In this document: positions 1 to 64,000 of the stretch, piece by piece | Position numbering within the stretch: position 1 is the first letter of the stretch | How the letters are laid out: the number at the start of each line of letters is the position of its first letter | NCBI GenBank assembly: GCA_020846775.1 | Contig: JADLDG010000023.1 | Location: 75,298-139,297 of the forward strand | Origin: Nitrospirota bacterium | Lineage (GTDB): Bacteria; Nitrospirota; 9FT-COMBO-42-15; HDB-SIOI813 | DNA: 64,000 bases | Direction: 5' to 3' | The notes under the pieces: generated by a model | What the model was told of the DNA's origin: nothing | Seen by the model: only the letters and a program-made list of their open reading frames with translations | Database searches by the model: none | Made by a program: the position numbers and the translations under genes

Positions 1-453
1 GTTCCTGAAAGGGACATTGCCGGTCTGTCAAAGGGTAATAAAGCAAAGGTCTTTGCAGCTGCAATCGGCGGAAGCAGCGATCCCGGCATATCCGGAGAAA
101 TTATCCACCTCTCCTACCAGGCTGACCCTGCTACCCGCACTTACCTGACAAGGATAGCGGTCGATAACAGGGCGGAATCCATGCGCCCGGGGATGATCGT
201 CCAGGTTGTTTTTAAACGCAGGAAACTCTCCAAGGTAATAGCAGTCCCTCTCTATTCATTGGTAGATCGTGACGGGATTAAATTTGTTTTTGTTGAAAAG
301 GACGGTAAAGCTCAACAGCGTTTGGTCAGGGTAGGCCCGATTATCGGCAATATGGCAGTGATTGAGAATGGTATCACCACCGGGGAGCGCCTTATCGTGA
401 AAGGTCAGCAGCTGGTCATAGACGGTGGCGCAGTAGTTGAGGAAGGAATCTGA
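1..453 (+). CDS. RND efflux periplasmic adaptor (membrane fusion protein), C-terminal part; 5' end truncated by window
   Basis: Open frame from window start. C-terminal beta-barrel/MP domain-like sequence (…GMIVQVVF…VRVGPIIGNMAVIENGITTGERLIVKGQQLV). Stop TGA at 451-453 lies 1 nt before the RND pump ATG. GGAGG Shine-Dalgarno for the downstream gene is embedded in its 3' end. Confidence 0.8.
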   Translation, partial: VPERDIAGLSKGNKAKVFAAAIGGSSDPGISGEIIHLSYQADPATRTYLTRIAVDNRAESMRPGMIVQVVFKRRKLSKVIAVPLYSLVDRDGIKFVFVEKDGKAQQRLVRVGPIIGNMAVIENGITTGERLIVKGQQLVIDGGAVVEEGI

Positions 454-454
454 C

Positions 455-3400
455 ATGCGGATTACTGATGCTGCCATCGGGCACCGAAGTACCATATTCG
501 TCCTGATGCTCATGTTCATCGTAGTCGGAGTCTTCAGCTACATCACGCTGCCTCGCGAGTCGTCCCCGGATATTACTATACCCAACGTCCTGGTGGTCAC
601 AGCCTATGAGGGGGTGGCGCCCTCCGATATCGAGACACTAATCACACTTCCTATCGAACGAAAGCTTAAGGGACTCAAAGACGTGGAGGAAATACGCTCG
701 GTAAGCGCCGAGGGTGCCTCGATGATAACTATCGAGTTTAATCCCGATGTTGATATTGATAACGCAATTCAGTGGGTCCGTGATAAGGTGGATCAGGCCA
801 GGGGGGATCTCCCTGATGACCTTGAAAACGATCCATCTATCCTGGAAATAAATCTCTCAGAGTTTCCGATTCTGATGTTAGCTGTCTCCGGAGATGTTGA
901 TGAAACGGTTCTCAAACGGGTAGCGGAGAAACTGGAAGACCGGATTGAGGAGATACCAGGTGTCCTGGAGGTTGATCTAAGCGGTGGACGCGAGCGGGAG
1001 ATCCGGGTCGAATTCAACCCGGACAGGATGGCAGCCTACAGACTCTCCTTTGCCGAAATTCTTCAATCTGTCAAACGCGAGAATGTTAACATCCCGGGCG
1101 GCAGTATTGATCTTGGGCAGGGTAAATACCTGCTCCGCATTCCCGGTGAATTCACCGACCCAGCCGAAGTAAACAGCCTGATGCTTGCAACCAGAGACGG
1201 CCGTCCTGTTTACCTGACGGATGTGGCCCATGTCAGTGACACCTTTGAAGACCGCACCAGCTATGCAAGGCTCAACGGTCGAAACAGTGTTACCCTTGCC
1301 GTAAAAAAACGCACAGGCGAGAATATCATCTCAGTGGCCGACCAGGTCTTCGCAATACTCGATGTCGCACGTGGGCAGGTCCCGGCAGGGGTTGAGCTCT
1401 CCATTACTCTGAATGAGTCTAAGGATATCCGGAGTATGGTTTCGGACCTGGAGAACAACATCCTTACAGGCCTGATACTTGTTGTCGCGATACTCTTCAT
1501 CTTCCTGGGTCTTAATAACTCCTTATTCGTTGCCGTGGCGATTCCCTTTTCCATGCTGCTGTCATTTGCCGTGCTGCAGGCACTGGGGATCACCCTCAAC
1601 ATGGTTGTACTCTTCAGCCTGATACTGGCGCTGGGGATGCTGGTGGATAACGCAATCGTTATAGTTGAAAACATCTACCGGCATATGCAGGAAGGAAAGG
1701 ACAGGGTAACAGCCGCCAGCGAGGCGGTTACAGAGGTCGGCTGGCCGGTGATCACCTCTACCCTTACTACCCTCTGCGCCTTCGGTCCCATGATGTTCTG
1801 GCCAGGGATTATGGGTGAGTTCATGAAGTACCTCCCGCTGACCCTGATCATAGTACTTTCTGCATCGCTGCTGGTGGCCTTGATAATCAACCCGGTACTA
1901 TGTGCATCATTCATGAGCATTGGCCGCAAACAGATGACGGGTGCAGGCGAACAGACGCGTCTCCTGCGCATCTATTGCCGGACTCTGGAGAAGGCACTGG
2001 ATCATCGAGGTATGGTGGTCGGCGGGTCAAGCCTGCTGCTGATACTGATAATCACATCTTATGGCCTGCTGGGGCACGGGGTTGAACTCTTCCCGGATAC
2101 CGAGCCGAATCGGGCCATCGTTGATATCAAGGCCCCTGAAGGGGCAAGCCTGGAGACCTCCAACCAACTGGCCCTTGCAGTAGAAAAGGTGGCCAGGCAG
2201 GAAAAGGAGCTGAGATTCATAATAGGAGAGGTTGGCGTTTCAGCCAGTGGCGAAGCTGGCGCGGGTGCTGGAGGCCAGTCGAATCAAAGCAAGATTTCCC
2301 TCGACTTTGTTGACCGGAAGGAGCGGCATGAGAACTCCAATATCGTGCTTAGACGTATACGTGAGGCTCTATCCTCCATGGCCGGGGCTGAGATCAAGGT
2401 TGAAAAACAGGAGCAGGGTCCGCCTACAGGTCCGCCGGTCAATATAGAGATCAGCGGAGAAGAAATCGGGATTCTGGGCGGGCTGGTAGAACAGTCGAAG
2501 ATCCTGATCAAGGATATCCCGGGGTTGGTTGATCTCAAGGACGACTATTCCAGGGCAAAACCGGAAATCCGGGTGCTGATTGATCGCAGAAAAGCGACAC
2601 TGCTGGGTCTCTCCACCTCGGAAATATCGGCCACTGTCAAGGCAGCCATCAGCGGAAGCAAACTCGGGGTTTACCGCGAGGGTAAGGAAGAGTATGACAT
2701 CATTGCGCGCCTGCCGGAACAGCGACGACAGAATCTCTCAGATATCGGCAATCTTCTGATTCCAACCGGGACCGGGGCGCCGGTTCCCCTTTCTACAGTA
2801 GCCCGGATAGAACTGGCGGCCGGTTTCGGCTCTATCCGCCATATTGACCAGAAACGGGTGGTTACAGTCTCCGCCAACACCTCCGGCCGCAACAGCAACG
2901 CGGTATTGGAGGATGTGAAGACCCGTCTGGCGGGGCTCGACCTGCCGGGAGGTTACATGATCAACTTCTCCGGCGAGCAGGAAGAGCAACAGAAGGCATC
3001 TGACTTTCTCACCAAAGCCTTCGTTGTGGCGATCTTTCTTATCGCCCTGGTGCTCCTCACGCAGTTCAACTCGGTGCTACAGATGCTGATTGTCATGTCC
3101 TCTGTCGTCCTTTCGCTGACTGGAGTCTTCATAGGCCTGATGGTGACTGCGACCCCATTTGGTATTATTATGACCGGTGTCGGGGTAATCTCTCTGGCAG
3201 GGGTGGTGGTCAACAACGCCATCGTACTGATTGACTATATCAATCAATTGCGTAAGGAAGGGATGGAACTTCGCGAGGCACTTATCAGGGCAGGCGAGGT
3301 TCGCTTTCGCCCGGTGATGCTTACCGCCGTTACAACTATCCTCGGCCTGCTCCCGATGGCTGTCGGGGTAAGTTTCGACTTTCGCAACTTAGCCTTTGAG

Positions 3401-3550
3401 GTTGGCGGCGAATCAGCCCAGTGGTGGGGACCGATGGCGGTGGCAGTCATTTTCGGACTGACGATTGCCACCCTGCTGACCCTCGTGGTCGTGCCGGTGC
3501 TCTACTCCCTGTCGCAGACATTTGCCTTACGTGAGTCCATTCGAAAATAA
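455..3550 (+). CDS. RND multidrug efflux permease, HAE1/AcrB family
   Basis: 1031 aa with typical AcrB N-terminus (MRITDAAI…FVLMLMFIV…), 12-TM architecture and two large periplasmic loops. ATG at 455 preceded by GAGGAAGGA. The ORF track's TTG start at 437 is less likely. Confidence 0.9.
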   Translation: MRITDAAIGHRSTIFVLMLMFIVVGVFSYITLPRESSPDITIPNVLVVTAYEGVAPSDIETLITLPIERKLKGLKDVEEIRSVSAEGASMITIEFNPDVDIDNAIQWVRDKVDQARGDLPDDLENDPSILEINLSEFPILMLAVSGDVDETVLKRVAEKLEDRIEEIPGVLEVDLSGGREREIRVEFNPDRMAAYRLSFAEILQSVKRENVNIPGGSIDLGQGKYLLRIPGEFTDPAEVNSLMLATRDGRPVYLTDVAHVSDTFEDRTSYARLNGRNSVTLAVKKRTGENIISVADQVFAILDVARGQVPAGVELSITLNESKDIRSMVSDLENNILTGLILVVAILFIFLGLNNSLFVAVAIPFSMLLSFAVLQALGITLNMVVLFSLILALGMLVDNAIVIVENIYRHMQEGKDRVTAASEAVTEVGWPVITSTLTTLCAFGPMMFWPGIMGEFMKYLPLTLIIVLSASLLVALIINPVLCASFMSIGRKQMTGAGEQTRLLRIYCRTLEKALDHRGMVVGGSSLLLILIITSYGLLGHGVELFPDTEPNRAIVDIKAPEGASLETSNQLALAVEKVARQEKELRFIIGEVGVSASGEAGAGAGGQSNQSKISLDFVDRKERHENSNIVLRRIREALSSMAGAEIKVEKQEQGPPTGPPVNIEISGEEIGILGGLVEQSKILIKDIPGLVDLKDDYSRAKPEIRVLIDRRKATLLGLSTSEISATVKAAISGSKLGVYREGKEEYDIIARLPEQRRQNLSDIGNLLIPTGTGAPVPLSTVARIELAAGFGSIRHIDQKRVVTVSANTSGRNSNAVLEDVKTRLAGLDLPGGYMINFSGEQEEQQKASDFLTKAFVVAIFLIALVLLTQFNSVLQMLIVMSSVVLSLTGVFIGLMVTATPFGIIMTGVGVISLAGVVVNNAIVLIDYINQLRKEGMELREALIRAGEVRFRPVMLTAVTTILGLLPMAVGVSFDFRNLAFEVGGESAQWWGPMAVAVIFGLTIATLLTLVVVPVLYSLSQTFALRESIRK

Positions 3551-3635
3551 CCTGGTCAACCCATCCCCGCCCTCACAGCACACAGGACTATTCCAAAACA
3601 GATAATATATCATATATCCGAGCAGTTAAGATATT

Positions 3636-6600
3636 TCAATCAAGTAATTGTTTAATTCCTTTCATGGGAATATGTACCCAATCCGGCCGATTATTTAATT
3701 CATAACCAAGCTCATACACTGCCTTTTCCAGCATGAACACTTTTAAAAGAATATCAAGCTCCTCCAGGTCATCAGGAATAAACGATGCATTTCCGGCAGT
3801 ATCCAGATATGAGCGTAAGAATGTTCCTCCAACATAGGCATACCATAGGTCTATCCAGGGTCTGAGTAATGGTAAATCCTCATCACGCACTGAAGACGAT
3901 TTGGAAAGTGCCGAATGTCCTGCGTAATGAAATGACCTTATCATACCTGCCAGATCTCTTACAGGAGATCTCTTAAGCCGCCTTTCATTTACAGGCCTTG
4001 CAGGCTCTCCTTCAAAGTCAATTATTATAAAGTCCTTACCGGAAAACAATACCTGCCCAAGATGATAATCTCCATGAACCCTTATCTTCATCGCAGATAT
4101 CTTTTTGCGGAGGATGGCCTTGAACTGATCAACTATTTTCACTTCAAGGCTCAGGAAATCTTCCGCCTCCGGCCTTATGGCCTCGGGAAGGTTTTTAAGA
4201 TTTCTTCTCAGTGTTTGAAAAACCCTTTTTGTAAGACTTTGTACTGACTGATAGATTGATTTCTGATAGAGAACTGAAAAAGGCTCCGGAGAAAAATCAG
4301 GTTCCTGGCACGAAGAAAGTGCCAGGTGAAGCTCAGCTGTCCTCTTACCCAGGAGGCCGGCCATTTCATGATAAAAGCCGAATATCAGCTCAGTCAAAGC
4401 AGGAGACATCTCGTCCTGATATGCAATTTTTACAAACGATGATGGTACCGCAGGTACTTGCTCTATTACATCTCTCCTTGAAAGCACCCTGTCTATATAT
4501 CTCTCTACCGCATCTATGCTGTTCCTCCATGCATCTCCCTGATTCGGGACATACCCCTGGAGGATGCTGATTGCCGTATTAGAATTACCTTTTCTTCGAT
4601 ATTCCAGTGCACCGGCAAATGGCGGAATATTTGTGAAAGCAGCTGTTTCAGTAAGGTAGCGCCCAACCTCCATCTCAGGATTAATACCCTCTTCAAGACG
4701 GCGGTATAGTTTAAGAATAAGATGATTACCATACAAAAGTGATGAATTACTCTGCTCTGCCTTGAAAACCTGACTTTTTTCAGAAAGAGGCTCTTCAGCA
4801 CTGAGGGTTAGTGTTTTCAGATATTTCCCGGCCAGGGGAGTAAGTTCTCCCTTAAGCCCCTTTATTCCTTGTCTGCTGGAATGCATGAGCAATAGGTTTT
4901 TTCTGAATTCCTCATTGTAGATACCGTCATATATTATCCCTTCTGTATCATCGGTCATGAGTATGGCAAGAATCGCATAAGGTATCTCAATCTTGAGCCT
5001 ATCGGCCTCTTCTCCTGATACGAAAGAGACAGGCAACAGATAAGTCTCAGGAAGTCCGTCTGAATACTGCACTTCAATAAACAGCATATAAGTTATTGTC
5101 GCATTCTTCCCCACTGGAATGATTTCGGATATCCTTGACTGTTGAATTTGTCGTGCCTTGGCTCCAAACCATCTCTGTCTTAACATGTAGACGGGAAGTA
5201 TCTCTTTCTCCAGCTGCTCTTTCGTCTTACCCTGCAAGACAGTCCCCCATGCGCCATGGCAATTTAAATGTGGAATTGTCTCAATATTACACTGACTTAT
5301 TAAATCATCTTCCTTTTTCAGCGTAAACCAGTAATAATCATAAAACCCAAGGGTCAGCACATACGGGGTTTCCTTAATTGCCGGAAAGCGATTTCTGCTG
5401 AATACCTCTTCAGGGAGATATCCGCAATACGTGGAAAGGTCAATCTCAACGACCTGAGAAAATCTCGAAAGGTTTACGACAACAAGCATATTTTCATCAT
5501 TAAAGTGACGAATAAATGCAATAACCTTTGGATTATCTGTATAGAGAAATTCTATTTCCCCTCTTCCGAGCGCTTTGGAATGCTTTCTCATAGTGATGAC
5601 CCGCTTCATCCACCAGAGCAGCGCTGCCTGATTGCCTTGCTGAGTCTCCACATTAACGGCCTCATAGTGATATTCAGGATCAATAATGATAGGCAGGAAA
5701 AGCTTCTGAGGATTTGCTCTTGAAAAACCGGCATTCTTGTCGGCGCTCCATTGCATAGGGGTCCTGACCCCATTTCTGTCTCCCAGATAAAAATTATCCC
5801 CCATCCCTATTTCATCTCCATAATATAAAACCGGAGTTCCGGGAAGAGAGAGGAGGAGAAAATTCATCAGTTCTATCTTTCGCCTGTGGTTTCCAAGAAG
5901 TGGCGCCAGGCGGCGACGGATTCCAAGATTTATCCTTGCCCTCGGATCCTTTCCATAGACCCTGTACATGTAGTCCCTCTCTTCATCTGTAACCATTTCA
6001 AGGGTAAGTTCATCGTGGTTTCGTAAAAACAACGCCCACTGACAGATCTCTGAAATAGACGGTGTCTGTTCAAAGATATCAATAATAGGGAATTTATCCT
6101 CCATCCATATTGACATGAACATCCTCGGCATCAGAGGAAAGTGAAAGGCCATCTGGCACTCATCCCCATCGCCGAAATAGGCTACCGCATCTTCAGGCCA
6201 TTGGTTTGCTTCAGCAAGAAGCATCTTGTTTTTAAAAGTCTCCTCAACATGCTTCCTGAGGAACTTTAAAAAGTCATGTGTCTCCGGAAGATTTTCACAA
6301 TTGGTGCCATCCCGCTCAAATAGATACGGCGCTGCGTCAAGTCGAATTCCGTCCACTCCCATGCCAAGCCAGTAATCAACAACCCTGAGCATTGCCTTTC
6401 GGACGTGAGGGTTGTCATAATTAAGATCCGGCTGATGAGAATAGAAGCGATGCCAGTAGTACGCCCCGGCTGCAGGATCCCATGTCCAGTTGGATGTCTC
6501 AAAATCCTTGAATATAATCCTCGCATCCTTATACCTCTCAGTGGTATCTGTCCAGACATAGAAATCTCTCCAGAAAGAACCGGGTTTTGCCCTCCTGGCC

Positions 6601-6971
6601 TTTTGAAACCATATGTGCTCTGCAGATGTGTGATTTAATACTATTTCAGTAATGACCCTGATTCCACGGCTGTGGGCTTCGCGTAAGAATTGCCTGAATT
6701 CTTTAAGCGTCCCGTAATCCGGGTTTACTTCAAGGTAATCTGCAATATCGTACCCATCATCTTTTAGGGGAGATGGATAAAATGGGAGGAGCCATACAGC
6801 AGTTATCCCGAGGTCCTCAAGATAATCAAGTTTTTCTGTAAGCCCCTTGAAATCACCAATACCGTCACCGTTGCTGTCGTGAAATGACCTTACATGCAGT
6901 TCATAAATAATAGCGTCCTTATACCATAAGGGGTCATCCTCAAGAACAACTTCACGTTTTTTTCGCATCAA
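3636..6971 (-). CDS. treS: Trehalose synthase / maltokinase fusion (TreS-Mak/Pep2)
   Basis: 1111 aa. N-terminal GH13 trehalose synthase (…FYPSPLKDDGYDIADY…, catalytic DAAPYL, LLAEANQWPED). C-terminal ~450 aa maltokinase/Pep2-like kinase domain. Lies 6 bp downstream of glgE. Confidence 0.85.
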   Translation of the reverse strand: MMRKKREVVLEDDPLWYKDAIIYELHVRSFHDSNGDGIGDFKGLTEKLDYLEDLGITAVWLLPFYPSPLKDDGYDIADYLEVNPDYGTLKEFRQFLREAHSRGIRVITEIVLNHTSAEHIWFQKARRAKPGSFWRDFYVWTDTTERYKDARIIFKDFETSNWTWDPAAGAYYWHRFYSHQPDLNYDNPHVRKAMLRVVDYWLGMGVDGIRLDAAPYLFERDGTNCENLPETHDFLKFLRKHVEETFKNKMLLAEANQWPEDAVAYFGDGDECQMAFHFPLMPRMFMSIWMEDKFPIIDIFEQTPSISEICQWALFLRNHDELTLEMVTDEERDYMYRVYGKDPRARINLGIRRRLAPLLGNHRRKIELMNFLLLSLPGTPVLYYGDEIGMGDNFYLGDRNGVRTPMQWSADKNAGFSRANPQKLFLPIIIDPEYHYEAVNVETQQGNQAALLWWMKRVITMRKHSKALGRGEIEFLYTDNPKVIAFIRHFNDENMLVVVNLSRFSQVVEIDLSTYCGYLPEEVFSRNRFPAIKETPYVLTLGFYDYYWFTLKKEDDLISQCNIETIPHLNCHGAWGTVLQGKTKEQLEKEILPVYMLRQRWFGAKARQIQQSRISEIIPVGKNATITYMLFIEVQYSDGLPETYLLPVSFVSGEEADRLKIEIPYAILAILMTDDTEGIIYDGIYNEEFRKNLLLMHSSRQGIKGLKGELTPLAGKYLKTLTLSAEEPLSEKSQVFKAEQSNSSLLYGNHLILKLYRRLEEGINPEMEVGRYLTETAAFTNIPPFAGALEYRRKGNSNTAISILQGYVPNQGDAWRNSIDAVERYIDRVLSRRDVIEQVPAVPSSFVKIAYQDEMSPALTELIFGFYHEMAGLLGKRTAELHLALSSCQEPDFSPEPFSVLYQKSIYQSVQSLTKRVFQTLRRNLKNLPEAIRPEAEDFLSLEVKIVDQFKAILRKKISAMKIRVHGDYHLGQVLFSGKDFIIIDFEGEPARPVNERRLKRSPVRDLAGMIRSFHYAGHSALSKSSSVRDEDLPLLRPWIDLWYAYVGGTFLRSYLDTAGNASFIPDDLEELDILLKVFMLEKAVYELGYELNNRPDWVHIPMKGIKQLLD

Positions 6972-6977
6972 CCCTCC

Positions 6978-8963
6978 TTAAAAGAAATAGTCAACATCCC
7001 GTTCGTTCCGCATCCTCTTTCTGACTTTAAATATATGCACAGGGGACTTATGTGGATTTAGTTCCACATAATTTCTGTCTCCCTGCCAGATGTATTTTTC
7101 ATCGCTTAACAGGTCATGAACCATATATGGGTGATCCGGTTCTATCCCAAATTCATTAACAGGAACATTTACCCAGCCTGATTGTGTATTATATGGGTCC
7201 AGGCTGATAGCGACAATAATAATATTAGACAGGTCCTCACTGGTCTTTCCAAAAAAGAGTATATTGTCATTATCAACTACATAGAAATTAAGATTATTTG
7301 TCAATTGAAGCGCCGGATTTTCCTTCCTTGCAAGATTGACCCTTGAAATAAAATCTCTGATGTTGCCAGGCTTGTTCCTGTCCCACTTTTTAATCTCATA
7401 CTTCTCTGAATCCACGTACTCTTCCCGACCCGGAAGTGCATCACTTATGCACAATTCAAAGGCCGGGCCGTATATACCGCAATTTGATGAAAGGGTTGCT
7501 GCGATGACATACCTTATCATGAAAACCGGCCTTCCACCATTCTGAAGATGCTCCGGAAGGATGTCCGGAGTATTCGGCCAGAAGTTGGGTCTGAAATATT
7601 CTCTCACCTCTGTCTTTGTCAGCTCAGTCAGATATTCAATAATCTCTTTCTTCGTATTTCGCCAGGTAATGTATGTATAAGACTGGGTAAAGCCGGTCTT
7701 GGCAAGTCTGTACATGACCTTTGGCCTGGTAAATGCTTCCGCAAGAAAGATTACCTCCGGATAATCACTCCTGATTTCTCTTATCAGCCACTCCCAAAAC
7801 GGGAAGGGTTTGGTATGGGGATTATCAACCCTGAAAATCCTGATACCCTTATCAATCCAGAAGAGGAATATCTCCTTTAACTCATTCCACAGCTCATACC
7901 ATTCCTCCGATTCAAAATTCAGTGGAAGGATATCTTCATATTTTTTAGGAGGGTTTTCAGCATACTGTACTGTTCCGTCCGGCCTCCACGTAAACCAATT
8001 GCCATGCTTTTTTACATAAGGATGATCGGGGGCGCACTGGATTGCTATATCCATTGCAATTTCAACATTGAAATCCTTTGCCCTGCGTACCAGTTTCTCG
8101 AAGTCATCAATTGTGCCTAGAAGTGGAGAAACAGACTTATGTCCCCCTTCGTCAGAACCAATCGCCCACGGACTGCCATAATCGTCTTTTCCTGCAACAG
8201 TTGAATTGTTTTTACCTTTTCTCTTTATCTTCCCGATAGGGTGGATCGGAGCCAGATACATTACATCAAAACCCATCCCGGCAATGTCAGGCAGCAGGGC
8301 CTCACAATCCTTGAATGTGCCGTGAAGCTGAGACCCGGTACCCGATGACCTGGGGAACAGTTCATACCATGTGCTGAAAAGGGCCTTCTTCCTGTCAACT
8401 GAAACAGAATATTCTCTGTGGCAGGTTGTAGCACGATCCCTGTCGTAATATGTCTGCAACAATTTCATAAGCTCATCATTCCCAGCAAGCGATAGGATCT
8501 CTTTTGTCTCTTTCATCCTGCTGATTGCCTTTGCCCATTCCTTTAGTCTTTTCTTTTCTTCGCCTTTTGCCCTTGATGCGGCGCTATTAATATGTCCGGG
8601 GCCGATTAATAAATCTACTTCTATATTGACGCCAGCATCAATTTTTTTCCCAAGGTCATGCAGCCAGGTTAAATAATGGTCAATTTGACCGCGGATAGTA
8701 TAATGGTACATACCGATGTCTTCTACCGAAAACACCCCTTCCCACCTGTCATTTCCAACAGGCCTCATTGTCATTTCGAGCCACTCTTTGTCGCCAGGTC
8801 CCCTGTACATTAGAAGTGCTGAAACCTCATCATGACCGTCAGCATATATATCAGCATACACAAACACCTTGTCTCCGCATATGCGTTTGATTGGAAATTC
8901 TCCTCCATTTATCTCCGGTTCAACATTCTCTATAACTATTCGTTTTTTTCCATCTAAAGTCAT
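6978..8963 (-). CDS. glgE: Alpha-1,4-glucan:maltose-1-phosphate maltosyltransferase
   Basis: 661 aa GH13_3 GlgE-like sequence (…MYLAPIHPIG…, FRVDNPHTKPF…, FLAEAFT…). Synteny with treS-mak supports the GlgE pathway. Confidence 0.85.
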   Translation of the reverse strand: MTLDGKKRIVIENVEPEINGGEFPIKRICGDKVFVYADIYADGHDEVSALLMYRGPGDKEWLEMTMRPVGNDRWEGVFSVEDIGMYHYTIRGQIDHYLTWLHDLGKKIDAGVNIEVDLLIGPGHINSAASRAKGEEKKRLKEWAKAISRMKETKEILSLAGNDELMKLLQTYYDRDRATTCHREYSVSVDRKKALFSTWYELFPRSSGTGSQLHGTFKDCEALLPDIAGMGFDVMYLAPIHPIGKIKRKGKNNSTVAGKDDYGSPWAIGSDEGGHKSVSPLLGTIDDFEKLVRRAKDFNVEIAMDIAIQCAPDHPYVKKHGNWFTWRPDGTVQYAENPPKKYEDILPLNFESEEWYELWNELKEIFLFWIDKGIRIFRVDNPHTKPFPFWEWLIREIRSDYPEVIFLAEAFTRPKVMYRLAKTGFTQSYTYITWRNTKKEIIEYLTELTKTEVREYFRPNFWPNTPDILPEHLQNGGRPVFMIRYVIAATLSSNCGIYGPAFELCISDALPGREEYVDSEKYEIKKWDRNKPGNIRDFISRVNLARKENPALQLTNNLNFYVVDNDNILFFGKTSEDLSNIIIVAISLDPYNTQSGWVNVPVNEFGIEPDHPYMVHDLLSDEKYIWQGDRNYVELNPHKSPVHIFKVRKRMRNERDVDYFF

Positions 8964-8991
8964 ATCATCTCTCCTTGATTGCTTATTAATG

Positions 8992-10253
8992 TCAGATTAC
9001 CCTTTCCAGTAGGGCCAGAGGGAAATTAGTAAGTACTTTATCGAGGGAAATTACAGGTAAATTATCATTTACTATAAAATCAACCAACTCCCCTGTAAAA
9101 ATATTTCTATACATCTCTCCTGATACTGCGAAAGGCACGGAAATAAAGGAACCACTCCATACTTTTCCGAGGGGAAGATCCTCCGGTTGTATGACAAGTC
9201 TTGAAAAAAATCTGGGCGCTATAACTATTGTCCTCGATTCCCCATTTACCCGCGCAAAGGAAACAATATTATTTGCCTTTTCGCCTGATGGTTCAAGAGG
9301 CATGTACTCTCCTTCTTCAAACAGAGCCCTGTGTTCCCTTCTGTAATTAAGCGTCTTGTAAATCAGGTAGAGCTTAATCTATCCGTTCTTCTTATTCAAG
9401 GTCAACTCCCTGGCAAACTCTGAAAGAGTGCCGCCGGCCTCACGCTTAATAAGCTCCTCCAGAATTGCTGATCTGGCTGAATAATCAACAGGTCTTCTGT
9501 TGTCAGGGTCTACAAGACCGAAATCCAAAAGCTCCGTACCCTGATAGAAATCAGGAACCGCCTGACCATCAAGAACAACCTTCTTTTTCTTATTCAATCG
9601 TCTCCAGCTTAAAAGGCAGTTTCTCCATTTATCAGGATTCTCTGAAATAACATTGATCCTCGCCCTTAGATCCTCACCCCTCTTTGTATCATGATCAGTG
9701 TACGCACCTCACTTGACATTGCTGCCTGCATGATTAATTTCTTTTTATCATAAATTATCTCATTTAAATTAATATTTGATTTGATGAATTTGGTATAGAT
9801 TTCATCAAGATCCCGTGCATTCGCCGTATCAACAAAGATCCCATTCAGAATATTCAGGAATGCATAGCCCGTTGTACTGAATATAGGCCAGTCATCCGGC
9901 ATCCGCTCTCCTTTTCCAAGATATTTTCTCCTACTATGTAAAAAGACATATAATGCGGATCTGCAGATAAAGCCCCTCTGTCCCATGCCATGCCTTCTGA
10001 TTTCATCAATAAGACCTGCATATTCTTCCTCTGAGCCGATCTCAGGGTTCAGCATGCTGTGGTCAACAATATCATAGCCATGAAGGCTGCCCTCTCTTGC
10101 CTTAAGATAGGGAGAGGAATAGATATCACTAATACCCAGTGTGTGGAGATAGGAGACAATTGCCTTAGCATCAGAAAACCTGAAATGCCTGTTGAACTGA
10201 AGTCTGTAGGTTGAAACAGGTATTCTTGCGGTAATATCTTTTTTCAAAGGCAT
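8992..10253 (-). pseudogene. treY: Malto-oligosyltrehalose synthase (treY) remnant with internal deletions and frameshifts
   Basis: Three consecutive minus-strand ORFs (195, 72, 103 aa) in different frames carry collinear TreY blocks: the N-terminal motif VSTYRLQF…YSSPYL…GYDIVDH, then …WPIFSTTGYAFLN…, then …RINVISENPDKW… (only in a third frame), then …PDFYQGTELLDFGLVDPDNRRPVD…, and a C-terminal …FPLALLER. Total span is about 420 codons against the 750-900 typical for TreY. Confidence 0.6.
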
Positions 10254-10262
10254 TAATTTTCC

Positions 10263-12128
10263 TTATTTAAAATTATAGTTGAAGAGAATAACACTATGCG
10301 GATTTATTGTAATAGTTATTGCTGATTCGTTGGATTCTATGCTTTGATCTGAAATACCTCCTCTCCCCCCCCACTCTTCTGACGATGAATCGAGCAGTTT
10401 ATACCACAAACCCTTTGACAGGTTTAATTTTGTTTTTAAACAGTCATCACTGAAATTAAATACATAGAAAAGGTCATTATCTTTAAACCATCTCCTGATA
10501 TAGATTCCCTTCTCACTAGGAATAACCTTAATATCTGTATTTTCTCTGATTAAATTTGAAAGCGCCGGTAGTTCCTTCCTCAGGCGTATAACTTCCTTAT
10601 AATATTTAAAAAGAAAACGATGAGATCCAGCAATGCGATGAAGTTCAGAATTGATCTTTGAACTTTTAAATGTAGTTATGTCCTGGGGGTCCGGAATATC
10701 ACCCTCCCACCTGAAGGAGGAAAACTCTTCACTTCGTCCCTTTCTTACAGCGTCAATAAGAGCCTCATCAGAGTGACTTACAAAGTATTGAAACGGTGCT
10801 GTTTCGCCATATTCTTCTCCCATAAATAACAGCGGTATGTAAGGAGATAATACCACAGCAGCTGCTGCGAGCTTGAGCTTCTCAATTGACTGCGTCAGGC
10901 TGAGTCTGTCACCTTTCATCCTGTTTCCAACCTGATCATGGTTTTGCGAAAAGACTATGAACTGCTTTGCTTCCCTATCCCTGGCTGAACTGCCATGCCG
11001 GCGTCTCCTGAATGAAGAGTATTGTCCGGAATAAACAAAACCTTCTGTCAGGGCCTTTTTCAGCTGTTCAATCTGGCCAAAATCCTCATAGTACCCGCTA
11101 TGTTCTCCTGTTATCAGGGTATGAATTACATGATGGTAGTCATCGTTCCACTGTGCATCAAGACCATATCCTCCGATGTCTTCAGGACTTATAACCCGTA
11201 CATCATTAAGGTCGCTTTCCGGTATTACGTAGGCCTTTCTTCCCAGGGCATCAGCCTCTCTATGCACTGCATCTCCCAACTCCTGCAGGATATGTCTGGC
11301 GCTGAAATCGAAAATACCATGTATTGCGTCCACACGCAAAGCATCAAAGTGATATTCAGAAATCCAGTAAAGGGCGTTGCTGATTATATATTTTCTTACA
11401 TCATCGCTGAATGGACCGTCGTAATTGATGGCATCACCCCAGGGTGTCTTGTATCGCTCTGTAAAATAGTAGCCGAATTGGTTCAGGTAATTTCCTTCCG
11501 GACCAAGATGATTGTAAACGACATCAAGTATTACGGCTAAACCATTGCGGTGACATGCATCAATAAGCATCTTTAACCCGGCTGGACCGCCATAGGAATT
11601 CTGGGGGGCAAAATGGTACACACCGTCATATCCCCAGTTTCTGTTGCCGGGAAATTGTGACACCGGCATGAGTTCAATTGCTGTTATACCGAGATCACGT
11701 AAATATGCCATCTTTGATATGACTGCTTCAAACGTGCCTTCTTCTGTAAATGTGCCAACGTGCAGCTCGTAGATCAGGTAATCTTCAAGAGACAGCCCCA
11801 TCCACTTGCTATCGCTCCATCTAAATTCCTCAGGGTTAACTATCTCGGAAGGCCCGTGTACACCTTCAGGCTGGAATCTTGATGCCGGATCAGGATATGC
11901 ATTCCCACCCTTCTGTACATATAGATATCGGTCTCCTGCAGATATATCGAGTGCGATAGCTTTAAAATATCCGAATGAATCCTTCTTTAAAGATATATCC
12001 CCTTTTCCTTTACCTGAAACCATCCTGACTGACAATTCATTTATTCTTGGTGCCCAGACATTAAAACTGACTCTGCCATTATCAATAGCTGACGCTCCGA
12101 GATCTAATTTCCAGTTTCCGTTAGTCAA
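10263..12128 (-). CDS. treZ: Malto-oligosyltrehalose trehalohydrolase
   Basis: 621 aa. N-terminal CBM48-like region, GH13 catalytic core (…ILDVVYNHLGPEGNYL…, …FDALRVDAIHGI…, …FSQNHDQVGNR…). Appears full length. Confidence 0.85.
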   Translation of the reverse strand: MTNGNWKLDLGASAIDNGRVSFNVWAPRINELSVRMVSGKGKGDISLKKDSFGYFKAIALDISAGDRYLYVQKGGNAYPDPASRFQPEGVHGPSEIVNPEEFRWSDSKWMGLSLEDYLIYELHVGTFTEEGTFEAVISKMAYLRDLGITAIELMPVSQFPGNRNWGYDGVYHFAPQNSYGGPAGLKMLIDACHRNGLAVILDVVYNHLGPEGNYLNQFGYYFTERYKTPWGDAINYDGPFSDDVRKYIISNALYWISEYHFDALRVDAIHGIFDFSARHILQELGDAVHREADALGRKAYVIPESDLNDVRVISPEDIGGYGLDAQWNDDYHHVIHTLITGEHSGYYEDFGQIEQLKKALTEGFVYSGQYSSFRRRRHGSSARDREAKQFIVFSQNHDQVGNRMKGDRLSLTQSIEKLKLAAAAVVLSPYIPLLFMGEEYGETAPFQYFVSHSDEALIDAVRKGRSEEFSSFRWEGDIPDPQDITTFKSSKINSELHRIAGSHRFLFKYYKEVIRLRKELPALSNLIRENTDIKVIPSEKGIYIRRWFKDNDLFYVFNFSDDCLKTKLNLSKGLWYKLLDSSSEEWGGRGGISDQSIESNESAITITINPHSVILFNYNFK

Positions 12129-12479
12129 ACAGGCTTCCTTTCCTGGTCATAAACCTGATAGTATTGAATTTCTTTGAACTGACCTCTCAGACTGCGACCT
12201 TATAAAACTAATGTGAGAGATGCTTAGCGATTCTGTATGAAATAATTAGTGAATAAATACAGTATAACCTTTTATCAGGTCTTGTTTCAAGTCACGATAT
12301 AACCAGATAGTTTATTCCCTCAAACAGATAGAAATAATCTTAATATTTGAGTTGAGGATTGACCAGCATCTATTACGGGGGTTATACTAAATAAGACTTC
12401 AATCTGATGCCGGCCCTGCTGGGCTGAATATGCTATATTACATGATACAAAGAAATATAACTTATTAGAAGGCCATGTC

Positions 12480-15089
12480 ATGGGAATAAAGAGGAAAATA
12501 TTATTAGCCATCCTCATAGCAGGTTTTATCGCCTTAATCATTGGCTTGACGGTAACATATTACAGTGTCAAGGATGTCCTGACCGAGGCTATCGGGAGCA
12601 ACTTCGCCGAGATTGCAAAAAAGTCTTCAGACCGCTTCGATGCCGCAATAAAAAAAGAGATTATCACATTTCGCTTTTTAGCAGGCGACCCATCCCTTAT
12701 CAACGCCGTTGTAAATAATGACCGAAATAAAATCGAGGCCGATCTCATCCGGTATCTGAAACTTCCTGAAGAATTAGAAGTCCACCTTGGACTCTTTGTT
12801 GTAAATGCCAAAGGTTTGATAATTGCCGGCAGCCGGCGATTCAAGGTAGACCAGTCAAAAGAGGAAAGATGGAGGGTTACAAACAGTCATGGTGAGGGCA
12901 AGGTGTATGCAAGCGATATATATACAGACCCGCTTACCGGGAAGAGGGCCATGGACTTAGGTATCCCGATCAGGGACCTTTCAACCGGCACTGTTGTCGG
13001 CGCCATCATGACAATAGTGAATGTTGATGAGTTTTTTAAATTTATTGCTGACATGAGTTTTGCCAGGACCGGACATGGCATGATTATTAACTCAGGCGGC
13101 AGATCTCTTATCTGTCCTGTCCGTCCACCTGAAGAGCATAGCGTTGACCAGTCACTCATTGCATTAGTCACCGGTAAGGGAGGCGGATGGAGTCTTGTGG
13201 ATGAGGATCTTCATGGCGGCAAGAACTCAGTTGTTGGTTTCAGTGAGTTAATCTACCTGAATTCATTGGGTGATGACAGCCTTGGAGGTTATAAATGGTA
13301 TACCTACATCAGGCAGGATCCTGCTGAGACTTTTGCACCCGTAAAAAGGCTCATGCTGATGCTTTTCATAGTTGAGTCATTTCTTGTGTTATTAATATGT
13401 GCCCTTGGCGTCTATCTTATCCAAAGATTGGTATTAATACCTGTAGGGTCCATTCATGGCGGAGTCGAACAGATCGAACAGGGTCATCTCGATTACAGGA
13501 TAAATATACACACTGGTGATGAGCTCGAATCACTGGCGAATAGTTTCAACAAGATGAGTGCTTCGTTGAAAGACCTTTATAATAATCTTGAGATAATGAT
13601 AAGGGAAAGGACTTCAGAGCTGGAGACAACAAAGAATTATCTTGAAAGCATCCTCAGGCACTCTTCTGATATGATAATCACCACAGACATGGATGGCCGT
13701 ATAGTAACATTTAACGAAGGGGCCGAACGGATGCTGGGGTATAAACAGAGTGAAGTAATTGGGTCACTAATGTCAGATTATTATTATAACAAGGATGACA
13801 GGCAGAAACTTCTTATGATTGTCAGTGCAGGGAAGATGGTTACTAATTATGAAACTAAACTCGTAAGAAAAGACGGGGAGAATATAGATATAAGCCTTTC
13901 TATTTCTGAACTCAGAAATGAGAATGGTGAGGTAATAGGTACCGTTGGAATCAGTAAGGATATTACTGAATGGAAGCTGGCACAACTCAAATTGAAGGAG
14001 TACTCTCTTGAGCTGGAGACTATGGTTGAGAAGAGGACGCTGGAGTTATGGGAGAGTAAGACCCATCTTGAGGCTATGCTTGGGGGAATAGCCGAAGGCG
14101 TCGTTTTTGTGGATAATAAAAATAAAATCACCCTTATCAATGACGCAGCTGAAGTAATATTTGGAATCAGAAGAGATGACTGGTATGGTAAGGATTTTAA
14201 AGGCGCCCATTCTGAAAAAGCACATGCAAAGGCAACTGAGATAATTTCTGATATGAGGGAAGGAAAGATAAAGTCATACTCTTCTGAGATTAAGGCATTA
14301 GATAAGACTATCCTTGCCCATTTTTCTCCGATCATGCATGGTACTGAATATCTCGGTGTAATTTTTATTGCTACTGATATAACTGAAATTAAGAGTCTGC
14401 AGACAGAGCTTGTGCAGTCTGAAAAACTTGCGCTCGTTGGAAAAATGTCCTCCGCTATAGCCCATGAATTGAGAAATCCCCTGGTCCCTATTGGAGGTTT
14501 TGCCAACATTATATATAAGAGGCTGGAAGAACAATCCCCTTTAAAGAAATATGCCGGTATTATAGTTAGCGAAATAGACCGGCTTGAAAAGCTTCTCCAT
14601 AATATTTTGTATTTTACAAAAGATGCAAAGCCTGAGCTGAAGCCTGATAATCTGAATGATATTTTAAATGATTTGCTGTTCTTCTATAAAGGTACATTTG
14701 AAGAGCATAATATAATGCTCAGCGCCCGGCTTTCTCCTGACTTGCCTTTGGTGAATCTTGACCACTCGCTTATTAAACAGGCCCTTATCAATTTGATTAT
14801 CAATGCTGTTCAGGCCATGGAATCGGGAGGTTTGCTGACTGTGGAGAGTCTGACCATAAAGGAGAATGATACAGACTACGCTGTAGTTGTGGTGAATGAC
14901 ACTGGATCAGGAATACCGGAAGATATAATGAATAATATCTTCGATCCCTTCTATACTACGAAGATACGCGGTCTTGGGTTAGGGTTATCACTTACTCGCA
15001 GGATTGTAGAGTCACATGGAGGGAAGATAAACGTGGAAAGCGAAGATGGGGTTGGCACTACATTTACAATGAAACTTCCGGCTTTATAA
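12480..15089 (+). CDS. Sensor histidine kinase (periplasmic Cache-like sensor, HAMP, two PAS domains, HisKA, HATPase_c)
   Basis: 869 aa. N-terminal TM helix, periplasmic domain and second TM followed by HAMP. PAS regions (…MIITTDMDGRIVTFNEGAERMLGY…). H-box …AHELRNPL… and C-terminal G-boxes (…NDTGSGIPED…GLGLGLSL…). No adjacent response regulator. Confidence 0.85.
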   Translation: MGIKRKILLAILIAGFIALIIGLTVTYYSVKDVLTEAIGSNFAEIAKKSSDRFDAAIKKEIITFRFLAGDPSLINAVVNNDRNKIEADLIRYLKLPEELEVHLGLFVVNAKGLIIAGSRRFKVDQSKEERWRVTNSHGEGKVYASDIYTDPLTGKRAMDLGIPIRDLSTGTVVGAIMTIVNVDEFFKFIADMSFARTGHGMIINSGGRSLICPVRPPEEHSVDQSLIALVTGKGGGWSLVDEDLHGGKNSVVGFSELIYLNSLGDDSLGGYKWYTYIRQDPAETFAPVKRLMLMLFIVESFLVLLICALGVYLIQRLVLIPVGSIHGGVEQIEQGHLDYRINIHTGDELESLANSFNKMSASLKDLYNNLEIMIRERTSELETTKNYLESILRHSSDMIITTDMDGRIVTFNEGAERMLGYKQSEVIGSLMSDYYYNKDDRQKLLMIVSAGKMVTNYETKLVRKDGENIDISLSISELRNENGEVIGTVGISKDITEWKLAQLKLKEYSLELETMVEKRTLELWESKTHLEAMLGGIAEGVVFVDNKNKITLINDAAEVIFGIRRDDWYGKDFKGAHSEKAHAKATEIISDMREGKIKSYSSEIKALDKTILAHFSPIMHGTEYLGVIFIATDITEIKSLQTELVQSEKLALVGKMSSAIAHELRNPLVPIGGFANIIYKRLEEQSPLKKYAGIIVSEIDRLEKLLHNILYFTKDAKPELKPDNLNDILNDLLFFYKGTFEEHNIMLSARLSPDLPLVNLDHSLIKQALINLIINAVQAMESGGLLTVESLTIKENDTDYAVVVVNDTGSGIPEDIMNNIFDPFYTTKIRGLGLGLSLTRRIVESHGGKINVESEDGVGTTFTMKLPAL

Positions 15090-15115
15090 AAAGACCTGTT
15101 CCTTCGACATCACGG

Positions 15116-16132
15116 TTAAAATCCAATAGCATCCCGGGCTTCTTCAAGGACTGAAAAGGCTGCTTCGTGCGCCCGTTTTGCCCCTTCGTTTACGATCCCC
15201 CTGATCAGGTCAGGATTAGATTCAAACTGTGTGCGTCTCTCCCATATGGGCTCTAATTTTTGAAGAAGTGCACTGTTGAGCCATTTCTTGCAATCTATAC
15301 AGCCGATTCCTGCCGTCCTGCAGCCTGCATCCGCCTGTTGAATTATTTCCTGCGGGGAGTAGACCCGGTGCAGGCTGAATACCGGGCATACTTCCGGATC
15401 TCCCGGATCCGTACGTTTAATGCGTTTTGGGTCAGTGACCATAGTCCTGAGTTTCTCCCATACATCTTCCTTAGTGTCAGCAAGATAGATTGCGTTATTG
15501 TAGCTCTTGCTCATCTTCCTGCCGTCAGTGCCCGGGATCTTGGGAAATTCTGTCATCAGAGGCTGAGGTTCAGGAAATACAGGTTTATATAGAAAGTTAA
15601 ATCGCCTTGCAACCTCTCTCGTCAATTCAAGATGTGGAAGCTGATCAATACCTACAGGGACAAAATCAGCTTTATAAATAAGAATGTCCGCTGCCTGAAG
15701 TAACGGGTAACCGAGAAAACCATATGTGGATAGGTCCCGGTCTTTCAACTCCAGTTGTTGATCCTTGTATGTCGGGACCCTCTCAAGCCACGGCAAAGGT
15801 GTTATCATTGAGAATAGTAAGTGGAGTTCAGCATGTTCCGGTACCTGAGATTGAATAAATATTGTGCATTTATCAGGATCCAGGCCTGCGGCAAGCCAGT
15901 CAACCAGCATGTTGTGAGTATACTCTCTGAGTTTTCCGGTCTTTGCATAATCCGTCGAAAGGGCGTGCCAGTCAGCAACAAAGAAGAATGATTCATATTC
16001 ATCCTGTAATTTCATCCAGTTGTCAAGTGCACCGCTGAAATTTCCAAGATGAAGTTTCCCGCTCGGCCGCATACCGCTTAAAACACGTTTTTTCATTTGA
16101 ATATAACCTTTCAAATCCCCCTCCTTCGACAA
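15116..16132 (-). CDS. trpS: Tryptophan--tRNA ligase
   Basis: Class I aaRS motifs HLGN and KMSKS with TrpRS-specific surrounding sequence. Start is ambiguous: ATG at 16132 (MSKEGDLKGY…) or ATG at 16096 (MKKRVLSG…). Confidence 0.9.
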   Translation of the reverse strand: MSKEGDLKGYIQMKKRVLSGMRPSGKLHLGNFSGALDNWMKLQDEYESFFFVADWHALSTDYAKTGKLREYTHNMLVDWLAAGLDPDKCTIFIQSQVPEHAELHLLFSMITPLPWLERVPTYKDQQLELKDRDLSTYGFLGYPLLQAADILIYKADFVPVGIDQLPHLELTREVARRFNFLYKPVFPEPQPLMTEFPKIPGTDGRKMSKSYNNAIYLADTKEDVWEKLRTMVTDPKRIKRTDPGDPEVCPVFSLHRVYSPQEIIQQADAGCRTAGIGCIDCKKWLNSALLQKLEPIWERRTQFESNPDLIRGIVNEGAKRAHEAAFSVLEEARDAIGF

Positions 16133-16290
16133 GCTCAGGACAAGCTTTCCCCCCTTTTTCTAAAGTGGGGATAACTAATTTCCCCCTTTGAAAAAGGGAG
16201 ATTAAGGGGGATTTCATCATCTCTTATGAGACACACCCTTTACTTCTTATGACTCATTGCTCATCGCTCATCGCTTCTTCAGCTCATTGC

Positions 16291-16980
16291 TTAAAATACC
16301 GGCATCCCTGCAAATAACCTGGTTAACACGCTCATTATCGGCCATATTATGTATGTCATAAAACCAAAAGGATTAAGGAATACAAGCACTGAAATTATCA
16401 ATAGTCCGTAAGGCTCCAGTCTGCCGAGGAATTCCGCTTGCCTATAAGGCAGCAGGCCTGCAAGGATCCTGCTGCCGTCCAGAGGAGGTACAGGAATAAG
16501 ATTAAAGACAGCAAGAACAATATTCCACTTAATTCCTTCCTTTAACATAAGGATAAGTGGTACCACTACGTATGAGAGAAAGCCCGATCGTGATGTCATA
16601 TACATGGATTGTGATATTAGAAACTGGAATAAAATGCCGCAGATTAATGCCATCAGGATATTTATCCCCGGTCCCGCAGCGCCAACCCATATCATATCCC
16701 TCTTTGGATTCCTCAGGTTAGCAAAATTAACTGGTACAGGTTTTGCCGCACCTATTATGAATCCTGCCAGGATATATGTAATAATGGGAAGAAGTATCGT
16801 CCCGAAGGGATCAATGTGCGCTATTGGATTTAATGTCAGTCTTCCGGCAATTTTTGCCGTCGGGTCGCCTAATTTGTATGCCACCCATCCGTGAGCAGCC
16901 TCATGTAAAGTGATTGCCAGAACAACCGGGATTGCCATTATGGCAATATTCTGGAGGATAATATTAAAATCAGCGTTCAA
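16291..16980 (-). CDS. Peptidase M50 (site-2 protease family) integral membrane metalloprotease
   Basis: 229 aa, polytopic. HEAAHG zinc motif in a TM segment and a downstream …PPLDGSR… LDG motif. Confidence 0.75.
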   Translation of the reverse strand: MNADFNIILQNIAIMAIPVVLAITLHEAAHGWVAYKLGDPTAKIAGRLTLNPIAHIDPFGTILLPIITYILAGFIIGAAKPVPVNFANLRNPKRDMIWVGAAGPGINILMALICGILFQFLISQSMYMTSRSGFLSYVVVPLILMLKEGIKWNIVLAVFNLIPVPPLDGSRILAGLLPYRQAEFLGRLEPYGLLIISVLVFLNPFGFMTYIIWPIMSVLTRLFAGMPVF

Positions 16981-16987
16981 TCTATTA

Positions 16988-18856
16988 TTATCCCTGTATA
17001 TCCCTTACCTGTACCAGCACCTCATCGGGGTTTACATTGTCACCCTCGGAGACATAAATCTTTTCAACTATGCCGGATATTGGTGTGTGAACCTCATTTT
17101 CCATTTTCATAGCCTCAACTATCAATACAGTATCACCTGCGTCAACCTTTTCTCCTGTCTTTATCATAATCCTGACTACAGTCCCAGGCATCGGGGTTGT
17201 AACATCACCAGGTTCTTTTGCCTTAGGCCTGATGGAGTGACCCGTTGCCCTCGCATCAATGACACCTGATATGCTTGGGACTACCTCAACAAGTGATTCG
17301 ACCAGAACTTCCTGAAGCAGGTCATCAACATAAATGAAAAAAGGTCTTCCACCCTCACCAGGATGCCCCATGCCGCCAACTTTCACATGATATGTTTCGC
17401 CGTGAAGCTTCAGGTTAAACTCACTTGGGGCAAGGTGTGATATAGCAGCTTCATCCTTTATTTCAGGAACTGTACCTTTCTCCTGGGCTGCCATCTCCTC
17501 AGGCAGAATGCCCTTTTCCCTCGCTTCAAAGAAATCGAGGGCCACTTTTGGGAAAAGTGCATAAAGGAGGATATCATCAATATCTCGTGCCTTATCACCA
17601 ACTTCTGATGTCAGCTTTTTCAGCTCAGGTTCAAGGAGGTCAGCCGGGCGCCGTTCAATGAATTCCTCATCGCCAATGGCCTTTTTTCTTATGGCTTCGT
17701 CTATTGGAGCTGGAGGCCTTCCGTAAAGCCCCTTAAGATAATTCCTTGTTTCAGTAGTTATGACTTTGTATCGCTCACCAGTTACCACATTAAGGGCGGC
17801 CTGGGTGCCTACTATCTGACTCATTGGAGTAACAAGTGGTGGATATCCAAATTCTTTTCGGACAATAGGCACTTCCTTTAATACATCCTTCATCTTGTCA
17901 AGCGCCTGCTGTTCGCTTAGCTGAGATGCAAGATTTGAAGTCATCCCTCCGGGGATCTGGTAAATAAGCACTGCAGGATCAACGCCTGTATATTCACTCT
18001 CAAAGAGTTTGTAGCTCTTTCTTATCGTCCTGAAATAATCTGAAATGTCGGATATAAGTTCCATGTTGAGATCAGTATAATACCTGGATGAAAGATTTAT
18101 GATATTGGCAAAGGTTTCAACAGGCGGCTGAGACGTCCCTGATGCGAGGGCAGAGACCGCTGTATCTACTATGTCAATACCTGCCTCTACCGCCTTCACA
18201 TATGTCGCAACAGACATCCCGCTTGTATCATGAGTGTGTAGATGAAGCGGTGTTGATAACGATTTTTTCAGCTCACTTATAAGTTCAAAGGCATCATACG
18301 GGGAAAGAAGTCCAGCCATATCCTTGATACATATAGTATCGCATCCCATATCCTCTAATCTCTTGCCCATATCAACAAAGAGGCTGTTACTATGCACCGG
18401 ACTAATTGTATAACATATGGTGCCTTCGACCTTGCCATCATTTTTCAGGGTAGCCTTGACTGCAGTCTTAATATTCCTGAAGTCGTTTAATGCATCAAAT
18501 ATCCTGAATATGTTGATTCCGTTTTCAACCGCGCGTTCAACAAACTTTTCAACAATGTCATCTGAATAATGCCTGTATCCAACGAGGTTTTGACCGCGTA
18601 GAAGCATCTGAAACGGAGTATTAGGCATATGTCCTTTCAGGAGCCTTATGCGCTCCCAGGGATCCTCCTTCAGATATCTCATACTTGAATCAAATGTAGC
18701 GCCTCCCCACATCTCAACAGACCAGTATCCTGCCTTGTCTATCTTTTCAGCAATGGGAAGCATATCAGCCGTTCTGAGACGTGTGGCAATCAAAGACTGA
18801 TGCGCATCCCTGAGAGTCGTGTCGGTAACATGTATCTTCCGTTTCTTGTTTTTCAC
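16988..18856 (-). CDS. pycB: Pyruvate carboxylase subunit B (carboxyltransferase plus biotin carboxyl carrier domain)
   Basis: 622 aa. N-terminal HMGL-like pyruvate carboxyltransferase domain (…IHVTDTTLRDAHQSL…). C-terminal biotinyl domain with EAMKM biotin-attachment motif. Immediately downstream of a biotin carboxylase gene. Confidence 0.8.
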   Translation of the reverse strand: MKNKKRKIHVTDTTLRDAHQSLIATRLRTADMLPIAEKIDKAGYWSVEMWGGATFDSSMRYLKEDPWERIRLLKGHMPNTPFQMLLRGQNLVGYRHYSDDIVEKFVERAVENGINIFRIFDALNDFRNIKTAVKATLKNDGKVEGTICYTISPVHSNSLFVDMGKRLEDMGCDTICIKDMAGLLSPYDAFELISELKKSLSTPLHLHTHDTSGMSVATYVKAVEAGIDIVDTAVSALASGTSQPPVETFANIINLSSRYYTDLNMELISDISDYFRTIRKSYKLFESEYTGVDPAVLIYQIPGGMTSNLASQLSEQQALDKMKDVLKEVPIVRKEFGYPPLVTPMSQIVGTQAALNVVTGERYKVITTETRNYLKGLYGRPPAPIDEAIRKKAIGDEEFIERRPADLLEPELKKLTSEVGDKARDIDDILLYALFPKVALDFFEAREKGILPEEMAAQEKGTVPEIKDEAAISHLAPSEFNLKLHGETYHVKVGGMGHPGEGGRPFFIYVDDLLQEVLVESLVEVVPSISGVIDARATGHSIRPKAKEPGDVTTPMPGTVVRIMIKTGEKVDAGDTVLIVEAMKMENEVHTPISGIVEKIYVSEGDNVNPDEVLVQVRDIQG

Positions 18857-18870
18857 AATGGCCCTCTTAT

Positions 18871-20289
18871 TTATCTATGAGTGTGAGCAGCTATGGCTGT
18901 AGCTATGGCATAAACCAGGTCTAACCTGTCATTTTCATCTTCATAGACCAGTGAGTCTATGTTGTTATCTATATAGTGCGTATCAAAATCTCCCTTGCGG
19001 AATTTATCATCGCGCATGATCATCCGGTAAAAGGGTATTGTGGTTTTAACACCCCTTATAACAAATTCATCAAGGCTCCTGATTGTTCTGTCAACGGCCT
19101 CATCCCAGTTTCGTCCCCAAACGGTAAGCTTTGCAAGCATTGAATCATAATAAGGGGGTACCAGATAACCTCTGTAAACGTTTCCATCAATTCTGACGCC
19201 AAAACCGCCTGGTGAATAGTACGCAGTCAGCCTTCCGGTTACAGGAAGAAAATTATTTTTGGGGTCTTCTGCATTAATTCTGCATTCAATTGCTGCACCG
19301 CTGATTTGAATATCAGATTGAGTGAATTCCAGTTTCTCACCTGCAGCAATTTTTATCATTTCTTTAACAACATCAATTCCCGTTATTTCCTCAGTAATGG
19401 TGTGCTCCACCTGTATACGTGTGTTCATCTCCAGAAAATAATAGTTCCTGTCTTTGTCAACCAGAAATTCTATCGTTCCAGCATTGGAATAACCGGCGGC
19501 TTGTGCAGCTTTGACTGCTGCCTGTCCCATCTCATCCCTTAAGTCAGTATCGAGAAATGGAGAAGGTGCGACCTCAATCAATTTCTGGTGTCTTCTCTGT
19601 ATTGAACAATCACGCTCACCGAGATGAACAATGTTTCCGTAATTGTCAGCTAATATCTGAAACTCTATATGCCTTGGAGAGACAATGTATTTTTCTATGT
19701 AGACATCGTCCTTCCCGAATGCCTTGAGCGCCTCTGATCTTGCCTGATCATAACACCGTTTCAAATCATCAGGTGTATGACAGAGACGAAGACCTCTTCC
19801 CCCGCCGCCGGCAGATGCCTTCAGCATAACAGGATAACCTATCTCTGAAGCAATTTGTTCTGCCTCTTTAAAAGAGCCAATACCATGGTCTATACCAGGA
19901 ACAACTGATATACCGGCCTTCATCATCATCTGGCGTGCCAATATCTTGTCACCCATCGTCCTAATTGCATTTGGAGAGGGCCCTATAAATGTGATTCCGT
20001 TTTCTTCACAGGCCTCGGCAAACTCATGATTCTCGGCCAGAAAACCATAACCTGGATGGATAGCATCAACCCCCCTCTGCCTGGCAAGGTCAATGATTCT
20101 GTAAATATTCAGATATCCTGCAACCGGACCAGGACCGACGAGACATGACTCATCTGCCTTCTTTACATAAAGGGTCGTGGCATCGGCCTCAGAATGAATT
20201 GCCACCGTAGCAATATTAAGTTCCTTACAGGAGCGGATTATTCTTAAGGCAATCTCTCCCCTGTTAGCTATCAAGACCTTTTTAAACAT
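18871..20289 (-). CDS. pycA: Biotin carboxylase (pyruvate carboxylase subunit A)
   Basis: 472 aa ATP-grasp biotin carboxylase (MFKKVLIANRGEIALRIIR…, …GGGGRGLR…, …EMNTRIQVEH…). Confidence 0.85.
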   Translation of the reverse strand: MFKKVLIANRGEIALRIIRSCKELNIATVAIHSEADATTLYVKKADESCLVGPGPVAGYLNIYRIIDLARQRGVDAIHPGYGFLAENHEFAEACEENGITFIGPSPNAIRTMGDKILARQMMMKAGISVVPGIDHGIGSFKEAEQIASEIGYPVMLKASAGGGGRGLRLCHTPDDLKRCYDQARSEALKAFGKDDVYIEKYIVSPRHIEFQILADNYGNIVHLGERDCSIQRRHQKLIEVAPSPFLDTDLRDEMGQAAVKAAQAAGYSNAGTIEFLVDKDRNYYFLEMNTRIQVEHTITEEITGIDVVKEMIKIAAGEKLEFTQSDIQISGAAIECRINAEDPKNNFLPVTGRLTAYYSPGGFGVRIDGNVYRGYLVPPYYDSMLAKLTVWGRNWDEAVDRTIRSLDEFVIRGVKTTIPFYRMIMRDDKFRKGDFDTHYIDNNIDSLVYEDENDRLDLVYAIATAIAAHTHR

Positions 20290-20397
20290 TAATCAGCGCC
20301 AGATTCTTTTACGGGTTCTATTGGTTAAGGATGCAAGGGGTCAAGTAAAATTGGTCCCTGTTAAGTTTGACAATTCTATACTATTGAGGCAGTTACG

Positions 20398-21360
20398 TCA
20401 AGGTTTTGATAGACTTTCCAATATAGCTGCTGCGAGTAGAGGAACCATGATTTCATGATGGCCTGTAAGGGTGAACCCTCTCCCGGTGCCGTTTCTGGTA
20501 GGCCTGCGAACGACATTTGTGACAGGTCTGTAATGCTGAATAAAGTCCATGTTAACTGTCGTAAAATTCTGGACCATATGTCCAAGATTTCTAACGAGGG
20601 TGACAGCCTTAAGGAATATCTCAGGCAATATGACGGCTGATCCAATGTTCAGATAGACGCCACCCTCAAGCCTTGATACAACCCCGGCATATAGTAAAAA
20701 GTCCCTCAGGCTTCCCTCCCCGGTAGCATTTCCATCCATTTGCGGATGCAGATGAATTATGTCTGTACCCATTGCAACGTGCACTGTCACCGGTATCCCA
20801 AGTCTGGCCCCTGCTGCAAGTATACTAAGGTGCTTATAAGGGTAATCTGAATTGTTTATCATCTCTCCCGTTGATCTTCCTATCCCCCAGCCTTTCCTGG
20901 CGCCATACGTTATTGCGTTATTCAAATACCTCCCGGTCTCCTTTGCCATGCCGAACGTGCCATTTGATAGTTCGGCATCTACGTCTTCAGATGTCATTCC
21001 TGCGAAGGCAATCTCAAAGTCATGCACTATACATGCTCCGTTTAAGGCAACTGCATGAATGATCCCCTTTTCCATAAGGCCGATTATCAAAGGACTAAGT
21101 CCCACCTTTATTACATGGGCCCCCATCGCAGCAATGACTATTTTCTTATTATTACATGCAGATGCAATCAGCGATGCAATTTCCTTCAGGTCTCTTACTG
21201 CAAGAATATTAGGCAGACTGGTCAGGAAATCATTAAATGACTTTCCCGCCTGTGACGGCTTGGCAAAGTCACTTATATTCACCTTGCTTTTTCTGGACTT
21301 AAGAGAATATGTCTTAAGCTTCTTTGAAGATAATGGCTTAAACTTCATCAATACCTCCAC
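20398..21360 (-). CDS. Conserved hypothetical protein, possibly a deoxyhypusine-synthase-like (DHS-like) Rossmann fold
   Basis: 320 aa. Gly-rich segments (…IVIAAMGAHVIKVGL…, …NIGSAVILPEIF…) arranged like the DHS family. Assignment is by recall only. Overlaps the downstream gene by 13 bp. Confidence 0.45.
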   Translation of the reverse strand: MEVLMKFKPLSSKKLKTYSLKSRKSKVNISDFAKPSQAGKSFNDFLTSLPNILAVRDLKEIASLIASACNNKKIVIAAMGAHVIKVGLSPLIIGLMEKGIIHAVALNGACIVHDFEIAFAGMTSEDVDAELSNGTFGMAKETGRYLNNAITYGARKGWGIGRSTGEMINNSDYPYKHLSILAAGARLGIPVTVHVAMGTDIIHLHPQMDGNATGEGSLRDFLLYAGVVSRLEGGVYLNIGSAVILPEIFLKAVTLVRNLGHMVQNFTTVNMDFIQHYRPVTNVVRRPTRNGTGRGFTLTGHHEIMVPLLAAAILESLSKP

Positions 21361-22007
21361 ATAAGACCGGCAATCAGACCCCTTCTTGAATGGTAGTCAA
21401 AGTTAATAAGGAGTCTGCGGTTCATCTCTACGCTGATACCTCCAAGGAATGTCATAAAATAATCTTTATCAACCTGTCCCCACGTCTCGCCATATTCCGC
21501 CTTTTGAAGACATGTCCCGTCTGCACGGTAAGTACAGTACTCCTCGGAGAAAACATAAAGTTGAGCTGTCTTCTGAGTTGATAGTCCCAATCCCGAATTG
21601 AGGTAAATTGACGATACGAACGGCAGTCTTATGCCCACTTTTCCAAAGACCTCCCATTCATCACCGTCATGGAATTTGCCCTTCGGTGTGCATTTCTTTC
21701 TGAGTTCGTTTTCAGGATCTGATTTAGTATTAAAATAGTCGCAGGATTCAGTAAGTGTCTTTTCTGTTTGTACATAACTCCAGGGAGCATCAGTGATGAA
21801 GGTTGCTGAAAGTCCGATCAAAGCATATCCGAAATAAAAATCAGACCCGATACCAAATCCTGCATTATCCTTTCCCAGTTCGGCTGAAAGAGATGCTGAA
21901 CAGGCTGGCTTGAAGGAAACGAAAAGTATCAGAACTATCAAGATGAATCTTAATATAGGTTTCCGCTTAAGACATGCGGATACGAGAATATCCCTGTACT
22001 GTTGCAA
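21348..22007 (-). CDS. Hypothetical secreted / putative outer-membrane beta-barrel protein
   Basis: 219 aa. N-terminal hydrophobic signal-like segment. Amphipathic beta-strand periodicity and a C-terminal aromatic residue (…GLMWRY). Four Cys. No recognised family. Confidence 0.45.
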   Translation of the reverse strand: MQQYRDILVSACLKRKPILRFILIVLILFVSFKPACSASLSAELGKDNAGFGIGSDFYFGYALIGLSATFITDAPWSYVQTEKTLTESCDYFNTKSDPENELRKKCTPKGKFHDGDEWEVFGKVGIRLPFVSSIYLNSGLGLSTQKTAQLYVFSEEYCTYRADGTCLQKAEYGETWGQVDKDYFMTFLGGISVEMNRRLLINFDYHSRRGLIAGLMWRY

Positions 22008-22019
22008 AAGTCTCCAATG

Positions 22020-22532
22020 TTAATAAGATAATAGTGATACGACATTGTGGCCGTCAAGCTTGTTTCTTCCCCTGAGATCGGTCAGCTCGATTAAAAATGC
22101 AATTCCATTAATGATTCCGCCAAGCTTCTTTACAAGCTGAACAGTTGCTGCTACTGTGCCGCCTGTGGCAATGAGGTCATCCACTATCAGCACCCGTTCT
22201 CCCGGCGCTATAGCATCCTGATGTATTGATAATGAGTCTGACCCGTATTCCAACTCGTATTCTGCTTCATAGACGTCGCTTGGAAGTTTGCCTGGTTTTC
22301 TAACAGGGACAAATCCGGCTCCAAGACGATAGGCAACCGGAGCGCCAAGAATGAACCCGCGTGACTCCATGGCAACAACTTTCTGTATCCCGTCGCCGTC
22401 ATAGAAATTGGCAATCTTATCAATTACCCGCTTGAATCCCCCTGCATCTTTGAGAAGCGTTGTTATATCATAGAACAATATTCCATTCCTGGGAAAATCA
22501 GGGATCTCACGAATCTTAGACTTTAAATCCAT
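22020..22532 (-). CDS. apt: Adenine phosphoribosyltransferase
   Basis: 170 aa with type I PRTase PRPP-binding motif …VLIVDDLIATGGT… and an Apt-like N-terminus. Confidence 0.9.
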   Translation of the reverse strand: MDLKSKIREIPDFPRNGILFYDITTLLKDAGGFKRVIDKIANFYDGDGIQKVVAMESRGFILGAPVAYRLGAGFVPVRKPGKLPSDVYEAEYELEYGSDSLSIHQDAIAPGERVLIVDDLIATGGTVAATVQLVKKLGGIINGIAFLIELTDLRGRNKLDGHNVVSLLSY

Positions 22533-22551
22533 TTTATCACCTCCGCCTTAT

Positions 22552-23601
22552 TTATAATATTTCATCTTTCTTTATAGATTTTTTTGCAATAATCGAACGG
22601 AGTTTACTGAGAGCCGATGACTCAATCTGCCTTATCCTTTCCCTTGTGAGACCGAATTCAGGACGATTCCCAATTTCTTCAAGTGTCATAGCCTCCTGCC
22701 CTTCCAGACCGAATCTGAGACTAATTACCTCTCTTTCCTTTTCTCTAAGCAGTTTGAGCCATTTGTCAATCTCTTCCCTCGTGCTGATGCCTTCTGCAAA
22801 CTGTGAAGGAGACATTATAGTGTCATCTGCTATAACATCCATAAGTATATTAGCTTCTTTGTCCCCTACAGGCGTCTCGAGGGAATATGTCCTCCTGATA
22901 AGCTTCTTAATATCTTCTACATCTTCAGAAGGGGTATTCATTTTGTTGGCGATCTCTTTAATTGAGGGTTCTCTTCCTAACTCCTGAATGAGCATTTCTG
23001 AGGTTGAAAGAAATTTGTTTATATGTTCAGCTACATGTACCGGGAGTCTGATGGTCTTGGTCTGATTAATGATGGCCCTTTCTATTGACTGTCTGATCCA
23101 CCATGAGGCATACGTGCTGAATCTGAATCCCTTGGAATAATCGAATTTCTCTACAGCCCTCATAAGCCCTAAATTGCCTTCTTCAATAATATCTGCAAGA
23201 GGAAGTCCCCGGTTTAAATATCTCTTTCCAATATTAACGACAAGTCTCAGATTAGCTTCAATCATGTGATCCCTGGCCTTCTCATCGCCGTTTTCTACTT
23301 TTGCCGCAAGGCGCTGCTCCTCCTCAAATGTAAGAAGTGATGTCTGGCTGATCTCATGAAGATATGATCTTATTACGTCTAATTCAATGCTGTTTTCGTT
23401 ATTGACTGACTTCTCATCACCACCATCAATGTCATCATCTTCAGCCCTGAAGAAAATAGTATCATTTTCGGTTTCGCCAGGTTCCGGCGCTTCTAAGTCT
23501 TCATCCAGATCTTCCTCTTCTGTCTGCTCCTGTTCGTCAGAAGTTTCATCTTTTGATTTCTGTATGATATTACCTGTTTTCTTTGATTTTGGTTTGCCCA
23601 T
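22552..23601 (-). CDS. rpoS: RNA polymerase sigma factor, sigma-70 family (RpoS-like) with a highly acidic N-terminal extension
   Basis: 349 aa. Region 2 (…[37 protein letters not shown]…), region 3 and region 4.2 (…[22 protein letters not shown]…). About 80 aa of D/E-rich N-terminus. Confidence 0.8.
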
Positions 23602-23623
23602 GATGATAATCCAAAGTTATTAT

Positions 23624-23699
23624 GGTCGGGGCGAGAGGATTTGAACCTCCGGCCCCATCGTCCCGAACGATGTGCGCTACCAGTCTGCGCTACGCCCCG
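23624..23699 (-). tRNA. tRNA-Pro (anticodon CGG)
   Basis: 76 nt cloverleaf read from the minus strand. Acceptor CGGGGCG/CGCCCCG, D arm GCGC-AGACTGGTA-GCGC, anticodon arm CATCG-TTCGGGA-CGATG (CGG), T arm GGAGG-TTCAAAT-CCTCT. Encoded ACCA 3' end. Confidence 0.9.
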
Positions 23700-23707
23700 A
23701 CATTTAG

Positions 23708-23830
23708 TTTACGTTGAAAAGCACTCATCTGCGGCGTCAGACGGGCAGATTTGAGATTCAACGTACCATAAAGTACGCCTCATCTCAAATCTGCCCGTCT
23801 TCCTTGCAGCTAAGCACTTTTGAACGTAAA
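23708..23830 (-). other. Structured tRNA 5'-leader element, copy A (nested long hairpin between a promoter and tRNA-Pro)
   Basis: Outer stem TTTACGTTCAAAAG / CTTTTCAACGTAAA (minus-strand sense, one C·C mismatch). Inner perfect 18-bp stem GACGGGCAGATTTGAGAT / ATCTCAAATCTGCCCGTC. Apical mini-hairpin CGTAC-N6-GTACG. Conserved internal-loop blocks TGCAAGGAAG and CTGACGCCGCA. A homologous copy lies at 62868-62992. Confidence 0.5.
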
Positions 23831-23865
23831 CTCCTTCATGCTGATGCTGTTTTTTATTGATCCTT

Positions 23866-23894
23866 ATAATAATTGAGCGGGGTATTGTTGTCAA
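23866..23894 (-). promoter_or_regulatory. Sigma70-like promoter for the tRNA-Pro leader/tRNA transcript
   Basis: On the minus strand, TTGACA (23894-23889), a 17-nt spacer, then TATTAT (23871-23866). The -35 hexamer overlaps the alanine dehydrogenase stop codon. Confidence 0.45.
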
Positions 23895-24994
23895 CTGAGC
23901 GGCTCGAGGCGGAGGCCGAAGGCGTTGGCTACTCCGTCGCATGTTACTCTGCCTTCTGCTATATTTACGCCCTTTGCAAGTGCCGGATCCTCTTTGACAG
24001 CTCTTCTCCACCCGAGATTGGCAAGCTTAATTATATATGGTAAAGTCGCACTGGCCAGGGCAATGGTTGATGTATGCGGGAATGCCCCGGGCATATTTGC
24101 AACGCAGTAATGAACCACCCCCTCAGCACAATATACCGGATCAGAATGTGTAGTCGGCCTGGAGGTTTCAAAGCAGCCTCCCTGATCAATAGAAACGTCT
24201 ACGATGACAGATCCTTTACGCATCTTTCCTACGAGATCCCTGCTTACAAGATAGGGCGTCTTTGATCCTGGTATCAGGACGGCTCCGATAACTATATCAG
24301 ACGACAACACTGCCTTTTCGATATTCTGTTCATTTAATGACAGCGTCATGATCCTGCCTTCATGGATATCGTCAATGTATCGAAGATTCTGAAAACTTTT
24401 GTTAAGCATAACAACCCTTGCTCCAAGACCCGCAGCTATTCTGGCTGCATTCTGCCCGACAGTTCCTGCACCAAGAATCGTCACTTTGCCGGGCAAGACA
24501 CCTGGTATTCCGCTGATAAGAATGCCGGAGCCGCCCTGTGACCTTTGCAAATGGTAAGCGCCGGCGATGGACGCGACTCGTCCGGCAATCTCACTCATCG
24601 GAATCAGTAGCGGAAGTGAACCATTCTCAATCTGTACTGTTTCATAGGCAATTGCAGTGACGCCACTGACGATTATTGCTTCAGTAAGAGCACGGTCTGC
24701 TGCGAGGTGTAGAAATGTGAATAACACCTGTCCGTTTTTAAGCAATGAATACTCGTTCTTGATCGGCTCCTTGACCTTTACTATCATCTCTGACAGGTGG
24801 AATAATTCCTCCGCTGAATTGACTAAAACTCCACCGGCAGTGTTATATTCATCGTCAGATATGCCGCTTCCAATACCAGCGCCTTTTTGTATAAATACAG
24901 TATGTCCGTATCCCGTTAAAGTCTCGACACCGGCTGGAACCATTGAAACCCTGAATTCCTGGTCTTTAATCTCCTTTGGAACACCTATTTTCAT
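23891..24994 (-). CDS. ald: Alanine dehydrogenase
   Basis: 367 aa. MKIGVPKEIK… N-terminus and NAD-binding GAGTVGQNAARIAAGLGA motif typical of AlaDH. Confidence 0.9.
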   Translation of the reverse strand: MKIGVPKEIKDQEFRVSMVPAGVETLTGYGHTVFIQKGAGIGSGISDDEYNTAGGVLVNSAEELFHLSEMIVKVKEPIKNEYSLLKNGQVLFTFLHLAADRALTEAIIVSGVTAIAYETVQIENGSLPLLIPMSEIAGRVASIAGAYHLQRSQGGSGILISGIPGVLPGKVTILGAGTVGQNAARIAAGLGARVVMLNKSFQNLRYIDDIHEGRIMTLSLNEQNIEKAVLSSDIVIGAVLIPGSKTPYLVSRDLVGKMRKGSVIVDVSIDQGGCFETSRPTTHSDPVYCAEGVVHYCVANMPGAFPHTSTIALASATLPYIIKLANLGWRRAVKEDPALAKGVNIAEGRVTCDGVANAFGLRLEPLS

Positions 24995-25233
24995 TTGTTG
25001 TTCTTATAAGGAAATATCAGATGAATCTGCGTCTTATTTATATTGATAAAGTCTGAAATGTATTTTAATTGTCCATCTGACATAGAGAAGCACTCAGCAT
25101 TAATAACAGGTACAAAAGAATCGGAATCACTTCCTCCAAGTGTCCTGTTCAAGTAATCAGTAAGCCTTCCACTCTTAGGGATGAACACGTCTCCAATTAT
25201 CTTATAATGATAAGTAATAATGATCACCCGCAT
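24991..25233 (-). CDS. Small hypothetical protein (80 aa) translationally coupled to ald
   Basis: ATG at 25233 (MRVIIITYHYKIIGDVFIPKSGRLTDYLN…) with weak AAGGA upstream. Its stop overlaps the ald start (ATGA-type 4-bp overlap). No recognised family. Confidence 0.4.
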   Translation of the reverse strand: MRVIIITYHYKIIGDVFIPKSGRLTDYLNRTLGGSDSDSFVPVINAECFSMSDGQLKYISDFININKTQIHLIFPYKNNK

Positions 25234-25684
25234 TTTTTCCTTGTCTACGTGAAGCGGTCTTTTTTTCTCTGGTTCCACCTTTAGTCCCCCTTTTATGTCT
25301 ATTGTCACTCTAAATAAAACACATATAATAATCAAGTAAAAAATGGTTTAATACGTCAAGATATCCCGATAATTAATTTTCTTATTTTAAGTCAATGTGG
25401 AATATCATATCTTGGCATTATAACATTTATAGCGGGTATGGTTTAGAAGATATAGAGGGGGTAATATCAGAGGGAGATGTTATATGTGCTGCCAATAAGT
25501 TTGCAAAAGAGAAACAAGCCATAATTGTTGCAATGACTACAATTATGTGGCAATGGTTTACCTGTTAATAACAGCAATAATTCAAAGGCATTTAATATAG
25601 CAATGTAATCGAGTAGTTATGCAGCTACCGCCACCTGGTTAGGAACTTGAATTATAATAGTATTAAGGGAGGCACAACATTTCG

Positions 25685-26185
25685 ATGGTCAAAAAGAGAC
25701 ATTTAATAGTAATACGAAATGGGATGAGTGGGATTGCTACTATAGAGCACCTTCTGAAGAAGACAAGGGACTTTAATATCTCAGTCTTTGGATCTGAATC
25801 CTATGTTAATTACAACCGGGTCATGCTATCCAATGTGCTTTCAAGGGAGTATGTTATTCCTATGACACCCTTCTTATAGCTACGTTGTACCGCGTGCTTT
25901 GGGTGTGTCATAACTACAGATGAACTCAGAGTTATTGCCGATGTCGCAGACAGGTATGAGGAGGTGCTGGACATAACAGCTGTTTTTTTGCAATACTACA
26001 GAGAGAACGGAAGATGGACAGAGAGGACCAGTAATTTCATTGAGCGGGTAGGGATTGAGCACATCAGGGAAGAATTGTTAGAAGATAAATCCGGTAAAGT
26101 TGTCAATTTAAGGAACCGCATGAGACAGGTTGTTGAAGTATATAAAGATCCATGGCCTGAAGTCAGAGATGATACATTTGTGTGA
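25685..26185 (+). pseudogene. nirB: Nitrite reductase [NAD(P)H] large subunit (nirB-like) remnant: N-terminal and C-terminal fragments only
   Basis: A 64-aa ORF matches the NirB N-terminus (MVKKRHLIVIRNGMSGIATIEHLL…FNISVF…YNRVMLS; first Gly of GxGxxG replaced by Arg). The next ORF matches the NirB extreme C-terminus (…YYRENGRWTERTSNFIERVGIEHIREELLED…). The roughly 700-aa middle is absent. AAGGGAGG Shine-Dalgarno retained. Confidence 0.45.
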
Positions 26186-26200
26186 TTAATTCAGCACCAT

Positions 26201-27607
26201 CTAATTATTTAGATTATAGTTTTTCGGTAGATAAACCCTGAATAAACTCCCCTTTCCAAGTTTGCTTTCCACCTCAATCCTTCCGCCATGTGACTTTACT
26301 ATTGCCCTTACTATGGACAGCCCAAGGCCGCTTCCTATGGTCTCTCCACGGCTTGCATCTACCCTGTAGAACCTGTCAAAGACCTTTTCTTTGTCTTCCT
26401 CCGGTATACCGATACCGGTATCTTCGACATCTATAACTGCATCACCATTTACTTCTTTTATGTGAATATCCACTGTTCCTTCCGGCCTGTTATATTTGAT
26501 TGCATTCTCAACGATGTTTGAAAAAACTTCGGCAAGGCCTTCCCTGTCGCCAGTTACAAAAACATCATTGACAGCATTGTTTATTTTTATCCCCCTGCTT
26601 GCAGCGGTTGGTTCTACCATTTTTAAAATACCTTCAATCAGTTCTTTAAGGTTAACCTTTACGGGTTTAAAACTAATTGCGTTGCTGTCAAATCTTGATA
26701 TCGTCAGTATTCGGTTGATTATATCGCACATCCTGTTTACAGCATGACTCATTTTGTTGAGAACGTCCTTGTAGTCGTCAACTGTCCGATCCCGTTTCAG
26801 TGTTATGTCACAGTAGCTTCTTAAAATTGATGTCGGAGTTCTCAACTCATGGGAAGCGTCAGACAGAAACTGACGCTGCTTATTGAATGAAATCTCAAGA
26901 CGATCAAGCATCTTGTTAAAACTGTATGCCAGACCTTTCAACTCATATGCGGACTCCTCTTCGTCTACCCTTTTGCTCAGGTCCCTTTCTGATATATCGT
27001 CAATTCTGTCAGCGAATAATTTTATAGAACGCAATGCCCATGCTGTTATAAGGAACGTCCCGGCTCCGCACAATAGAAATATGACAGGATAAGTTATTAT
27101 GACTATTTTCCTGAATGAGCCTAATAGCGTGTAGGTGCCTTCAAGTGAATCAGCAGTCTGTAAAGTCAAGATTCCCTGAGAAAATTTGTAATCTGCACTG
27201 ACTAAACGTATTTGGATGTTGCCGGGTCCTATAGAAGTTTCAGAAAGCGAAGTCCCAACGTTAAATCTGACTGGTAAGATTTCCTCTGCAAGACCAAGGG
27301 AAGGTGAACGGGCAAGGATTATGCCGTTTGAATTGACTACCTGATAATAATGTCCCGAAAGCTCTTCTGCGTAAACTCCCTGTGCCGAATTAGACAACTC
27401 AATAAGTTCCGTCTGCAATTGTCCATGATCATCCTCGAGTTTAAGCAGACCGGCAATTGTGTCCAAAGTAGAACTTAAGTGCTGTTCTGTCTGGTAAATC
27501 ATGATATTCTCCAACTTAAAGTAAAGAAAAACCTCCAGGCTGGTGAAAACGAGGGAAAAGATTATTAAAAAAAAGATTACTAATTTTAGCCTGATAGAGT
27601 TAAACAT
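26201..27607 (-). CDS. Two-component sensor histidine kinase (two TM helices, HAMP, HisKA, HATPase_c)
   Basis: 468 aa. H-box …LSDASHELRTP… and G-boxes (…DTGIGIPEE…GSGLGLSIV…). Lies 8 bp downstream of the response regulator gene. Confidence 0.85.
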   Translation of the reverse strand: MFNSIRLKLVIFFLIIFSLVFTSLEVFLYFKLENIMIYQTEQHLSSTLDTIAGLLKLEDDHGQLQTELIELSNSAQGVYAEELSGHYYQVVNSNGIILARSPSLGLAEEILPVRFNVGTSLSETSIGPGNIQIRLVSADYKFSQGILTLQTADSLEGTYTLLGSFRKIVIITYPVIFLLCGAGTFLITAWALRSIKLFADRIDDISERDLSKRVDEEESAYELKGLAYSFNKMLDRLEISFNKQRQFLSDASHELRTPTSILRSYCDITLKRDRTVDDYKDVLNKMSHAVNRMCDIINRILTISRFDSNAISFKPVKVNLKELIEGILKMVEPTAASRGIKINNAVNDVFVTGDREGLAEVFSNIVENAIKYNRPEGTVDIHIKEVNGDAVIDVEDTGIGIPEEDKEKVFDRFYRVDASRGETIGSGLGLSIVRAIVKSHGGRIEVESKLGKGSLFRVYLPKNYNLNN

Positions 27608-27614
27608 AGATGAC

Positions 27615-28292
27615 TTATTTCAGTTTGGATTTGAGTATGTAACCGGCCCCGCGAACTGTATGAATCAATTTCTGTTCATGGTCCTTATCTATCTTGTTGC
27701 GAAGATAATTGATGTAGACATCCACAACATTGGAATCCATATCACTGTCTTCATTATATATATGCTCTACTATATCTGTACGTCCTACGACAGTGTCTTT
27801 GTGATAAGCCAGGTATTCGAGCAGTGCATATTCTCTGGCTGAAAGTGTTACCGGGTTTCCGCCTCTCAAGACCTCATGAGTAGAGGTATTTATCTCAAGG
27901 TCAGCTATGCGAATTACAGATTCTTTTACAGAAGACTGGCGTCTGATCAGTGTACGTATTCGAGCCAGGAGCTCGTCAAAGACAAATGGCTTGGTCAGGT
28001 AGTCATCAGCCCCTGTATCAAGACCTTTGATCTTGTCAAGTATAGCATCTCTTGCCGTAAGAAGGACAACCGGTGTAGAAATTCCTTTTTTTCTGATATT
28101 GCCAAGCAGGGTCAGACCGTCAATCTTCGGAAGCATTATGTCGAGGATAATTACATCAGCAGGATAATTTTCGGCCATATACTGACCCTCTTCACCATCA
28201 TTGGCCTCGTCAACTATATACCCCTCTTCCTCAAGGCCCTGTCTGATGATAAATGCAAGGTCCTTCTCATCTTCAATTAATAAAATACGCAA
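27615..28292 (-). CDS. Response regulator, OmpR/PhoB family (REC plus winged-helix)
   Basis: 225 aa. MRILLIEDE…DVIILDIMLP…DG receiver. C-terminal trans_reg_C (…LLEYLAYHKDTVVGRTDI…). Confidence 0.9.
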   Translation of the reverse strand: MRILLIEDEKDLAFIIRQGLEEEGYIVDEANDGEEGQYMAENYPADVIILDIMLPKIDGLTLLGNIRKKGISTPVVLLTARDAILDKIKGLDTGADDYLTKPFVFDELLARIRTLIRRQSSVKESVIRIADLEINTSTHEVLRGGNPVTLSAREYALLEYLAYHKDTVVGRTDIVEHIYNEDSDMDSNVVDVYINYLRNKIDKDHEQKLIHTVRGAGYILKSKLK

Positions 28293-28522
28293 CCGCTGGC
28301 CCTCCTTGTAACCGGAACATCACAATTATACACACTATTGCGATCATAAAGACCGCACTATATTATGTGTAATATTACTACAGCAAGGGTTCCGGTTACA
28401 AGGGCTGCTGCCAATTCAAACAATCCGCTCTGCAAATGTTCCTGTCTCATGGCTTCCACCTCTCTTTTCTGACTCTTATTATATAAAGTGGAAGATTAAG
28501 ACATAATTAAAATCTGCCTGAG

Positions 28523-30358
28523 TTACAGTGAAATTTTAATGCCCCAATATGTGGAAAATCCGGCAGTGCCATATCCTTTAGCCTCTTCGTATTCTTTGTC
28601 AAAGAGGTTTTCTATTCTGCCAAAGAGCTCAGCGCCCTGCTTGAGTTTATAACTTGCAAATATGTCAAACTTTGAATATGCCTTTAAGGTTTCAGGTTTA
28701 CCATCATAGTCAGCGTCGAAATCGAACCTTTTACCCGTGTGGAGATATTTTATGTCAAATACGCTGCGGCTGGAGGGCTTAATGGTAAATGTAGCACCAT
28801 ATTTATTCAGTGGCCTTCTTAAGAGATAGGTATTGGTCTTTTTATCTTCTGTTTCATCATAGGTATAATTGCCATTGATATGCAGGACCGTTGATAGGTC
28901 CCAATCAAGATTTGCCTCAATACCCTTTGACGTTGCCTCGCCGATATTCTTAAGTGTTCCATCCCACTGAATCAGGTCTGTAAAAGTATTCTCATAATAT
29001 GTCAAAGAAAATAATGAACTGCTGAAAACCGTCTCCTCAAATCCTATTTCCCACCCGGCATTTTTTTCAGGTTTGAGGTCAGGATTGCCGAATCCAGGCC
29101 AGAAAAGGTCATTCAAGGATGGGCCATGAAAACCAGTTCCATACTGGGCATGCCACTTCAATTCATTTGTCTGATTTATGGTTGTACCTACCCTGTATGT
29201 TAATGCATTCTCATATAATCCGCTCTCATCCCACCTTAATGCGGCAAGCAGGATAGCAGAGGGATTCAGTCTCCTGTTGTCCTGTATATATAGCGCGTTA
29301 TTGTTGAAAGACTTGCGATATGTCCCGCCGGAGGATACAACACCGCCACCCTTGTTTTGCCGCTCGTAGCCAAAAGTAAGTTTATTCCCATCACTGCTCG
29401 TGATATTGACATGCCAGTCAGCGGTAGTTACACTTGTGTCTATATTGCTTCTGTTTTCAGGTGTGTCCTCATCAAGCCCTTCAATCCTTTCCTGTGAATT
29501 CGATATGGAAAAACTGTTATCCCAATTACCTGGCATTGAATTTAATACGTTAAACCCCAGGAGACTCCATCGTCTGTTTGTCCTGTTATTCAGGTCGTCG
29601 CTTGCTGCAAAAGTGGTATAGTCAAAGCCGTCTATCTCAGTCCTGGCTTCAGTGAGCTGAGCAGTAAAGCCCATTGTCATGCCTGGACGATGAATCCCTA
29701 TCTTCGAGGATATATTAGTATTTTCATAACCGTCATTTTCTGAACCGGATGCTATAGTTGAGAAGCCCTCAGTGTCAAAACGGGAAGCTGTGAGATTTAT
29801 GTCATAGAAGTCCTTCCTGATACCGGTTGAAATACTTTCCTTTGTTGTCCCATAGCTGCCCGTCTCGAAAGAAACGGTGCCGCCGGTGACTGACCCCTTT
29901 TTAGTGAATATCTGTATTACGCCACCCATAGCCTCAGATCCGTAAAGGGTGCTCATTGGACTGCGTATAATCTCTATGCGCTCGATATTATCTACTGACA
30001 GGTCAGCAAAATCGAACAGTCCGGTTGTCGGACTGTTGACCCTGATGCCATCTATCAGTACCAGGGTGTGTGAAGAGTTAGCGCCGCGAATGAATACAGT
30101 GGAAGCCTTTCCAGTACCTCCCGGCTGAACTACATCAAGCCCCGGTACATTACGTAATAAATCTGATACGTTTGATATTCCAGATTCATTTATGTCCTTC
30201 TCTGTGATTACGGTGACTGAAGCCGGTATGACTGATCTGGGTAATGCAGTAGTTGAACCTGTCACTATTATTTCATCCAGGCTTACACTTTCAGCAAAAG
30301 AATGTTTTGCAATTAATATACAGAAAATTAAAGTTACAATAAATAGATGTTTGCTCAT
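28523..30358 (-). CDS. btuB: TonB-dependent outer-membrane receptor, BtuB-like (cobalamin/corrinoid)
   Basis: 611 aa. Signal peptide, TonB box (…DEIIVTGS…), plug and 22-strand barrel pattern. Sits in a cobalamin-riboswitch-controlled operon. Confidence 0.8.
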   Translation of the reverse strand: MSKHLFIVTLIFCILIAKHSFAESVSLDEIIVTGSTTALPRSVIPASVTVITEKDINESGISNVSDLLRNVPGLDVVQPGGTGKASTVFIRGANSSHTLVLIDGIRVNSPTTGLFDFADLSVDNIERIEIIRSPMSTLYGSEAMGGVIQIFTKKGSVTGGTVSFETGSYGTTKESISTGIRKDFYDINLTASRFDTEGFSTIASGSENDGYENTNISSKIGIHRPGMTMGFTAQLTEARTEIDGFDYTTFAASDDLNNRTNRRWSLLGFNVLNSMPGNWDNSFSISNSQERIEGLDEDTPENRSNIDTSVTTADWHVNITSSDGNKLTFGYERQNKGGGVVSSGGTYRKSFNNNALYIQDNRRLNPSAILLAALRWDESGLYENALTYRVGTTINQTNELKWHAQYGTGFHGPSLNDLFWPGFGNPDLKPEKNAGWEIGFEETVFSSSLFSLTYYENTFTDLIQWDGTLKNIGEATSKGIEANLDWDLSTVLHINGNYTYDETEDKKTNTYLLRRPLNKYGATFTIKPSSRSVFDIKYLHTGKRFDFDADYDGKPETLKAYSKFDIFASYKLKQGAELFGRIENLFDKEYEEAKGYGTAGFSTYWGIKISL

Positions 30359-30376
30359 TTACCCTTTTCTCCTTAT

Positions 30377-31123
30377 TTAGTTGCTGAGTTTGTATGTAAT
30401 AGGCACTGCAATATCAAGTTCCCGTAACTCCTTATGCAGATTTGTAATCTTCCCTATCATTTTGATAGTTTTGATGCCGGCATCATCCAGGATTTTTGAA
30501 CCTGATGATTTCGCTATATATATACTGGAAGGAATCCCATCCTGTCCTATATAGAAATTTATGTAGACTGTCCCTTCTATCCCTTTAGACTTCGCAATTT
30601 CAGGGTAATATTTATGTCGTTCGATCTCCTTTCTGATTCTTTCACCAAAAGCATTAATATTATAGCTGTTGTCCCCCTTATTACCCCCGTTATCAGAAAG
30701 CCCGTTACCCCCCCCTGTTTCGCTGCTTACTCCCATCTTAACGTTATCATTACCACTTTCAACATGGTCATTCTGAACCTGTTGAAGGCTTTCCTGCCCA
30801 TCCGTCAATTGAGCCACTGATATAAGTTCAGGGTGATCTGCTCTATTTTTGTCGTCCCCTGAGAGTATGGTCTTCATGTTTTTTTTGTCAGTATTTACAG
30901 CAATAGATTGACTGGCAGGTAATGACCTCCCTATATGTATCATTTTATTCTGATTAACAGGATTAATGACATCAGGGATATAACCCCAAATTACCATGTC
31001 CTGATGGACTGCCACAGAATTCCCGATCACATCATCAGGTATATACGCAATAACTGCCGCAACTGCCAAATGTGCTGCAAAGGAGAATAATAATGAAATG
31101 ATCAGTATCTTCCTGTTCAACAT
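30377..31123 (-). CDS. tonB: TonB family energy transducer
   Basis: 248 aa. N-terminal TM anchor, low-complexity spacer, C-terminal TonB_C domain (…YPEIAKSKGIEGTVYINFYIGQDG…). Confidence 0.75.
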   Translation of the reverse strand: MLNRKILIISLLFSFAAHLAVAAVIAYIPDDVIGNSVAVHQDMVIWGYIPDVINPVNQNKMIHIGRSLPASQSIAVNTDKKNMKTILSGDDKNRADHPELISVAQLTDGQESLQQVQNDHVESGNDNVKMGVSSETGGGNGLSDNGGNKGDNSYNINAFGERIRKEIERHKYYPEIAKSKGIEGTVYINFYIGQDGIPSSIYIAKSSGSKILDDAGIKTIKMIGKITNLHKELRELDIAVPITYKLSN

Positions 31124-31962
31124 TTGTCTTTACCCCATATTGACCTTGTACCGGTTAGACCATGATATTTAACGGAGGCATCCAATGGTATAAGGCTTAC
31201 ACGAGGCGTGCCGGATGCAGGGTTATTGTCCACGATTACATTACAGCCGTATACGTTTCTGATATTTACCTCTGTTATGACTTCATCGGGGGTGCCCATT
31301 GCAGAGATCTTTCCTCTGTTTATCAGCATTATTTTGTCACAATACTGACTACCTATGTTCAGGTCATGCAGGGAGGTTATGATCGTCATCTTCCTTTCCA
31401 CGTTTAATCTTGATAGGAGGTTGAATATCTCCATCTGATGACCAATGTCTAAGGATGTTGTTGGCTCGTCCATTATCAGGATATCAGGCTCCTGAGCCAG
31501 CCCCCTCGCTATAATTGCCCGTTGTTTCTCACCCCCGGAGATATCTGTTATGGGCCTGTCTCTTAATGAATATATCCCTACACATGACATTGCATCAGTA
31601 ACTACTTTTTTGTCATAAGTGTCTTCAAACAATTTTCCCTTAAGATGCGGATATCGTCCCATGGAAACAGTTTCAGTAACTGTATATGGAAAAAGAAATG
31701 AAGACTCCTGCGGGATAAATGAGACAGTTCTCGACAGCTCTCTCCTTCCCACCTTACTGATATCTGTTTCTCTGAAGTATATTTGTCCGGCCTGAGGTGC
31801 GAGTATCTTTGATAACAATTTCAGCAGCGACGATTTCCCGGAGCCGTTAGGACCTATGATACCAAAGAACTCACCATCACGAATCTCGAATGAAACATTT
31901 TCTATTACCCATTGACCTGAATATTTGAAATAAACACTGTCGGCCTCATATGCAGATTTCAT
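31117..31962 (-). CDS. btuD: ABC transporter ATP-binding protein (FecE/BtuD/HmuV type)
   Basis: Walker A GPNGSGKS, signature SGGEKQR, Walker B ILIMDEPT. Confidence 0.9.
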   Translation of the reverse strand: MKSAYEADSVYFKYSGQWVIENVSFEIRDGEFFGIIGPNGSGKSSLLKLLSKILAPQAGQIYFRETDISKVGRRELSRTVSFIPQESSFLFPYTVTETVSMGRYPHLKGKLFEDTYDKKVVTDAMSCVGIYSLRDRPITDISGGEKQRAIIARGLAQEPDILIMDEPTTSLDIGHQMEIFNLLSRLNVERKMTIITSLHDLNIGSQYCDKIMLINRGKISAMGTPDEVITEVNIRNVYGCNVIVDNNPASGTPRVSLIPLDASVKYHGLTGTRSIWGKDKC

Positions 31963-32984
31963 ATCAGTCTCCGTGTCCGAAGTAAGTATAGAAAGAAGGG
32001 GCCGCCGGCTAATGCGGTTATTATACCAACGGGGATCTCTGCAGGTGAAAGCAGCGTCCTTGCGACTGTATCAGCAACCGCAAGAAAAACACCTCCTCCT
32101 ATCATCGAAACAGGCAGGATGAATCTGTAATCATATCCGGCCAGCAGACGAATTGTATGAGGGATCATGATGCCTATGAAACTTATTGGACCGCATATTG
32201 ATACAGAGGCTGCAACCAGAAGTGCCCCGCCAACCAAAACCAGTTTTTTGATTCTCTCGACATTCAGGCCAAGAGTAGCGGCTGTATCATCATCCATGGT
32301 AAGTATATTTAGTGACTTTGCCTGCGAAAACAAAATTAATGCACCGATAAAAGCGAATATAAAAGCTGCTAAAAGTGTTAAATAGTCCGGCGAACTTAGA
32401 TACCCCAATAACCAAAATAAGATCTTATACAGGTTAAGTGAATCGCTGATTGAAACGACCATCAGAATCGCGGCAAATATTATTGCATTAACCATGACGC
32501 CTGAAAGAAGCATGGTATGAGGAGGAATCTTATTATCAACAGTACCGAGTCTGTAAACAATATACAGTGTCAGCATTGCTCCGGCAAATGCAAATACCAT
32601 TGTTGACGATATTCCAGCTATACTTATAAATACGCCTAAATAGAGTGATACAATTACGCCTAATGCAGCTCCACTCGAAATTCCAAGAACATATGGATCG
32701 GCCAGAGGGTTCTTAAGTATGGCCTGAAATCCAGCGCCAGCGGTTGCGAGGGCGCCTCCCGTAATCAGTGCAAGTATTATTCTGGGAAGCCTGACCTGAA
32801 AAAGGATTGTTTTAACCGTTTCTGACTGAATATTACCGGTGAAAAAGGACTTAAGCCCAATAAGTGCATCATAGGGTTTTAATGCATCTGAGCCATATAA
32901 TAATAAGGCCAGCGATACAATAAGAGAAAGTAAAGATAAGATGGATATGGACGAGATCCATCGCTTTAAGGTTAATGTTTGCAT
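31959..32984 (-). CDS. btuC: ABC transporter permease, FecCD family (BtuC/HmuU type)
   Basis: 341 aa polytopic membrane protein with FecCD-family conserved blocks (…LLSGVMVNAI…, …TLGLNVERIK…). Confidence 0.9.
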   Translation of the reverse strand: MQTLTLKRWISSISILSLLSLIVSLALLLYGSDALKPYDALIGLKSFFTGNIQSETVKTILFQVRLPRIILALITGGALATAGAGFQAILKNPLADPYVLGISSGAALGVIVSLYLGVFISIAGISSTMVFAFAGAMLTLYIVYRLGTVDNKIPPHTMLLSGVMVNAIIFAAILMVVSISDSLNLYKILFWLLGYLSSPDYLTLLAAFIFAFIGALILFSQAKSLNILTMDDDTAATLGLNVERIKKLVLVGGALLVAASVSICGPISFIGIMIPHTIRLLAGYDYRFILPVSMIGGGVFLAVADTVARTLLSPAEIPVGIITALAGGPFFLYLLRTRRLI

Positions 32985-33028
32985 GATAGGAATAGAATCT
33001 GATTTGTTGCTGATTTATACCTGTCCTT

Positions 33029-33979
33029 TCATTGTAATGGTTTTTTCTTAATACCTGCTTTGTTATTGATATCCGGATTATTGCGGATATATTCATGTAC
33101 CTGTTCAAGTCCATCTATAATCCTTGGTCCCGGTCTGCTTACAATATCCGGATCAATTGTATACACCATACCGTTTTTTATGGCCGATATACCTCCCCAT
33201 CTTTTCTTCCATCCCTGAAGTTGTCCTATCAGGTCAACAGGTACAATAATAACCTCCGGGTCCTTCAATATTAGCTCCTCCATATCTATGCGAGGATAGC
33301 GAATGGGTGAGTCTGATAGTACATTAAACCCGCCTGCAGTGAGGATAATGTCATGAATAAAACTCCCTGGACCTGCCGATATTACAGGGTCTGTACTGAT
33401 AAGGTAAATTACCCTCTTTGGCTTGCCAATAGATGCCTTTTTTTTAATTGAATCAATTCGCCGGGTTAGTGAAGCTGTAATTTCCCGGGCCTCCTTTCTC
33501 TGACCTGTTACATCTCCTATAGCAGAGATATCATTAATCACATCATTAATATTATGAGGATTTAAAACATAGGTCTTTATATTCATTCGTTCAAGTTCAT
33601 CCACTATTTCAGGTTTGTTCCCTTCTGTGGTTGCAAAGACGATGTCAGGCCTCATTGAGATGATGTTTTCGATGTTCGGGCTTATAAGCCACCCTACCTT
33701 AGGCTTATCTCTTGCCTCTTCAGGATAGTCACATAAATCTGTGACGCCTGCGATTTTATCTCCTAATTTCAGAGAAAAAAGGATCTCGGTAATGTTAGGT
33801 GCAAGCGAGACAATTCGCTCAGGTCTTTTGGAGAGTTCAATCTTTCTTCCTGTACCATCCGTAAAGGTTTCGGCACAAATGTAAGATCCTGAAAAAAGAA
33901 GAAGGTATGCAACGAGGAGAATAAATATGCTGAGTCTTCTGATGTGAACAGGAGCGCTTACGAGTTTCATGATAGACAT
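33029..33979 (-). CDS. btuF: Periplasmic substrate-binding protein, class III (BtuF-like cobalamin-binding)
   Basis: …RIVSLAPNITEILFSLKLGDKIAGVTDLCDYPEEA… is typical of BtuF/FepB-class binding proteins. Start chosen at ATG 33979 (MSIMKLVS…) preceded by GGGGA. The ORF track's longer N-terminal extension overlaps the riboswitch platform. Confidence 0.8.
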   Translation of the reverse strand: MSIMKLVSAPVHIRRLSIFILLVAYLLLFSGSYICAETFTDGTGRKIELSKRPERIVSLAPNITEILFSLKLGDKIAGVTDLCDYPEEARDKPKVGWLISPNIENIISMRPDIVFATTEGNKPEIVDELERMNIKTYVLNPHNINDVINDISAIGDVTGQRKEAREITASLTRRIDSIKKKASIGKPKRVIYLISTDPVISAGPGSFIHDIILTAGGFNVLSDSPIRYPRIDMEELILKDPEVIIVPVDLIGQLQGWKKRWGGISAIKNGMVYTIDPDIVSRPGPRIIDGLEQVHEYIRNNPDINNKAGIKKKPLQ

Positions 33980-34089
33980 AAAAAATCCCCAAGGCCAATG
34001 ATAACGACCCTGAGGATTGCACCCTGCTTCTTCACCCAAAAGGTTAGACTATGCAACCTCTCGTCCGGAGGTTACAATACTCTGTAGTT

Positions 34090-34224
34090 CAGGCAGGTCT
34101 TCTGGTTTATGGATCAACCTACTGACTGCGCCTTCCCGGGAGTCTCAACACCCCAGTGGCAATTCGCAGCTATCGTCCCCATTCACAGCGGCGGGACCAC
34201 CCCTGATTTCCACAGGGTTCCCTC
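34090..34224 (-). promoter_or_regulatory. Cobalamin (AdoCbl) riboswitch aptamer in the btuF-operon leader
   Basis: Minus-strand RNA: AGGGAACCCUGUGGAAAUCAGGGGUGGUCCCGCCGCUGUGAAUGGGGACGAUAGCUGCGAAUUGCCACUGG…GGGAAGGCG…CAGAAGACCUGCC. Contains the conserved GGUGRAAxUCC-like, CCCGCCxCUGU, GCCACUG and B12-box (…AGACCUGCC) elements in canonical order. A TTGACA-17-TTATAA promoter at 34298-34270 lies upstream. Confidence 0.85.
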
Positions 34225-34334
34225 TTGGCTTAGAACTCATCATTCAAGCACACCTGATTTATACTGTATACTTATAAAGCAGATAATGAGTATCTGTCAA
34301 GTTATTTTATTAATTAGATAGTGCGTTACTTGAG

Positions 34335-34940
34335 TCAGAAGGAGACCTTAACATGAAAACCAATTGCATCTTTATCAAATGTCAGAAAGGGGATAACAGC
34401 GTCACTTCCTGAATAGACCCTGTAACTATTAAGCATAGACTGAGTCACAGCCGCTGCCAGGATGGCATCTTTGCTTAAACCGGTCTCTCGATGAAGGATA
34501 TTTGGGTCAGAATCAATATTATCTTCGTTAAAGTAATATGCATAAACTGAGTACCACAGAAAGTCAGTTCCACTGAAAAATAGAAGTGCCTTATTGTAGG
34601 TCGTCGGTTCCTTCCGGAACCTGTGAAGGGCATATTCGAAACTCATGTTAGCACCAACTTCACCTCCAAGTGCAAAGGAGGGATAAGCATTTGCATCAAT
34701 TTTACTTGTAGATGTATAGCCAAGGAACAGGTTGTTTTTTCGTTTGTTTAGAAATGATACTGAAATCCCCTCAGCACCGACCGAACTTCCTACTATTGCA
34801 TGTCCATACTCATGAACAGTCAGGTTAGTTGCGAATGCTGTTCCAACCTGAATTATGTCAATTATCCCTGATTCAAAAGCCTTAACCGGTTGTGCGGCCA
34901 TTAAGGTGATCATTATGATGATGCTTAGAACTACCTTCAT
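34335..34940 (-). CDS. Hypothetical secreted protein with a single HExxH (HEYGH) motif, under c-di-GMP riboswitch control
   Basis: ATG at 34940 (MKVVLSIIIMITLMAAQPVKA… signal peptide) preceded by GAGGGG. HEYGHAIVG motif. C-terminal …VKVSF aromatic end. About 200 aa mature. No recognised family. Confidence 0.55.
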   Translation of the reverse strand: MKVVLSIIIMITLMAAQPVKAFESGIIDIIQVGTAFATNLTVHEYGHAIVGSSVGAEGISVSFLNKRKNNLFLGYTSTSKIDANAYPSFALGGEVGANMSFEYALHRFRKEPTTYNKALLFFSGTDFLWYSVYAYYFNEDNIDSDPNILHRETGLSKDAILAAAVTQSMLNSYRVYSGSDAVIPFLTFDKDAIGFHVKVSF

Positions 34941-34963
34941 TTTTCCCCTCGCGGCCGAAGTGG

Positions 34964-35101
34964 GGAAATAAAAAAGCCCATTACCACCAGATGGGTAATG
35001 GGCTTTAGGTCCATTAGACACTTCGGCTGCCCCGCTACCCTCATTTATGAGGGCCGGTGGCTATGCGTCCTACCGTTGCCGGTAGTTTGCTCTTATCGGT
35101 G
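34964..35101 (-). promoter_or_regulatory. c-di-GMP-I (GEMM) riboswitch aptamer (35101-35019) plus intrinsic terminator expression platform (35006-34964)
   Basis: Minus-strand RNA: CACCGAUAAGAGCAAAC-UACCG-GCAA-CGGUA-GGACGCAUAGCC-ACCGGCCCUCAUAAAUGAGGGUAGCGGGGCAGCCGAAGUG. Matches GEMM-I hallmarks (GCAAAC, GNRA-capped P1b, GGACGCAAAGCC, GGUAGCGGGG…ACCGA) and resembles the Vc2 riboswitch as recalled. Followed by GCCCAUUACC-N7-GGUAAUGGGC-UUUUUUAUUU, then SD and ATG. Confidence 0.7.
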
Positions 35102-35130
35102 GTCATTCGTTTATGTAATTTACTTTTTTA

Positions 35131-35158
35131 TTTATACCATATATTCAGCTTATGTCAA
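35131..35158 (-). promoter_or_regulatory. Sigma70-like promoter driving the c-di-GMP riboswitch leader
   Basis: Minus strand: TTGACA (35158-35153), 16-nt spacer, TATAAA (35136-35131). About 30 nt upstream of the aptamer 5' end. Confidence 0.5.
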
Positions 35159-35161
35159 ACA

Positions 35162-35695
35162 CTATTTAGAGTAACCATATAGAGCATCTGAGTTTGCAAG
35201 TTCCACAAAACGCTCAAATGATGCGTTTGATTCAAAATATAAGATCCTGCCTGACGCATCAGAATAGGCCACAGCATCAGCCTTATCAACAACCCTGCTG
35301 GTAAGGGGATCTTTCGAATACAGCAGAGACGAATTCTCCTGTAAGTTAAACCGATATTCTTTTCCACTGGCAAAATACTTCTTGCCATTAATAATAACGG
35401 CATCCTGCTGTTCACCGGTGAAACGATTCGTTACCATATTAACTTCACTTGAATCAACCCTGTTTAACCACATTTTTGCCGGGACGTTTTTGTTGATATT
35501 TACTGCGTAATTATTCTTGAGTGATATTAACCGTTCATGTGCATAATAATTCTGCCTAACAGACTCCAGCACCAGAATGGCATTAGAATCAATTGCGTCT
35601 TCAGCCGCATAACTGTTGACAACAAAGCATACGGATAGAGCGGCAGATATTATTAGTGCCTTCTTAATTAATGATGTGAAATTATTTTTTTTCAA
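35162..35695 (-). CDS. Hypothetical secreted protein (177 aa)
   Basis: TTG start at 35695 with strong GGAGGAG Shine-Dalgarno 6 nt upstream. Signal peptide (MKKNNFTSLIKKALIISAALSVCFVVNSYA). No recognised family. The SD lies 4 nt from the tRNA-Asn 3' end. Confidence 0.5.
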   Translation of the reverse strand: MKKNNFTSLIKKALIISAALSVCFVVNSYAAEDAIDSNAILVLESVRQNYYAHERLISLKNNYAVNINKNVPAKMWLNRVDSSEVNMVTNRFTGEQQDAVIINGKKYFASGKEYRFNLQENSSLLYSKDPLTSRVVDKADAVAYSDASGRILYFESNASFERFVELANSDALYGYSK

Positions 35696-35710
35696 TACAC
35701 TCCTCCCATT

Positions 35711-35786
35711 GGCTCCCCGGGCAGGGCTCGAACCTGCGACCTAGCGGTTAACAGCCGCTCGCTCTGCCTATTGAGCTACCGGGGAT
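35711..35786 (-). tRNA. tRNA-Asn (anticodon GTT)
   Basis: 76 nt. Acceptor TCCCCGG/CCGGGGA, D arm GCTC-AATAGGCA-GAGC, anticodon arm AGCGG-CTGTTAA-CCGCT (GUU), T arm GCAGG-TTCGAGC-CCTGC, encoded GCCA end. Confidence 0.9.
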
Positions 35787-35876
35787 TATCAGCTTAAAAC
35801 CGTCATATTATATATAATTATTAATATATAAGTCAATTGCTTTGTCGAAGGGTTAACAGACAAAATCGTGTCATTT

Positions 35877-36467
35877 TCATTCAATGGATTCTCTTAACTT
35901 TCCTATTACTTCTCGAGTCACTTCCTTAAGAGTTTCAAACACCCCTTCACCATTAACGGCGGCAGCCTCAAAATAAGGTGAGCTTCTGAAGTTAATAATC
36001 CTGTCTATTTCTTCAACAGGAAGAATGTTTGGGAGGTCCCTCTTATTATGTTGAAACACAATCGGGATATGGTTAACATCAATATTCTGCTCAAAAAGAT
36101 TCTTTTTCAGGCTGTCTAAACTTTCGATGTTAGCATCCATCCTCTCTATCTGAGAGTCTGCCACAAACACAACTCCGTCCACTCCTTTTAAAATCAGCTT
36201 CCGGCTTTCGTCATAGAAAATCTGTCCAGGGACAGTATGTAGATGGAACTTCAGTTTAAACCCATTGAGGGTACCAAGATTAATGGGAAGAAAATCGAAA
36301 AATAGTGTGTGTTCTGTCTCAGGGGATACGGATATTAATTTCCCCTTACTCTCGGGATTGGTATTGTTATAAATATACCGGATGTTGGCTGTTTTGCCGC
36401 AAAGTCCCGGTCCGTAATAAACAACTTTACAATTTATTTCACGGGTTGAGTGGAGAATGTTTGACAT
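35877..36467 (-). CDS. mglA: Ras-like small GTPase MglA (mutual gliding-motility protein A family)
   Basis: 196 aa. P-loop GPGLCGKT, MglA-specific switch II TVPGQ (in place of DxxGQ), NKRD. Near-collinear with Myxococcus MglA over the full length. Confidence 0.85.
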   Translation of the reverse strand: MSNILHSTREINCKVVYYGPGLCGKTANIRYIYNNTNPESKGKLISVSPETEHTLFFDFLPINLGTLNGFKLKFHLHTVPGQIFYDESRKLILKGVDGVVFVADSQIERMDANIESLDSLKKNLFEQNIDVNHIPIVFQHNKRDLPNILPVEEIDRIINFRSSPYFEAAAVNGEGVFETLKEVTREVIGKLRESIE

Positions 36468-36494
36468 AAATGGGTTTATTGATCCAGGTAATTA

Positions 36495-38771
36495 TTATAA
36501 CAAAGGATGAGCTGCCATTGCCTTAAGTCTCTCCCATCTCCTGTCTACTTCTCTCTGTAAGGTTTCAGTAACCTCCTTATAATCTGACTTAATGAGATGT
36601 TTGGACTTACCCATTAGTTTCAGCCACTCTGTTACATGTACCTTTTTACCTTTTTCCTCCGGGTTATAACTTATACTCGTTATCCCATGCTCTATCTCAT
36701 ATAAAGGAAAGAAGCAGCAGTCAGCTGCTGCCTGAATAATTTCAAGTCCAATTCTTTCCTCACTCTTCCATTCAAGTGGACATGCAATAAGAATTTTCCC
36801 ATAGACAAGACCCTCATTCTTTGCATAGTATTGAGCCTTGGTTGCCTTCTTTATAAGGTCCCTGTATTGAGTAGCTATTCCGGTGAATACATATGGGATG
36901 TTACACGCTGCCATTATCTGTGCTGTATCTTTATGCTGGAGCTTGTTGCCGGACTGATATGGCCCGACATGAGATGTAGATGTTGCATGCCCCATTGGGG
37001 TAGAGAATGACAACTGTGCCCCGGTATTCATATAACCCTGATTGTCATATTCAAGAATAATCATTTTATGATTTCTCAAGGCAGTACCAATAGCATGCCC
37101 CATACCTATATCCATTCCTCCATCACCCGTTATCATTACGAACGTTATATCCTCTGATGCAGGTATCTCACCACGCCGTTGTCTTTCTTTGAATCCCTCA
37201 ACTACGCCGGCAAGGGTCGGTGCGCCGCTCTGAAAAAGGTTATGTATGTATGTTACGTTATGAGAGGTGTATGGATATCCTGTCGTTACGACCATTGCAC
37301 ATCCAGTCTGATATAGTACTACTACATCTCCCTGAATTCCCTTAAAGAATGTATCCAGTCCAGGAAATATTCCGCACCCTGAACAAGCCGAATGACCCTG
37401 TGAAATCCTTTTTTGCACTTCATTTAATGGCCTTGCACTTACACCTTTAATATCAAAGGCTCCGGTGGAATCATCTCTGGTTACCTTTAAAATACCGGGA
37501 GTCATCTCTTCCCTCGTTAAAGGTTTTTGATATTGTCCTGGGTTAAAACTAAGGTCACCAGGTGTTGCGCCGGCATATTCAAATGGTATCGTAACGATAC
37601 CCTTAACAGCCACATTATGGGTCTCTCTTATCAAGTCTACTGCATCTTCAATGTAGAATTCCTTTCCTCCAAGTCCGTATATGCGGCTTATAATCAGAGT
37701 CTTGTTATCGGGATCATCTTTCAGTGCGGCCTTGATTTCTATGCTCATATTACCGCCCCAGCCGCCATACGATTCCTGTCTGTCAGCCACACAAATTGCC
37801 TTGACTTTCTTCAGGCATTTCCTGATCTCCCTGCCAGGAAATGGTCTTATTACTGTTGGCATCATGGCGCCAACCTTCAATCCTTCTGCGCGAAGTCTGT
37901 CAACCGCCTCTTTTGTGGTTTCATAGGCAGAATTAAGAATGACCAGTGCAACTTCAGCGTCATCCATCATATATGTATCTATAAGTCCATATCTCCTGCC
38001 GCTAATCTGGCTGTAATTTTCAAAAACGTCATCAAGATGATTGTATGCTGCTTCCATTGCCATGGATTGCTGCTTCTTATTATTTATGAGGTCAGGGTCG
38101 TTCATATAAGGTCCAATCGTGACCGGGTTCATGGGATCAATTGAAACATATTTGGGTGGATGTGAACCCAGGAAATCCTGAATAACCTGTTTGTCTTCAA
38201 AATATTGAACCCTGCGCTTCTGATGGCTGGTGAAGAAGCCATCATAGGCAACAATTACAGGAAGCCGCACATCTTCGAGCTCTCCTATTTTAACACCTAT
38301 AAAATTAAGATCATATGCTGACTGAGGGTCCTTTGCCATTAAAATAATCCAACCGCAGTTAAGGGCCATCATAATGTCACTGTGATCTCCCCTGATATTA
38401 AGCGGTCCTGAGACGGAACGCATAACAACGTCAAGCAGCATAGGATATCTTGTTCCAGATTGAACAGGCAATTGCTCCATTGAATATAGCAGTCCCTGGG
38501 CAGATGTAGCATTAAATACCCTGGCCCCTGTTGTAGATGCGCCATAACATATAGCAGCGGCACCATGCTCACCTTCACCTGGAATCAAAAGGATATCATG
38601 CTCACCTTCAGCCTTCATCTCATCCAAATTTTCGGCAATTTCAGTTGACGGGGTAATTGGGTAATAACCCATTACGTGGAAATTGATCTGACTTGCTGCA
38701 AGAGCCGCCATTTCATTCCCACTTAAAAATCCCGTCAGTTGTTTGGCCCCCTTTTTTACTCCTGCCTCCAT
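36495..38771 (-). CDS. 2-oxoacid:ferredoxin oxidoreductase, fused alpha (PorA-like) and beta (TPP-binding, PorB-like) subunits
   Basis: N-terminal alpha-subunit domains. C-terminal TPP/Fe-S beta region (…CSGCG…, …GDGGMDIGMGHAIGT…). Start chosen at ATG 38771 (MEAGVKKGAK…), preceded by AGGAGG immediately after the upstream gene's stop. Confidence 0.85.
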   Translation of the reverse strand: MEAGVKKGAKQLTGFLSGNEMAALAASQINFHVMGYYPITPSTEIAENLDEMKAEGEHDILLIPGEGEHGAAAICYGASTTGARVFNATSAQGLLYSMEQLPVQSGTRYPMLLDVVMRSVSGPLNIRGDHSDIMMALNCGWIILMAKDPQSAYDLNFIGVKIGELEDVRLPVIVAYDGFFTSHQKRRVQYFEDKQVIQDFLGSHPPKYVSIDPMNPVTIGPYMNDPDLINNKKQQSMAMEAAYNHLDDVFENYSQISGRRYGLIDTYMMDDAEVALVILNSAYETTKEAVDRLRAEGLKVGAMMPTVIRPFPGREIRKCLKKVKAICVADRQESYGGWGGNMSIEIKAALKDDPDNKTLIISRIYGLGGKEFYIEDAVDLIRETHNVAVKGIVTIPFEYAGATPGDLSFNPGQYQKPLTREEMTPGILKVTRDDSTGAFDIKGVSARPLNEVQKRISQGHSACSGCGIFPGLDTFFKGIQGDVVVLYQTGCAMVVTTGYPYTSHNVTYIHNLFQSGAPTLAGVVEGFKERQRRGEIPASEDITFVMITGDGGMDIGMGHAIGTALRNHKMIILEYDNQGYMNTGAQLSFSTPMGHATSTSHVGPYQSGNKLQHKDTAQIMAACNIPYVFTGIATQYRDLIKKATKAQYYAKNEGLVYGKILIACPLEWKSEERIGLEIIQAAADCCFFPLYEIEHGITSISYNPEEKGKKVHVTEWLKLMGKSKHLIKSDYKEVTETLQREVDRRWERLKAMAAHPLL

Positions 38772-38781
38772 AAATCCTCCT

Positions 38782-39804
38782 TTACTTCGCTTTTCTAAAT
38801 GAATGCGGAACACTCATGTCATCTACGTTGTAGTCACTCTCTTTCCCTATTGAAAGGGCATTCGGTTTACAAATCCAGACACACTGCAGACATCCCTTAC
38901 AATAATTGTAATCTATTCCCTTCAGGAATATGGCCTCCTTACCTGTCTTCGTCAATCCCTTTTCCCATACAAAACAATAGTCTGGACAAGCATAATCACA
39001 TTCGCCGCAGTGGGTACATGTTTCCAAATCCAGCACAGGTATAAAACCAACACGTGATGGACTCAGATCTTTCTCCCGCGTAAAACCAGCGCTCACTACT
39101 ACCCCGCCGACAGGTTGATTTAGATAGCCCAATCGTGATGGATTCCTTACATAAGGCTGATACGGATATTTCTCATCAGGTGCAAAGTATTCAATCTTAA
39201 CTTCATTATATCCCCTGTCGAAAGCCTTCAAATTACCGGGTACTGTCTGAGGATATTTCTTCCCGAAAACATTTCTGATGGCATCCCGTAATGCATCCGC
39301 ATTAATGAAGCCGCTTACCTTACAAATAGCTCCAAGCATAGGTATATTGACCCTGCTATTTTCCTCAATAGCTATGTTCAGTGCATCAATACACCCTAAA
39401 TAACCACCATGAAGTTTCAAATAATCCCTCGCCTGAGTTGTTGTCTTTGTAGTATTTAGCAATACAGTTGCATCCGGCTCTACACCCTGGAGCACCGGGA
39501 CCGTTTTTATGAGCGCCTCATGAAAAATAGCCAGTATGTGAGGGCTTTCAATGGGACTGTTGGCCCTTATAGGCGTGTCAGGATCGCATAATCTCACATG
39601 CGCCTTTACAGGGGCACCCTTTTTTTCCGAACCATAAGATGAAAAATTTGACCCGTTAAGTCCCATACCAAGCACCCCAGCCTCAGCCATTATCTTACCT
39701 GCAACATTAGCCCCGAGACCTCCAATGCTCTCCATCCGGATCTCAAACATTCCCTCTTTGTGTTTCTTTGGTATGATAACTTTACCTGTCTTGACTGTAC
39801 TCAT
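38782..39804 (-). CDS. 2-oxoacid:ferredoxin oxidoreductase, fused gamma (PorG-like) and delta (2x[4Fe-4S] ferredoxin, PorD-like) subunits
   Basis: 340 aa. N-terminal gamma domain (…MESIGGLGANVAGKIMAEA…). C-terminal two CxxCxxCxxxCP motifs (CTHCGECDYACP, CKGCLQCVWICKP). AGGAGA Shine-Dalgarno. Confidence 0.85.
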   Translation of the reverse strand: MSTVKTGKVIIPKKHKEGMFEIRMESIGGLGANVAGKIMAEAGVLGMGLNGSNFSSYGSEKKGAPVKAHVRLCDPDTPIRANSPIESPHILAIFHEALIKTVPVLQGVEPDATVLLNTTKTTTQARDYLKLHGGYLGCIDALNIAIEENSRVNIPMLGAICKVSGFINADALRDAIRNVFGKKYPQTVPGNLKAFDRGYNEVKIEYFAPDEKYPYQPYVRNPSRLGYLNQPVGGVVVSAGFTREKDLSPSRVGFIPVLDLETCTHCGECDYACPDYCFVWEKGLTKTGKEAIFLKGIDYNYCKGCLQCVWICKPNALSIGKESDYNVDDMSVPHSFRKAK

Positions 39805-39961
39805 CAGTTTTCTCCTAATAAATTACTATCATAGCGTATTAAATTACTATAAACTTGTTTGATGTGATTTTCAACAATTTTTTTATGAAATAATGTTAAC
39901 GATTTGTTGATTCAATATAATGACATGTGATAAAAAACGATATACAGAACGGACCGATATT

Positions 39962-40747
39962 ATGCAAACCTGGCGGCTTATATACACAGGGTTCAATAAC
40001 GGCTGCTATAACATGGCAGTGGATGAGGCAATTGCAATCGCAGTAAGAGAAGATAAATTTCCATCCACTATTCGTTTCTATACATGGAACCCTCCATGCA
40101 TTTCAATAGGATACTTTCAGGAACCTGATGATACAATGAATGGATTTATTGTACGCCGTATAACAGGCGGCAGGGCTGTGTTTCATGGAAGCGATCTCAG
40201 CTACAGTGTGGTTTCAAGGACAGACAATACCCTGTTTCCCAAAAATATTAATGGAACTTATTCTGTTATAGCAAATGCCCTTACTACAGGTCTAAGGCAT
40301 CTTGGTATTAATCCGGACCCTGCTGGAGAGCTGAAAAGAAGAAAAGACAGTTCAACTAAGTATCACAAGGCACGACTATGCTTTAATACAGCTATTCGAC
40401 ATGAAATTACAATTCGAGGGAAAAAACTGATAGGTAGCGCACAAAGGCGTTGGTCTGATATATTTCTACAGCATGGTTCAATACTGATCAACGGGTCAAC
40501 AAAGGAAAATGGCCCGGCCTCTATTTCATTGCAGGAGGTTCTGAAACAGGCTCCGAATGAAAGGCCGGATGGTTCTGGCGGTTATGGTCTGGATTCTGAT
40601 TTATTGGGCTGTGTTAATTTATTGATAGCTTCATTTTCCCTTGGATTTTCAGAAGCTTTTGGTATTCAACTTAAATCTGAGGATCTCTCAGGTTATGAGA
40701 TAGAGATGGCAGAGAGGCTTATTGTTGAGAAATACTCAAAACTATGA
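39962..40747 (+). CDS. Lipoate-protein ligase / octanoyltransferase family protein (BPL/LPL catalytic domain)
   Basis: LplA/LipM-like N-terminus (MQTWRLIYTG…YNMAVDEAI…) and …RRITGGRAVFHG… motif. The open frame extends to 39920 (MTCDKKRY…), but homology begins at the 39962 ATG. Confidence 0.7.
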   Translation: MQTWRLIYTGFNNGCYNMAVDEAIAIAVREDKFPSTIRFYTWNPPCISIGYFQEPDDTMNGFIVRRITGGRAVFHGSDLSYSVVSRTDNTLFPKNINGTYSVIANALTTGLRHLGINPDPAGELKRRKDSSTKYHKARLCFNTAIRHEITIRGKKLIGSAQRRWSDIFLQHGSILINGSTKENGPASISLQEVLKQAPNERPDGSGGYGLDSDLLGCVNLLIASFSLGFSEAFGIQLKSEDLSGYEIEMAERLIVEKYSKL

Positions 40748-41755
40748 ATTTTTTCTAAACCAATCTACCGTTTTTTTAAGTCCCTCATCTATGTTATAAG
40801 CGGGCAAATATTTAAGGACATCCTTAGCCTGAGAAATATCAGCAAGCGAATGCTTTACGTCTCCTGGCCTGGCGGATTCATATACGGGATCGGTTGAACC
40901 GCCGGTGATTTTGCAGATCTTTTTAAACAGGTCATTTAAAGTCGTCCTGGTGCCACAGGCTATATTCAGCACCCTGCCGGATGCCCCTTCAGCATTACAA
41001 GCAAGAATATTAGCTGAGACACAATCCTCGACATATGTAAAGTCCCTCGATTGCTCACCATCGCCATAAATGGTGGGAGGAGTACCTTTTATGAGTGCAG
41101 TGATAAATCTTGGTATTACGGCAGCATATTGTGACTGAGGGTCCTGCCCGGGACCAAATACATTGAAATAACGCAGCGATACGGTTGATAGACTATAGAG
41201 TTTATTAAATAACACAGCATAATATTCTGCAGTAAGCTTGCTCAACGCGTATGGGGATAAAGGCGACGCAGGCATTGTCTCAACTTTTGGAAGTGCAGGG
41301 GTGTCACCGTAGACGGAAGACGACGAGGCGAGTACTAATCTCTTGACCCCCTCATCTCTGGATGCTATCAATATGTTAAGAGTCCCCCTGATATTAACAT
41401 CATTTGTAGTAACAGGGTCTGTTATGGAACGCGGTACTGATGGTACTGCACCCTGATGCATTACATATGTTACACCCGATACAGCCCTCCAGCAGGTATC
41501 ATGCTCCCGAAGATCTCCATCAATCACATAGAGCCGGGGATATTTGGCAGGGCGTACACGCAGCTCACTGCTGCTGACAAATAAATAATCACGCTCCGGG
41601 ATTAGAGAATTATTCCTGATAACCCTTTCTATGTTAGACTTCTTACCAGAAGAGAAATTATCGAGGATTCTGACATTGTGATTCTGGCTCAGAAGTTTAT
41701 CAACTATATTCGATCCTATAAAGCCAGCCCCGCCGGTAACTAAGTAAGTTTCCAA
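40742..41755 (-). CDS. NAD-dependent sugar nucleotide 4-epimerase (WbpP/TviC-like UDP-GlcNAc/UDP-GlcNAcA epimerase)
   Basis: METYLVTGGAGFIGSN… Rossmann motif, YxxxK catalytic dyad, extended-SDR architecture. Confidence 0.85.
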   Translation of the reverse strand: METYLVTGGAGFIGSNIVDKLLSQNHNVRILDNFSSGKKSNIERVIRNNSLIPERDYLFVSSSELRVRPAKYPRLYVIDGDLREHDTCWRAVSGVTYVMHQGAVPSVPRSITDPVTTNDVNIRGTLNILIASRDEGVKRLVLASSSSVYGDTPALPKVETMPASPLSPYALSKLTAEYYAVLFNKLYSLSTVSLRYFNVFGPGQDPQSQYAAVIPRFITALIKGTPPTIYGDGEQSRDFTYVEDCVSANILACNAEGASGRVLNIACGTRTTLNDLFKKICKITGGSTDPVYESARPGDVKHSLADISQAKDVLKYLPAYNIDEGLKKTVDWFRKNS

Positions 41756-41766
41756 TGTAAGTTCCC

Positions 41767-43068
41767 CTATAACTTAACGATCTTGTCAGATATTATACCC
41801 TTTGTAGCATTTCTTGTGTCAACTATAATCTTTGAACAATCAACCACCTTCTGGTAATTATAGGATGTGTGATTTGTAACAATTACTGTACAGTCGTAAT
41901 TGCTCAACGCAGAATAATCACTCAGGTCGGTTGATGAGATGTCCATGCCTTCTTCATGAAGGTGTGATATATGAGGATCATTGTATGAGATCAATCCACC
42001 TTTGTCTCTAAGTAATCTGATTACGTCAAGGGCAGGAGACTCCCGTACATCACCCACATCTTTCTTATATGCTACTCCGAGAACAAGAATCTTCGATCCG
42101 TTAATGCTCTTTTTCTGAACATTTAATGCATCGAATACCTTACTTACCACAAAGTAAGGCATATTTGTATTTACCTCACTCGCAAGTTCAATAAACCGCG
42201 CATTATAATTAAACATCTTAAGTTTCCATGAAAGATAGTGAGGGTCAACGGGTATACAATGTCCACCCAGCCCGGGACCAGGGTAAAACGGCATGAAACC
42301 AAATGGTTTTGTTGCAGCTGCGTCAATAATCTCCCAGACATCCATCCCAAGTTTGTTGCAGATAATTGCTATTTCATTTACAAGACCTATGTTTACTGCC
42401 CTGAACGTATTTTCAAGAAGTTTTACCATCTCTGCAGCCCTGGTGGAACTTACTGTAATGACCATATCTACAGCTTTACTGTATAAGGCCGCAGCAGACT
42501 CGGTGCATTTCTCAGTAACGCCGCCAATGATCTTAGGCGTATTCCTGGTATTAAAATGTACATTTACCGGATCAATACGTTCCGGTGAAAAGGCAAGAAA
42601 AAAATCAACACCAACCTTAAGCCCTTTGCTTTCAAGTTCCGGAAGGATAATCTCTTCAGTTGTACCCGGATAAGTTGTGCTCTCAAGTACTATGAGCTGA
42701 CCTGCGTGAAGATATCTGGCAATTTGCTGGGTCGCACTTAGAATGTAAGATATATCAGGGTCTTTTGTCTTTCTGAGTGGCGTAGGGACGCAAATACTTA
42801 CTGTGTCGAGTTCCTTTAAGACGCTGAAATCAGTAGTAGCATGAAGCCTGCCCTGACTGACGGCTGCTCCAATATCAGCATCCTTTGCATCTTCTATATA
42901 AGATTCACCCCTGATAATTTTATCTATCTTTTTCTTGTCCATGTCAATGCCGGTAACATCAAAACCTGCCTTGCAGAATTCCAGGGCTAACGGGAGTCCG
43001 ACATATCCCATCCCTATTATCCCCAGTCGCGCACTCTTACGTTCAATCCTGTTAATGAGAGAATCCAT
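41767..43068 (-). CDS. Nucleotide-sugar 6-dehydrogenase (WbpO/TviB-like UDP-N-acetyl-D-glucosamine dehydrogenase)
   Basis: …LGIIGMGYVGLPLA… N-terminal NAD-binding motif. UDPG/GDP-Man dehydrogenase family central and C-terminal domains with catalytic Cys (…GGHCIPVDP…). Confidence 0.85.
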   Translation of the reverse strand: MDSLINRIERKSARLGIIGMGYVGLPLALEFCKAGFDVTGIDMDKKKIDKIIRGESYIEDAKDADIGAAVSQGRLHATTDFSVLKELDTVSICVPTPLRKTKDPDISYILSATQQIARYLHAGQLIVLESTTYPGTTEEIILPELESKGLKVGVDFFLAFSPERIDPVNVHFNTRNTPKIIGGVTEKCTESAAALYSKAVDMVITVSSTRAAEMVKLLENTFRAVNIGLVNEIAIICNKLGMDVWEIIDAAATKPFGFMPFYPGPGLGGHCIPVDPHYLSWKLKMFNYNARFIELASEVNTNMPYFVVSKVFDALNVQKKSINGSKILVLGVAYKKDVGDVRESPALDVIRLLRDKGGLISYNDPHISHLHEEGMDISSTDLSDYSALSNYDCTVIVTNHTSYNYQKVVDCSKIIVDTRNATKGIISDKIVKL

Positions 43069-43071
43069 CAG

Positions 43072-44013
43072 TTATACCTCCTTGTCCATCTTTCGTAATC
43101 TGTAAACCGCCTCTTCACTTAACCTGCGGTTTGCCGCAATAAGATCTGATATAAGACCTATAACAATCGTCTGAAAACCAAGCATCATTAATGTAGCAGC
43201 AAGTATGAGTGATTGTATGTGCCCGGCGCCTTCACCACGAAACAAATAAAAGAGATATCTGGCTGAGACTACCAGTCCTGCCAGAAAGACAATCACGCCA
43301 ATGGTAAAGAAAAAAACAAGGGGACGGTACATGGCATATGTCCTGATAATGGTAGATGCTGACCTGATTAAGTAACTGCGAACACTTGAAATAAGCCTGG
43401 ACTCACGCAGTACCTGATTGGTCCTGACAGGTATATGCGTGACAGCAAGCCTATTGTGACCTGCCTGTATTATGCTTTCAAGTGTATATGTATATCCGGA
43501 AACTATGTTCGTTCTAAGGGCTGCCTCGCGGCTGTAGGCCCTGAAACCACTGGCCGCATCGGGGATATGTGTATCTGATGCTATTCTTACAACCCAGCTC
43601 CCAAGCTTCTGGAGGATCTTCTTCGATGTGGAGAAATGTCTGATAGTTTCAACCTCCCTGTCGCCAACTACAACATCAGCCTTCCCTTCCAGAATTGGCT
43701 GGATCAGCTTTGGTATGTCTCCTCCATTATATTGGTTGTCAGCATCTGTGTTAACTATAATATCAGCTCCAAGACTGACTGACATCAGAAGCCCCGACAT
43801 AAATCCACGCGCAAGACCCTGATTGACTTTGAATCTAACTATGTGATCAGCACCGCATTCCCTCGCTACCAGAGATGTCCTGTCACTGCTTCCGTCATCT
43901 ATAACCAGGATTTCAACTGTATCTATACCTGAAATCACTCGCGGAATAGCCTTGATAGCAACTGGTAATGTAGCTTCTTCATTAAGACATGGGATCTGCA
44001 CTATTAGTTTCAA
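43072..44013 (-). CDS. Family 2 glycosyltransferase (DPM1-like polyprenyl-phosphate sugar transferase) with C-terminal TM helices
   Basis: …IVQIPCLNEE…LVIDDGSSDRT… GT2 DxD region. Two C-terminal TM segments. Confidence 0.85.
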   Translation of the reverse strand: MKLIVQIPCLNEEATLPVAIKAIPRVISGIDTVEILVIDDGSSDRTSLVARECGADHIVRFKVNQGLARGFMSGLLMSVSLGADIIVNTDADNQYNGGDIPKLIQPILEGKADVVVGDREVETIRHFSTSKKILQKLGSWVVRIASDTHIPDAASGFRAYSREAALRTNIVSGYTYTLESIIQAGHNRLAVTHIPVRTNQVLRESRLISSVRSYLIRSASTIIRTYAMYRPLVFFFTIGVIVFLAGLVVSARYLFYLFRGEGAGHIQSLILAATLMMLGFQTIVIGLISDLIAANRRLSEEAVYRLRKMDKEV

Positions 44014-44032
44014 AAACTGACTCCTGTGAAGG

Positions 44033-44674
44033 TTATTGCACTGTAATTAACTCGTTAATTAGAGCAAAAGGGATAGCCCCTTCCCTTAAGATTACAGGTT
44101 GCTCCCCGGTAATGTCAACGACGGTAGATGCCCCCCTGTAATTCGTAATACCCCCATCTGCAAGTGCATCAATACTGTTGCCCATAGATTCTTCCACTTC
44201 TGCTGGATTATTAGTACTGTTGTCACCGGAGATATTTGCACTTGTTGCTGTTATAGGATGTTTAAGTTTATCTATAATGAGTTTGCATAATTCACTGTCA
44301 GGCAGCCTGATTCCAATTTTTCCAGTATTGGCAGTAAGTACCGCAGGAACAAGGTCAGATGCCCTGAATACTAATGTCAGGGGACCAGGCCAGAACCTAT
44401 CTATTAACTTTTTTGCAGTTTCTGAAAGATAGCCGTCAGCAATCAGGGGGCGAAGCATCATCATGTCAGATATCAGGATAATTATTGGTTTATTGGGCAT
44501 TCTTTTCTTTATTGTATATAACCTCTCTAAAGCAAACTGATTGGAAATATCAGCGCCTAAACCATAGAAAGTATCGGTTGGATAGGCAATAACTGAACCA
44601 GATTTTAATAAATCGGCTAATTCAGTGATCACTGATGGGTCAGGGGAGGATTGGGTTACCTTATATATTTTCAT
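44033..44674 (-). CDS. tsaC: L-threonylcarbamoyladenylate synthase (YrdC/TsaC family)
   Basis: …AYPTDTFYGLGAD…, …FWPGPLTLV… YrdC-domain motifs. 213 aa. Confidence 0.85.
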   Translation of the reverse strand: MKIYKVTQSSPDPSVITELADLLKSGSVIAYPTDTFYGLGADISNQFALERLYTIKKRMPNKPIIILISDMMMLRPLIADGYLSETAKKLIDRFWPGPLTLVFRASDLVPAVLTANTGKIGIRLPDSELCKLIIDKLKHPITATSANISGDNSTNNPAEVEESMGNSIDALADGGITNYRGASTVVDITGEQPVILREGAIPFALINELITVQ

Positions 44675-45174
44675 CCCTGGGTTTTAATTCCTGTTTCCTG
44701 TTTCCTTTCTATTGTATCAGCCATGTCCCTCTTATATTGTTTGAGTTTAGTCAGAATGTTCGTGTCTTTCCGCGACAATATCTGCACTGCAAACAGGGCT
44801 GCATTCTTGGCGCCGGCTGCCCCCACTGCCATAGTTGCCACAGGCACCCCTCCCGGCATCTGAACTATTGAGAGAAGAGAATCAAATCCGCTCAACGGTG
44901 ATGAATCTATAGGTACGCCAATTACAGGAAGAACTGTCTCAGAGGCTATTACACCGGGGAGGTGAGCTGCCCCCCCTGCACCAGCAATAATAACCTCGAT
45001 TCCAGACTCCTCAGCCCCAACTGAAAATGCATGAACAAGACCAGGACTTCTGTGCGCAGATGCTATTTTCAAATTATATGGAATACCGAATTTATCAAGT
45101 ATTTTTGATGCCTCATTCATAACCGGCAGGTCAGATTCACTACCCATAACTATTGCAACCAACGCCTTGCTCAT
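44671..45174 (-). CDS. purE: N5-carboxyaminoimidazole ribonucleotide mutase
   Basis: 167 aa. …VAIVMGSESDLPVM… and …IAGAGGAAHLPGV… PurE signatures. Confidence 0.9.
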   Translation of the reverse strand: MSKALVAIVMGSESDLPVMNEASKILDKFGIPYNLKIASAHRSPGLVHAFSVGAEESGIEVIIAGAGGAAHLPGVIASETVLPVIGVPIDSSPLSGFDSLLSIVQMPGGVPVATMAVGAAGAKNAALFAVQILSRKDTNILTKLKQYKRDMADTIERKQETGIKTQG

Positions 45175-45253
45175 GTTCTATCCTCCTCTACTGACTTTCC
45201 AATTTCGACCCGTAATGAAATATTCATAAAATGAGTTGCTCCCGGTTTTTCAT

Positions 45254-46525
45254 TCATTCTTTGATAGCTTTTCGTCCGATATCCTTCCTGTATTGCATTC
45301 CATTGAAGCGGATCATGTTTACCCCCTCATATGCCTTGTCAATGGCTATTTTTAAATCTGCTCCAATTGCAGTTACACCAAGTACCCGTCCTCCGGCAGT
45401 CACTATATTACCACCGTCAAATTTCGTCCCTGCATGAAAAACCATAATGTCGCTAATATTGGCAAAATCATCCAAACCATTTATTGACTGACCTGTAGAA
45501 TATTTATCAGGATAACCTCCAGCTGCCATCACTACACAAACTGACGCCTTCTCGCTCCACTCAATCTCTACGCTCTCAAGTTTCCTATCCACAACTGCAT
45601 TTATTATATCGAGGATATCTGATTGTAATCTCATTAATATTGGTTGAGCCTCCGGGTCGCCAAATCTGCAGTTAAATTCAAGGACCTTTGGGCCATCCGA
45701 AGTTAACATGATGCCCGCGTATAAAATGCCTTCATATGGACATCCTTCTGCCTTAAGGGCATTGACAGCAGGAAGCATTACTTCCTTCATAATCCTCTCC
45801 TGCATTTCTCGGTCAATAACTGGCACAGGCGAATAAGCCCCCATACCTCCGGTGTTAGGTCCACAGTCATTGTCCATTGCCCTCTTATGGTCCTGTGACG
45901 GAGGCATTGGAATAATAGTGTTTCCGTCTGAGAATACGAGGAATGATGCCTCATCCCCTTCAAGGCATTCCTCAATTACCACCTGCGCCCCGGCCTCTCC
46001 GAATAAACGCTCTGACATTATCATATTAACGGCTGTTACGGCTTCATCTTCTGTCAAGCAGACCATGACACCTTTACCGGCAGCAAGACCATCCGCCTTT
46101 ACTACAATGGGAACGCCATTTTCTCTTATGTAATCAACAGCCTTTTTCTGATCTGTAAACACACATGCAGCGGCGGTAGGGATACCATATTTCAGCATAA
46201 TGTGTTTAGAAAATGCCTTGCTTCCCTCTAATTGAGCTGCAAAGCTTAAAGGGCCGAATATCCTTAACCCGCCCTTTCTGAAAGTATCAACTATACCAAG
46301 TACTAAAGGAGCCTCGGGGCCAACGACCGTAAGCCCAATCTCTTTTTCCAGCGCAAAGTTGTAAAGCGATTTAATATCAGTAGCAGATATAGGTATACAC
46401 TCCGCAATTCCTGCAATTCCCGCATTGCCGGGGGCACAATATATCGTGTCTGCGTGCCTGCTTTGAGCAATTTTCCAGACAAGTGCATGCTCTCTTCCAC
46501 CACTTCCAATGACCAGAATATTCAT
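45254..46525 (-). CDS. purD: Phosphoribosylamine--glycine ligase
   Basis: 423 aa. ATP-grasp GARS with MNILVIGSGGREHAL… N-terminus. Confidence 0.9.
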   Translation of the reverse strand: MNILVIGSGGREHALVWKIAQSRHADTIYCAPGNAGIAGIAECIPISATDIKSLYNFALEKEIGLTVVGPEAPLVLGIVDTFRKGGLRIFGPLSFAAQLEGSKAFSKHIMLKYGIPTAAACVFTDQKKAVDYIRENGVPIVVKADGLAAGKGVMVCLTEDEAVTAVNMIMSERLFGEAGAQVVIEECLEGDEASFLVFSDGNTIIPMPPSQDHKRAMDNDCGPNTGGMGAYSPVPVIDREMQERIMKEVMLPAVNALKAEGCPYEGILYAGIMLTSDGPKVLEFNCRFGDPEAQPILMRLQSDILDIINAVVDRKLESVEIEWSEKASVCVVMAAGGYPDKYSTGQSINGLDDFANISDIMVFHAGTKFDGGNIVTAGGRVLGVTAIGADLKIAIDKAYEGVNMIRFNGMQYRKDIGRKAIKE

Positions 46526-46545
46526 ATTTCACAATTTCCTGACTA

Positions 46546-48120
46546 TTAATGCCTGAAGTGTCTGACCCCAGTTAAAACCATGGCCATGTTGTACTCATCT
46601 ATTGCCTTTATAACCTCTTCATCCTTTATCGAACCGCCGGGCTGTATTATTGCTGTAATACCACATTTTGCTGCTTCATCTATAGCATCCCTGAATGGGA
46701 AAAATGCATCAGAGGCCATGACACACCCGGAAATATTACTCCTTGATTTTGAAACTGCCAGCCTTACAGAATCAACACGGCTCATTTGGCCGGCGCCTAT
46801 CCCTACTGTTTCTGTACCCCTCCCAAAAACTATGGCATTCGATTTTACATGTTTACATACCTTCCATGTAAAACGTAGACCAGTCATTTCATCCGGAGAC
46901 GGCTGACGTGACGATACAATCCTGATATTGGCTATGTCATTATTGATACCAAGATCCATATCCTGAATAAGCAGTCCTCCTGTGATCCTCTTAAAGTCCA
47001 TCGCCCCTTCCAACAGGTCAGAAAAAGGACCTGTTTCTAATAAACGAACATTCGCCTTCTTCTGAAATATCTCAAGCGCCTCACCTGTAAACTCCGGTGC
47101 AACAATCACTTCCACAAAGGTCCTGGCGACTTCGGCAGCTGTATATTCATCTACAATGGTATTAAAAGCAATTACCCCTCCGAATGCAGAGACCGGGTCA
47201 GTATCCCGTGCGATGCAATAAGCATCTTTAAGGTCATCTGCGGAGGCGACGCCACAGGGATTATTGTGTTTAACAATAACTGCAACAGGTTCATCAAACT
47301 CTCTAGCCAGTTCAAGTGCCGAATTGGCATCGAGGTAATTATTGTATGACATTTCCTTTCCCTGCAGTACCATTGCCCTTGCAACAGAGCTGCCGTTAAA
47401 TCCTATTTCCCTGTAAAACGCACCCCTCTGATGCGGGTTTTCACCATAGCGCAGATGCTGAACCTTTTCAAAGACCGGAGTAAATAACTCAGGAAAGTGT
47501 ATCGTCTCTTCAGGCTTATCAGTGGTCTTCTCCAGATAATGAGAGATCATCGTGTCATACTTAGCAGTTGTTGAAAATGCCTTCCTGGCGAGTCTGAATT
47601 TCGTCTCATGAGAAATAGCGCCGCCTGTCTGTTCCATCTCATGTATAATAGAATTGTAATCAGACGGGTCAGTGACTACTGCAACAGACTCAAAATTCTT
47701 TGCTGCAGACCTTATCATTGATGGTCCGCCTATGTCTATGTTCTCAATGGCATCTTCAAACGTGCAGCCTGGTCTTGAAACAGTCTTATCAAACTGATAG
47801 AGATTAATCACCACCATATCTATGGGATCAATACCATGCTGTGACATCTGCCTGATATGTTCAGGTTTATCACGCCTTCCCAGGATCCCTCCGTGCACCT
47901 TCGGATGAAGGGTTTTGACCCGTCCATCCATCATTTCGGGAAAACCGGTATACTGGGACAGATCCGTTACAGCTACACCAGCATCATTAAGGGCTTTGGC
48001 TGTTCCCCCGGTTGAAAGGATTTGTATCCCAAACCCTTTAAGCCTTCTTGCAAAATCAACAACCCCGCTCTTATCAGTAACACTGATAATCGCCCGTCTG
48101 ATATTCGATGGTGATCCCAT
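46546..48120 (-). CDS. purH: Bifunctional AICAR transformylase / IMP cyclohydrolase
   Basis: 524 aa. N-terminal MGS-like IMPCH (…ALISVSDKSG-like RAIISVTDKSG…). C-terminal AICARFT domain. Confidence 0.9.
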   Translation of the reverse strand: MGSPSNIRRAIISVTDKSGVVDFARRLKGFGIQILSTGGTAKALNDAGVAVTDLSQYTGFPEMMDGRVKTLHPKVHGGILGRRDKPEHIRQMSQHGIDPIDMVVINLYQFDKTVSRPGCTFEDAIENIDIGGPSMIRSAAKNFESVAVVTDPSDYNSIIHEMEQTGGAISHETKFRLARKAFSTTAKYDTMISHYLEKTTDKPEETIHFPELFTPVFEKVQHLRYGENPHQRGAFYREIGFNGSSVARAMVLQGKEMSYNNYLDANSALELAREFDEPVAVIVKHNNPCGVASADDLKDAYCIARDTDPVSAFGGVIAFNTIVDEYTAAEVARTFVEVIVAPEFTGEALEIFQKKANVRLLETGPFSDLLEGAMDFKRITGGLLIQDMDLGINNDIANIRIVSSRQPSPDEMTGLRFTWKVCKHVKSNAIVFGRGTETVGIGAGQMSRVDSVRLAVSKSRSNISGCVMASDAFFPFRDAIDEAAKCGITAIIQPGGSIKDEEVIKAIDEYNMAMVLTGVRHFRH

Positions 48121-48257
48121 ATTAAGACTCCTTTATAAGTCACTGGCACATGCCGCTCCTTTGACAGCTTATGCTGTCAAATTTTTAAAATGTTAACATA
48201 TCGAATTTAGCAAAACAAGTGGTGGACACAACTCACATTCCGTCTATATAGTATCCA

Positions 48258-49049
48258 TTATTTGAAGAATAATCTGACGACATCACCTTTTCCTGCATTA
48301 AATTCTTCTGCAGCATTCCCCATGAATGAGAATAATTCGATGAGTCCAAAACTGTTTATAACAGCGGCCAACTTGCCAAAAACAGCCTCAGCATAATATT
48401 TTCTTATCGAAATCTCATGCTCATTGAACTTTATTGTTATAGATGAGTCATAAACGCCATGCCCCACATTTTTCAAATCTGAACAGGAGATGTTTGTAAA
48501 CAAATTTCCAAATCTGTCAACATATATAATCTCTCCCTGTAAAACACCATTCTCGTAATGGGGCCTCCGGAAATCAATACTAACATGATCCGAAATTATA
48601 TGGCCAAATTTATCAGGTTCATAACATTTAGATAACCATCCCGCTACAGGCGCGAAGATGTCACGGCCATGAAACGTATTCCCGGGGCTTCTAAGGAAAT
48701 ATCTCTCTTCAGTAATCTCATATATTACCGAACCATTATCGCCGGCGACAAGCAGCGACAAAATGCCGTTATCCGGGCCGATAAAATAGTGATTAAATGC
48801 CTTGACGAGAATTGGTCTTCTGCCTGTTCCAACCCCCGGGTCCACTACTACGACATGTATTGTCTGACTGGGAAAGTATTTAAATGAGTTGTAAATGATA
48901 AAGGCGCAGGAAAATATGTCCTGATTATCTATACCGTGAGATATGTCAATTAATGTAACTGCATTATTGATATTATAGATCACACCCTTCATCATACCGA
49001 CAAAGGGGTCTTTAAGACCAAAGTCAGATGTAAGCGTTATTAAGCTCAT
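48258..49049 (-). CDS. S-adenosyl-L-methionine hydroxide adenosyltransferase (SAM hydrolase, DUF62 / fluorinase-like family)
   Basis: 263 aa. …ITLTSDFG…D…VVDPGVGT… N-terminal motifs characteristic of the SAM hydroxide adenosyltransferase family. Confidence 0.75.
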   Translation of the reverse strand: MSLITLTSDFGLKDPFVGMMKGVIYNINNAVTLIDISHGIDNQDIFSCAFIIYNSFKYFPSQTIHVVVVDPGVGTGRRPILVKAFNHYFIGPDNGILSLLVAGDNGSVIYEITEERYFLRSPGNTFHGRDIFAPVAGWLSKCYEPDKFGHIISDHVSIDFRRPHYENGVLQGEIIYVDRFGNLFTNISCSDLKNVGHGVYDSSITIKFNEHEISIRKYYAEAVFGKLAAVINSFGLIELFSFMGNAAEEFNAGKGDVVRLFFK

Positions 49050-49080
49050 ATTATAGTGCTGTTTCCTTTAACTACAACAG

Positions 49081-49998
49081 TCAGGGAATTTGCATCTTTC
49101 CTGTTATGCCGCTCAGATTACAGATGTTCCTATCCTGCATATATGTCTTTAGACCTTCTGCTATATCCGTTGATACCGATGGATTAAGAAAGTTTGCTGT
49201 CCCGATTGCAACAGCGGATGCTCCGGCAAGAAAGAATTCTACAGCGTCCTGACAGTTTGTTATTCCACCCATGCCTATTACCGGGATATTAACTGCGTTA
49301 TATACCTGCCAAACCATCCTTATGGCGACAGGTCTAATTGCCGGACCAGATAATCCCCCTGTTATATTGGCTATTTTGGGTTTCCATGTCTCGGTGTCAA
49401 TCACCATCCCGAGCAGGGTATTTATTAATGAGACAGCATCAGCCCCCTCCTCCTCACATACCGTTGCAAAGGAGGCAATATCCGTTACATTAGGTGATAG
49501 TTTGATAATTAAGGGCAGAGTTGTTGATTTTCTTATCCTGCGTACCACACGCCTTGTTGCATCAATGTCTGTTCCGAAGGCTATCCCTCCCTCTTTAATG
49601 TTTGGACAGGAAATATTAGCCTCTAATCCATGAACACCGTCTACACCATTTAAGGCGGAAGCTACCTCACCGTATTCTTCTACAGTGGAACCGAATATAT
49701 TGACAACAACCCTGGCGCTGAAATTACGAAGAAATGGAACCTTATCATTGATAAATGTCTCAACACCTACGTTTGGCAATCCAATAGCATTCAGCATTCC
49801 TGACGGGGTCTCACATATGCGAGGAGGAGGATTACCGTTACTTGGCTTTAAGGCAATTCCCTTGACAATAATTGCCCCTATATGGTTTAAATCACAATAC
49901 CTTGCTATATCTTCACCGTATCCTGCAGTGCCGGATGCAAGCATTACCGGATTCTGGAGCTTCATACCGGCTATGTCTACGCTAAGGTCAGAAATCAC
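49081..49998 (-). CDS. pyrD: Dihydroorotate dehydrogenase, class 1B catalytic subunit
   Basis: 305 aa TIM-barrel DHODH (…NPVMLASGT…, …VKLSPN…, …GGI…) paired with the pyrK-like subunit upstream. Confidence 0.9.
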   Translation of the reverse strand: MISDLSVDIAGMKLQNPVMLASGTAGYGEDIARYCDLNHIGAIIVKGIALKPSNGNPPPRICETPSGMLNAIGLPNVGVETFINDKVPFLRNFSARVVVNIFGSTVEEYGEVASALNGVDGVHGLEANISCPNIKEGGIAFGTDIDATRRVVRRIRKSTTLPLIIKLSPNVTDIASFATVCEEEGADAVSLINTLLGMVIDTETWKPKIANITGGLSGPAIRPVAIRMVWQVYNAVNIPVIGMGGITNCQDAVEFFLAGASAVAIGTANFLNPSVSTDIAEGLKTYMQDRNICNLSGITGKMQIP

Positions 49999-50021
49999 TC
50001 AAATATACCCACTCTATCACC

Positions 50022-50816
50022 TCAATCGTTGGAAAATTCAATCAAATCTCCGTTAAATACAGGGCCATCTTTGCATACTAAATAATATCCACCACCACTT
50101 TTTTTTACAGCGCATCCCATGCACAGGCCCATGCCGCACGCCATCTCAGCCTCAAGTGAAAAGGTTGTCTCTATATTTGAGCGGCCGGCAATACCATATA
50201 TCCTTTTGAGCATTGCATTGGGACCGCATGCATAAAGAATGATCCTACCGTCAGGACCAATATCCTGCAGATACTCTTCGAGTGCATCGGTAACAAATCC
50301 CTTTACGCCTTCTGATCCATCCTGGGTTGCCACGACCACATTTGCACCATGGTTTTCAAAATCCTCCACGCAAAGCAGATCCATAATCCCTCTGCCTCCA
50401 ATAAATACCTTGACAGGTGTCTCCTTACAGTTGGATTTGATTAATTGTGTCAGCCCAAGCAACGGGGCTACCCCAATACCTCCTGCAACAATGATAAATT
50501 CGTCAGGCTTGTTATATATGTCAATTTGAAAACCATTTCCGAACGGCCCGAGAAACTCAATTTCACTCCCTTCATAAAGTCTGCTCAGAAATTCTGTTCC
50601 CTTACCCACGACTTTATATAAAATCTCAATATGATCATCTCCTGATATCCCGTGAATACTAAATGGCCTCGGCAGGAATATTCCGGCTGATGTAGTTTCA
50701 GCAGGCCGTAGCATGACAAATTGACCGGTCATATATGTCAGCTTTTGTGAGGGTTTAATGACGAGTTTGAAGTAAGGGCCTTTAATGCACTTATTTGAGA
50801 ATACCTGTGCCTTCAT
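50022..50816 (-). CDS. pyrK: Dihydroorotate dehydrogenase electron transfer subunit (FAD/NAD-binding, [2Fe-2S])
   Basis: 264 aa. FNR-like fold. C-terminal Cys cluster (…CGMGLCMGC…C…). Confidence 0.85.
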   Translation of the reverse strand: MKAQVFSNKCIKGPYFKLVIKPSQKLTYMTGQFVMLRPAETTSAGIFLPRPFSIHGISGDDHIEILYKVVGKGTEFLSRLYEGSEIEFLGPFGNGFQIDIYNKPDEFIIVAGGIGVAPLLGLTQLIKSNCKETPVKVFIGGRGIMDLLCVEDFENHGANVVVATQDGSEGVKGFVTDALEEYLQDIGPDGRIILYACGPNAMLKRIYGIAGRSNIETTFSLEAEMACGMGLCMGCAVKKSGGGYYLVCKDGPVFNGDLIEFSND

Positions 50817-51286
50817 TCTTCAAAAGATATTCCCTGTATCTCATATTCTCTGTCGCCGGCTGGTGCCTTAATGGTGACTATATCTCCTACCTTATTTCCG
50901 ATGAGTGCCCTTCCGACCGGAGAACTGTGAGATATCCTGCCTTTTTTAAGATCCACTTCATCTTCACCAACGATCATATATTGTTTTGCCTCACCCTTGA
51001 ATAAATCAATCAGCGCTACTTTTGCTCCAAATACAACCTTGCTCGAATCAAGCCTGGAGATATCAATGATTTCAGATGTAGCAAGCTTATGCTCCAATTC
51101 CGCTATTCGTCCCGCAATGAATGACTGACGTTCCTTAGCTGCAGAATATTCAGCATTCTCAGAAAGATCTCCATGTGCCCTCGCCTCTACAATGTCCTGA
51201 ATATTCTTAGGCCGTTCAATCTTCTTTAATCTCTCAAGATCTTCTTTAAGTTTTTGATACCCCTCTTTAGTAATCGGCCTTTTCAT
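50813..51286 (-). CDS. greA: Transcription elongation factor GreA
   Basis: ATG at 51286 (MKRPITKEGYQKL…) preceded by GGAGGGG. Coiled-coil N-terminus and FKBP-like C-terminus (…SPVGRALIGNKVGD…). Embedded between carB and pyrK. Confidence 0.9.
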   Translation of the reverse strand: MKRPITKEGYQKLKEDLERLKKIERPKNIQDIVEARAHGDLSENAEYSAAKERQSFIAGRIAELEHKLATSEIIDISRLDSSKVVFGAKVALIDLFKGEAKQYMIVGEDEVDLKKGRISHSSPVGRALIGNKVGDIVTIKAPAGDREYEIQGISFEE

Positions 51287-51365
51287 AACTACCCCTCCAC
51301 TGCCCTGGCGCCGCATGACCCATTGCATTTACTTCGCAGCAATAAGTACCCCGCGTTTTTCAGCA

Positions 51366-54300
51366 TCAAAGTCTATGATACTCCTGAATGGATTTAATTT
51401 CAACAGGCCTTCTCGTAAGTGCCTCTATCCCGCTGGCTGCCGCTCTTGCACCCGAGATCGTAGTGTAATATGGTACGCCCTTAGTCAGAGCTATCCTCCT
51501 TATTGAATAAGAGTCACCCTTTGCCTTCATATCGCCAACTGTATTCACTACGAGGACTATATCACCGTTTTTTATATGATCCACTATATGCGGTCTCCCC
51601 TCTTTGACTTTGTTGACTACAGTGACCGGAATACCATGTTTCTCAAGCTCGAGGGCCGTCCCCCTTGTTGCCTCAATTGTAAAGCCGGCATTGCTAAGCC
51701 TTTGGGCTATATCAACGGCAGCATGCTTGTCTCTGTCCTTAACACTGATAAAAACCGTCCCTGAGAGCGGAAGTGATGAGGAGGCGGCTGACTGCGCCTT
51801 GGCATAGGCCGTTGAGAAGTCCATGTCTATTCCCATTACCTCTCCTGTAGACTTCATCTCAGGCCCCAGCAGGGTATCTACGCCAGGGAACTTAGAAAAC
51901 GGAAATACCGCTTCCTTAACCGCTACATGTCTGGATTTAACCTCTTTAGTAAAACCGAGGTCCTTCAGTTTTTTACCGGCCATAACCTTTGCTGCTAATT
52001 TAGCCAGCGGAACACCGATAGTCTTGCTCACAAATGGGACTGTTCTTGAGGCCCTCGGGTTTACCTCCAGCACATATACAATACCATCCCTGACGGCAAA
52101 CTGAATATTGATAAGACCAATTACTCCGAGCTCCCCTGCCATGGCACAAGTCTGTTTCTTTATACTGCCGACTATTTCTGGCGGGATAGAAAACGGAGGA
52201 AGTGAGCAGGCGCTGTCACCTGAATGAACCCCTGCTTCTTCAATATGCTCCATGACACCGCCTATCACGACGTCACTGCCGTCAGATATGGCATCAACGT
52301 CAACCTCTATTGCATCCTCAAGGTATTTATCTATCAAAACAGGATGCTTAGGGGAGGCCTTAACAGCACGGACGATATAATCCCTTAGACCGTTTTCATC
52401 ATAAACTATCTCCATGGCCCTCCCGCCAAGTACATAAGATGGCCTCACAAGAACGGGATAACCAATTTCCTGCGCAATTGAGACTGCCTCATCAGCAGAT
52501 CGTGCGATGCCGCTGGCAGGTTGCGTAAGACCAAGTTTATTAATAAAGTCTCGAAATCTCTCCCGGTCTTCTGCCCTGTCAATTGCATCAGGAGAGGTGC
52601 CAAGTATCTTTACTCCTGCCTTTGATAAAGGAACTGCAAGCTTTAAAGGTGTCTGACCGCCAAACTGGACGATAACTCCAATCGGTTGTTCTTTTTGTAT
52701 AATATTCAGGACATCCTCTTCCGTCAGAGGTTCAAAGTAAAGTCTGTCAGAGGTATCATAATCAGTACTGACTGTCTCAGGGTTGCAGTTTACCATAATG
52801 GTCTCAAAGCCTTCTTCCTTGAGTGCAAACGATCCGTGAACACAGCAGTAATCAAATTCTATACCCTGTCCAATCCTGTTAGGCCCGCCCCCCAGAATTA
52901 TAATCTTATCCCTGTCAGACGGGTTTGCCTCACATTCCTGCTCATATGTTGAGTAGAGATACGGAGTATGTGCCTCAAACTCAGCTGCGCATGTGTCTAC
53001 CCTTTTATAAACAGGCATGATATTCAGCCTTTCCCTTACAGCCCTTATATCCGCTTCCTCTGAATTGAGTAATTCGGCTATTCGATGGTCTGAAAAACCA
53101 AACTCCTTGGCCCTTCGCATTAAGACAGGATCTATCAGTGATAAGTTCCCACTGGAGGCATTGAGGATACTCCCTTCCATAACAACGATCTCTCTGATCT
53201 GTTCAAGAAACCATGGGTCTATATTTGAAATGCCGTATATCTCTCCTATACTCATGCCGGATCTTATTGCATCAGGTATATACCACAATCTCTCCCAGTT
53301 GGGTGTTTTGAGTTTCTTTCTTATCAGATCCATTGACTCTGCATCGAAAACGGCATTATCAGCAGCTGACTGTTTCATTGCATTTCCAGACGACTCAGTA
53401 AACCCGTGCCGGTCAATTTCGAGTGAACGTATCGCCTTTTGCAGCGCCTCTTTAAATGTCCTGCCAATCGCCATCACCTCACCGACAGATTTCATCTGTG
53501 TGGTAAGGGTTTGATCAGCCTGAGGAAATTTCTCAAAGGCAAACCTCGGTATCTTGACAACGACGTAATCTATCATTGGCTCGAAAGATGCCGGGGTAAC
53601 CCTCGTTATATCATTTTGGATTTCATCAAGAGTGTATCCCACAGATAATTTAGCGGCTATTTTTGCAATCGGGAATCCGGTAGCCTTTGACGCAAGGGCT
53701 GAACTCCTTGACACCCTCGGATTCATCTCAATTATTGTCATCTCTCCATCTTCAGGATTCACGGCAAACTGGATATTGGAACCTCCTGTTTCAACCCCGA
53801 TCTCTCTTATGATCTTTATCGCTGCATTACGCATTATCTGGTATTCCCGGTCAGAAAGTGTTTGAGATGGCGCAACAGTGATGCTGTCTCCGGTGTGAAC
53901 TCCCATAGGATCAAGATTTTCTATGGAACATATTATCACCACATTGTCAGCAATGTCCCTCATTACCTCAAGCTCATACTCCTTCCATCCGAGGAGGGAG
54001 CGTTCTATAAGTATCTCCCTTGTGGGACTTGCATCAAGTCCGGATTTGACAATCTCTTCATACTCCTCAATATTATAGGCTATCCCCCCGCCGGTACCCC
54101 CAAGCGTAAAGGAGGGTCTGATAATAGCCGGAAATTTCACAATCTCAAGCACCTTTAGTGCATCTTCAACTGTATAGGCAAAGCCGCTCTCAGGTACAGA
54201 AAGCCCGATCTTCTTCATAGCCTCTTTAAATTTTTCCCTGTTCTCTGCCTTGTCTATAGACTCATAATTAGCGCCAATGAGTTCAACTCCATATTTAGTC

Positions 54301-54623
54301 AAGACCCCCCTGCGGAAAAGTTCTGACGATACATTTAACGCCGTCTGTCCGCCCATTGTAGGCAGAAGCGCATCCGGTCTCTCCCGCTCTATTATCATCT
54401 CCACTATCTCAGGCGTAATAGGTTCAATATAAGTGCGGTTGGCAAATTGAGGGTCAGTCATTATGGTAGCAGGATTGCTGTTTACCAGTATAACCTGATA
54501 CCCCTCTTCCATCAGTGCCTTGGCAGCCTGCGTTCCTGAATAATCAAACTCACATGCCTGCCCGATTATAATGGGCCCTGAACCAATTAACAGGATCTTT
54601 TTTATGTCACTGCGTTTAGGCAT
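51366..54623 (-). CDS. carB: Carbamoyl-phosphate synthase large subunit
   Basis: 1085 aa. Duplicated ATP-grasp halves, oligomerisation and MGS-like domains. Canonical [18 protein letters not shown]… N-terminus. Confidence 0.95.
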
Positions 54624-55713
54624 TGCTGTTTCCTATCATATCTATAAATTTATTAAAAAGGTAACCTGAATCGTGAGGACCGGGCGATGCCTCCGGGTGA
54701 TACTGGACAGAGAATACAGGATATTTTCTGTGTCTCATACCCTCTGCTGTCTGGTCATTAAGATTTACATGTGTTAGTTCTATTTCATCTCCGATAGAGT
54801 CTGTATCAACGGCAAAGTTGTGGTTCTGTGCAGTAATTTCGACCTTTCGTGTTGACAGATCCATAACAGGCTGATTACCGCCGTGATGTCCGAATTTAAG
54901 TTTGTAAGTCTTTCCTCCAAGGGCAAGTCCGAGTATCTGGTGGCCAAGGCAAATACCGAATATCGGTTTTTTGCCAATGAGTTTTCTTACATTCTCAATT
55001 GCATAGGTAACAGCCTGGGGGTCACCAGGCCCATTTGACAACAGAATACCATCAGGGCTCATCCCCAGCACATCCTCAGCCGATGTATTTGCCGGGACTA
55101 CGGTGACATTACAACCAAGATTGGAAAGACTCCTCATGATATTCCATTTGGCCCCGAAATCGTAGACCACAACAGAGAAACGCGGGTGAACACCGTCGTT
55201 GGCCCATCTGTGTTGTTTAGCACACGTTACTTCTTTGACAAGGTCAATTCCAATGAGCCCCTGTGCAGATTTTATCTTTTCAATGAGGCTCCCGGGATTA
55301 ATGTCCTTACTTGAAATTATCCCCATCTGTGAGCCCTTTTCCCTGATGCGTTTAGTCAAGGCACGCGTGTCTATCCCCTGTATCCCTGCAATATCATTTT
55401 CTCTGAGATACTCATCAAGCGTCTTTTGCGAGCGCCAGCTGCTCGTAAACGCGGACAATTCCTTTACTATAAATCCCGCAACATGGGGCTCAAAAGACTC
55501 GACATCATCGCTGTTTACCCCGTAATTGCCAATGTGCGGATAGGTCATAGTTACAATCTGCCTCTTATATGACGGGTCAGTCAATATCTCCTGATAGCCG
55601 GTCATGCTGGTATTAAAGACCACTTCACCGCAGGTTTCAATATCAGCGCCAATAGCTGATCCTTCAAAGACCGTTCCATCTGCAAGCGCAAGAATGGCTT
55701 TATTTCTTTTCAC
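54616..55713 (-). CDS. carA: Carbamoyl-phosphate synthase small subunit (glutamine amidotransferase)
   Basis: 365 aa. N-terminal CPSase_sm domain. Class I GATase with catalytic …GICLGHQ… Overlaps carB by 8 bp. Confidence 0.9.
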
Positions 55714-55727
55714 TCTGAAATACCCCT

Positions 55728-57014
55728 TTATCCTCTATGCACAACTCTACCGCCGACAATTGTGTAACTAATTTGACCTCTCATCTTCCACCCCTCAAAT
55801 GGTGTATTTCTGCTCTTCGATTTAAGGTTACCGGCCTCCACTACCCATACAGTTTTAGGGTTTATTACGGTTATATCTGCAGCTGCACCAATACCTATAT
55901 TCCCCTTGTTTATCCCGATTATCCTGGCTGGATTTACAGACATCTTAAATACCAGGTCCCGCACGGCTAATACCCCTTCCTCTACCAATCTCAGGGCAAG
56001 CGGCAGGGCCGTTTCCAGTCCAACTATCCCAAACGGCGCATAGTCATACTCCTTCTCCTTTTCCTCCTGAGAATGGGGGGCGTGATCAGTTGCAATGGCA
56101 TCAATAGTACCGTCCTGCAATCCAATCCGGACAGCGGCAACGTCCCTGGCAGACCTTAACGGGGGTTTCATCTTTGCATTTGTATTGTAACCCCTTACAG
56201 CCTCATCTGTCAGAAAAAGATAATGAGGGCACGTCTCAGCGGTCACATTAATGCCTCTTTCCTTTGCCACTCGAATCAATTCAACTGAGCCGATTGTGCT
56301 TACATGTGCTATATGTACGTGTGCGCCTGTAAGTTCTGCAAGTGAAATATCCCTCGCAACCATTACATCTTCTGATGCATTAGGTATCCCCTTGAGTCCA
56401 AGTTCCGTTGACATCTTACCCTCATTAATCACTCCGTCATCCGTGAGAGTAAGATCCTCACAATGAGAGATCACAGGAAGGTTAAACATCTTCGAATATT
56501 CCATGGCCCTTCTCATAACCAGATTATTCATGACAGGTTTTCCGTCATCAGATACGGCAACACATCCGGCCTTTCTCAAATCTCCCATCTCAGTAATTTC
56601 CTCTCCCTTCCCGCCTTTTGTAATTGCGCCAACTGGGAGAACATTCACTATACCTTTTAAAGAGGCCCTGCTCATAATAAACTCTGTCACTGCCTGAGAA
56701 TCATTCACTGGTTGTGTATTGGGCATGCAGCATACGGACGTAAACCCTCCGGCTGCCGCCGACATAGTTCCGGTTTGAATTGTTTCTTTGTACTCATAAC
56801 CAGGTTCTCTAAGGTGAGTATGAAGGTCTATCAATCCGGGAACAATTATCAGCCCGGTTGCGTCAATCAATTCAGCTTCATTCGGAACCGGAATATTCTG
56901 CTCAATCTGAACGATCACATTTCCACGGACAAGGATATCAGCAATCCCATCCCTGTTGTTAGCAGGATCTATTATATGACCGTTACGTATTAACAAATCA
57001 GTCGTATTCATCAT
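55728..57014 (-). CDS. pyrC: Dihydroorotase (multifunctional-complex type)
   Basis: 428 aa amidohydrolase. …[10 protein letters not shown]… metal-binding HxH and …DHAPH… motifs. Confidence 0.9.
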
Positions 57015-57943
57015 GTCGCCCGCTCGCCTGTACCTGATAAAAGATACAACACTGCCATTCTGACAGCAATCCCGTTTGTTACCTGTTCAAGTATTACAGA
57101 TGAGACTCCATCTGCAATCTCAGGGGCAATTTCTATCCCTCTGTTGATAGGCCCGGGATGCATTATCATTACATCTTCCCGTGCATATCTTACCCTTTCA
57201 CTATTAAGTAAGTAAAGCCCGGCATATTCACGCAAAGACGGGAAATAGTTTTTCCCCTGGCGCTCCAATTGAAGACGGAGGACAATAATTACGTCAGCAT
57301 CCTTCAGTGCGACCTCAATATTGTAAAATACAGAAACACCCAGATCTATGATCTCGGGTGGTATAAGGGCAGGCGGACCAACGAGCCTGACCTCCGCACC
57401 AAGCTTTGTAAGCCCGTAAATATTAGACCGTGCCACACGGCTATGTGCAATATCACCTATGATTGCTATCTTCAGGCCAACTATCCGCCCCTTCTTCTCA
57501 TTTATAGTAAACATGTCGAGAAGCGCCTGTGTAGGATGTTCGTGTGATCCATCGCCTGCATTTATGACTGAACTCTTTAAATTCTTTGCAAGGATGTGGG
57601 GTGCGCCTGATGCCGGGTGACGAATGACGATATAGTCCGACCTCATGGCCTCAATATTCCTTGCCGTGTCAAGCAGAGTCTCACCCTTTGTTATACTGCT
57701 GGTAGCTACTGAAAAGTTTATCACATCAGCAGAGAGTCTCTTTGCGGCAAGTTCGAAGGATGTCCTGGTCCTTGTACTTGGTTCGAAAAACAGGTTTACC
57801 ACGGTTTTTCCCCTTAGCGTGGGCACTTTCTTTATATCTCTACCGGTTACCTCCTTAAATGACTCCGCTGTATCCAGGATATAACGGATCTCATCTCCGG
57901 ATAATTCCTTGATTTCAAGAAGGTCTTTACACTTCAATTCCAT
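57011..57943 (-). CDS. pyrB: Aspartate carbamoyltransferase catalytic subunit
   Basis: …STRTR…, …HPTQ…, …HxLP-like ATCase motifs. Start chosen at ATG 57943 ([14 protein letters not shown]…) 4 bp after pyrR. The ORF track's 57982 start would overlap pyrR. Confidence 0.9.
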
Positions 57944-57947
57944 AATT

Positions 57948-58484
57948 CTATTGATCTTCCTTAAGAATGACCTTGTCTTCAAATCCCTCTTCAGCCATCA
58001 TGACTTTAACCTTGGCAGTTTTTGTAGTAGGAACATTCTTTCCAACATAATCAGCCTTAATGGGAAGCTCCCTGTGTCCCCTGTCAATCAATACAGCAAG
58101 TTTAATCATGGCAGGCCGGCCAAAGTCCATGAGTTCATCCATTGCAGCCCTAATAGTCCTTCCTGTATAGAGAACATCATCTATGAGAACAACAATCTTT
58201 CCTGAGAGTTCAAATGGGATCTCTGTTTTTTTAACCTCAGGGTGTCCCTTCCTTGTAAGCAGGTCATCCCTGTAAAGCGTTATATCCAGTATACCAAGAG
58301 GTACGTCGGATTTTTCGATTTCCTTTATCTTGACTGCAAGACGGTCAGCCAGATGAACGCCGCAAGTTCGTATACCTATAAGAACGAGTTCATCTGTCCC
58401 TTTATTCCTTTCAACTATCTCATGGGCAATACGGCTTACTGCCCGGGCTATACCCATCTCGTCCATCAATACAGTTTCATTCAT
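57948..58484 (-). CDS. pyrR: Bifunctional pyrimidine operon regulatory protein / uracil phosphoribosyltransferase PyrR
   Basis: ATG at 58484 ([23 protein letters not shown]…) with AAAGGGA Shine-Dalgarno. PRTase motif …[13 protein letters not shown]…. Confidence 0.9.
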
Positions 58485-58514
58485 CTGAAACGTCCCTTTC
58501 AAGTAGCCTCAGGC

Positions 58515-58620
58515 AAAAAAAAACCTTCTCACGGTTTTGGCCGAAAAGAAGGTTATCAATAGTATTATTTGTGTATTTAATTGGCATTATCTGATCCTTT
58601 TTAGCCTCGCAGGGCTAAAT
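58515..58620 (-). promoter_or_regulatory. PyrR-type transcription attenuator in the pyrR leader (binding-loop hairpin plus intrinsic terminator)
   Basis: Minus-strand RNA has the hairpin UUUAGCCCUGCGAGGCUAAA, whose loop resembles the PyrR binding-loop consensus (…CCxGxGAGGCU). Downstream is AACCUUCU-N17-AGAAGGUU followed by U9 (58554-58515), directly before the pyrR SD. Confidence 0.5.
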
Positions 58621-58722
58621 TAAAGGTTTAGTTTAATTTAAACTAAACAGAATTTGTTGTCAACACCGGATTCAGAAGATTACTCGGCTGCCAAATCCAT
58701 ATATTTCAACCGAATAAACCAC

Positions 58723-59253
58723 CTACCGTGAAATCTTGATAATCGGCACAAGTTTCACGGGATTCTTCAAAGTGAAGACTACAGGACATCTCTGGATTGC
58801 GAGTTCCTCAGCCTCTTTAATTTTTTCTTCAGGTGCGTCACTCACAACATTGAGGGTTACCCTGACCTCTTCCATCACAGGCTGATCTCCCAAACCAAAT
58901 ACCCGGGAAAAATTGATATCAGCCTCAACCCTTGTAGTCAGCTTTTTTAACTCAATACCGAGCATTGCAGCCATGGTAGCAAAAGTTGCTGTATAGCAGG
59001 AAGCGAGGCCATAAAAGCAGTAGTGCATAGGCCCTGGCAACTTTCCACTCCCCCCCATAAACGTTGGACTATCAACTTCAAATACCGTTTGTCCACCTTC
59101 AAAGTTGATTGTGGATTTAAATTGTGCGCCCCCATCATTTAGAAGCCATTCCCCTTCTATCACCTGAGTCTTTTTAGCCTTATTTGCATCACCCTTAATC
59201 TGATTACCAAAATCTACCACCTTGTTTAGATCAATATTATTTATCCTAGCCAT
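58723..59253 (-). CDS. OsmC/Ohr family protein (organic hydroperoxide reductase-like)
   Basis: 176 aa. Two conserved Cys in the OsmC arrangement (…HYCFYGLASCYTATF…). Confidence 0.8.
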   Translation of the reverse strand: MARINNIDLNKVVDFGNQIKGDANKAKKTQVIEGEWLLNDGGAQFKSTINFEGGQTVFEVDSPTFMGGSGKLPGPMHYCFYGLASCYTATFATMAAMLGIELKKLTTRVEADINFSRVFGLGDQPVMEEVRVTLNVVSDAPEEKIKEAEELAIQRCPVVFTLKNPVKLVPIIKISR

Positions 59254-59364
59254 TTGCTTCCCCCTTTCACCTCTTTATTATATAAGGTCTTATAACACGG
59301 TCACTCATGGGTGGTCAACATTTTTTACTTGCTAATCACACACTGCATGTTATAGCATAAATAT

Positions 59365-59550
59365 ATGATAAAGAATTTAAGATGTCCTTCATGCGGCCAT
59401 AGCGGGGATATTAATGTTTTTATGCCCGGTTCATTAATGATGGAGGGTCTTTTGTGGATGCTCATAGTACCCGGGCTGTTTTACTCGTTATGGAGGCGAT
59501 CAAAAAAAAGGGTGATTTGTCCTCATTGCAGCACAGAGTTCAGGATCTGA
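59365..59550 (+). CDS. Small zinc-ribbon membrane protein (61 aa)
   Basis: CPSCGH … central hydrophobic helix … CPHC. Two CxxC pairs flank a TM segment. Precedes the UPF0182 gene. Confidence 0.45.
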   Translation: MIKNLRCPSCGHSGDINVFMPGSLMMEGLLWMLIVPGLFYSLWRRSKKRVICPHCSTEFRI

Positions 59551-59676
59551 TCAACAGCTTTTTTATGTGCCAGTGCCTTGTCCTCATACAGACAGGTTGA
59601 ACCATAATCAAATGATGATGAATAGACAAATGCAGTATCACTGTGTATAATCTGTACGAGTTAACCTTTTGTCCAA

Positions 59677-62448
59677 TTGACCATAAATAAAATGCTATCC
59701 AGAAAATTTATTTCTTTCATTATTTATACTGTAATATTGCTTCTGTTTTTTATTGTGCCCAATTTCCTTGGATTGCTTACTGACTGGTATTGGTTTCAGG
59801 AAATCGGTTTTAGTAATATTTTCTCAACCATTCTGATTACAAAAATTTATTTGGGGGTGGCAGCCGGGATTATAAGTTTTGTATTCATCTACTTCAATCT
59901 ATGGCTGGCGCAGCGCCTTGTTGTGTCAAGACCTCTGGTTGTACGGATGCCGTCAGGGGTTGGTACACAAACTGACATTGGTAGGAAGTTAGATCTTACG
60001 AGATATGTCAATACATTCGCCCTGCCAATTTCGTTAATGCTTGGATTTTTCCTGGGACTCGCCGGGGCCGGCAGCTGGGAATCTGTGCTTAAGTATTTCA
60101 ATTCAACACCATTCGGGGTGCAGGACCCAATATTTAATCGGGATATTGCATTTTATTTCTTTGATCTTCCGTTTATTCAATCGCTCCTTGGTTTGGGCGT
60201 ATGGCTCATTGTTGTGTCTCTGATAGGAGCAATTGTCAGTTATGCCATGCGGGGGGCTATCACCTTAAATGAGATAATTCCAGGCGCTGGAATCATGAGA
60301 TCGTTATACATGGACAGGCCGGCCAGGATGCACCTGTCAGTTATTGCAGCCCTGTTCTTTGTCCTGACTGCATTTAAGATTTATGCAGTAAGAATCCCCA
60401 GTCTTCTATACAGCTCTGCCGGGCCGTTTACCGGTGCAAGGTTTACCGATATTCACGCTATGCTTCCATTTCTGAAGATACTTATATTTGTTGCTATTGC
60501 CGCTGCTATTCTTTTAATAATAAACATCTTTAAATCAGGCAATCACCTGGTTGCAGCAGCTGTTGTCTTGTATACACTCGTTTCAATCCTGGGCGGTTCG
60601 GTGTACCCGGCCCTACTGCAAAAATTTGTGATTGCTCCTAATGAGCTTATCAAGGAGACTCCTTTTATCAAACACAATATTGAGGCCACTCAAAAGGCTT
60701 TTGCATTAGACAAGATTGAAGAGCGTAATCTTACCGGCGAAACTGTACTTTCTATGGCAGACATCAACAGCAACCGCTCCACCATAAAAAATGTCAGGCT
60801 GTGGGACCGTGAACCGCTGCTTGATACATTCGGACAGCTGCAGGAAATCCGAACATATTATGATTTTATATCTATTGATAACGACCGCTACCGCTTTGAC
60901 GGCGATTACCGCCAGGTTTTACTTTCCCCCAGAGAGCTTAATCCTGTCAGCCTTCCTCAGCGCACCTTTATAAATGAACACTTGACATTTACACATGGCT
61001 TTGGCCTCACCTTAAGTCCTGTCAATGAGGTGACGCCCGAGGGTTTGCCTGTACTCTTTTTGAAAAATCTACCCCCCTCATCAACTATTCCATCTCTTTC
61101 AGTAAGCCGGCCGGAAATATACTATGGGGAACTTGCAGGAAACTGGGTGGTGGTAAATACTAAGACAAAAGAATTTGACTATCCGTCAGGTGAGGAAAAT
61201 GTCTTCGCTGACTATAAGGGCAGCGGAGGGGTCAGGATTGGTTCAATATTCCGCAAGGCCCTGTTTGCACTGAGGTTTGGGTCTATGAAAATACTCTTGT
61301 CCAACGATATTACACCTGACTCAAGAATTATGTATTACCGCACTATTCAGGAGAGGGTCAGACGCGCATTACCATTCCTGAGTTTTGACCGTGACCCATA
61401 TATGGTTGTTACATCTAAGGGAGAATTGAAATGGATATATGACGCATACACCACCTCCGATCGCTACCCATATGCAGAAATGGTCAACGACGCATTCGGT
61501 TCTTTGCCAGGCAGACGCCTCAATTATATAAGAAATTCCGTCAAGGTAGTGATAGATGCCTATGACGGCAAAATGACATTTTATATCGCAGATAAAGAAG
61601 ACCCGGTTATACAGACATATTCCAAAATATTTAAAGGATCGTTTGTTCCGCTTAATGAGATGGATCAGGGACTTAAGACTCATATACGATATCCGGAAGA
61701 TTTATTTGCGTATCAGACAGCGCTTTATACTGTGTATCACATGGATGAGGCGCAGATTTTCTACAATAAGGAAGATCAATGGCAGATTCCTGTTATAACC
61801 AGCGGAAATCAGACTGATTCAATGATGCGGCACATGATTATGAAGCTCCCTGGCGAGATACGGGAAGAGTTTATACTAATGATACCCTTTACACCCCGCG
61901 GCAAAGACAATCTCTCTGCCTGGATGGTGGCGAGAAATGATGGAGAGTTTTACGGGCAGTTGGTGGTGTATCGTTTCCCCAAACAAAAACTGGTTTATGG
62001 ACCCATGCAGATCACCAACCGCATTAACCAGGATGCAGATATCTCCCGTCAGATTTCCCTCTGGGATCAGAGAGGGTCCGAGGTAATAAGGGGAAACCTT
62101 CTGGTTATCCCGATTGAGGAGGCGCTTATTTATATACAACCTATATATCTGAGGGCCGAAGGCGGTAAAATCCCGGAGTTGAAAAGGGTTATTGTTGCAT
62201 ATGAGAACCGCATAGCTATGGAAGAGACATTGGATGCTGCGTTGGCATCCGTATTTGGAGGCAGGGTCACTCAGGATAAGGAGACGACAGAAAGGGTTGC
62301 AACAAAGGAACCCGAGACAGGTCAAATTATATTCCAGCAGGCGAGAGAACATTACAACCGGGCGCTTGAGGCACAGCGCCGCGGCGATTGGGCCCTTTAT
62401 GGCGAAGAGATCAGAAAGCTTGGGGAGTTATTGAGGAAATCCAAGTAA
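59677..62448 (+). CDS. UPF0182 family large membrane protein (COG1615)
   Basis: 923 aa. N-terminal block of about 7 TM helices (…LTDWYWFQEIGF…) then a large extracytoplasmic domain. Recall matches the UPF0182 family but is not verified. Confidence 0.8.
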   Translation: MTINKMLSRKFISFIIYTVILLLFFIVPNFLGLLTDWYWFQEIGFSNIFSTILITKIYLGVAAGIISFVFIYFNLWLAQRLVVSRPLVVRMPSGVGTQTDIGRKLDLTRYVNTFALPISLMLGFFLGLAGAGSWESVLKYFNSTPFGVQDPIFNRDIAFYFFDLPFIQSLLGLGVWLIVVSLIGAIVSYAMRGAITLNEIIPGAGIMRSLYMDRPARMHLSVIAALFFVLTAFKIYAVRIPSLLYSSAGPFTGARFTDIHAMLPFLKILIFVAIAAAILLIINIFKSGNHLVAAAVVLYTLVSILGGSVYPALLQKFVIAPNELIKETPFIKHNIEATQKAFALDKIEERNLTGETVLSMADINSNRSTIKNVRLWDREPLLDTFGQLQEIRTYYDFISIDNDRYRFDGDYRQVLLSPRELNPVSLPQRTFINEHLTFTHGFGLTLSPVNEVTPEGLPVLFLKNLPPSSTIPSLSVSRPEIYYGELAGNWVVVNTKTKEFDYPSGEENVFADYKGSGGVRIGSIFRKALFALRFGSMKILLSNDITPDSRIMYYRTIQERVRRALPFLSFDRDPYMVVTSKGELKWIYDAYTTSDRYPYAEMVNDAFGSLPGRRLNYIRNSVKVVIDAYDGKMTFYIADKEDPVIQTYSKIFKGSFVPLNEMDQGLKTHIRYPEDLFAYQTALYTVYHMDEAQIFYNKEDQWQIPVITSGNQTDSMMRHMIMKLPGEIREEFILMIPFTPRGKDNLSAWMVARNDGEFYGQLVVYRFPKQKLVYGPMQITNRINQDADISRQISLWDQRGSEVIRGNLLVIPIEEALIYIQPIYLRAEGGKIPELKRVIVAYENRIAMEETLDAALASVFGGRVTQDKETTERVATKEPETGQIIFQQAREHYNRALEAQRRGDWALYGEEIRKLGELLRKSK

Positions 62449-62463
62449 AGCAGCATTAACCCT

Positions 62464-62727
62464 TTATCCCGATTCTACACTTTTCCAAGTTGTAACACCC
62501 AGATTCATACTATGAGTTGAGTCTATTCCATTCAGGTGATCATTGCCATTTCCACTACTGCCAGAACCACCGCATCCCGTCAGGATACCTGCAGAAAGGA
62601 CGATGGCAATAATGAAACAAATCACGGCAGCAGAAGGTCTACCATTACTTAAAGAATTATTTTTCATTTTGGCATGACGAGACTCGACGGTTTGCTCACT
62701 TAGGTCAGACTTTATGTTCTTAGTCAT
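62464..62727 (-). CDS. Small putative lipoprotein
   Basis: ATG at 62727 (MTKNIKSD…) with AAAGGGA Shine-Dalgarno. The internal segment …AAVICFIIAIVLSAGILTGCGGSGSSGNGN resembles a lipoprotein signal plus lipobox (LTGC); the true start may instead be the internal MKNNS… at 62667. Begins 60 nt after tRNA-Met. Confidence 0.45.
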   Translation of the reverse strand: MTKNIKSDLSEQTVESRHAKMKNNSLSNGRPSAAVICFIIAIVLSAGILTGCGGSGSSGNGNDHLNGIDSTHSMNLGVTTWKSVESG

Positions 62728-62787
62728 ATCCGTATCCCTTTCTCTGAAAACTTTTCTGATGGTTGCCATAAATGTAGACATTATTTT

Positions 62788-62864
62788 TGGTGGCGGTGCA
62801 GGGAATCGAACCCCGGACAGGAGGCTTATGAAACCTCTGCTCTAGCCGACTGAGCTACACCGCC
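62788..62864 (-). tRNA. tRNA-Met (anticodon CAT; elongator type, tRNA-Ile2 (lysidine-modified CAT) not excluded)
   Basis: 77 nt. Acceptor GGCGGTG/CACCGCC, D arm GCTC-AGTCGGCTA-GAGC, anticodon arm GAGGT-TTCATAA-GCCTC (CAU), T arm CGGGG-TTCGATT-CCCTG, encoded ACCA. No initiator signatures (1:72 is paired, no GGG/CCC anticodon stem). Confidence 0.85.
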
Positions 62865-62867
62865 GGG

Positions 62868-62992
62868 ATTTACGCTGAAAAAGGCCCACTTGCGGCGTCA
62901 GGACATGATATTTGAGCTTCAACGTACAACACAGTACGCCTCAGCTCAAATATCATGTCCTTCCTTGCAATTGGACCTTTTTGAGCGTAAAT
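62868..62992 (-). other. Structured tRNA 5'-leader element, copy B (homolog of 23708-23830), abutting the tRNA-Met 5' end
   Basis: Outer stem ATTTACGCTCAAAAAGG / CCTTTTTCAGCGTAAAT (minus sense; same C·C mismatch position as copy A; T:A to C:G covariation). Inner perfect 18-bp stem GGACATGATATTTGAGCT / AGCTCAAATATCATGTCC (7 compensatory changes versus copy A). Same apical CGTAC-N6-GTACG hairpin and conserved TGCAAGGAAG / CTGACGCCGCA blocks. Confidence 0.5.
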
Positions 62993-63036
62993 CCATGCCA
63001 TCTGAAACTATTATTTCAAATCGCCGTGCAGCATAG

Positions 63037-63065
63037 ACATTAATAAATTTCATCGGTTTTGTCAA
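63037..63065 (-). promoter_or_regulatory. Sigma70-like promoter for the leader-element/tRNA-Met transcript
   Basis: Minus strand: TTGACA (63065-63060), 17-nt spacer, TAATGT (63042-63037). The element begins about 40 nt downstream. Confidence 0.4.
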
Positions 63066-63091
63066 GATGATGCAGCTTTGGCAATATTGTC

Positions 63092-63122
63092 TTGACGTCC
63101 TTACCCCTCCTTGTATTATAAT
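63092..63122 (+). promoter_or_regulatory. Sigma70-like promoter for xseB-ispA
   Basis: TTGACG (63092-63097) … TATTATAAT (63114-63122), 10 nt upstream of the xseB ATG region. Confidence 0.45.
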
Positions 63123-63132
63123 ACGTTAATCT

Positions 63133-63390
63133 ATGGAAAAAGAAATAAAATTTGAAAAGGCGCTGGAGAGGCTTGAGGAGATAGTGCAGACCCTTGAAAA
63201 GGGGGATATGCCTCTGGAAGATTCATTGAAAGTTTTTGAAGAGGGGATCAAACTCTCAAAGACATGTATGGCCAAATTGGATGAGGCAGAAAAGAAGGTT
63301 GAAATATTAGTGAAAAACAGGGAAAAGGCAGTCTTAAAACCCTTTGCTGCTGAATCTACTATCAATGATAATAGTGAAAACGAAGGCTAA
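63133..63390 (+). CDS. xseB: Exodeoxyribonuclease VII small subunit
   Basis: 85 aa. …FEKALERLEEIVQTLEKGDMPLEDSLKVFEEGIKLSKTC… is characteristic of XseB. Confidence 0.9.
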   Translation: MEKEIKFEKALERLEEIVQTLEKGDMPLEDSLKVFEEGIKLSKTCMAKLDEAEKKVEILVKNREKAVLKPFAAESTINDNSENEG

Positions 63391-64000
63391 TTCCATCCTT
63401 AGCGCATACCTCCTGCATAATAAGGATACAATAGACAGATACCTCATGATGCTTGATGGTATCAGTGAAGACATACCCGCAACTTTATATGAATCTATGC
63501 ACTACAGCCTGTCAGCCGGGGGTAAGCGTATAAGGCCAATTCTCGCAATTGCCTCATGCGAGGCGGTGGGCGGCACTATAGATGATGTTATACCGGCTGC
63601 AATTGCAATAGAGATGATTCATACATATTCCCTAATCCACGATGACCTGCCATCCATGGACAATGATGACCTCCGCAGAGGTAAACCTGCAAACCACAAA
63701 GTTTTTGGTGAGGCAACGGCAATACTGGCAGGTGACGGTTTACTGACGATGGCATTTGGTATTTTATCTGACACAAAGAGCTTTAAAAATCAAGCTTATT
63801 TGGAAAGACGCCTGAAGATAATCCGTGAGATTGCCGTTGCTGCAGGACCTGACGGCATGGTTGGCGGTCAGCAATTGGATATTGAAAACGAAGGTAAAAA
63901 AATTGACATTGTGTCAGTTGAAAAACTGCATAACAGGAAGACTGGCGCCCTTATACTGGCTGCGATCCGGACAGGGGGAATTTCCGGAGGGGCGTCTGAA
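63365..64000 (+). CDS. ispA: Polyprenyl diphosphate synthase (farnesyl/geranyl-diphosphate synthase IspA-like); 3' end beyond window
   Basis: …GGKRIRP…, first aspartate-rich motif IHTYSLIHDDLPSMDNDDLRRGKP. Start tentative (ATG 63365 overlapping the xseB end; GTG 63374 also possible). Canonical xseB-ispA synteny. Confidence 0.85.
   Translation, partial: MIIVKTKANSILSAYLLHNKDTIDRYLMMLDGISEDIPATLYESMHYSLSAGGKRIRPILAIASCEAVGGTIDDVIPAAIAIEMIHTYSLIHDDLPSMDNDDLRRGKPANHKVFGEATAILAGDGLLTMAFGILSDTKSFKNQAYLERRLKIIREIAVAAGPDGMVGGQQLDIENEGKKIDIVSVEKLHNRKTGALILAAIRTGGISGGASE

Follow-up and report, generated by a model that had tools for sequence, protein, structure and literature searches.

The two long hairpins that precede tRNA genes in the 64-kb stretch of Nitrospirota DNA analysed here (the window, 64,000 nt) are probably resident copies of a widespread, non-autonomous and insertion-polymorphic repeat of the REP/REPIN/MITE kind, passively co-transcribed with the tRNAs and removed by RNase P. 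The family to which they belong is uncatalogued and structurally constrained; it is not a new class of regulatory RNA. Its conserved loop, which spans phyla, and its strictly polar placement at tRNA +1 positions and stop codons are new and testable. We propose that copies multiply within genomes and settle in tolerated extragenic positions. Their polarity is fixed: one foot of the hairpin (the block-2 foot, described below) abuts either the +1 of a tRNA or tmRNA, with the element in sense orientation, or the stop codon of a protein gene, with the element in antisense orientation and the ORF intact. RNase P would release the element together with the 5′ leader, and the element would have no dedicated role in tRNA expression. 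The hairpin itself may be conserved because a trans-acting enzyme (a RAYT/IS200-type Y1 HUH transposase, by analogy) recognises one folded strand, possibly with help from template switching that corrects the palindrome.

Both copies are rods of about 127 nt on the minus strand, which is the sense strand of the tRNAs, and both were recognised as complete by their fold and their covariance-model score. Copy A (23706-23832) lies in the leader of tRNA-Pro(CGG) (23623-23699, minus strand), whose +1 is 6 nt 3′ of the hairpin foot; copy B (62866-62994) lies in the leader of tRNA-Met(CAT) (62788-62864, minus strand), whose +1 is only 1 nt 3′ of the foot. The minimum free energies (MFE) are -80.3 and -83.7 kcal/mol (z = -14.8 and -13.7), respectively in copies A and B, and none of 200 shuffled sequences folded equally well in either case. 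Trimmed to the hairpin, the two copies have an MFE of -79.2 and -82.9 kcal/mol and score 116.6 and 121.3 bits against the covariance model. Each contains two conserved blocks: block 1, UGCAAGGAAG (23799-23808 in copy A, 62960-62969 in copy B, minus strand), and block 2, CUGACGCCGCA (23730-23740 and 62891-62901, minus strand), which are the 5′ and 3′ strands of a conserved asymmetric internal loop, J1. The outer helix of the window copies consists of 10 + 11 bp flanking a C.C mismatch, plus a 4-bp UGC/GCA helix. Their inner helix has 19 bp, made up of 17 variable pairs and two block pairs, and leads through a GA/GA 2x2 loop to an apical hairpin; these parts, counting the 17 variable pairs, occupy 23741-23798 (minus strand) in copy A, with the apical part, GGCGUAC-UUUAUG-GUACGUU, at 23760-23779 (minus strand). 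Both blocks, the GA/GA loop and the apical hairpin are common to the two copies. By comparison, eight of the 17 variable pairs of the inner helix differ between them, all eight by compensated changes, and several outer-stem pairs differ too.

An earlier note on this DNA had described the two hairpins on this strand, with the same architecture and the same conserved blocks in both, and the folds confirm this. Its extents were right as to place; full pairing, however, runs from 23832 to 23706 and from 62994 to 62866, and the 23708-23830 that it gave is the TTTACG...CGTAAA core. The folds also revise its 14-bp outer stem and 18-bp inner stem to the helices given above, its seven compensated differences in the inner stem to eight and its one outer-stem difference to several, and its spacing of 8 nt between outer stem and tRNA-Pro +1 to 6 nt. 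The promoter that it had seen, with a -35 box overlapping the ald stop codon, is indeed present: a sigma-70-type TTGACA-17-TATTAT (23866-23894, minus strand) scored 11/12 in our scan, and since this near-consensus promoter is upstream, copy A is inside the transcribed leader of tRNA-Pro. The tRNA-Met promoter is weaker and falls below the cut-off of the scan. Lying between the tRNA promoters and the mature tRNAs, the window copies must be transcribed as part of the pre-tRNAs.

The window has three tRNAs, of which two carry the element. In the 64 kb, TGCAAGGAAG and CTGACGCCGCA are confined to copies A and B, and as a covariance-model scan gave no third copy, the remaining tRNA-Asn (35710-35785) is without one. 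Other RNAs of the window reached the Rfam gathering score: a cobalamin riboswitch (34075-34272, minus strand, 102.8 bits), a c-di-GMP-I riboswitch just downstream of tRNA-Asn (35022-35101, minus strand, 65.3 bits) and a PyrR binding site (58515-58630, minus strand, 57.1 bits). For the element, a comparison of the window and 33 related loci with Rfam 15, using gathering as well as permissive thresholds, returned only tRNAs and sub-threshold miRNA-like matches, in agreement with the earlier note, which did not recognise it as a described RNA family. Searches of the full-text literature with the block sequences and descriptive terms gave nothing relevant besides the REP literature.

Across the family, a long imperfect hairpin of some 125-135 nt is conserved. 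The outer helix (20-30 bp) is variable in sequence, with subfamily-specific mismatches, and frequently contains a tandem G.A loop (...AGAU-GC / GC-AGAU...) followed by a 3-bp UGC/GCA helix. Loop J1 (5′-UGCAAGGAAG / 5′-CUGACGCCGCA) is nearly invariant. Beyond it come an inner helix of about 19 bp, in which purine-rich internal loops are common, the GA/GA loop, which adjoins a conserved G.U pair (64/86 sequences), and an apical helix of 6-8 bp closed by a loop of 3-7 nt. It should be noted that the blocks were required when copies were collected, which accounts in part for their invariance; copies found only by the model show block variants, that of the Bacillota MAG L126 (GGAAA/CUUGAC) being a compensated pair. 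A second J1 allele, AAGG-CGC / GCG-CAACGC, is present at four loci (L054 801-935, minus strand; L107 3274-3410, plus strand; L043 4063-4208; L061 1890-2060), in the same genomes as the main allele and in three phyla. Some second-allele copies swap UGC/GCA for GGC/GCC, and in L107 the main and second types lie 48 nt apart in inverted orientation.

The search for further copies with a covariance model, which had been suggested as a check, yielded 87 hits in the family. Pairing was found in 81.1% of cells on these hits, vs. 32-42% with slid partners, the covariation score was 0.60 vs. 0.12-0.16 in the slid controls, and both partners vary in 45 of the 50 pairs. Compensatory change between the two window copies had been taken as a sign of selection on the structure, and it does reflect a real structure that is maintained. 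Long DNA palindromes can, however, stay symmetric through template switching, and compensatory change alone is for this reason not proof of selection on an RNA.

The family turned out to be large. The pattern TGCAAGGAAG-N50-70-CTGACGCCGCA matches at least 120 genome stretches from about 10 phyla, and its range takes in at least Nitrospirota, Gammaproteobacteria, Acidobacteriota (Thermoanaerobaculia), Planctomycetota (Brocadiaceae), Desulfobacterota (Desulfovibrionaceae, Desulfomicrobium), Bacteroidota, Bacillota (Oscillospiraceae and others), Saccharibacteria, Dormibacterota, Deferribacterota and Bradymonadales. The two-block pattern also matches 2-5 prophage contigs. The 139 exact-pattern copies fall into 46 clusters of <80% identity to one another, all of which fold as the same rod. 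Genomes have from 2 to >55 copies, all intergenic, and several per genome are the rule. What the earlier note had taken for a two-member element specific to tRNA leaders is thus a multi-copy family found in about 10 phyla and in prophages, mostly away from tRNAs. Among the options it listed, a tRNA-targeting miniature repeat comes closest to the evidence. The 120 matches listed (L007-L126) are all MAGs or MAG-like bins, with no cultured isolate among them, and BLAST with three subfamily representatives gave no match in INPHARED phages, PLSDB plasmids or E. coli genomes. We found no recurrent protein family next to the element and no autonomous version with the blocks 0.3-3 kb apart. One 49-kb prophage (IMGVR_UViG_2901948472_000007; L006, L215, L253) carries three copies; two of them are followed, 11 nt from the hairpin foot, by paralogous genes that begin MKLLTFEDGIVRIDGE.

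Orthologous loci provide a view of how the element comes and goes. Many metagenomic relatives share the gene order ald-tRNAPro-sigma. The element is present at this locus in L128-L131 (76-85% identity in the sigma protein) and absent from the closest relative, L127 (86%), in which a leader of 26 nt comes after the same promoter; L132-L140 also lack it at tRNA-Pro, and the tRNA is kept there as in L127. The promoter is conserved in L127, L129 and L130, that is, in relatives both with and without the element. Since the orthologous tRNA-Pro leader of L127 is empty, a dedicated role for the element at the tRNA is unlikely. The tRNA-Met copy is kept in L207, with about eight differences, including two fully compensated double changes. 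In L129, a truncated copy (2040-2100) is followed by the full copy adjoining tRNA-Pro, and the tRNA-Met locus of L207 has a 57-nt insertion with a remnant of the 5′ arm upstream (about 7560-7620). Partial copies directly upstream of full tRNA-linked ones were also seen in L098 (before 4574) and L035 (about 960-990). Such partial copies suggest either repeated insertion at one spot or a palindrome-driven rearrangement. Tandem arrays occur in L058, L093, L035, L067 and L126, and further remnants or tandem copies include those of L098 and L114. Target duplications outside the gammaproteobacterial subfamilies were not above control, only L122 and L085 showing direct repeats of 7-8 bp; the Nitrospirota subfamily of the window likewise has no target duplication above control, and its termini are variable. 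L210 (1-599), a relative of the window organism, has a Cas6-family gene upstream of the UPF0182 gene; the genes around UPF0182 otherwise show little conservation of order.

The array in L126 (5237-6218) has a different composition, with 3.6 diverged units of 276 bp directly after intact genes for tRNA-Gly and tRNA-Thr. A unit is made up of the hairpin element, two-thirds of tRNA-Thr from its 3′ side, in which the anticodon loop has 8 nt, and a distinct terminator of its own, and the outer helix of the element is an inverted copy of tRNA positions ~21-43. This looks like serial integration into a tRNA gene or a hairpin scaffolded on a tRNA.

In the sponge-symbiont MAG WLWT01, >55 copies lie in both orientations, bounded by GGGCRCCTCTAAAAAT inverted ends and by target duplications of 4-6 bp. 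The subfamily with terminal inverted repeats and target duplications comprises WLWT01, other Gammaproteobacteria and Nitrospirales. In 18 WLWT01 copies collected without the pattern, J1 has diverged by 3.5-5.6%, vs. 5-6% elsewhere in the element, and this even divergence, J1 included, implies neutral decay after a burst in WLWT01. No replichore orientation pattern was seen in the 4.7-Mb WLWT01 scaffold. The same genome also has short elements with GGGCACCTCTAA(A/C)AAT inverted ends and unrelated internal sequence (L049 4147-4246; L049 3890-4150; L022 5480-5640). Because the ends are shared with unrelated cargo, they belong to a separate transposon system, and the conserved core is not the part that was mobilised. 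We also noted an insert of about 215 bp in the apical loop of one WLWT01 copy (L116), with CACTGCTGTCCC-type ends and AGGTGAT duplicated; this small element, different from the hairpin, is found again elsewhere in WLWT01 (L076 4290-4445). ORFs of IS630-like transposases recur near WLWT01 copies (L011, L013, L104 and L113, e.g. L113 5789-6841).

These properties allow a comparison with MITEs (Correia/CREE, ERIC, RUP, Nezha), which are likewise short non-coding inverted repeats that form hairpins when transcribed. The WLWT01-type subfamily shares with them its terminal inverted repeats, its 4-6-bp target duplications and its copy number. The window subfamily differs in having neither a detectable target duplication nor conserved termini, and in WLWT01 the ends that also flank unrelated cargo make the conserved core look like a passenger. 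A DDE-type MITE was rejected for the window subfamily, for which target duplications were not above control; the gammaproteobacterial subfamily does show them.

Among known kinds, the GTAG-REP/REPIN extragenic palindromes come closest. A REP is normally confined to one species or genus and conserved at its ends; the conserved part here is instead a central loop found in about 10 phyla, and this hints at a constraint that reaches beyond a single transposase lineage. To our knowledge, placement in sense orientation 1-7 nt before the +1 of a tRNA or tmRNA is not a described property of REPs. REPINs are doublets of REPs that form hairpins, are thought to be mobilised by RAYTs and cluster by adjacent insertion (PMC3116915), while GTAG-tagged REPs form head-to-head dimers able to fold into one large stem-loop (PMC3116915, PMC3733652). 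The present family resembles both in being extragenic and multi-copy, with a hairpin of at least about 100 nt built from two inverted halves with compensatory pairing; in its clusters and tandem arrays formed by insertion beside existing copies, with singlet remnants; and in its location at gene 3′ ends and in operon spacers, where the flanking ORF takes its stop codon from a (G)TAG at the foot. GTAG is, however, found at only about 13% of the block-2 feet of this family: it lies within 16 nt of the block-2 foot in 9/71 copies (vs. 2.9% in the background, p = 2e-4) and within 16 nt of the block-1 foot in 5/71, most copies having no GTAG at either foot. In a weak test, IS200 TnpA and YafM sequences gave no RAYT or Y1 transposase match in 1.7 Mb of loci, which are small parts of the genomes, and the ORFs between paired copies are housekeeping genes with no RAYT/Y1 transposase among them. 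By analogy, then, the family would work like a REPIN or a GTAG-REP dimer. Membership is not established, because GTAG is mostly absent, no Y1/RAYT match was obtained, the loop crosses phyla and copies adjoin tRNAs. We may speculate that U8-A9-G10 and the D-arm of a tRNA, which resemble the "(G)TAG + hairpin" head of a REP, might attract the same machinery. The junction in the L126 array falls at the U8-A9-G10/D-arm point of the tRNA.

The placement at tRNAs is strictly polar. Nine copies, seven of them independent, have their block-2 foot 1-7 nt before the 5′ end of a tRNA or tmRNA, and all nine are in sense orientation: those before tRNA-Pro and tRNA-Met of the window, tRNA-Asp in L021, tRNA-Phe in L098, the tmRNA in L037, tRNA-Met in L009 and L109 and tRNA-Ala in L035 and L039. 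We estimate that random intergenic insertion would place well under 0.1% of copies in this way. Every downstream partner is a substrate of RNase P, and against the reading as a repeat, the 9/9 sense orientation and the spacing fit an RNA whose 3′ end is made by RNase P at least as well. The family could accordingly consist of functional structured small RNAs that act in trans through a conserved partner. The tRNA-linked copies would then be the expressed genes, borrowing tRNA promoters and acquiring their 3′ end from the RNase P cut at +1, and the other copies would be dead, SINE-like offspring, with which the even decay in WLWT01 is in keeping.

We consider this second explanation unlikely, although several features speak for it. 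Loop J1, the GA/GA loops and the G.U pair are conserved while every helix covaries. Four Nitrospirota loci have a three-way-junction variant, with an optional extra covarying hairpin, ACCCRUUGC...GCAAYGGGU, 3′ of GCCGCA (L103 1281-1450; L030 560-732; L096 3100-3250; L054 4001-4170). The TGCAAGGAAG strand is the better folder in 36 of 42 representatives, by 10.8 kcal/mol on average, and its mismatches are more often purine-purine than pyrimidine-pyrimidine (432 vs. 118). In the wobble-pair test of strand, on the other hand, the excess of G.U pairs on that strand (166 vs. 142 on the other) is not significant (p = 0.19). As the mismatch bias is clear and the G.U excess is not significant, the strand asymmetry is one of loop composition and not of the helices. 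Nor do copies away from tRNAs have a promoter at a fixed distance, and those embedded in mRNAs are mostly antisense, so that the other strand is the one most often made. The locus rpsJ-element-tRNAMet, common to the Bacteroidota L009 and L109, might have counted in favour of a conserved gene, but the two are 91% identical throughout and therefore say little about conservation. Helices of 19-25 perfect bp should, moreover, be substrates of RNase III, and the closest relative has the empty tRNA-Pro leader described above. More broadly, it is rather unlikely that the rod is a genuine ligand of a conserved protein of the cell or of a mobile element, either as a new, phylum-spanning small RNA transcribed from tRNA promoters and released by RNase P or as a new class of structure-guided single-strand hairpin transposon, with polar homing to the 5′ ends of tRNAs and to stop codons.

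A second set of placements concerns protein genes. Of 71 distinct copies, 32 have a long opposite-strand ORF that stops about 5 nt or less from the block-2 foot, vs. 7 in the mirror arrangement. The stop codon at the foot is TAG in 20 of the 29 listed cases, and the foot overlaps or abuts the stop codon, at -6 to +5 nt, in most of the 29. The flanking ORFs are intact: GyrB in L031 ends ...NLDV, and an N[LIV]D[VI] end is found in 118 of 120 homologues. A protein search for relatives with an empty gyrB site gave only ones of ≤59% identity. In 8-11 operons, the element exactly spans the distance from a stop codon to the next Shine-Dalgarno sequence, including prophage late operons. Among prophage examples, copies lie between portal and MuF genes in L005, between sheath and tube genes in L238 and after the tape-measure gene in L006 and L215. 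Placement by the block-2 foot thus makes the element antisense in mRNAs and sense before tRNAs.

Such positions are what one might expect if the element acted in cis on the RNA wherever it is transcribed, as some REPs do, a benefit to the host explaining its retention. At stop codons, the very stable hairpin would stall or modulate terminating ribosomes, shield the upstream mRNA from 3′ exonucleases or serve as an RNase III processing site; its part in tRNA leaders would be to insulate or process the precursor. REPs near stop codons are established to affect translation. The other established role, in mRNA stabilisation, is mentioned in PMC3733652. We nonetheless regard action in cis as improbable for this family: no U-tract follows the hairpin in either orientation, the orientation preferred at tRNAs is the opposite of that at ORFs, the element is dispensable at orthologous loci and the WLWT01 copies decay evenly. 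The weakest explanation, entertained in the earlier note, is that the leader is dedicated to tRNA-Pro and tRNA-Met and either regulates them in cis or modulates RNase P. It can point to the position between promoter and tRNA at both loci, 1-6 nt from +1, and to the two of three window tRNAs that carry the element, but it is highly improbable. The empty orthologous site largely refutes it, L127 and L132-L140 having the same tRNA and promoter without the element; copies also occur before at least six tRNA species and the tmRNA, tRNA-Asn is bare and most of the family is not near tRNAs.

The reading as a mobile repeat has some parallels in other systems. Integron attC sites, IS200/IS605 ends and the attP(+) hairpin of CTX phage also combine variable helices with conserved unpaired bases on one strand, and show polar insertion with no target duplication; such a combination would be expected where an enzyme recognises a folded single strand. 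The element differs in that it lacks RYYYAAC/GTTRRRY boxes and a cassette context and has neither an integrase nor TnpA beside it, and the likeness is one of logic only. An integron attC site as such was rejected, as the termini read GTT...AAC, in the wrong order, and cassette arrays and a neighbouring integrase were not found. The MALAT1-mascRNA pair, the tRNA-miRNA units of MHV68 and plant tRNA-snoRNA genes similarly have a structured RNA that abuts a tRNA and an end set by the tRNA-processing cut; these are eukaryotic or viral, with demonstrated products, whereas the present element is known from sequence and most of its copies have no tRNA. An intrinsic terminator was dismissed because neither foot has a U-tract after the hairpin, in both orientations, the only match of the scan being an internal 6-bp artefact. 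Reading of the sequence also led us to reject a sigma-54 or sigma-70 promoter inside the element, a small ORF led by a Shine-Dalgarno sequence, K-turn, SRP, 5S or 6S-like motifs, hammerhead or hairpin ribozyme cores, and sso or Frpo single-strand origins or promoters. A retron msr/msd was rejected since no RT is nearby.

If the interpretation as a mobile repeat is right, the family would be a large, uncatalogued group of structured repeats in mostly uncultured lineages, among them Nitrospirota, Thermoanaerobaculia, anammox bacteria, Saccharibacteria, gut Desulfovibrionaceae and Oscillospiraceae and sponge symbionts. Screens based on covariation would mis-score these repeats as novel regulatory RNAs. 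The fixed polarity, with respect to tRNA +1, stop codons and intact ORFs, would amount to a clear rule of targeting or selection. A loop shared across phyla would be unusual in a REP-like element, and its recogniser could be a new enzyme acting on single-stranded DNA or RNA. Such repeats would also break metagenome assemblies. Indeed, the ends of several contigs (L040, L091, L123, L208 and L128) fall within the element or beside it, from which it appears that the repeat does so.

Follow-up and report, generated by a model that had tools for sequence, protein, structure and literature searches.

The window, a stretch of 64,000 nucleotides from a Nitrospirota bacterium, carries on its minus strand a leader in which a promoter, a riboswitch aptamer and an intrinsic terminator follow one another ahead of a single gene. 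The main features of this unit are the following.

35153 to 35158, minus strand: -35 hexamer TTGACA, read in the sequence
35131 to 35139, minus strand: extended -10 element TG-G-TATAAA, its -10 hexamer TAnAnT-like in orthologues
35019 to 35101, minus strand: GEMM-I (c-di-GMP-I fold) aptamer with helices P1, P1b and P2, from the Rfam RF01051 match and covariation
34966 to 35006, minus strand: intrinsic terminator, AAAGCCCAUUACC / loop CAUCUGGU / GGUAAUGGGCUUU followed by a U-tract, from hairpin finding (dG -19.6 kcal/mol)
34945 to 34950, minus strand: Shine-Dalgarno sequence (SD) GAGGGG, read in the sequence, a purine-rich SD being conserved in orthologues
34335 to 34940, minus strand: target gene, encoding a 201-aa exported protein with an HExGH motif, from the open reading frame, the homologue alignment and hydropathy

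A preliminary description of this DNA had placed a TTGACA-16-TATAAA promoter at one end of the leader and, at the other, an SD followed by the ATG of a signal-peptide protein, and all of these are in place on the minus strand. TTGACA (35158-35153) and TATAAA (35136-35131) are separated by a 16-nt spacer, and the TG at 35139-35138, ahead of TATAAA, makes an extended -10; both TTGACA and TG are invariant in 8 orthologous leaders. A consensus promoter scan overlooked this site only because a T was demanded at position 6 of the -10 hexamer. Transcription would start near 35124. The SD (34950-34945) precedes the ATG at 34940-34938, and the fold of the whole leader is far more stable than shuffling of its sequence would give (z = -5.66, 0 of 200 shuffles).

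The aptamer had been described from its GEMM-I hallmarks, and these are found: GCAAAC, a GCAA-capped P1b, GGACGCAUAGCC and GGUAGCGGGG...GCCGAAG. The covariance-model check proposed at the same time also came out in its favor, since the Rfam c-di-GMP-I model RF01051 matches 35101..35022 over its full length (model positions 1-87 of 87) with 65.3 bits and E = 1.6e-10, the gathering score being 35 bits. Moreover, a covariance model built from confirmed aptamers upstream of homologues of the target gene gives the window aptamer 102.4 bits. P1 is formed by the 5' strand CACCG (35101-35097) and the 3' strand CG-AA-GUG (35025-35019). Among 30 distinct homologous aptamers, the helices P1, P1b and P2 are paired in 94.5% of cells, with changes on both sides in 22 of 27 pairs; none of 500 shuffles was as high, and slid controls reached 32-45%. 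The element is a genuine member of the c-di-GMP-I (GEMM-I) riboswitch family.

The association between aptamer and gene is recurrent, as became clear from the homologue search that the preliminary description had suggested. Homologues of the target protein are encoded in 88 loci, 37 from genomes and 51 from metagenomes. The window and 38 of these loci have a GEMM-I aptamer on the strand of the gene, at a distance of 37-391 nt upstream; this makes 39 of the approximately 85 with usable upstream sequence. The target gene stands alone and its neighborhoods are variable. In the window's clade the order comprises PFOR, an MglA-like GTPase, a tRNA, a 177-aa secreted hypothetical protein, the riboswitch-HExGH unit, and a cobalamin riboswitch with a B12-uptake operon. 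In one other locus (L093) the homologue sits among OprB, ZnuA, NikR and ABC genes of metal uptake, an arrangement that does not recur.

Terminator, antiterminator and switch direction

A strong intrinsic terminator downstream of the aptamer and, with it, transcriptional control were also part of the preliminary description. The hairpin and its U-tract are present: the stem (35006..34973) has 13 bp, including a 10-bp core GCCCAUUACC/GGUAAUGGGC with 6 G-C pairs, and is followed by UUUUUUAUUU. In the window's clade (clade 1) it is paired in 99.5% of cells, with one pair compensated from AU to GC. The predicted control of transcription is supported. The terminator lies wholly downstream of the aptamer, and both coexist in the minimum free energy (MFE) fold. 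The candidate elements for communication between them are listed below, together with a conserved box that follows the terminator.

35097 to 35103, minus strand: antiterminator 5' strand ACCACCG, overlapping the entire P1 5' strand, from co-transcriptional MFE folds and duplex energy
34983 to 34989, minus strand: antiterminator 3' strand UGGUGGU, covering the terminator loop plus 3 nt at the start of the 3' arm, from the same two calculations
35011 to 35016, minus strand: linker UAAUGG, able to pair with the terminator 5' arm CCAUUA (35001-34996) in the antiterminated fold, from MFE folds at 130-146 nt
34954 to 34962, minus strand: conserved box CACUUCGGC, perfectly complementary to the aptamer tail GCCGAAGUG (35027-35019), from MFE folds

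The strongest evidence on the switch direction is comparative. Of the 27 distinct leaders that have a terminator-like hairpin, 23 show complementarity between the loop region of the terminator and the P1 5' strand; in 5 further distinct leaders no hairpin met the finder's criteria. In the 23 leaders the duplex energies lie between -8.8 and -12.7 kcal/mol and the shuffles average -1.9 to -5.8, with at most 9 of 500 as low; the duplex in the window reaches -12.0 kcal/mol against a shuffle mean of -5.2 (4 of 500). The four exceptions are L021 and L011, for which the finder took an unrelated hairpin, L086 (17/500) and L009 (52/500). This complementarity extends to other lineages with different sequences. 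For example, in L073, L067, L069 and L011, whose aptamers carry a G at the ligand-contact position 20 (see below), the terminator loop holds CCUUUAUCGG, a perfect 10-bp complement of CCGAUAAAGG, which spans the P1 5' strand and J1/2. The second group with an A at this position retains AUCGG or GUCGG in the loop, and L009 has the compensatory combination CCGAC/GUCGG. In clade 1, 91.5% of cells are paired in the antiterminator and 94.7% in the linker hairpin; both are conserved there and neither shows changes on both sides, so that covariation inside the clade adds nothing to the case.

Folding of the nascent transcript at increasing lengths gives the UAAUGG-CCAUUA pairing at 130-146 nt and the ACCACCG-UGGUGGU antiterminator as the MFE structure at 142-146 nt, with the terminator taking over once its 3' arm is complete. 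Up to the U-tract, the fold with P1 and terminator has -53.9 kcal/mol and the one with the antiterminator forced -48.1 kcal/mol. The antiterminator of the window invades just 3 nt of the terminator stem. In thermodynamic terms, the terminator fold is favored over the antiterminator by 6-9 kcal/mol even without ligand, and an OFF model would therefore depend on kinetics. A different antiterminator, made from the P2 3' strand GGGUAGCGGGGC and the terminator 5' arm, was rejected because P2 is a very stable local hairpin and the pairing is absent from the co-transcriptional MFE series.

Because ligand binding would sequester the P1 5' strand that the antiterminator needs, the most likely direction of the switch is OFF, and the exported HExxH gene would be shut off when the cyclic dinucleotide is present. 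In this model, a sigma-70-type promoter would drive a 5' leader bearing a cyclic-dinucleotide aptamer of the GEMM-I fold. In the unliganded aptamer P1 would be open, with ACCACCG paired to UGGUGGU, which reaches from the terminator loop into the top of the 3' arm, while the linker UAAUGG holds the terminator 5' arm. This antiterminator pairing would delay the terminator kinetically, and RNA polymerase would read into the single downstream gene. Ligand binding, on the other hand, would lock P1 and the junction, making the 5' strand unavailable, so that the 13-bp terminator can form and end transcription at the U-tract. The product made when the dinucleotide is low would be an exported soluble HExGH protein, presumably a zinc hydrolase.

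The opposite logic, an ON switch in which ligand binding prevents termination, has precedent in the GEMM-Ib examples from Geobacter (PMC9262584). Here, however, the terminator lies clear of the aptamer and the two form together, and the only conserved competitor of the terminator is the P1 5' strand, which ligand binding would sequester; an ON switch is therefore very improbable. More plausible, but still doubtful, is that a translational OFF layer is added to the transcriptional one. In clade 1 the box reads CACUUCGGC(C) and lies just before the SD. In the ligand-free state the aptamer tail would pair with the box and leave the SD free, whereas P1 formation would release the box, allowing a UUUCCCC...GGGGAAA hairpin to bury the SD. 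The box in the window is a perfect 9-bp complement of the aptamer tail, the resulting helix encloses the terminator in the MFE fold of the full-length RNA, and it is paired in 96% of cells across clade 1. Also, the local SD hairpin has a dG of -12.1 kcal/mol and the unpaired probability of the SD core is near 0 when P1 is forced. Nonetheless, the change in SD accessibility is small and inconsistent over 19 leaders (from 0.49 to 0.31 in the window; several unchanged or reversed), the box pairs with the linker rather than with the aptamer tail in 5 orthologous leaders, and the changes in the tail-box helix are one-sided only, none of them affecting both strands.

Ligand-contact bases and the nature of the ligand

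Three positions of the aptamer correspond to ligand-contact bases.

35091, minus strand: A at the position equivalent to G20 of Vc2, an alpha-site ligand contact, from the Rfam alignment, with its meaning taken from PMC6140456
35064, minus strand: equivalent of A47, the intercalating adenine, which is A in 39 of 39 upstream aptamers
35026, minus strand: equivalent of C92, the Watson-Crick partner of G-beta and first C of GCCGAAG in J2/1, from Rfam consensus indexing against junction topology

Position 20 is taken here as the base just 5' of the P1a G-C pair; this indexing is our own and was checked by A47 being the first A after GACGC. The preliminary description had assigned the element to c-di-GMP-I, with the equivalents of G20 and C92 expected in the junction. 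The GEMM-I fold is borne out at 65.3 bits, and among the canonical c-di-GMP contacts A47 and C92 are retained, whereas an A takes the place of G20. In the characterized aptamers, G20 reads G-alpha of c-di-GMP (PMC6140456, PMC8835794), and an A at this position, with A47 and C92 retained, defines the cGAMP-sensing GEMM-Ib aptamers (PMC6140456, PMC5888326). The window aptamer, a GEMM-I fold with A at the G20 equivalent, has the composition by which GEMM-Ib is recognized. Since this A is the mark of GEMM-Ib or bispecific aptamers, c-di-GMP is not a secure call for the ligand. The GEMM-I/Ib kind of riboswitch and the OFF type are already known; what sets this element apart is the A20 signature in Nitrospirota, the contrast of G20 and A20 on orthologous genes, and a target in an orphan family of exported HExGH proteins that recurs with the riboswitch.

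A comparison across the 39 aptamers reveals that position 20 follows the protein clades. It is A in all 24 leaders of clade 1 (protein identity 63-90%), even though its 5' neighbor varies, and also in the 4 leaders of a second clade (46-53% identity), which differ considerably in the sequences of P1b and P2. The remaining 11 aptamers, which precede genes of the family that are more distantly related, have G. A47 and C92 are conserved. A20 and G20 are each strict within their lineages, and no mixing is observed, which argues that the base is functionally constrained; the pattern would fit a change of ligand to cGAMP as well as a tuned threshold for c-di-GMP. Some candidate variants were discarded along the way. 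The c-di-GMP-I-GGC variant (RF03167) needs G47 and the window has A47; L011 and L021 are scored best by RF03167, yet their residues are G20, A47 and C92, and they are not GGC variants. Also, an apparent U92 variant in L009 was rejected once C92 was placed at the C of GCCGAAG in J2/1, a base that L009 also keeps.

However, A20 does not fix the ligand, because natural A20 aptamers span from cGAMP-selective to c-di-GMP-preferring: Gm0970 is about 1600-fold selective for cGAMP (PMC8835794), whereas Cbe 1-2 prefers c-di-GMP (30 nM against 463 nM; PMC6140456). For this reason, an ordinary c-di-GMP riboswitch has to be considered, in a host that makes only c-di-GMP and where A20 would lower the affinity and tune the threshold under the same OFF logic. 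The RF01051 match, the precedent of Cbe 1-2, the presence of G20 aptamers with the same platform logic ahead of homologous genes in other lineages and the canonical character of the sole GGDEF in related loci are all consistent with it. On the other hand, a mere adjustment of the threshold sits less well with the strict A20 of two protein clades with diverged helices, against an equally strict G20 elsewhere. Moreover, the G20A change weakens the binding of c-di-GMP to Vc2 by about three orders of magnitude, from picomolar in the wild type to 53 nM, with cGAMP bound at 120 nM (PMC6140456). We give this possibility serious weight, at somewhat less than an even chance.

The same data allow a bolder proposal, that a single G20-to-A change rewired an ancestrally c-di-GMP-repressed gene to 3',3'-cGAMP control in the window's clade, making the element a cGAMP-selective GEMM-Ib riboswitch. 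The combination of A20, A47 and C92 is the GEMM-Ib signature (PMC6140456, PMC5888326), the base is invariant and clade-specific on orthologous genes, and cGAMP synthases are reported to be widespread in bacteria (PMC8835794). Nonetheless, selectivity for cGAMP requires more than A20, being also shaped by features such as P1 composition that are unreadable from sequence (PMC6140456), and the characterized Geobacter GEMM-Ib switches are ON (PMC6456294, PMC9262584). Furthermore, no cGAMP synthase is seen in the 64-kb window or in about 555 kb of related loci: the window has no open reading frame with a GGDEF motif, and the related loci have no Hypr GGDEF, the sole GGDEF there being canonical (GHQAGD, L056). 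We know of no Hypr GGDEF in the window's organism. Such a complete change of ligand is tentative and, on balance, rather unlikely.

The reading preferred here, a cyclic-dinucleotide OFF switch with an A20 pocket that would accept cGAMP in vitro, is probable. Because of A20, 3',3'-cGAMP should be tolerated in the pocket and c-di-GMP held less tightly than by the related G20 aptamers, and the aptamer would most likely be bispecific in vitro. Which dinucleotide acts in the cell would then depend on whether the Nitrospirota host makes cGAMP.

The exported HExGH family

The target had been described as a secreted HExxH protein of a family not yet known, possibly located in the outer membrane and metalloprotease-like. 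The first part agrees with the present data: the protein starts with a hydrophobic signal segment and contains HEYGH once, at residues 43-47, and searches gave no match in Pfam or NCBIfam and no PDB relative by sequence profile. An outer-membrane location is unsupported. According to hydropathy, only the N-terminus is of membrane or signal grade; the mature part lacks such hydrophobicity (maximum KD19 of 1.18), which favors an exported soluble protein. The metalloprotease-like character has in its favor that none of H43, E44, G46 and H47 varies among 25 aligned homologues, the most distant at 33% identity, and relies on that motif only. Further conservation is found in a FFSGT(D/E)FLWY block, where several residues are invariant, in the invariant D145-P146, N171, R174 and D180, and in a conserved C-terminal F. 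By conservation, D/E126, D145 and D180 would be the candidates for a third zinc ligand.

The AF2 model of the protein (pLDDT 90.6, pTM 0.82) is a helical bundle with two beta-hairpins. A comparison of this model with PDB folds finds no neighbor (best E = 0.41, TM below 0.3), and in a viral structure library the two best fold matches are M50 and SpoIVFB, both weak (E = 0.033 and 0.096, TM 0.39-0.44). A profile search of 1.84 billion representatives returned 111 clusters only, all belonging to the family itself, many of which are extended at the N-terminus by 100-240 aa. When 10 long or distant members were scanned with Pfam, no match passed its threshold; the match of one distant member to PF02163 stays below it (14.7 bits against a cut-off of 27.2) and covers the HExxH segment only. 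Membership of Peptidase M50 was rejected since PF02163 is above threshold in none of these scans and the mature part is not hydrophobic enough for a polytopic protein. The modeled structure does share with M50 and site-2 proteases an HExGH in a long helix, but differs from them in its signal peptide, its two beta-hairpins and its non-polytopic mature part. The target belongs to a tiny orphan family of presumed zinc hydrolases.

Relation to known switches and biological meaning

The closest relatives in terms of ligand-contact bases are the Geobacter GEMM-Ib 3',3'-cGAMP riboswitches (Gs1761, Gm0970 and pilM), which have in common with the window the GEMM-I fold, A20, A47 and C92 and, as the leader sequence suggests, transcriptional control via an intrinsic terminator. 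However, the Geobacter switches are ON and their terminator overlaps the aptamer (PMC9262584), whereas in the window the terminator is separate and the logic would be OFF. The hosts and targets differ as well, being Desulfuromonadales with cytochromes or pili in one case and a Nitrospirota bacterium with an orphan exported HExxH protein in the other. An A20 in an otherwise canonical GEMM-I pocket is also shared with Vc2 G20A and Cbe 1-2 of C. beijerinckii, although the former is a laboratory mutant and the latter is clostridial, and neither has a known link to the target family. They show that A20 is able to bind either dinucleotide, with a protonated adenine in the case of c-di-GMP (PMC6140456).

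In terms of logic, the closest systems are the class I OFF switches of C. difficile, Cd1/Cdi-1-3 and Cdi-1-12, whose aptamers are taken as G20 c-di-GMP sensors. As proposed for the window, they combine a GEMM-I aptamer with a separate terminator and a competing antiterminator (PMC9262584, PMC6200980), and in Cd1 the antiterminator acts kinetically. Unlike in these switches, the antiterminator of the window would pair the P1 5' strand with the terminator loop. The likeness extends to the target, since Cdi-1-12 represses a single gene for a secreted zinc metalloprotease, ZmpI, by about 62-fold in C. difficile (PMC6200980), and the window switch likewise precedes one exported HExGH gene. ZmpI and the window protein are unrelated, with no sequence or fold match in the PDB for the latter. 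By analogy, the target may remodel the cell surface or matrix when the dinucleotide falls.

GEMM-I aptamers are routinely annotated as c-di-GMP sensors. In the present case, the same orphan family is preceded by G20 aptamers in some lineages and by strictly A20 aptamers in others, with what would be the same OFF logic, and this constitutes a natural paired test of a change of ligand against a change of threshold. If the single G20-to-A change did bring the gene under cGAMP control, the element would be the first cGAMP OFF riboswitch and the first cGAMP riboswitch regulon outside Deltaproteobacteria, as well as evidence for an undescribed cGAMP pathway, of the Hypr-GGDEF type, in Nitrospirota, having as its output a new family of exported HExGH hydrolases with a fold absent from the PDB. 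Riboswitch-mediated cGAMP signaling would then extend to Nitrospirota and gain an OFF-type member. Finally, the recurrent association with the riboswitch provides the first functional handle on this rare and structurally unmatched family of exported HExGH proteins.

Start of the HExxH gene and its surroundings

Mechanical calling yields an ORF at 34335-35021 (minus strand) of 228 aa, which begins at a GTG at 35021 and spans the tail of the aptamer as well as the terminator. The Shine-Dalgarno sequence, together with the fact that most homologues are 201 aa long, favours the ATG at 34940 as the start of the HExxH gene. Over-extended starts of this kind are probably also present in a few of the homologues in databases, which measure 213-215 aa (P0011, P0018, and P0022). 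The features flanking the gene, together with the other RNA element of the window, are as follows.

Features around the HExxH gene and elsewhere in the window
35162-35695, minus strand: 177-aa protein with a signal peptide
34300-34295 (TTGACA), minus strand: promoter-like site of the cobalamin riboswitch, with a spacer of ~17 nt and TATAAG
34272..34075, minus strand: cobalamin riboswitch (RF00174, 102.8 bits)
34039..28523, minus strand: btuF-like/FecCD/ABC/TonB/TonB-dependent-receptor operon, headed by the cobalamin riboswitch
58515-58630, minus strand: PyrR binding site (RF00515, 57.1 bits, just over the gathering score of 54)

The -35 hexamer of the GEMM-I riboswitch promoter starts 4 nt past the end of the gene for the 177-aa protein, which has no match in Pfam or NCBIfam and whose syntenic counterpart in the closest genome lies at 7247-7780 of L089. 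On the 3' side, the stop codon of the HExxH gene is directly adjoined by the cobalamin riboswitch, and no terminator is evident between this stop codon and the cobalamin leader.

Aptamers and read-out in homologous loci

For the aptamers of two loci encoding homologues, L011 (801-885) and L021 (9-89), the top-scoring Rfam model is the c-di-GMP-I-GGC variant RF03167. This class was rejected for both because position 47 is A and not G (G20/A47/C92); automatic annotation would give them the wrong variant-class label. In the GEMM-I aptamer of locus L009 (3798-3927), P2 is enlarged by a 41-nt insertion and the Rfam score is only 39.7 bits, and here the 5' strand (CCGAC) and the terminator loop (GUCGG) are altered in concert.

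Moreover, in L011 (~890-940), and also in L064 and L066, the terminator-equivalent hairpin is CCAUUUUCC-UUUAUC-GGGAGAAUGG, whose loop can still pair with the P1 5' strand but which is followed by no U-tract. The read-out may be a different one in this lineage. Among the G20 lineages, the distance from the aptamer to the matched coding region is ~360-390 nt in L021 (9-563), L063 (4-505), and L081 (776-1276), which would reflect either a protein extended far at its N-terminus, like the family members of 300 aa, or an intervening element.

Neighbourhoods of other homologues

A riboswitch-free homologue in L091/L092 is preceded by an intergenic region of ~1.08 kb (4925-6000) containing no called gene and no Rfam match, which could be the site of an unrecognised regulatory element. 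The homologue P0074 lies within a metal-uptake locus (L093, 3283-9135), where the gene order is OprB porin, ZnuA, the HExxH gene, NikR, ABC ATPase, and ABC-3 permease. No metal-uptake neighbourhood of this type was found in the other neighbourhoods sampled; the P0074 locus may hint at a metal-related role.

Follow-up and report, generated by a model that had tools for sequence, protein, structure and literature searches.

The tRNA-Met gene of the window, by which we mean the whole 64-kb stretch of Nitrospirota DNA that was analyzed, is preceded by a long structured hairpin that recurs, with its loops preserved, in a widely dispersed family of elements. The reading we prefer, and to which we would give roughly even chances, is that this hairpin is a non-autonomous element that sits between a promoter and the tRNA, is transcribed as the leader and is removed by RNase P. 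From the distribution of the family, it is probably not a device that regulates tRNA-Met in particular. The features of the tRNA-Met locus are as follows:

62866..62994, minus strand: complete hairpin element (copy B), identified by its fold, by a covariance-model match (101 bits, E = 8e-34) and by comparison with a second copy in the window (copy A)
62960..62969, minus strand: 5' half of the internal loop with its helix, UGCAAGGAAG, positioned from the core match
62891..62901, minus strand: 3' half of the internal loop with its helix, CUGACGCCGCA
62918..62942, minus strand: sub-apical GA/GA loop and apical hairpin, GAGGCGUAC-loop-GUACGUUGAA, containing a conserved G.U pair
62788..62864, minus strand: tRNA-Met (CAT), found by ARAGORN and by the Rfam tRNA model (66 bits)
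63037..63065, minus strand: promoter-like TTGACA-17-TAATGT belonging to copy B, read from the sequence and invariant in five orthologous loci

On the minus strand, copy B pairs from G62994 to C62866 and forms an interrupted hairpin of 53 bp. Its minimum free energy of -83.7 kcal/mol compares with -31.2 +/- 3.5 in shuffled sequences (n = 200), giving a z-score of -15.1, and the structured hairpin that an initial annotation had proposed before tRNA-Met is present within 2 nt of the ends proposed for it. The parts of the element are an outer stem (P1), a UUGC/GCAA helix, an asymmetric conserved internal loop and an inner stem, followed at the inner end by a GA/GA loop and a 7-bp apical hairpin. 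The outer stem has two 11-bp segments separated by a C.C mismatch, followed by a 1-nt loop and 4 bp; the mismatch had been recognized in the initial annotation, but the length differs slightly from the 16 bp given there. The inner stem is perfectly paired, as had been noted, over 19 bp rather than 18. At its 3' end the outer stem lies 1 nt, and not 3 nt, from the acceptor stem of tRNA-Met, which starts at 62864, opens with a G1-C72 pair and has its CCA end encoded.

The other complete copy stands before a different tRNA in the same window:

23706..23832, minus strand: complete hairpin element (copy A), identified by its fold and a covariance-model match (100 bits)
23623..23699, minus strand: tRNA-Pro (CGG), found by ARAGORN and the Rfam tRNA model
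23866..23894, minus strand: promoter TTGACA-17-TATTAT belonging to copy A, with 11 of 12 positions matched, and found likewise where the orthologous site is empty

Copy A has the same shape as copy B (minimum free energy -79.9 kcal/mol, z = -13.4) and ends 6 nt before tRNA-Pro. The two copies have 52 pairs in common. Both bases differ in 15 of these and a single base in 3, with pairing kept throughout. The inner stem contains eight of the double changes, where seven differing pairs had been counted earlier, and all of them are compensated, as had been claimed. The loop sequences quoted as common to both copies do occur exactly twice in the window, against an expectation by chance of zero. Furthermore, the G.U pairs and asymmetric loops of copies A and B are compatible with the tRNA strand only; since several of the pairs are G.U, the complementary strand folds worse. 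A covariance model of the element finds no full copy in the window beyond these two and none at its tRNA-Asn gene, which had already been described as lacking it.

Upstream of copy B, the promoter hexamers TTGACA (63065-63060) and TAATGT (63042-63037) are separated by a 17-nt spacer, just as had been proposed, and would put the element approximately 35 nt into the primary transcript. This promoter falls below the threshold of the scan tool because its -10 hexamer matches at three of six positions only. Lying downstream of a conserved promoter, the element must therefore be part of the tRNA precursor. RNase P cuts at the +1 position of tRNAs and, from this established function, we infer that the element is transcribed as the 5' leader of the tRNA and severed by RNase P.

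By virtue of their loops, copies A and B can be placed in a large family. A pattern scan for TGCAAGGAAG-N45-75-CTGACGCCGCA over one genome per species returned at least 120 loci with both loop sequences, in about 55 metagenome-assembled genomes from at least 11 phyla, whereas approximately 8 matches would be expected by chance, on our own estimate, in a collection of this size. The carriers belong to the Nitrospirota, Gammaproteobacteria, Acidobacteriota, Desulfobacterota, Planctomycetota, Bacteroidota, Bacillota, Patescibacteria, Deferribacterota, Myxococcota and Dormibacterota. Their record labels include Thermoanaerobaculales (Acidobacteriota), Brocadiaceae, Bacteroidales, Oscillospiraceae and other Bacillota, Saccharibacteria and Bradymonadales, and one pattern match is found in each of five Saccharibacteria assemblies. 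When folded, 64 distinct variants of about 125-140 nt adopt one common rod architecture. From the outside inward, the rod comprises a variable outer stem with one conserved mismatch and often a tandem G.A step, a 3-bp UGC/GCA helix, an asymmetric loop, a variable and often imperfect inner stem, and a GAG/UGA step that leads into an apical hairpin of 6-8 bp with a conserved G.U pair. In an alignment of 54 sequences, double changes are seen in 22 of the 28 consensus pairs; 89.3% of the alignment cells are paired, compared to 63.5% in shuffled and 30-44% in slid controls, and the covariation score is 0.64 versus 0.18. The apical pair at alignment columns 65 and 85 is G.U in 42 of the 54 sequences, and covariation extends to the stem of an extra hairpin that is optional in one subfamily. 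The internal loop (5'-AAGGA and 3'-GACGCC) is invariant among the pattern-selected copies, an invariance across phyla that is partly built in because most copies were found by requiring the loops. Fifteen covariance-model or terminal-repeat matches without the exact pattern, mostly from the multi-copy WLWT genome, have 1-4 substitutions each across both loop motifs.

In the databases and literature searched, the family is undescribed. Against Rfam 15 at the gathering threshold, the whole window yields tRNAs and riboswitches only, and a permissive search of positions 62700-63100 returns only far sub-threshold plant miRNA hairpins on the opposite strand. Likewise, none of 19 related loci has an Rfam match at the position of the element. 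A full-text literature search with the loop sequences and descriptive terms gave no relevant description of the element, and a genome-language-model preprint deals with different elements. With a gammaproteobacterial copy as query, BLAST found no match in plasmid and phage collections. Since IMG/VR holds only four pattern matches, the element is not typical of phages.

Orthologous copies diverge slowly. For copy B, the divergence is 2-6% as compared to 22-24% at the third positions of xseB (19% as compared to 47% in L148), and copy A in L131 differs by about 7% as compared to 36% at the third positions of apt. The element evolves 4-10 times slower than synonymous sites, and the changes among orthologous copies are concentrated in the stems, where they are compensated. 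As far as can be read from the sequences, this pattern indicates that purifying selection probably acts on the fold and the loops. The slow divergence argues for constraint at the locus over passive junk; however, gene conversion could mimic the pattern. The tRNA-Pro copy of L135 has the apical domain of copy B and, given this exchange, slow divergence is therefore no proof of a host function.

The family follows a placement rule at its 3' end. Outside the gammaproteobacterial genome WLWT01, at least 12 copies are followed, after a gap of 0-13 nt, by the start of a same-strand tRNA or tmRNA gene, an abutment whose chance we estimate at about 2e-4 per copy, and in at least 10 independent loci the outer stem ends 0-6 nt before the tRNA or tmRNA +1. 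The tRNA-adjacent copies are in sense orientation in 11 of 12 cases; in L097, the opposite end of the element faces the 5' end of tRNA-Leu. The adjoining tRNAs cover five specificities (Met, Pro, Asp, Phe and Ala) plus tmRNA, and an isoacceptor logic in terms of rare-codon, initiator or lysidine tRNAs, for which the initial annotation had suggested looking, does not emerge. Bacteroidota also carry the element before tRNAs. For most of the remaining copies outside WLWT01, the stop codon of a convergent ORF falls right at, or within, the final bases of the 3' stem strand. Of 47 cases at the 3' end, 29 have a convergent stop no more than 20 nt away; at the 5' end the figure is 8 of 38. In the subfamily of the window, the offsets of the stop codon from the 3' end are -4, 0, 0, 0, 0 and +4, and the TGA in the terminal ...TTGAYGCTGAAAAA serves as the host stop codon at three independent loci. 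The initial annotation had seen in the hairpin a conserved structure of the tRNA precursor, which the tRNA-strand fold, the promoter and the relatives bear out, but its further suggestion of a tRNA-specific leader or regulator is not supported for a family in which most copies are away from tRNAs.

Remnants share this polarity, with the 3' half alone kept in about nine and only two of other kinds. In 58 of the 64 variants, folding favors the forward strand over its complement, with a mean advantage of 10 kcal/mol (p = 1.6e-10). The forward strand is also the better folder in 18 of the 19 copies for which the host mRNA carries the opposite strand, so strand identity is a property of the element and not of the host transcript. 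Most copies away from tRNAs are antisense to both flanking genes and have no conserved promoter. A single RNA-level orientation relative to host transcription was considered and dropped, as tRNA-adjacent copies are sense and stop-codon-adjacent ones antisense. No single mechanism was found that would account for the flush 3' end, the 5' truncations and duplications that are fixed or absent depending on the subfamily.

Comparison of orthologous loci shows gain, duplication and loss of the element. The tRNA-Pro locus was followed through its gene order, DUF6812-ald-(site)-sigma-apt. In L137, where the sigma gene is 74% identical, the site consists of the promoter, about 20 nt and the tRNA, and it has no element. 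The window has a single copy; L131 has one copy and an internally deleted remnant of another subtype; L133 retains a decayed 3' half only, and L135 has two different subtypes in tandem. With the site empty in L137, decayed in L133 and elsewhere single or, in L135, doubled, it follows that the tRNA does not need the element. The tRNA-Met locus was traced by way of xseB because synteny with the UPF0182 gene is not conserved. Here the related leaders, which the initial annotation had allowed might lack the element, keep it in five of five close relatives (L142, L143, L144, L145 and L148). The site holds one to three copies, with two in L144 and three in L145, the promoter-proximal ones being decayed, and three relatives form one inner-stem pair differently, as G-C, A-U or U-A. 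A filled and empty pair is also seen at a junction of two ORFs. In the window and L131, the site is empty and the two ORFs overlap as TGATG, being translationally coupled in the window. In L135, the element and approximately 50 nt separate them, and the stop codon is rebuilt from a host T and the AG of the element, while L133 has a 37-nt remnant at the same junction.

Turning to the gammaproteobacterial genome, WLWT01 carries more than 65 copies, 65 of them within 371 kb of sampled windows. These copies have a conserved inverted terminus, GGGCRCCTCTAAAAAT, and are flanked by direct target-site duplications of 4-6 bp at a C-NNNN-G target. No target-site duplication is recognizable in the Nitrospirota subfamily of the window, the filled and empty sites included. 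With respect to the flanking genes, the four possible configurations occur 16, 14, 14 and 12 times in WLWT01, and 33 of 65 copies are oriented in agreement with GC skew; orientation is random, and no bias toward the lagging strand or with gene direction was found. In one case from the Saccharibacteria, an fpg gene reads through an element in frame, and L052 holds a head-to-tail array of four copies with a 129-nt period. An all-against-all BLASTP of the neighboring ORFs gave generic families only (ABC ATPases and response regulators) and no conserved neighbor protein. In the 8-kb windows sampled, no transposase, reverse transcriptase, recombinase partner or autonomous parent was found. An IS630-like transposase of WLWT was discarded as the mobilizer, as its ends are unrelated to those of the element. 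The idea that the outermost stem bases are inverted host flank was likewise discarded, as the same termini occur at unrelated loci and are missing from empty sites.

In the reading we prefer, a hairpin repeat would spread horizontally, within and between genomes, and would land, or survive, with its 3' end flush at a gene boundary. For tRNA and tmRNA genes on the strand of the element the boundary would be the 5' end, and for convergent ORFs the stop codon. A tRNA leader could offer the element a harmless, highly transcribed site; because RNase P would cut it away, an element in this position would do little harm. The stems may stay paired through selection for the folded single strand together with exchange between copies. 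The invariant loop is a putative recognition site for a trans-acting factor encoded elsewhere, which could belong to the apparatus for copying or moving the element, or could be a host protein that is conserved. Several observations count against this reading: neither a mover nor an autonomous parent was found in the sampled windows, target-site duplications are not clear in the Nitrospirota subfamily, orthologous copies diverge slowly, and the sense orientation of 11 of 12 tRNA-adjacent copies and the covarying extra hairpin are typical of functional RNAs. A bolder proposal, which we put forward tentatively and lean against, is that of a new class of element in which the loop is the handle for a predicted machinery that inserts the folded strand, 3' end first, at RNase P sites and stop codons, or in which the loop marks a new phylum-spanning mobile ribonucleoprotein RNA.

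Three other explanations draw on the same observations. In the main one, each hairpin would be the gene of a trans-acting structured small RNA, with the forward rod as the product; in tRNA operons it would be transcribed from the tRNA promoter, and RNase P cleavage at the tRNA +1 would set its exact 3' end. Some conserved protein or RNA of the cell would recognize its invariant internal loop and tandem G.A motifs, and the dispersed copies would be amplified or decayed genes; we consider this reading unlikely. A small RNA would agree with the strand-specific fold and its conserved G.U pairs, with loops conserved across phyla while the stems covary, with the covarying optional hairpin, and with outer stems that end 0-6 nt before the tRNA or tmRNA +1 in at least 10 independent loci. 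The divergence 4-10 times below that of synonymous sites, the one to three copies per leader, the sense orientation at tRNAs and the single pattern match in each of the five Saccharibacteria assemblies could also be claimed for it. However, most copies away from tRNAs run antisense to both neighbors with no conserved promoter, those of WLWT01 are randomly oriented, orthologous sites have them decayed or gone, one copy is translated within Fpg, and no linked partner gene was found.

Many of the same facts bear on function in cis, for instance as an RNase III entry site or a growth-rate control element, by which the leader would tune RNase P access, precursor stability or the transcription of tRNA-Met and tRNA-Pro. 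That copy B stands within 1 nt of the tRNA +1, that the upstream promoter is conserved and the element kept in orthologues, and that the layout is the same before tmRNA and the tRNAs of Bacteroidota would suit such a leader. Yet the five tRNA specificities have no common logic, the same promoter serves an orthologous tRNA-Pro with no element (L137) or a decayed one (L133), element and tRNA are spaced by anything from 0 to 13 nt and most members of the family are not tRNA-adjacent; a cis-acting leader is, in our judgment, improbable. An intrinsic, possibly bidirectional, terminator or insulator that is repeated by coincidence strikes us as very improbable indeed. It is true that the outer stem of the Nitrospirota subfamily has A5 and U5 runs around a G+C-rich stem, that many copies follow the stop codons of ORFs and that the internally deleted remnant of L133 resembles a small terminator. 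Nonetheless, efficient termination at a sense position between promoter and tRNA would silence the tRNA, and the scan tool calls no terminator for the whole hairpin in either copy, its only call, inside copy A, being a 6-bp alternative fold across the 3' loop. The U tracts are absent from the subfamilies of Acidobacteriota, Planctomycetota and Bacteroidota, and termination has no need of an invariant asymmetric internal loop. Since xseB diverges and no upstream gene converges, copy B is also not a terminator of convergent transcription, as had once been envisaged. As a general function of the family, neither a tRNA-specific regulatory leader nor a terminator is supported.

Among known systems, the element is closest in behavior to REPINs or MITEs and has an attC-like geometry relative to ORFs, but defining features of each of these classes were not found: a GTAG tag or REP dimer, a parent insertion sequence, or R-box core sites, arrays and IntI. 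Similar to REP sequences and REPINs (RAYT, HUH Y1), it is extragenic, non-coding and multi-copy, forms an imperfect hairpin of the order of 100 nt with a strand-specific fold, and often lies directly after stop codons; as with them, the transposase would be outside the element and the mover is expected in trans. REPINs consist of two inverted short REP palindromes with a GTAG or CGTC tag, whereas neither such a tag nor palindromic arms were found in the element sequences. REPs are species-specific and co-evolve with their RAYT, whereas 21 loop nucleotides of the element are common to at least 11 phyla. RAYT/IS200-type transposition makes no target-site duplications, whereas one subfamily of the element does, and no RAYT gene was found in the sampled windows.

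With MITEs (Correia/NEMIS, ERIC and the Rickettsia palindromic elements), the element has in common a length of about 130 bp, hairpin-forming terminal inverted repeats, presence/absence polymorphism, predicted co-transcription with neighbors and, in its gammaproteobacterial subfamily though not clearly in the Nitrospirota one, target-site duplications. In-frame insertion into an ORF is a further likeness to the Rickettsia palindromic elements. The outer stem is equivalent to the inverted termini of a MITE, as in the WLWT terminus, but no autonomous insertion sequence with the same ends was found in the 8-kb windows. Moreover, the termini of the element differ completely between subfamilies while the internal loop is invariant, which is the reverse of a normal MITE. 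Classical MITEs have no such polarity, whereas the element is flush with gene boundaries at its 3' end alone and its remnants have mostly lost the 5' part.

The resemblance to integron attC sites lies in a conserved folded single strand whose unpaired bases give strand identity, a variable center, a start that coincides with or overlaps the stop codon of the neighboring ORF, and a structured strand that is antisense to this ORF. By comparison, attC has RYYYAAC / GTTRRRY core sites, whereas the termini of the element are AGTTGAC...GTCAACT or, in other subfamilies, unrelated, and attC conserves structure over sequence while the element conserves the sequence of its loop. In windows with several copies, nine have them in the same orientation and eight in opposite orientation, unlike attC cassette arrays. 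Neither IntI nor a recurrent integrase family was found nearby in the sampled windows, and no Rfam family, any attC model there included, matches the element. A remnant of the IS200/IS605 kind (PATE) has a constant target tetranucleotide at one end and no duplication, whereas the flanks of the element vary and are duplicated. PATE orientation is biased with replication, whereas that of the element agrees with GC skew in only about half of the WLWT01 copies, as given above. For a SINE-like retroelement, which moves by target-primed reverse transcription, the comparison points both ways. Such an element would have a precise 3' junction and frequent 5' truncation, to which the flush 3' end and the predominance of 3' halves among the remnants correspond; it would also have duplications of variable length and a reverse transcriptase partner, whereas the duplications seen here are of fixed length where visible and no reverse transcriptase was found. 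Finally, MALAT1/mascRNA and the tRNA-snoRNA dicistrons of plants and archaea, which RNase P or RNase Z releases from precursors that contain a tRNA, have a structured RNA just upstream of a tRNA or tRNA-like structure, and in the element too the 3' end would be set by tRNA 5' processing. Those are single-locus functional genes, whereas the element is mostly not tRNA-adjacent and its processing is predicted here from geometry.

Several other likenesses were considered by eye and rejected. Those to SRP RNA, 6S RNA, Y RNA, box C/D and H/ACA RNAs, the K-turn, loop E, the hammerhead, boxA and a sigma-54 promoter are superficial, and where Rfam has a model for one of them, it does not match. Translation from the AUG before CAAGGAAG was also rejected, as the position reads A, G, U or C among copies.

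If this interpretation is right, a family of about 130 nt, whose stems covary and whose 21-nt loop signature recurs across 11 phyla or more, is absent from Rfam and from the repeat literature searched. Its constant interior and free termini would imply a conserved trans-acting partner. The 3'-flush placement and the 5'-truncated remnants point to a polar mechanism of insertion or copying, of a sort that, to our knowledge, has not been described in bacteria, and the placement rule provides a concrete handle for finding it. On a practical level, the element breaks short-read assemblies at tRNA loci and can give host genes stop codons and C-terminal residues. Inspection of one genome alone would misread it as a tRNA-specific regulator.

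Further placements add to the range of sites at which the element is seen. One copy lies in an rpsB leader, and L029 has a head-to-tail pair between tRNA-Val and tRNA-Ala. The window itself also holds a third, incomplete copy:

51305..51372, plus strand: third copy, 5'-truncated and degenerate, identified by comparison with the 3' halves of L024, L090, L097 and L135

This copy lies between carB and greA and belongs to the subtype with the extra hairpin. Its 3' half alone is left, and the TGA stop of a convergent ORF of 1085 amino acids falls within the terminal stem strand.

In addition to the two complete copies of the hairpin element that precede tRNA-Pro and tRNA-Met, the window holds a remnant of a third.

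51305-51372, + strand: third copy of the element, 5'-truncated and degenerate, of the extra-hairpin subtype

The remnant lies within the gap of about 80 nt that runs from a 1085-aa ORF (carB-like) to greA, and its terminal stem strand contains the TGA stop codon of the 1085-aa ORF. The subtype to which it belongs is a Nitrospirota subfamily, represented by copies at the loci L024, L048, L090 and L097 of other genomes and at L135 (2131-2260), in which an additional hairpin of about 35 nt is inserted in the 3' strand of the element, beside the GCA helix. Across copies the stem of this hairpin covaries, reading ACCCATTGC/GCAATGGGT as against ACCCGTTGC/GCAACGGGT. Short fragments comprising only the 3' half of the element (CTGACGCCGCA plus the 3' stem strand) are found immediately upstream of full copies at L029 (965-990), L061, L088, L092 and L108.

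At L120 of a Bacillota genome (5237-6218), four units of 276 nt come after an intact tRNA-Thr. Every unit is built from an inverted partial tRNA copy, the hairpin element, a tRNA portion covering its 3' two-thirds, and a terminator of its own, so that tRNA-derived sequence lengthens the stem of the hairpin. At L075 (2454-2589, - strand), a Saccharibacteria genome carries the element in frame within its fpg/mutM ORF, where it adds about 55 residues and introduces no stop codon. L097 (~1274-1281) is the sole case in which the 5' end of the element, not its 3' end, faces the 5' end of a tRNA, here that of a tRNA-Leu encoded on the other strand at a distance of about 6 nt. The repeat also appears to act as a break point of assemblies; many short-read contigs that carry the neighbouring genes terminate no more than about 50 nt from the element or tRNA (L125, L127-L130, L134, L136, L144 and L146).

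Other features of the window include genes around tRNA-Met and further RNA elements.

34075-34272, - strand: cobalamin riboswitch
35022-35101, - strand: c-di-GMP-I riboswitch; tRNA-Asn lies about 600 nt away
58515-58630, - strand: PyrR binding site
59677-62448, + strand: UPF0182 membrane protein
62464-62781, - strand: small ORF with a lipobox (LTGC), directly downstream of tRNA-Met

Between tRNA-Met and the lipobox ORF the scan tool reports no terminator, and co-transcription of the two is therefore possible. Once close relatives within the Nitrospirota are set aside, the UPF0182 protein has its best homologues in sequences labelled Patescibacteria/Parcubacteria (73-76% identity), and downstream of its gene the gene order varies even among close relatives.
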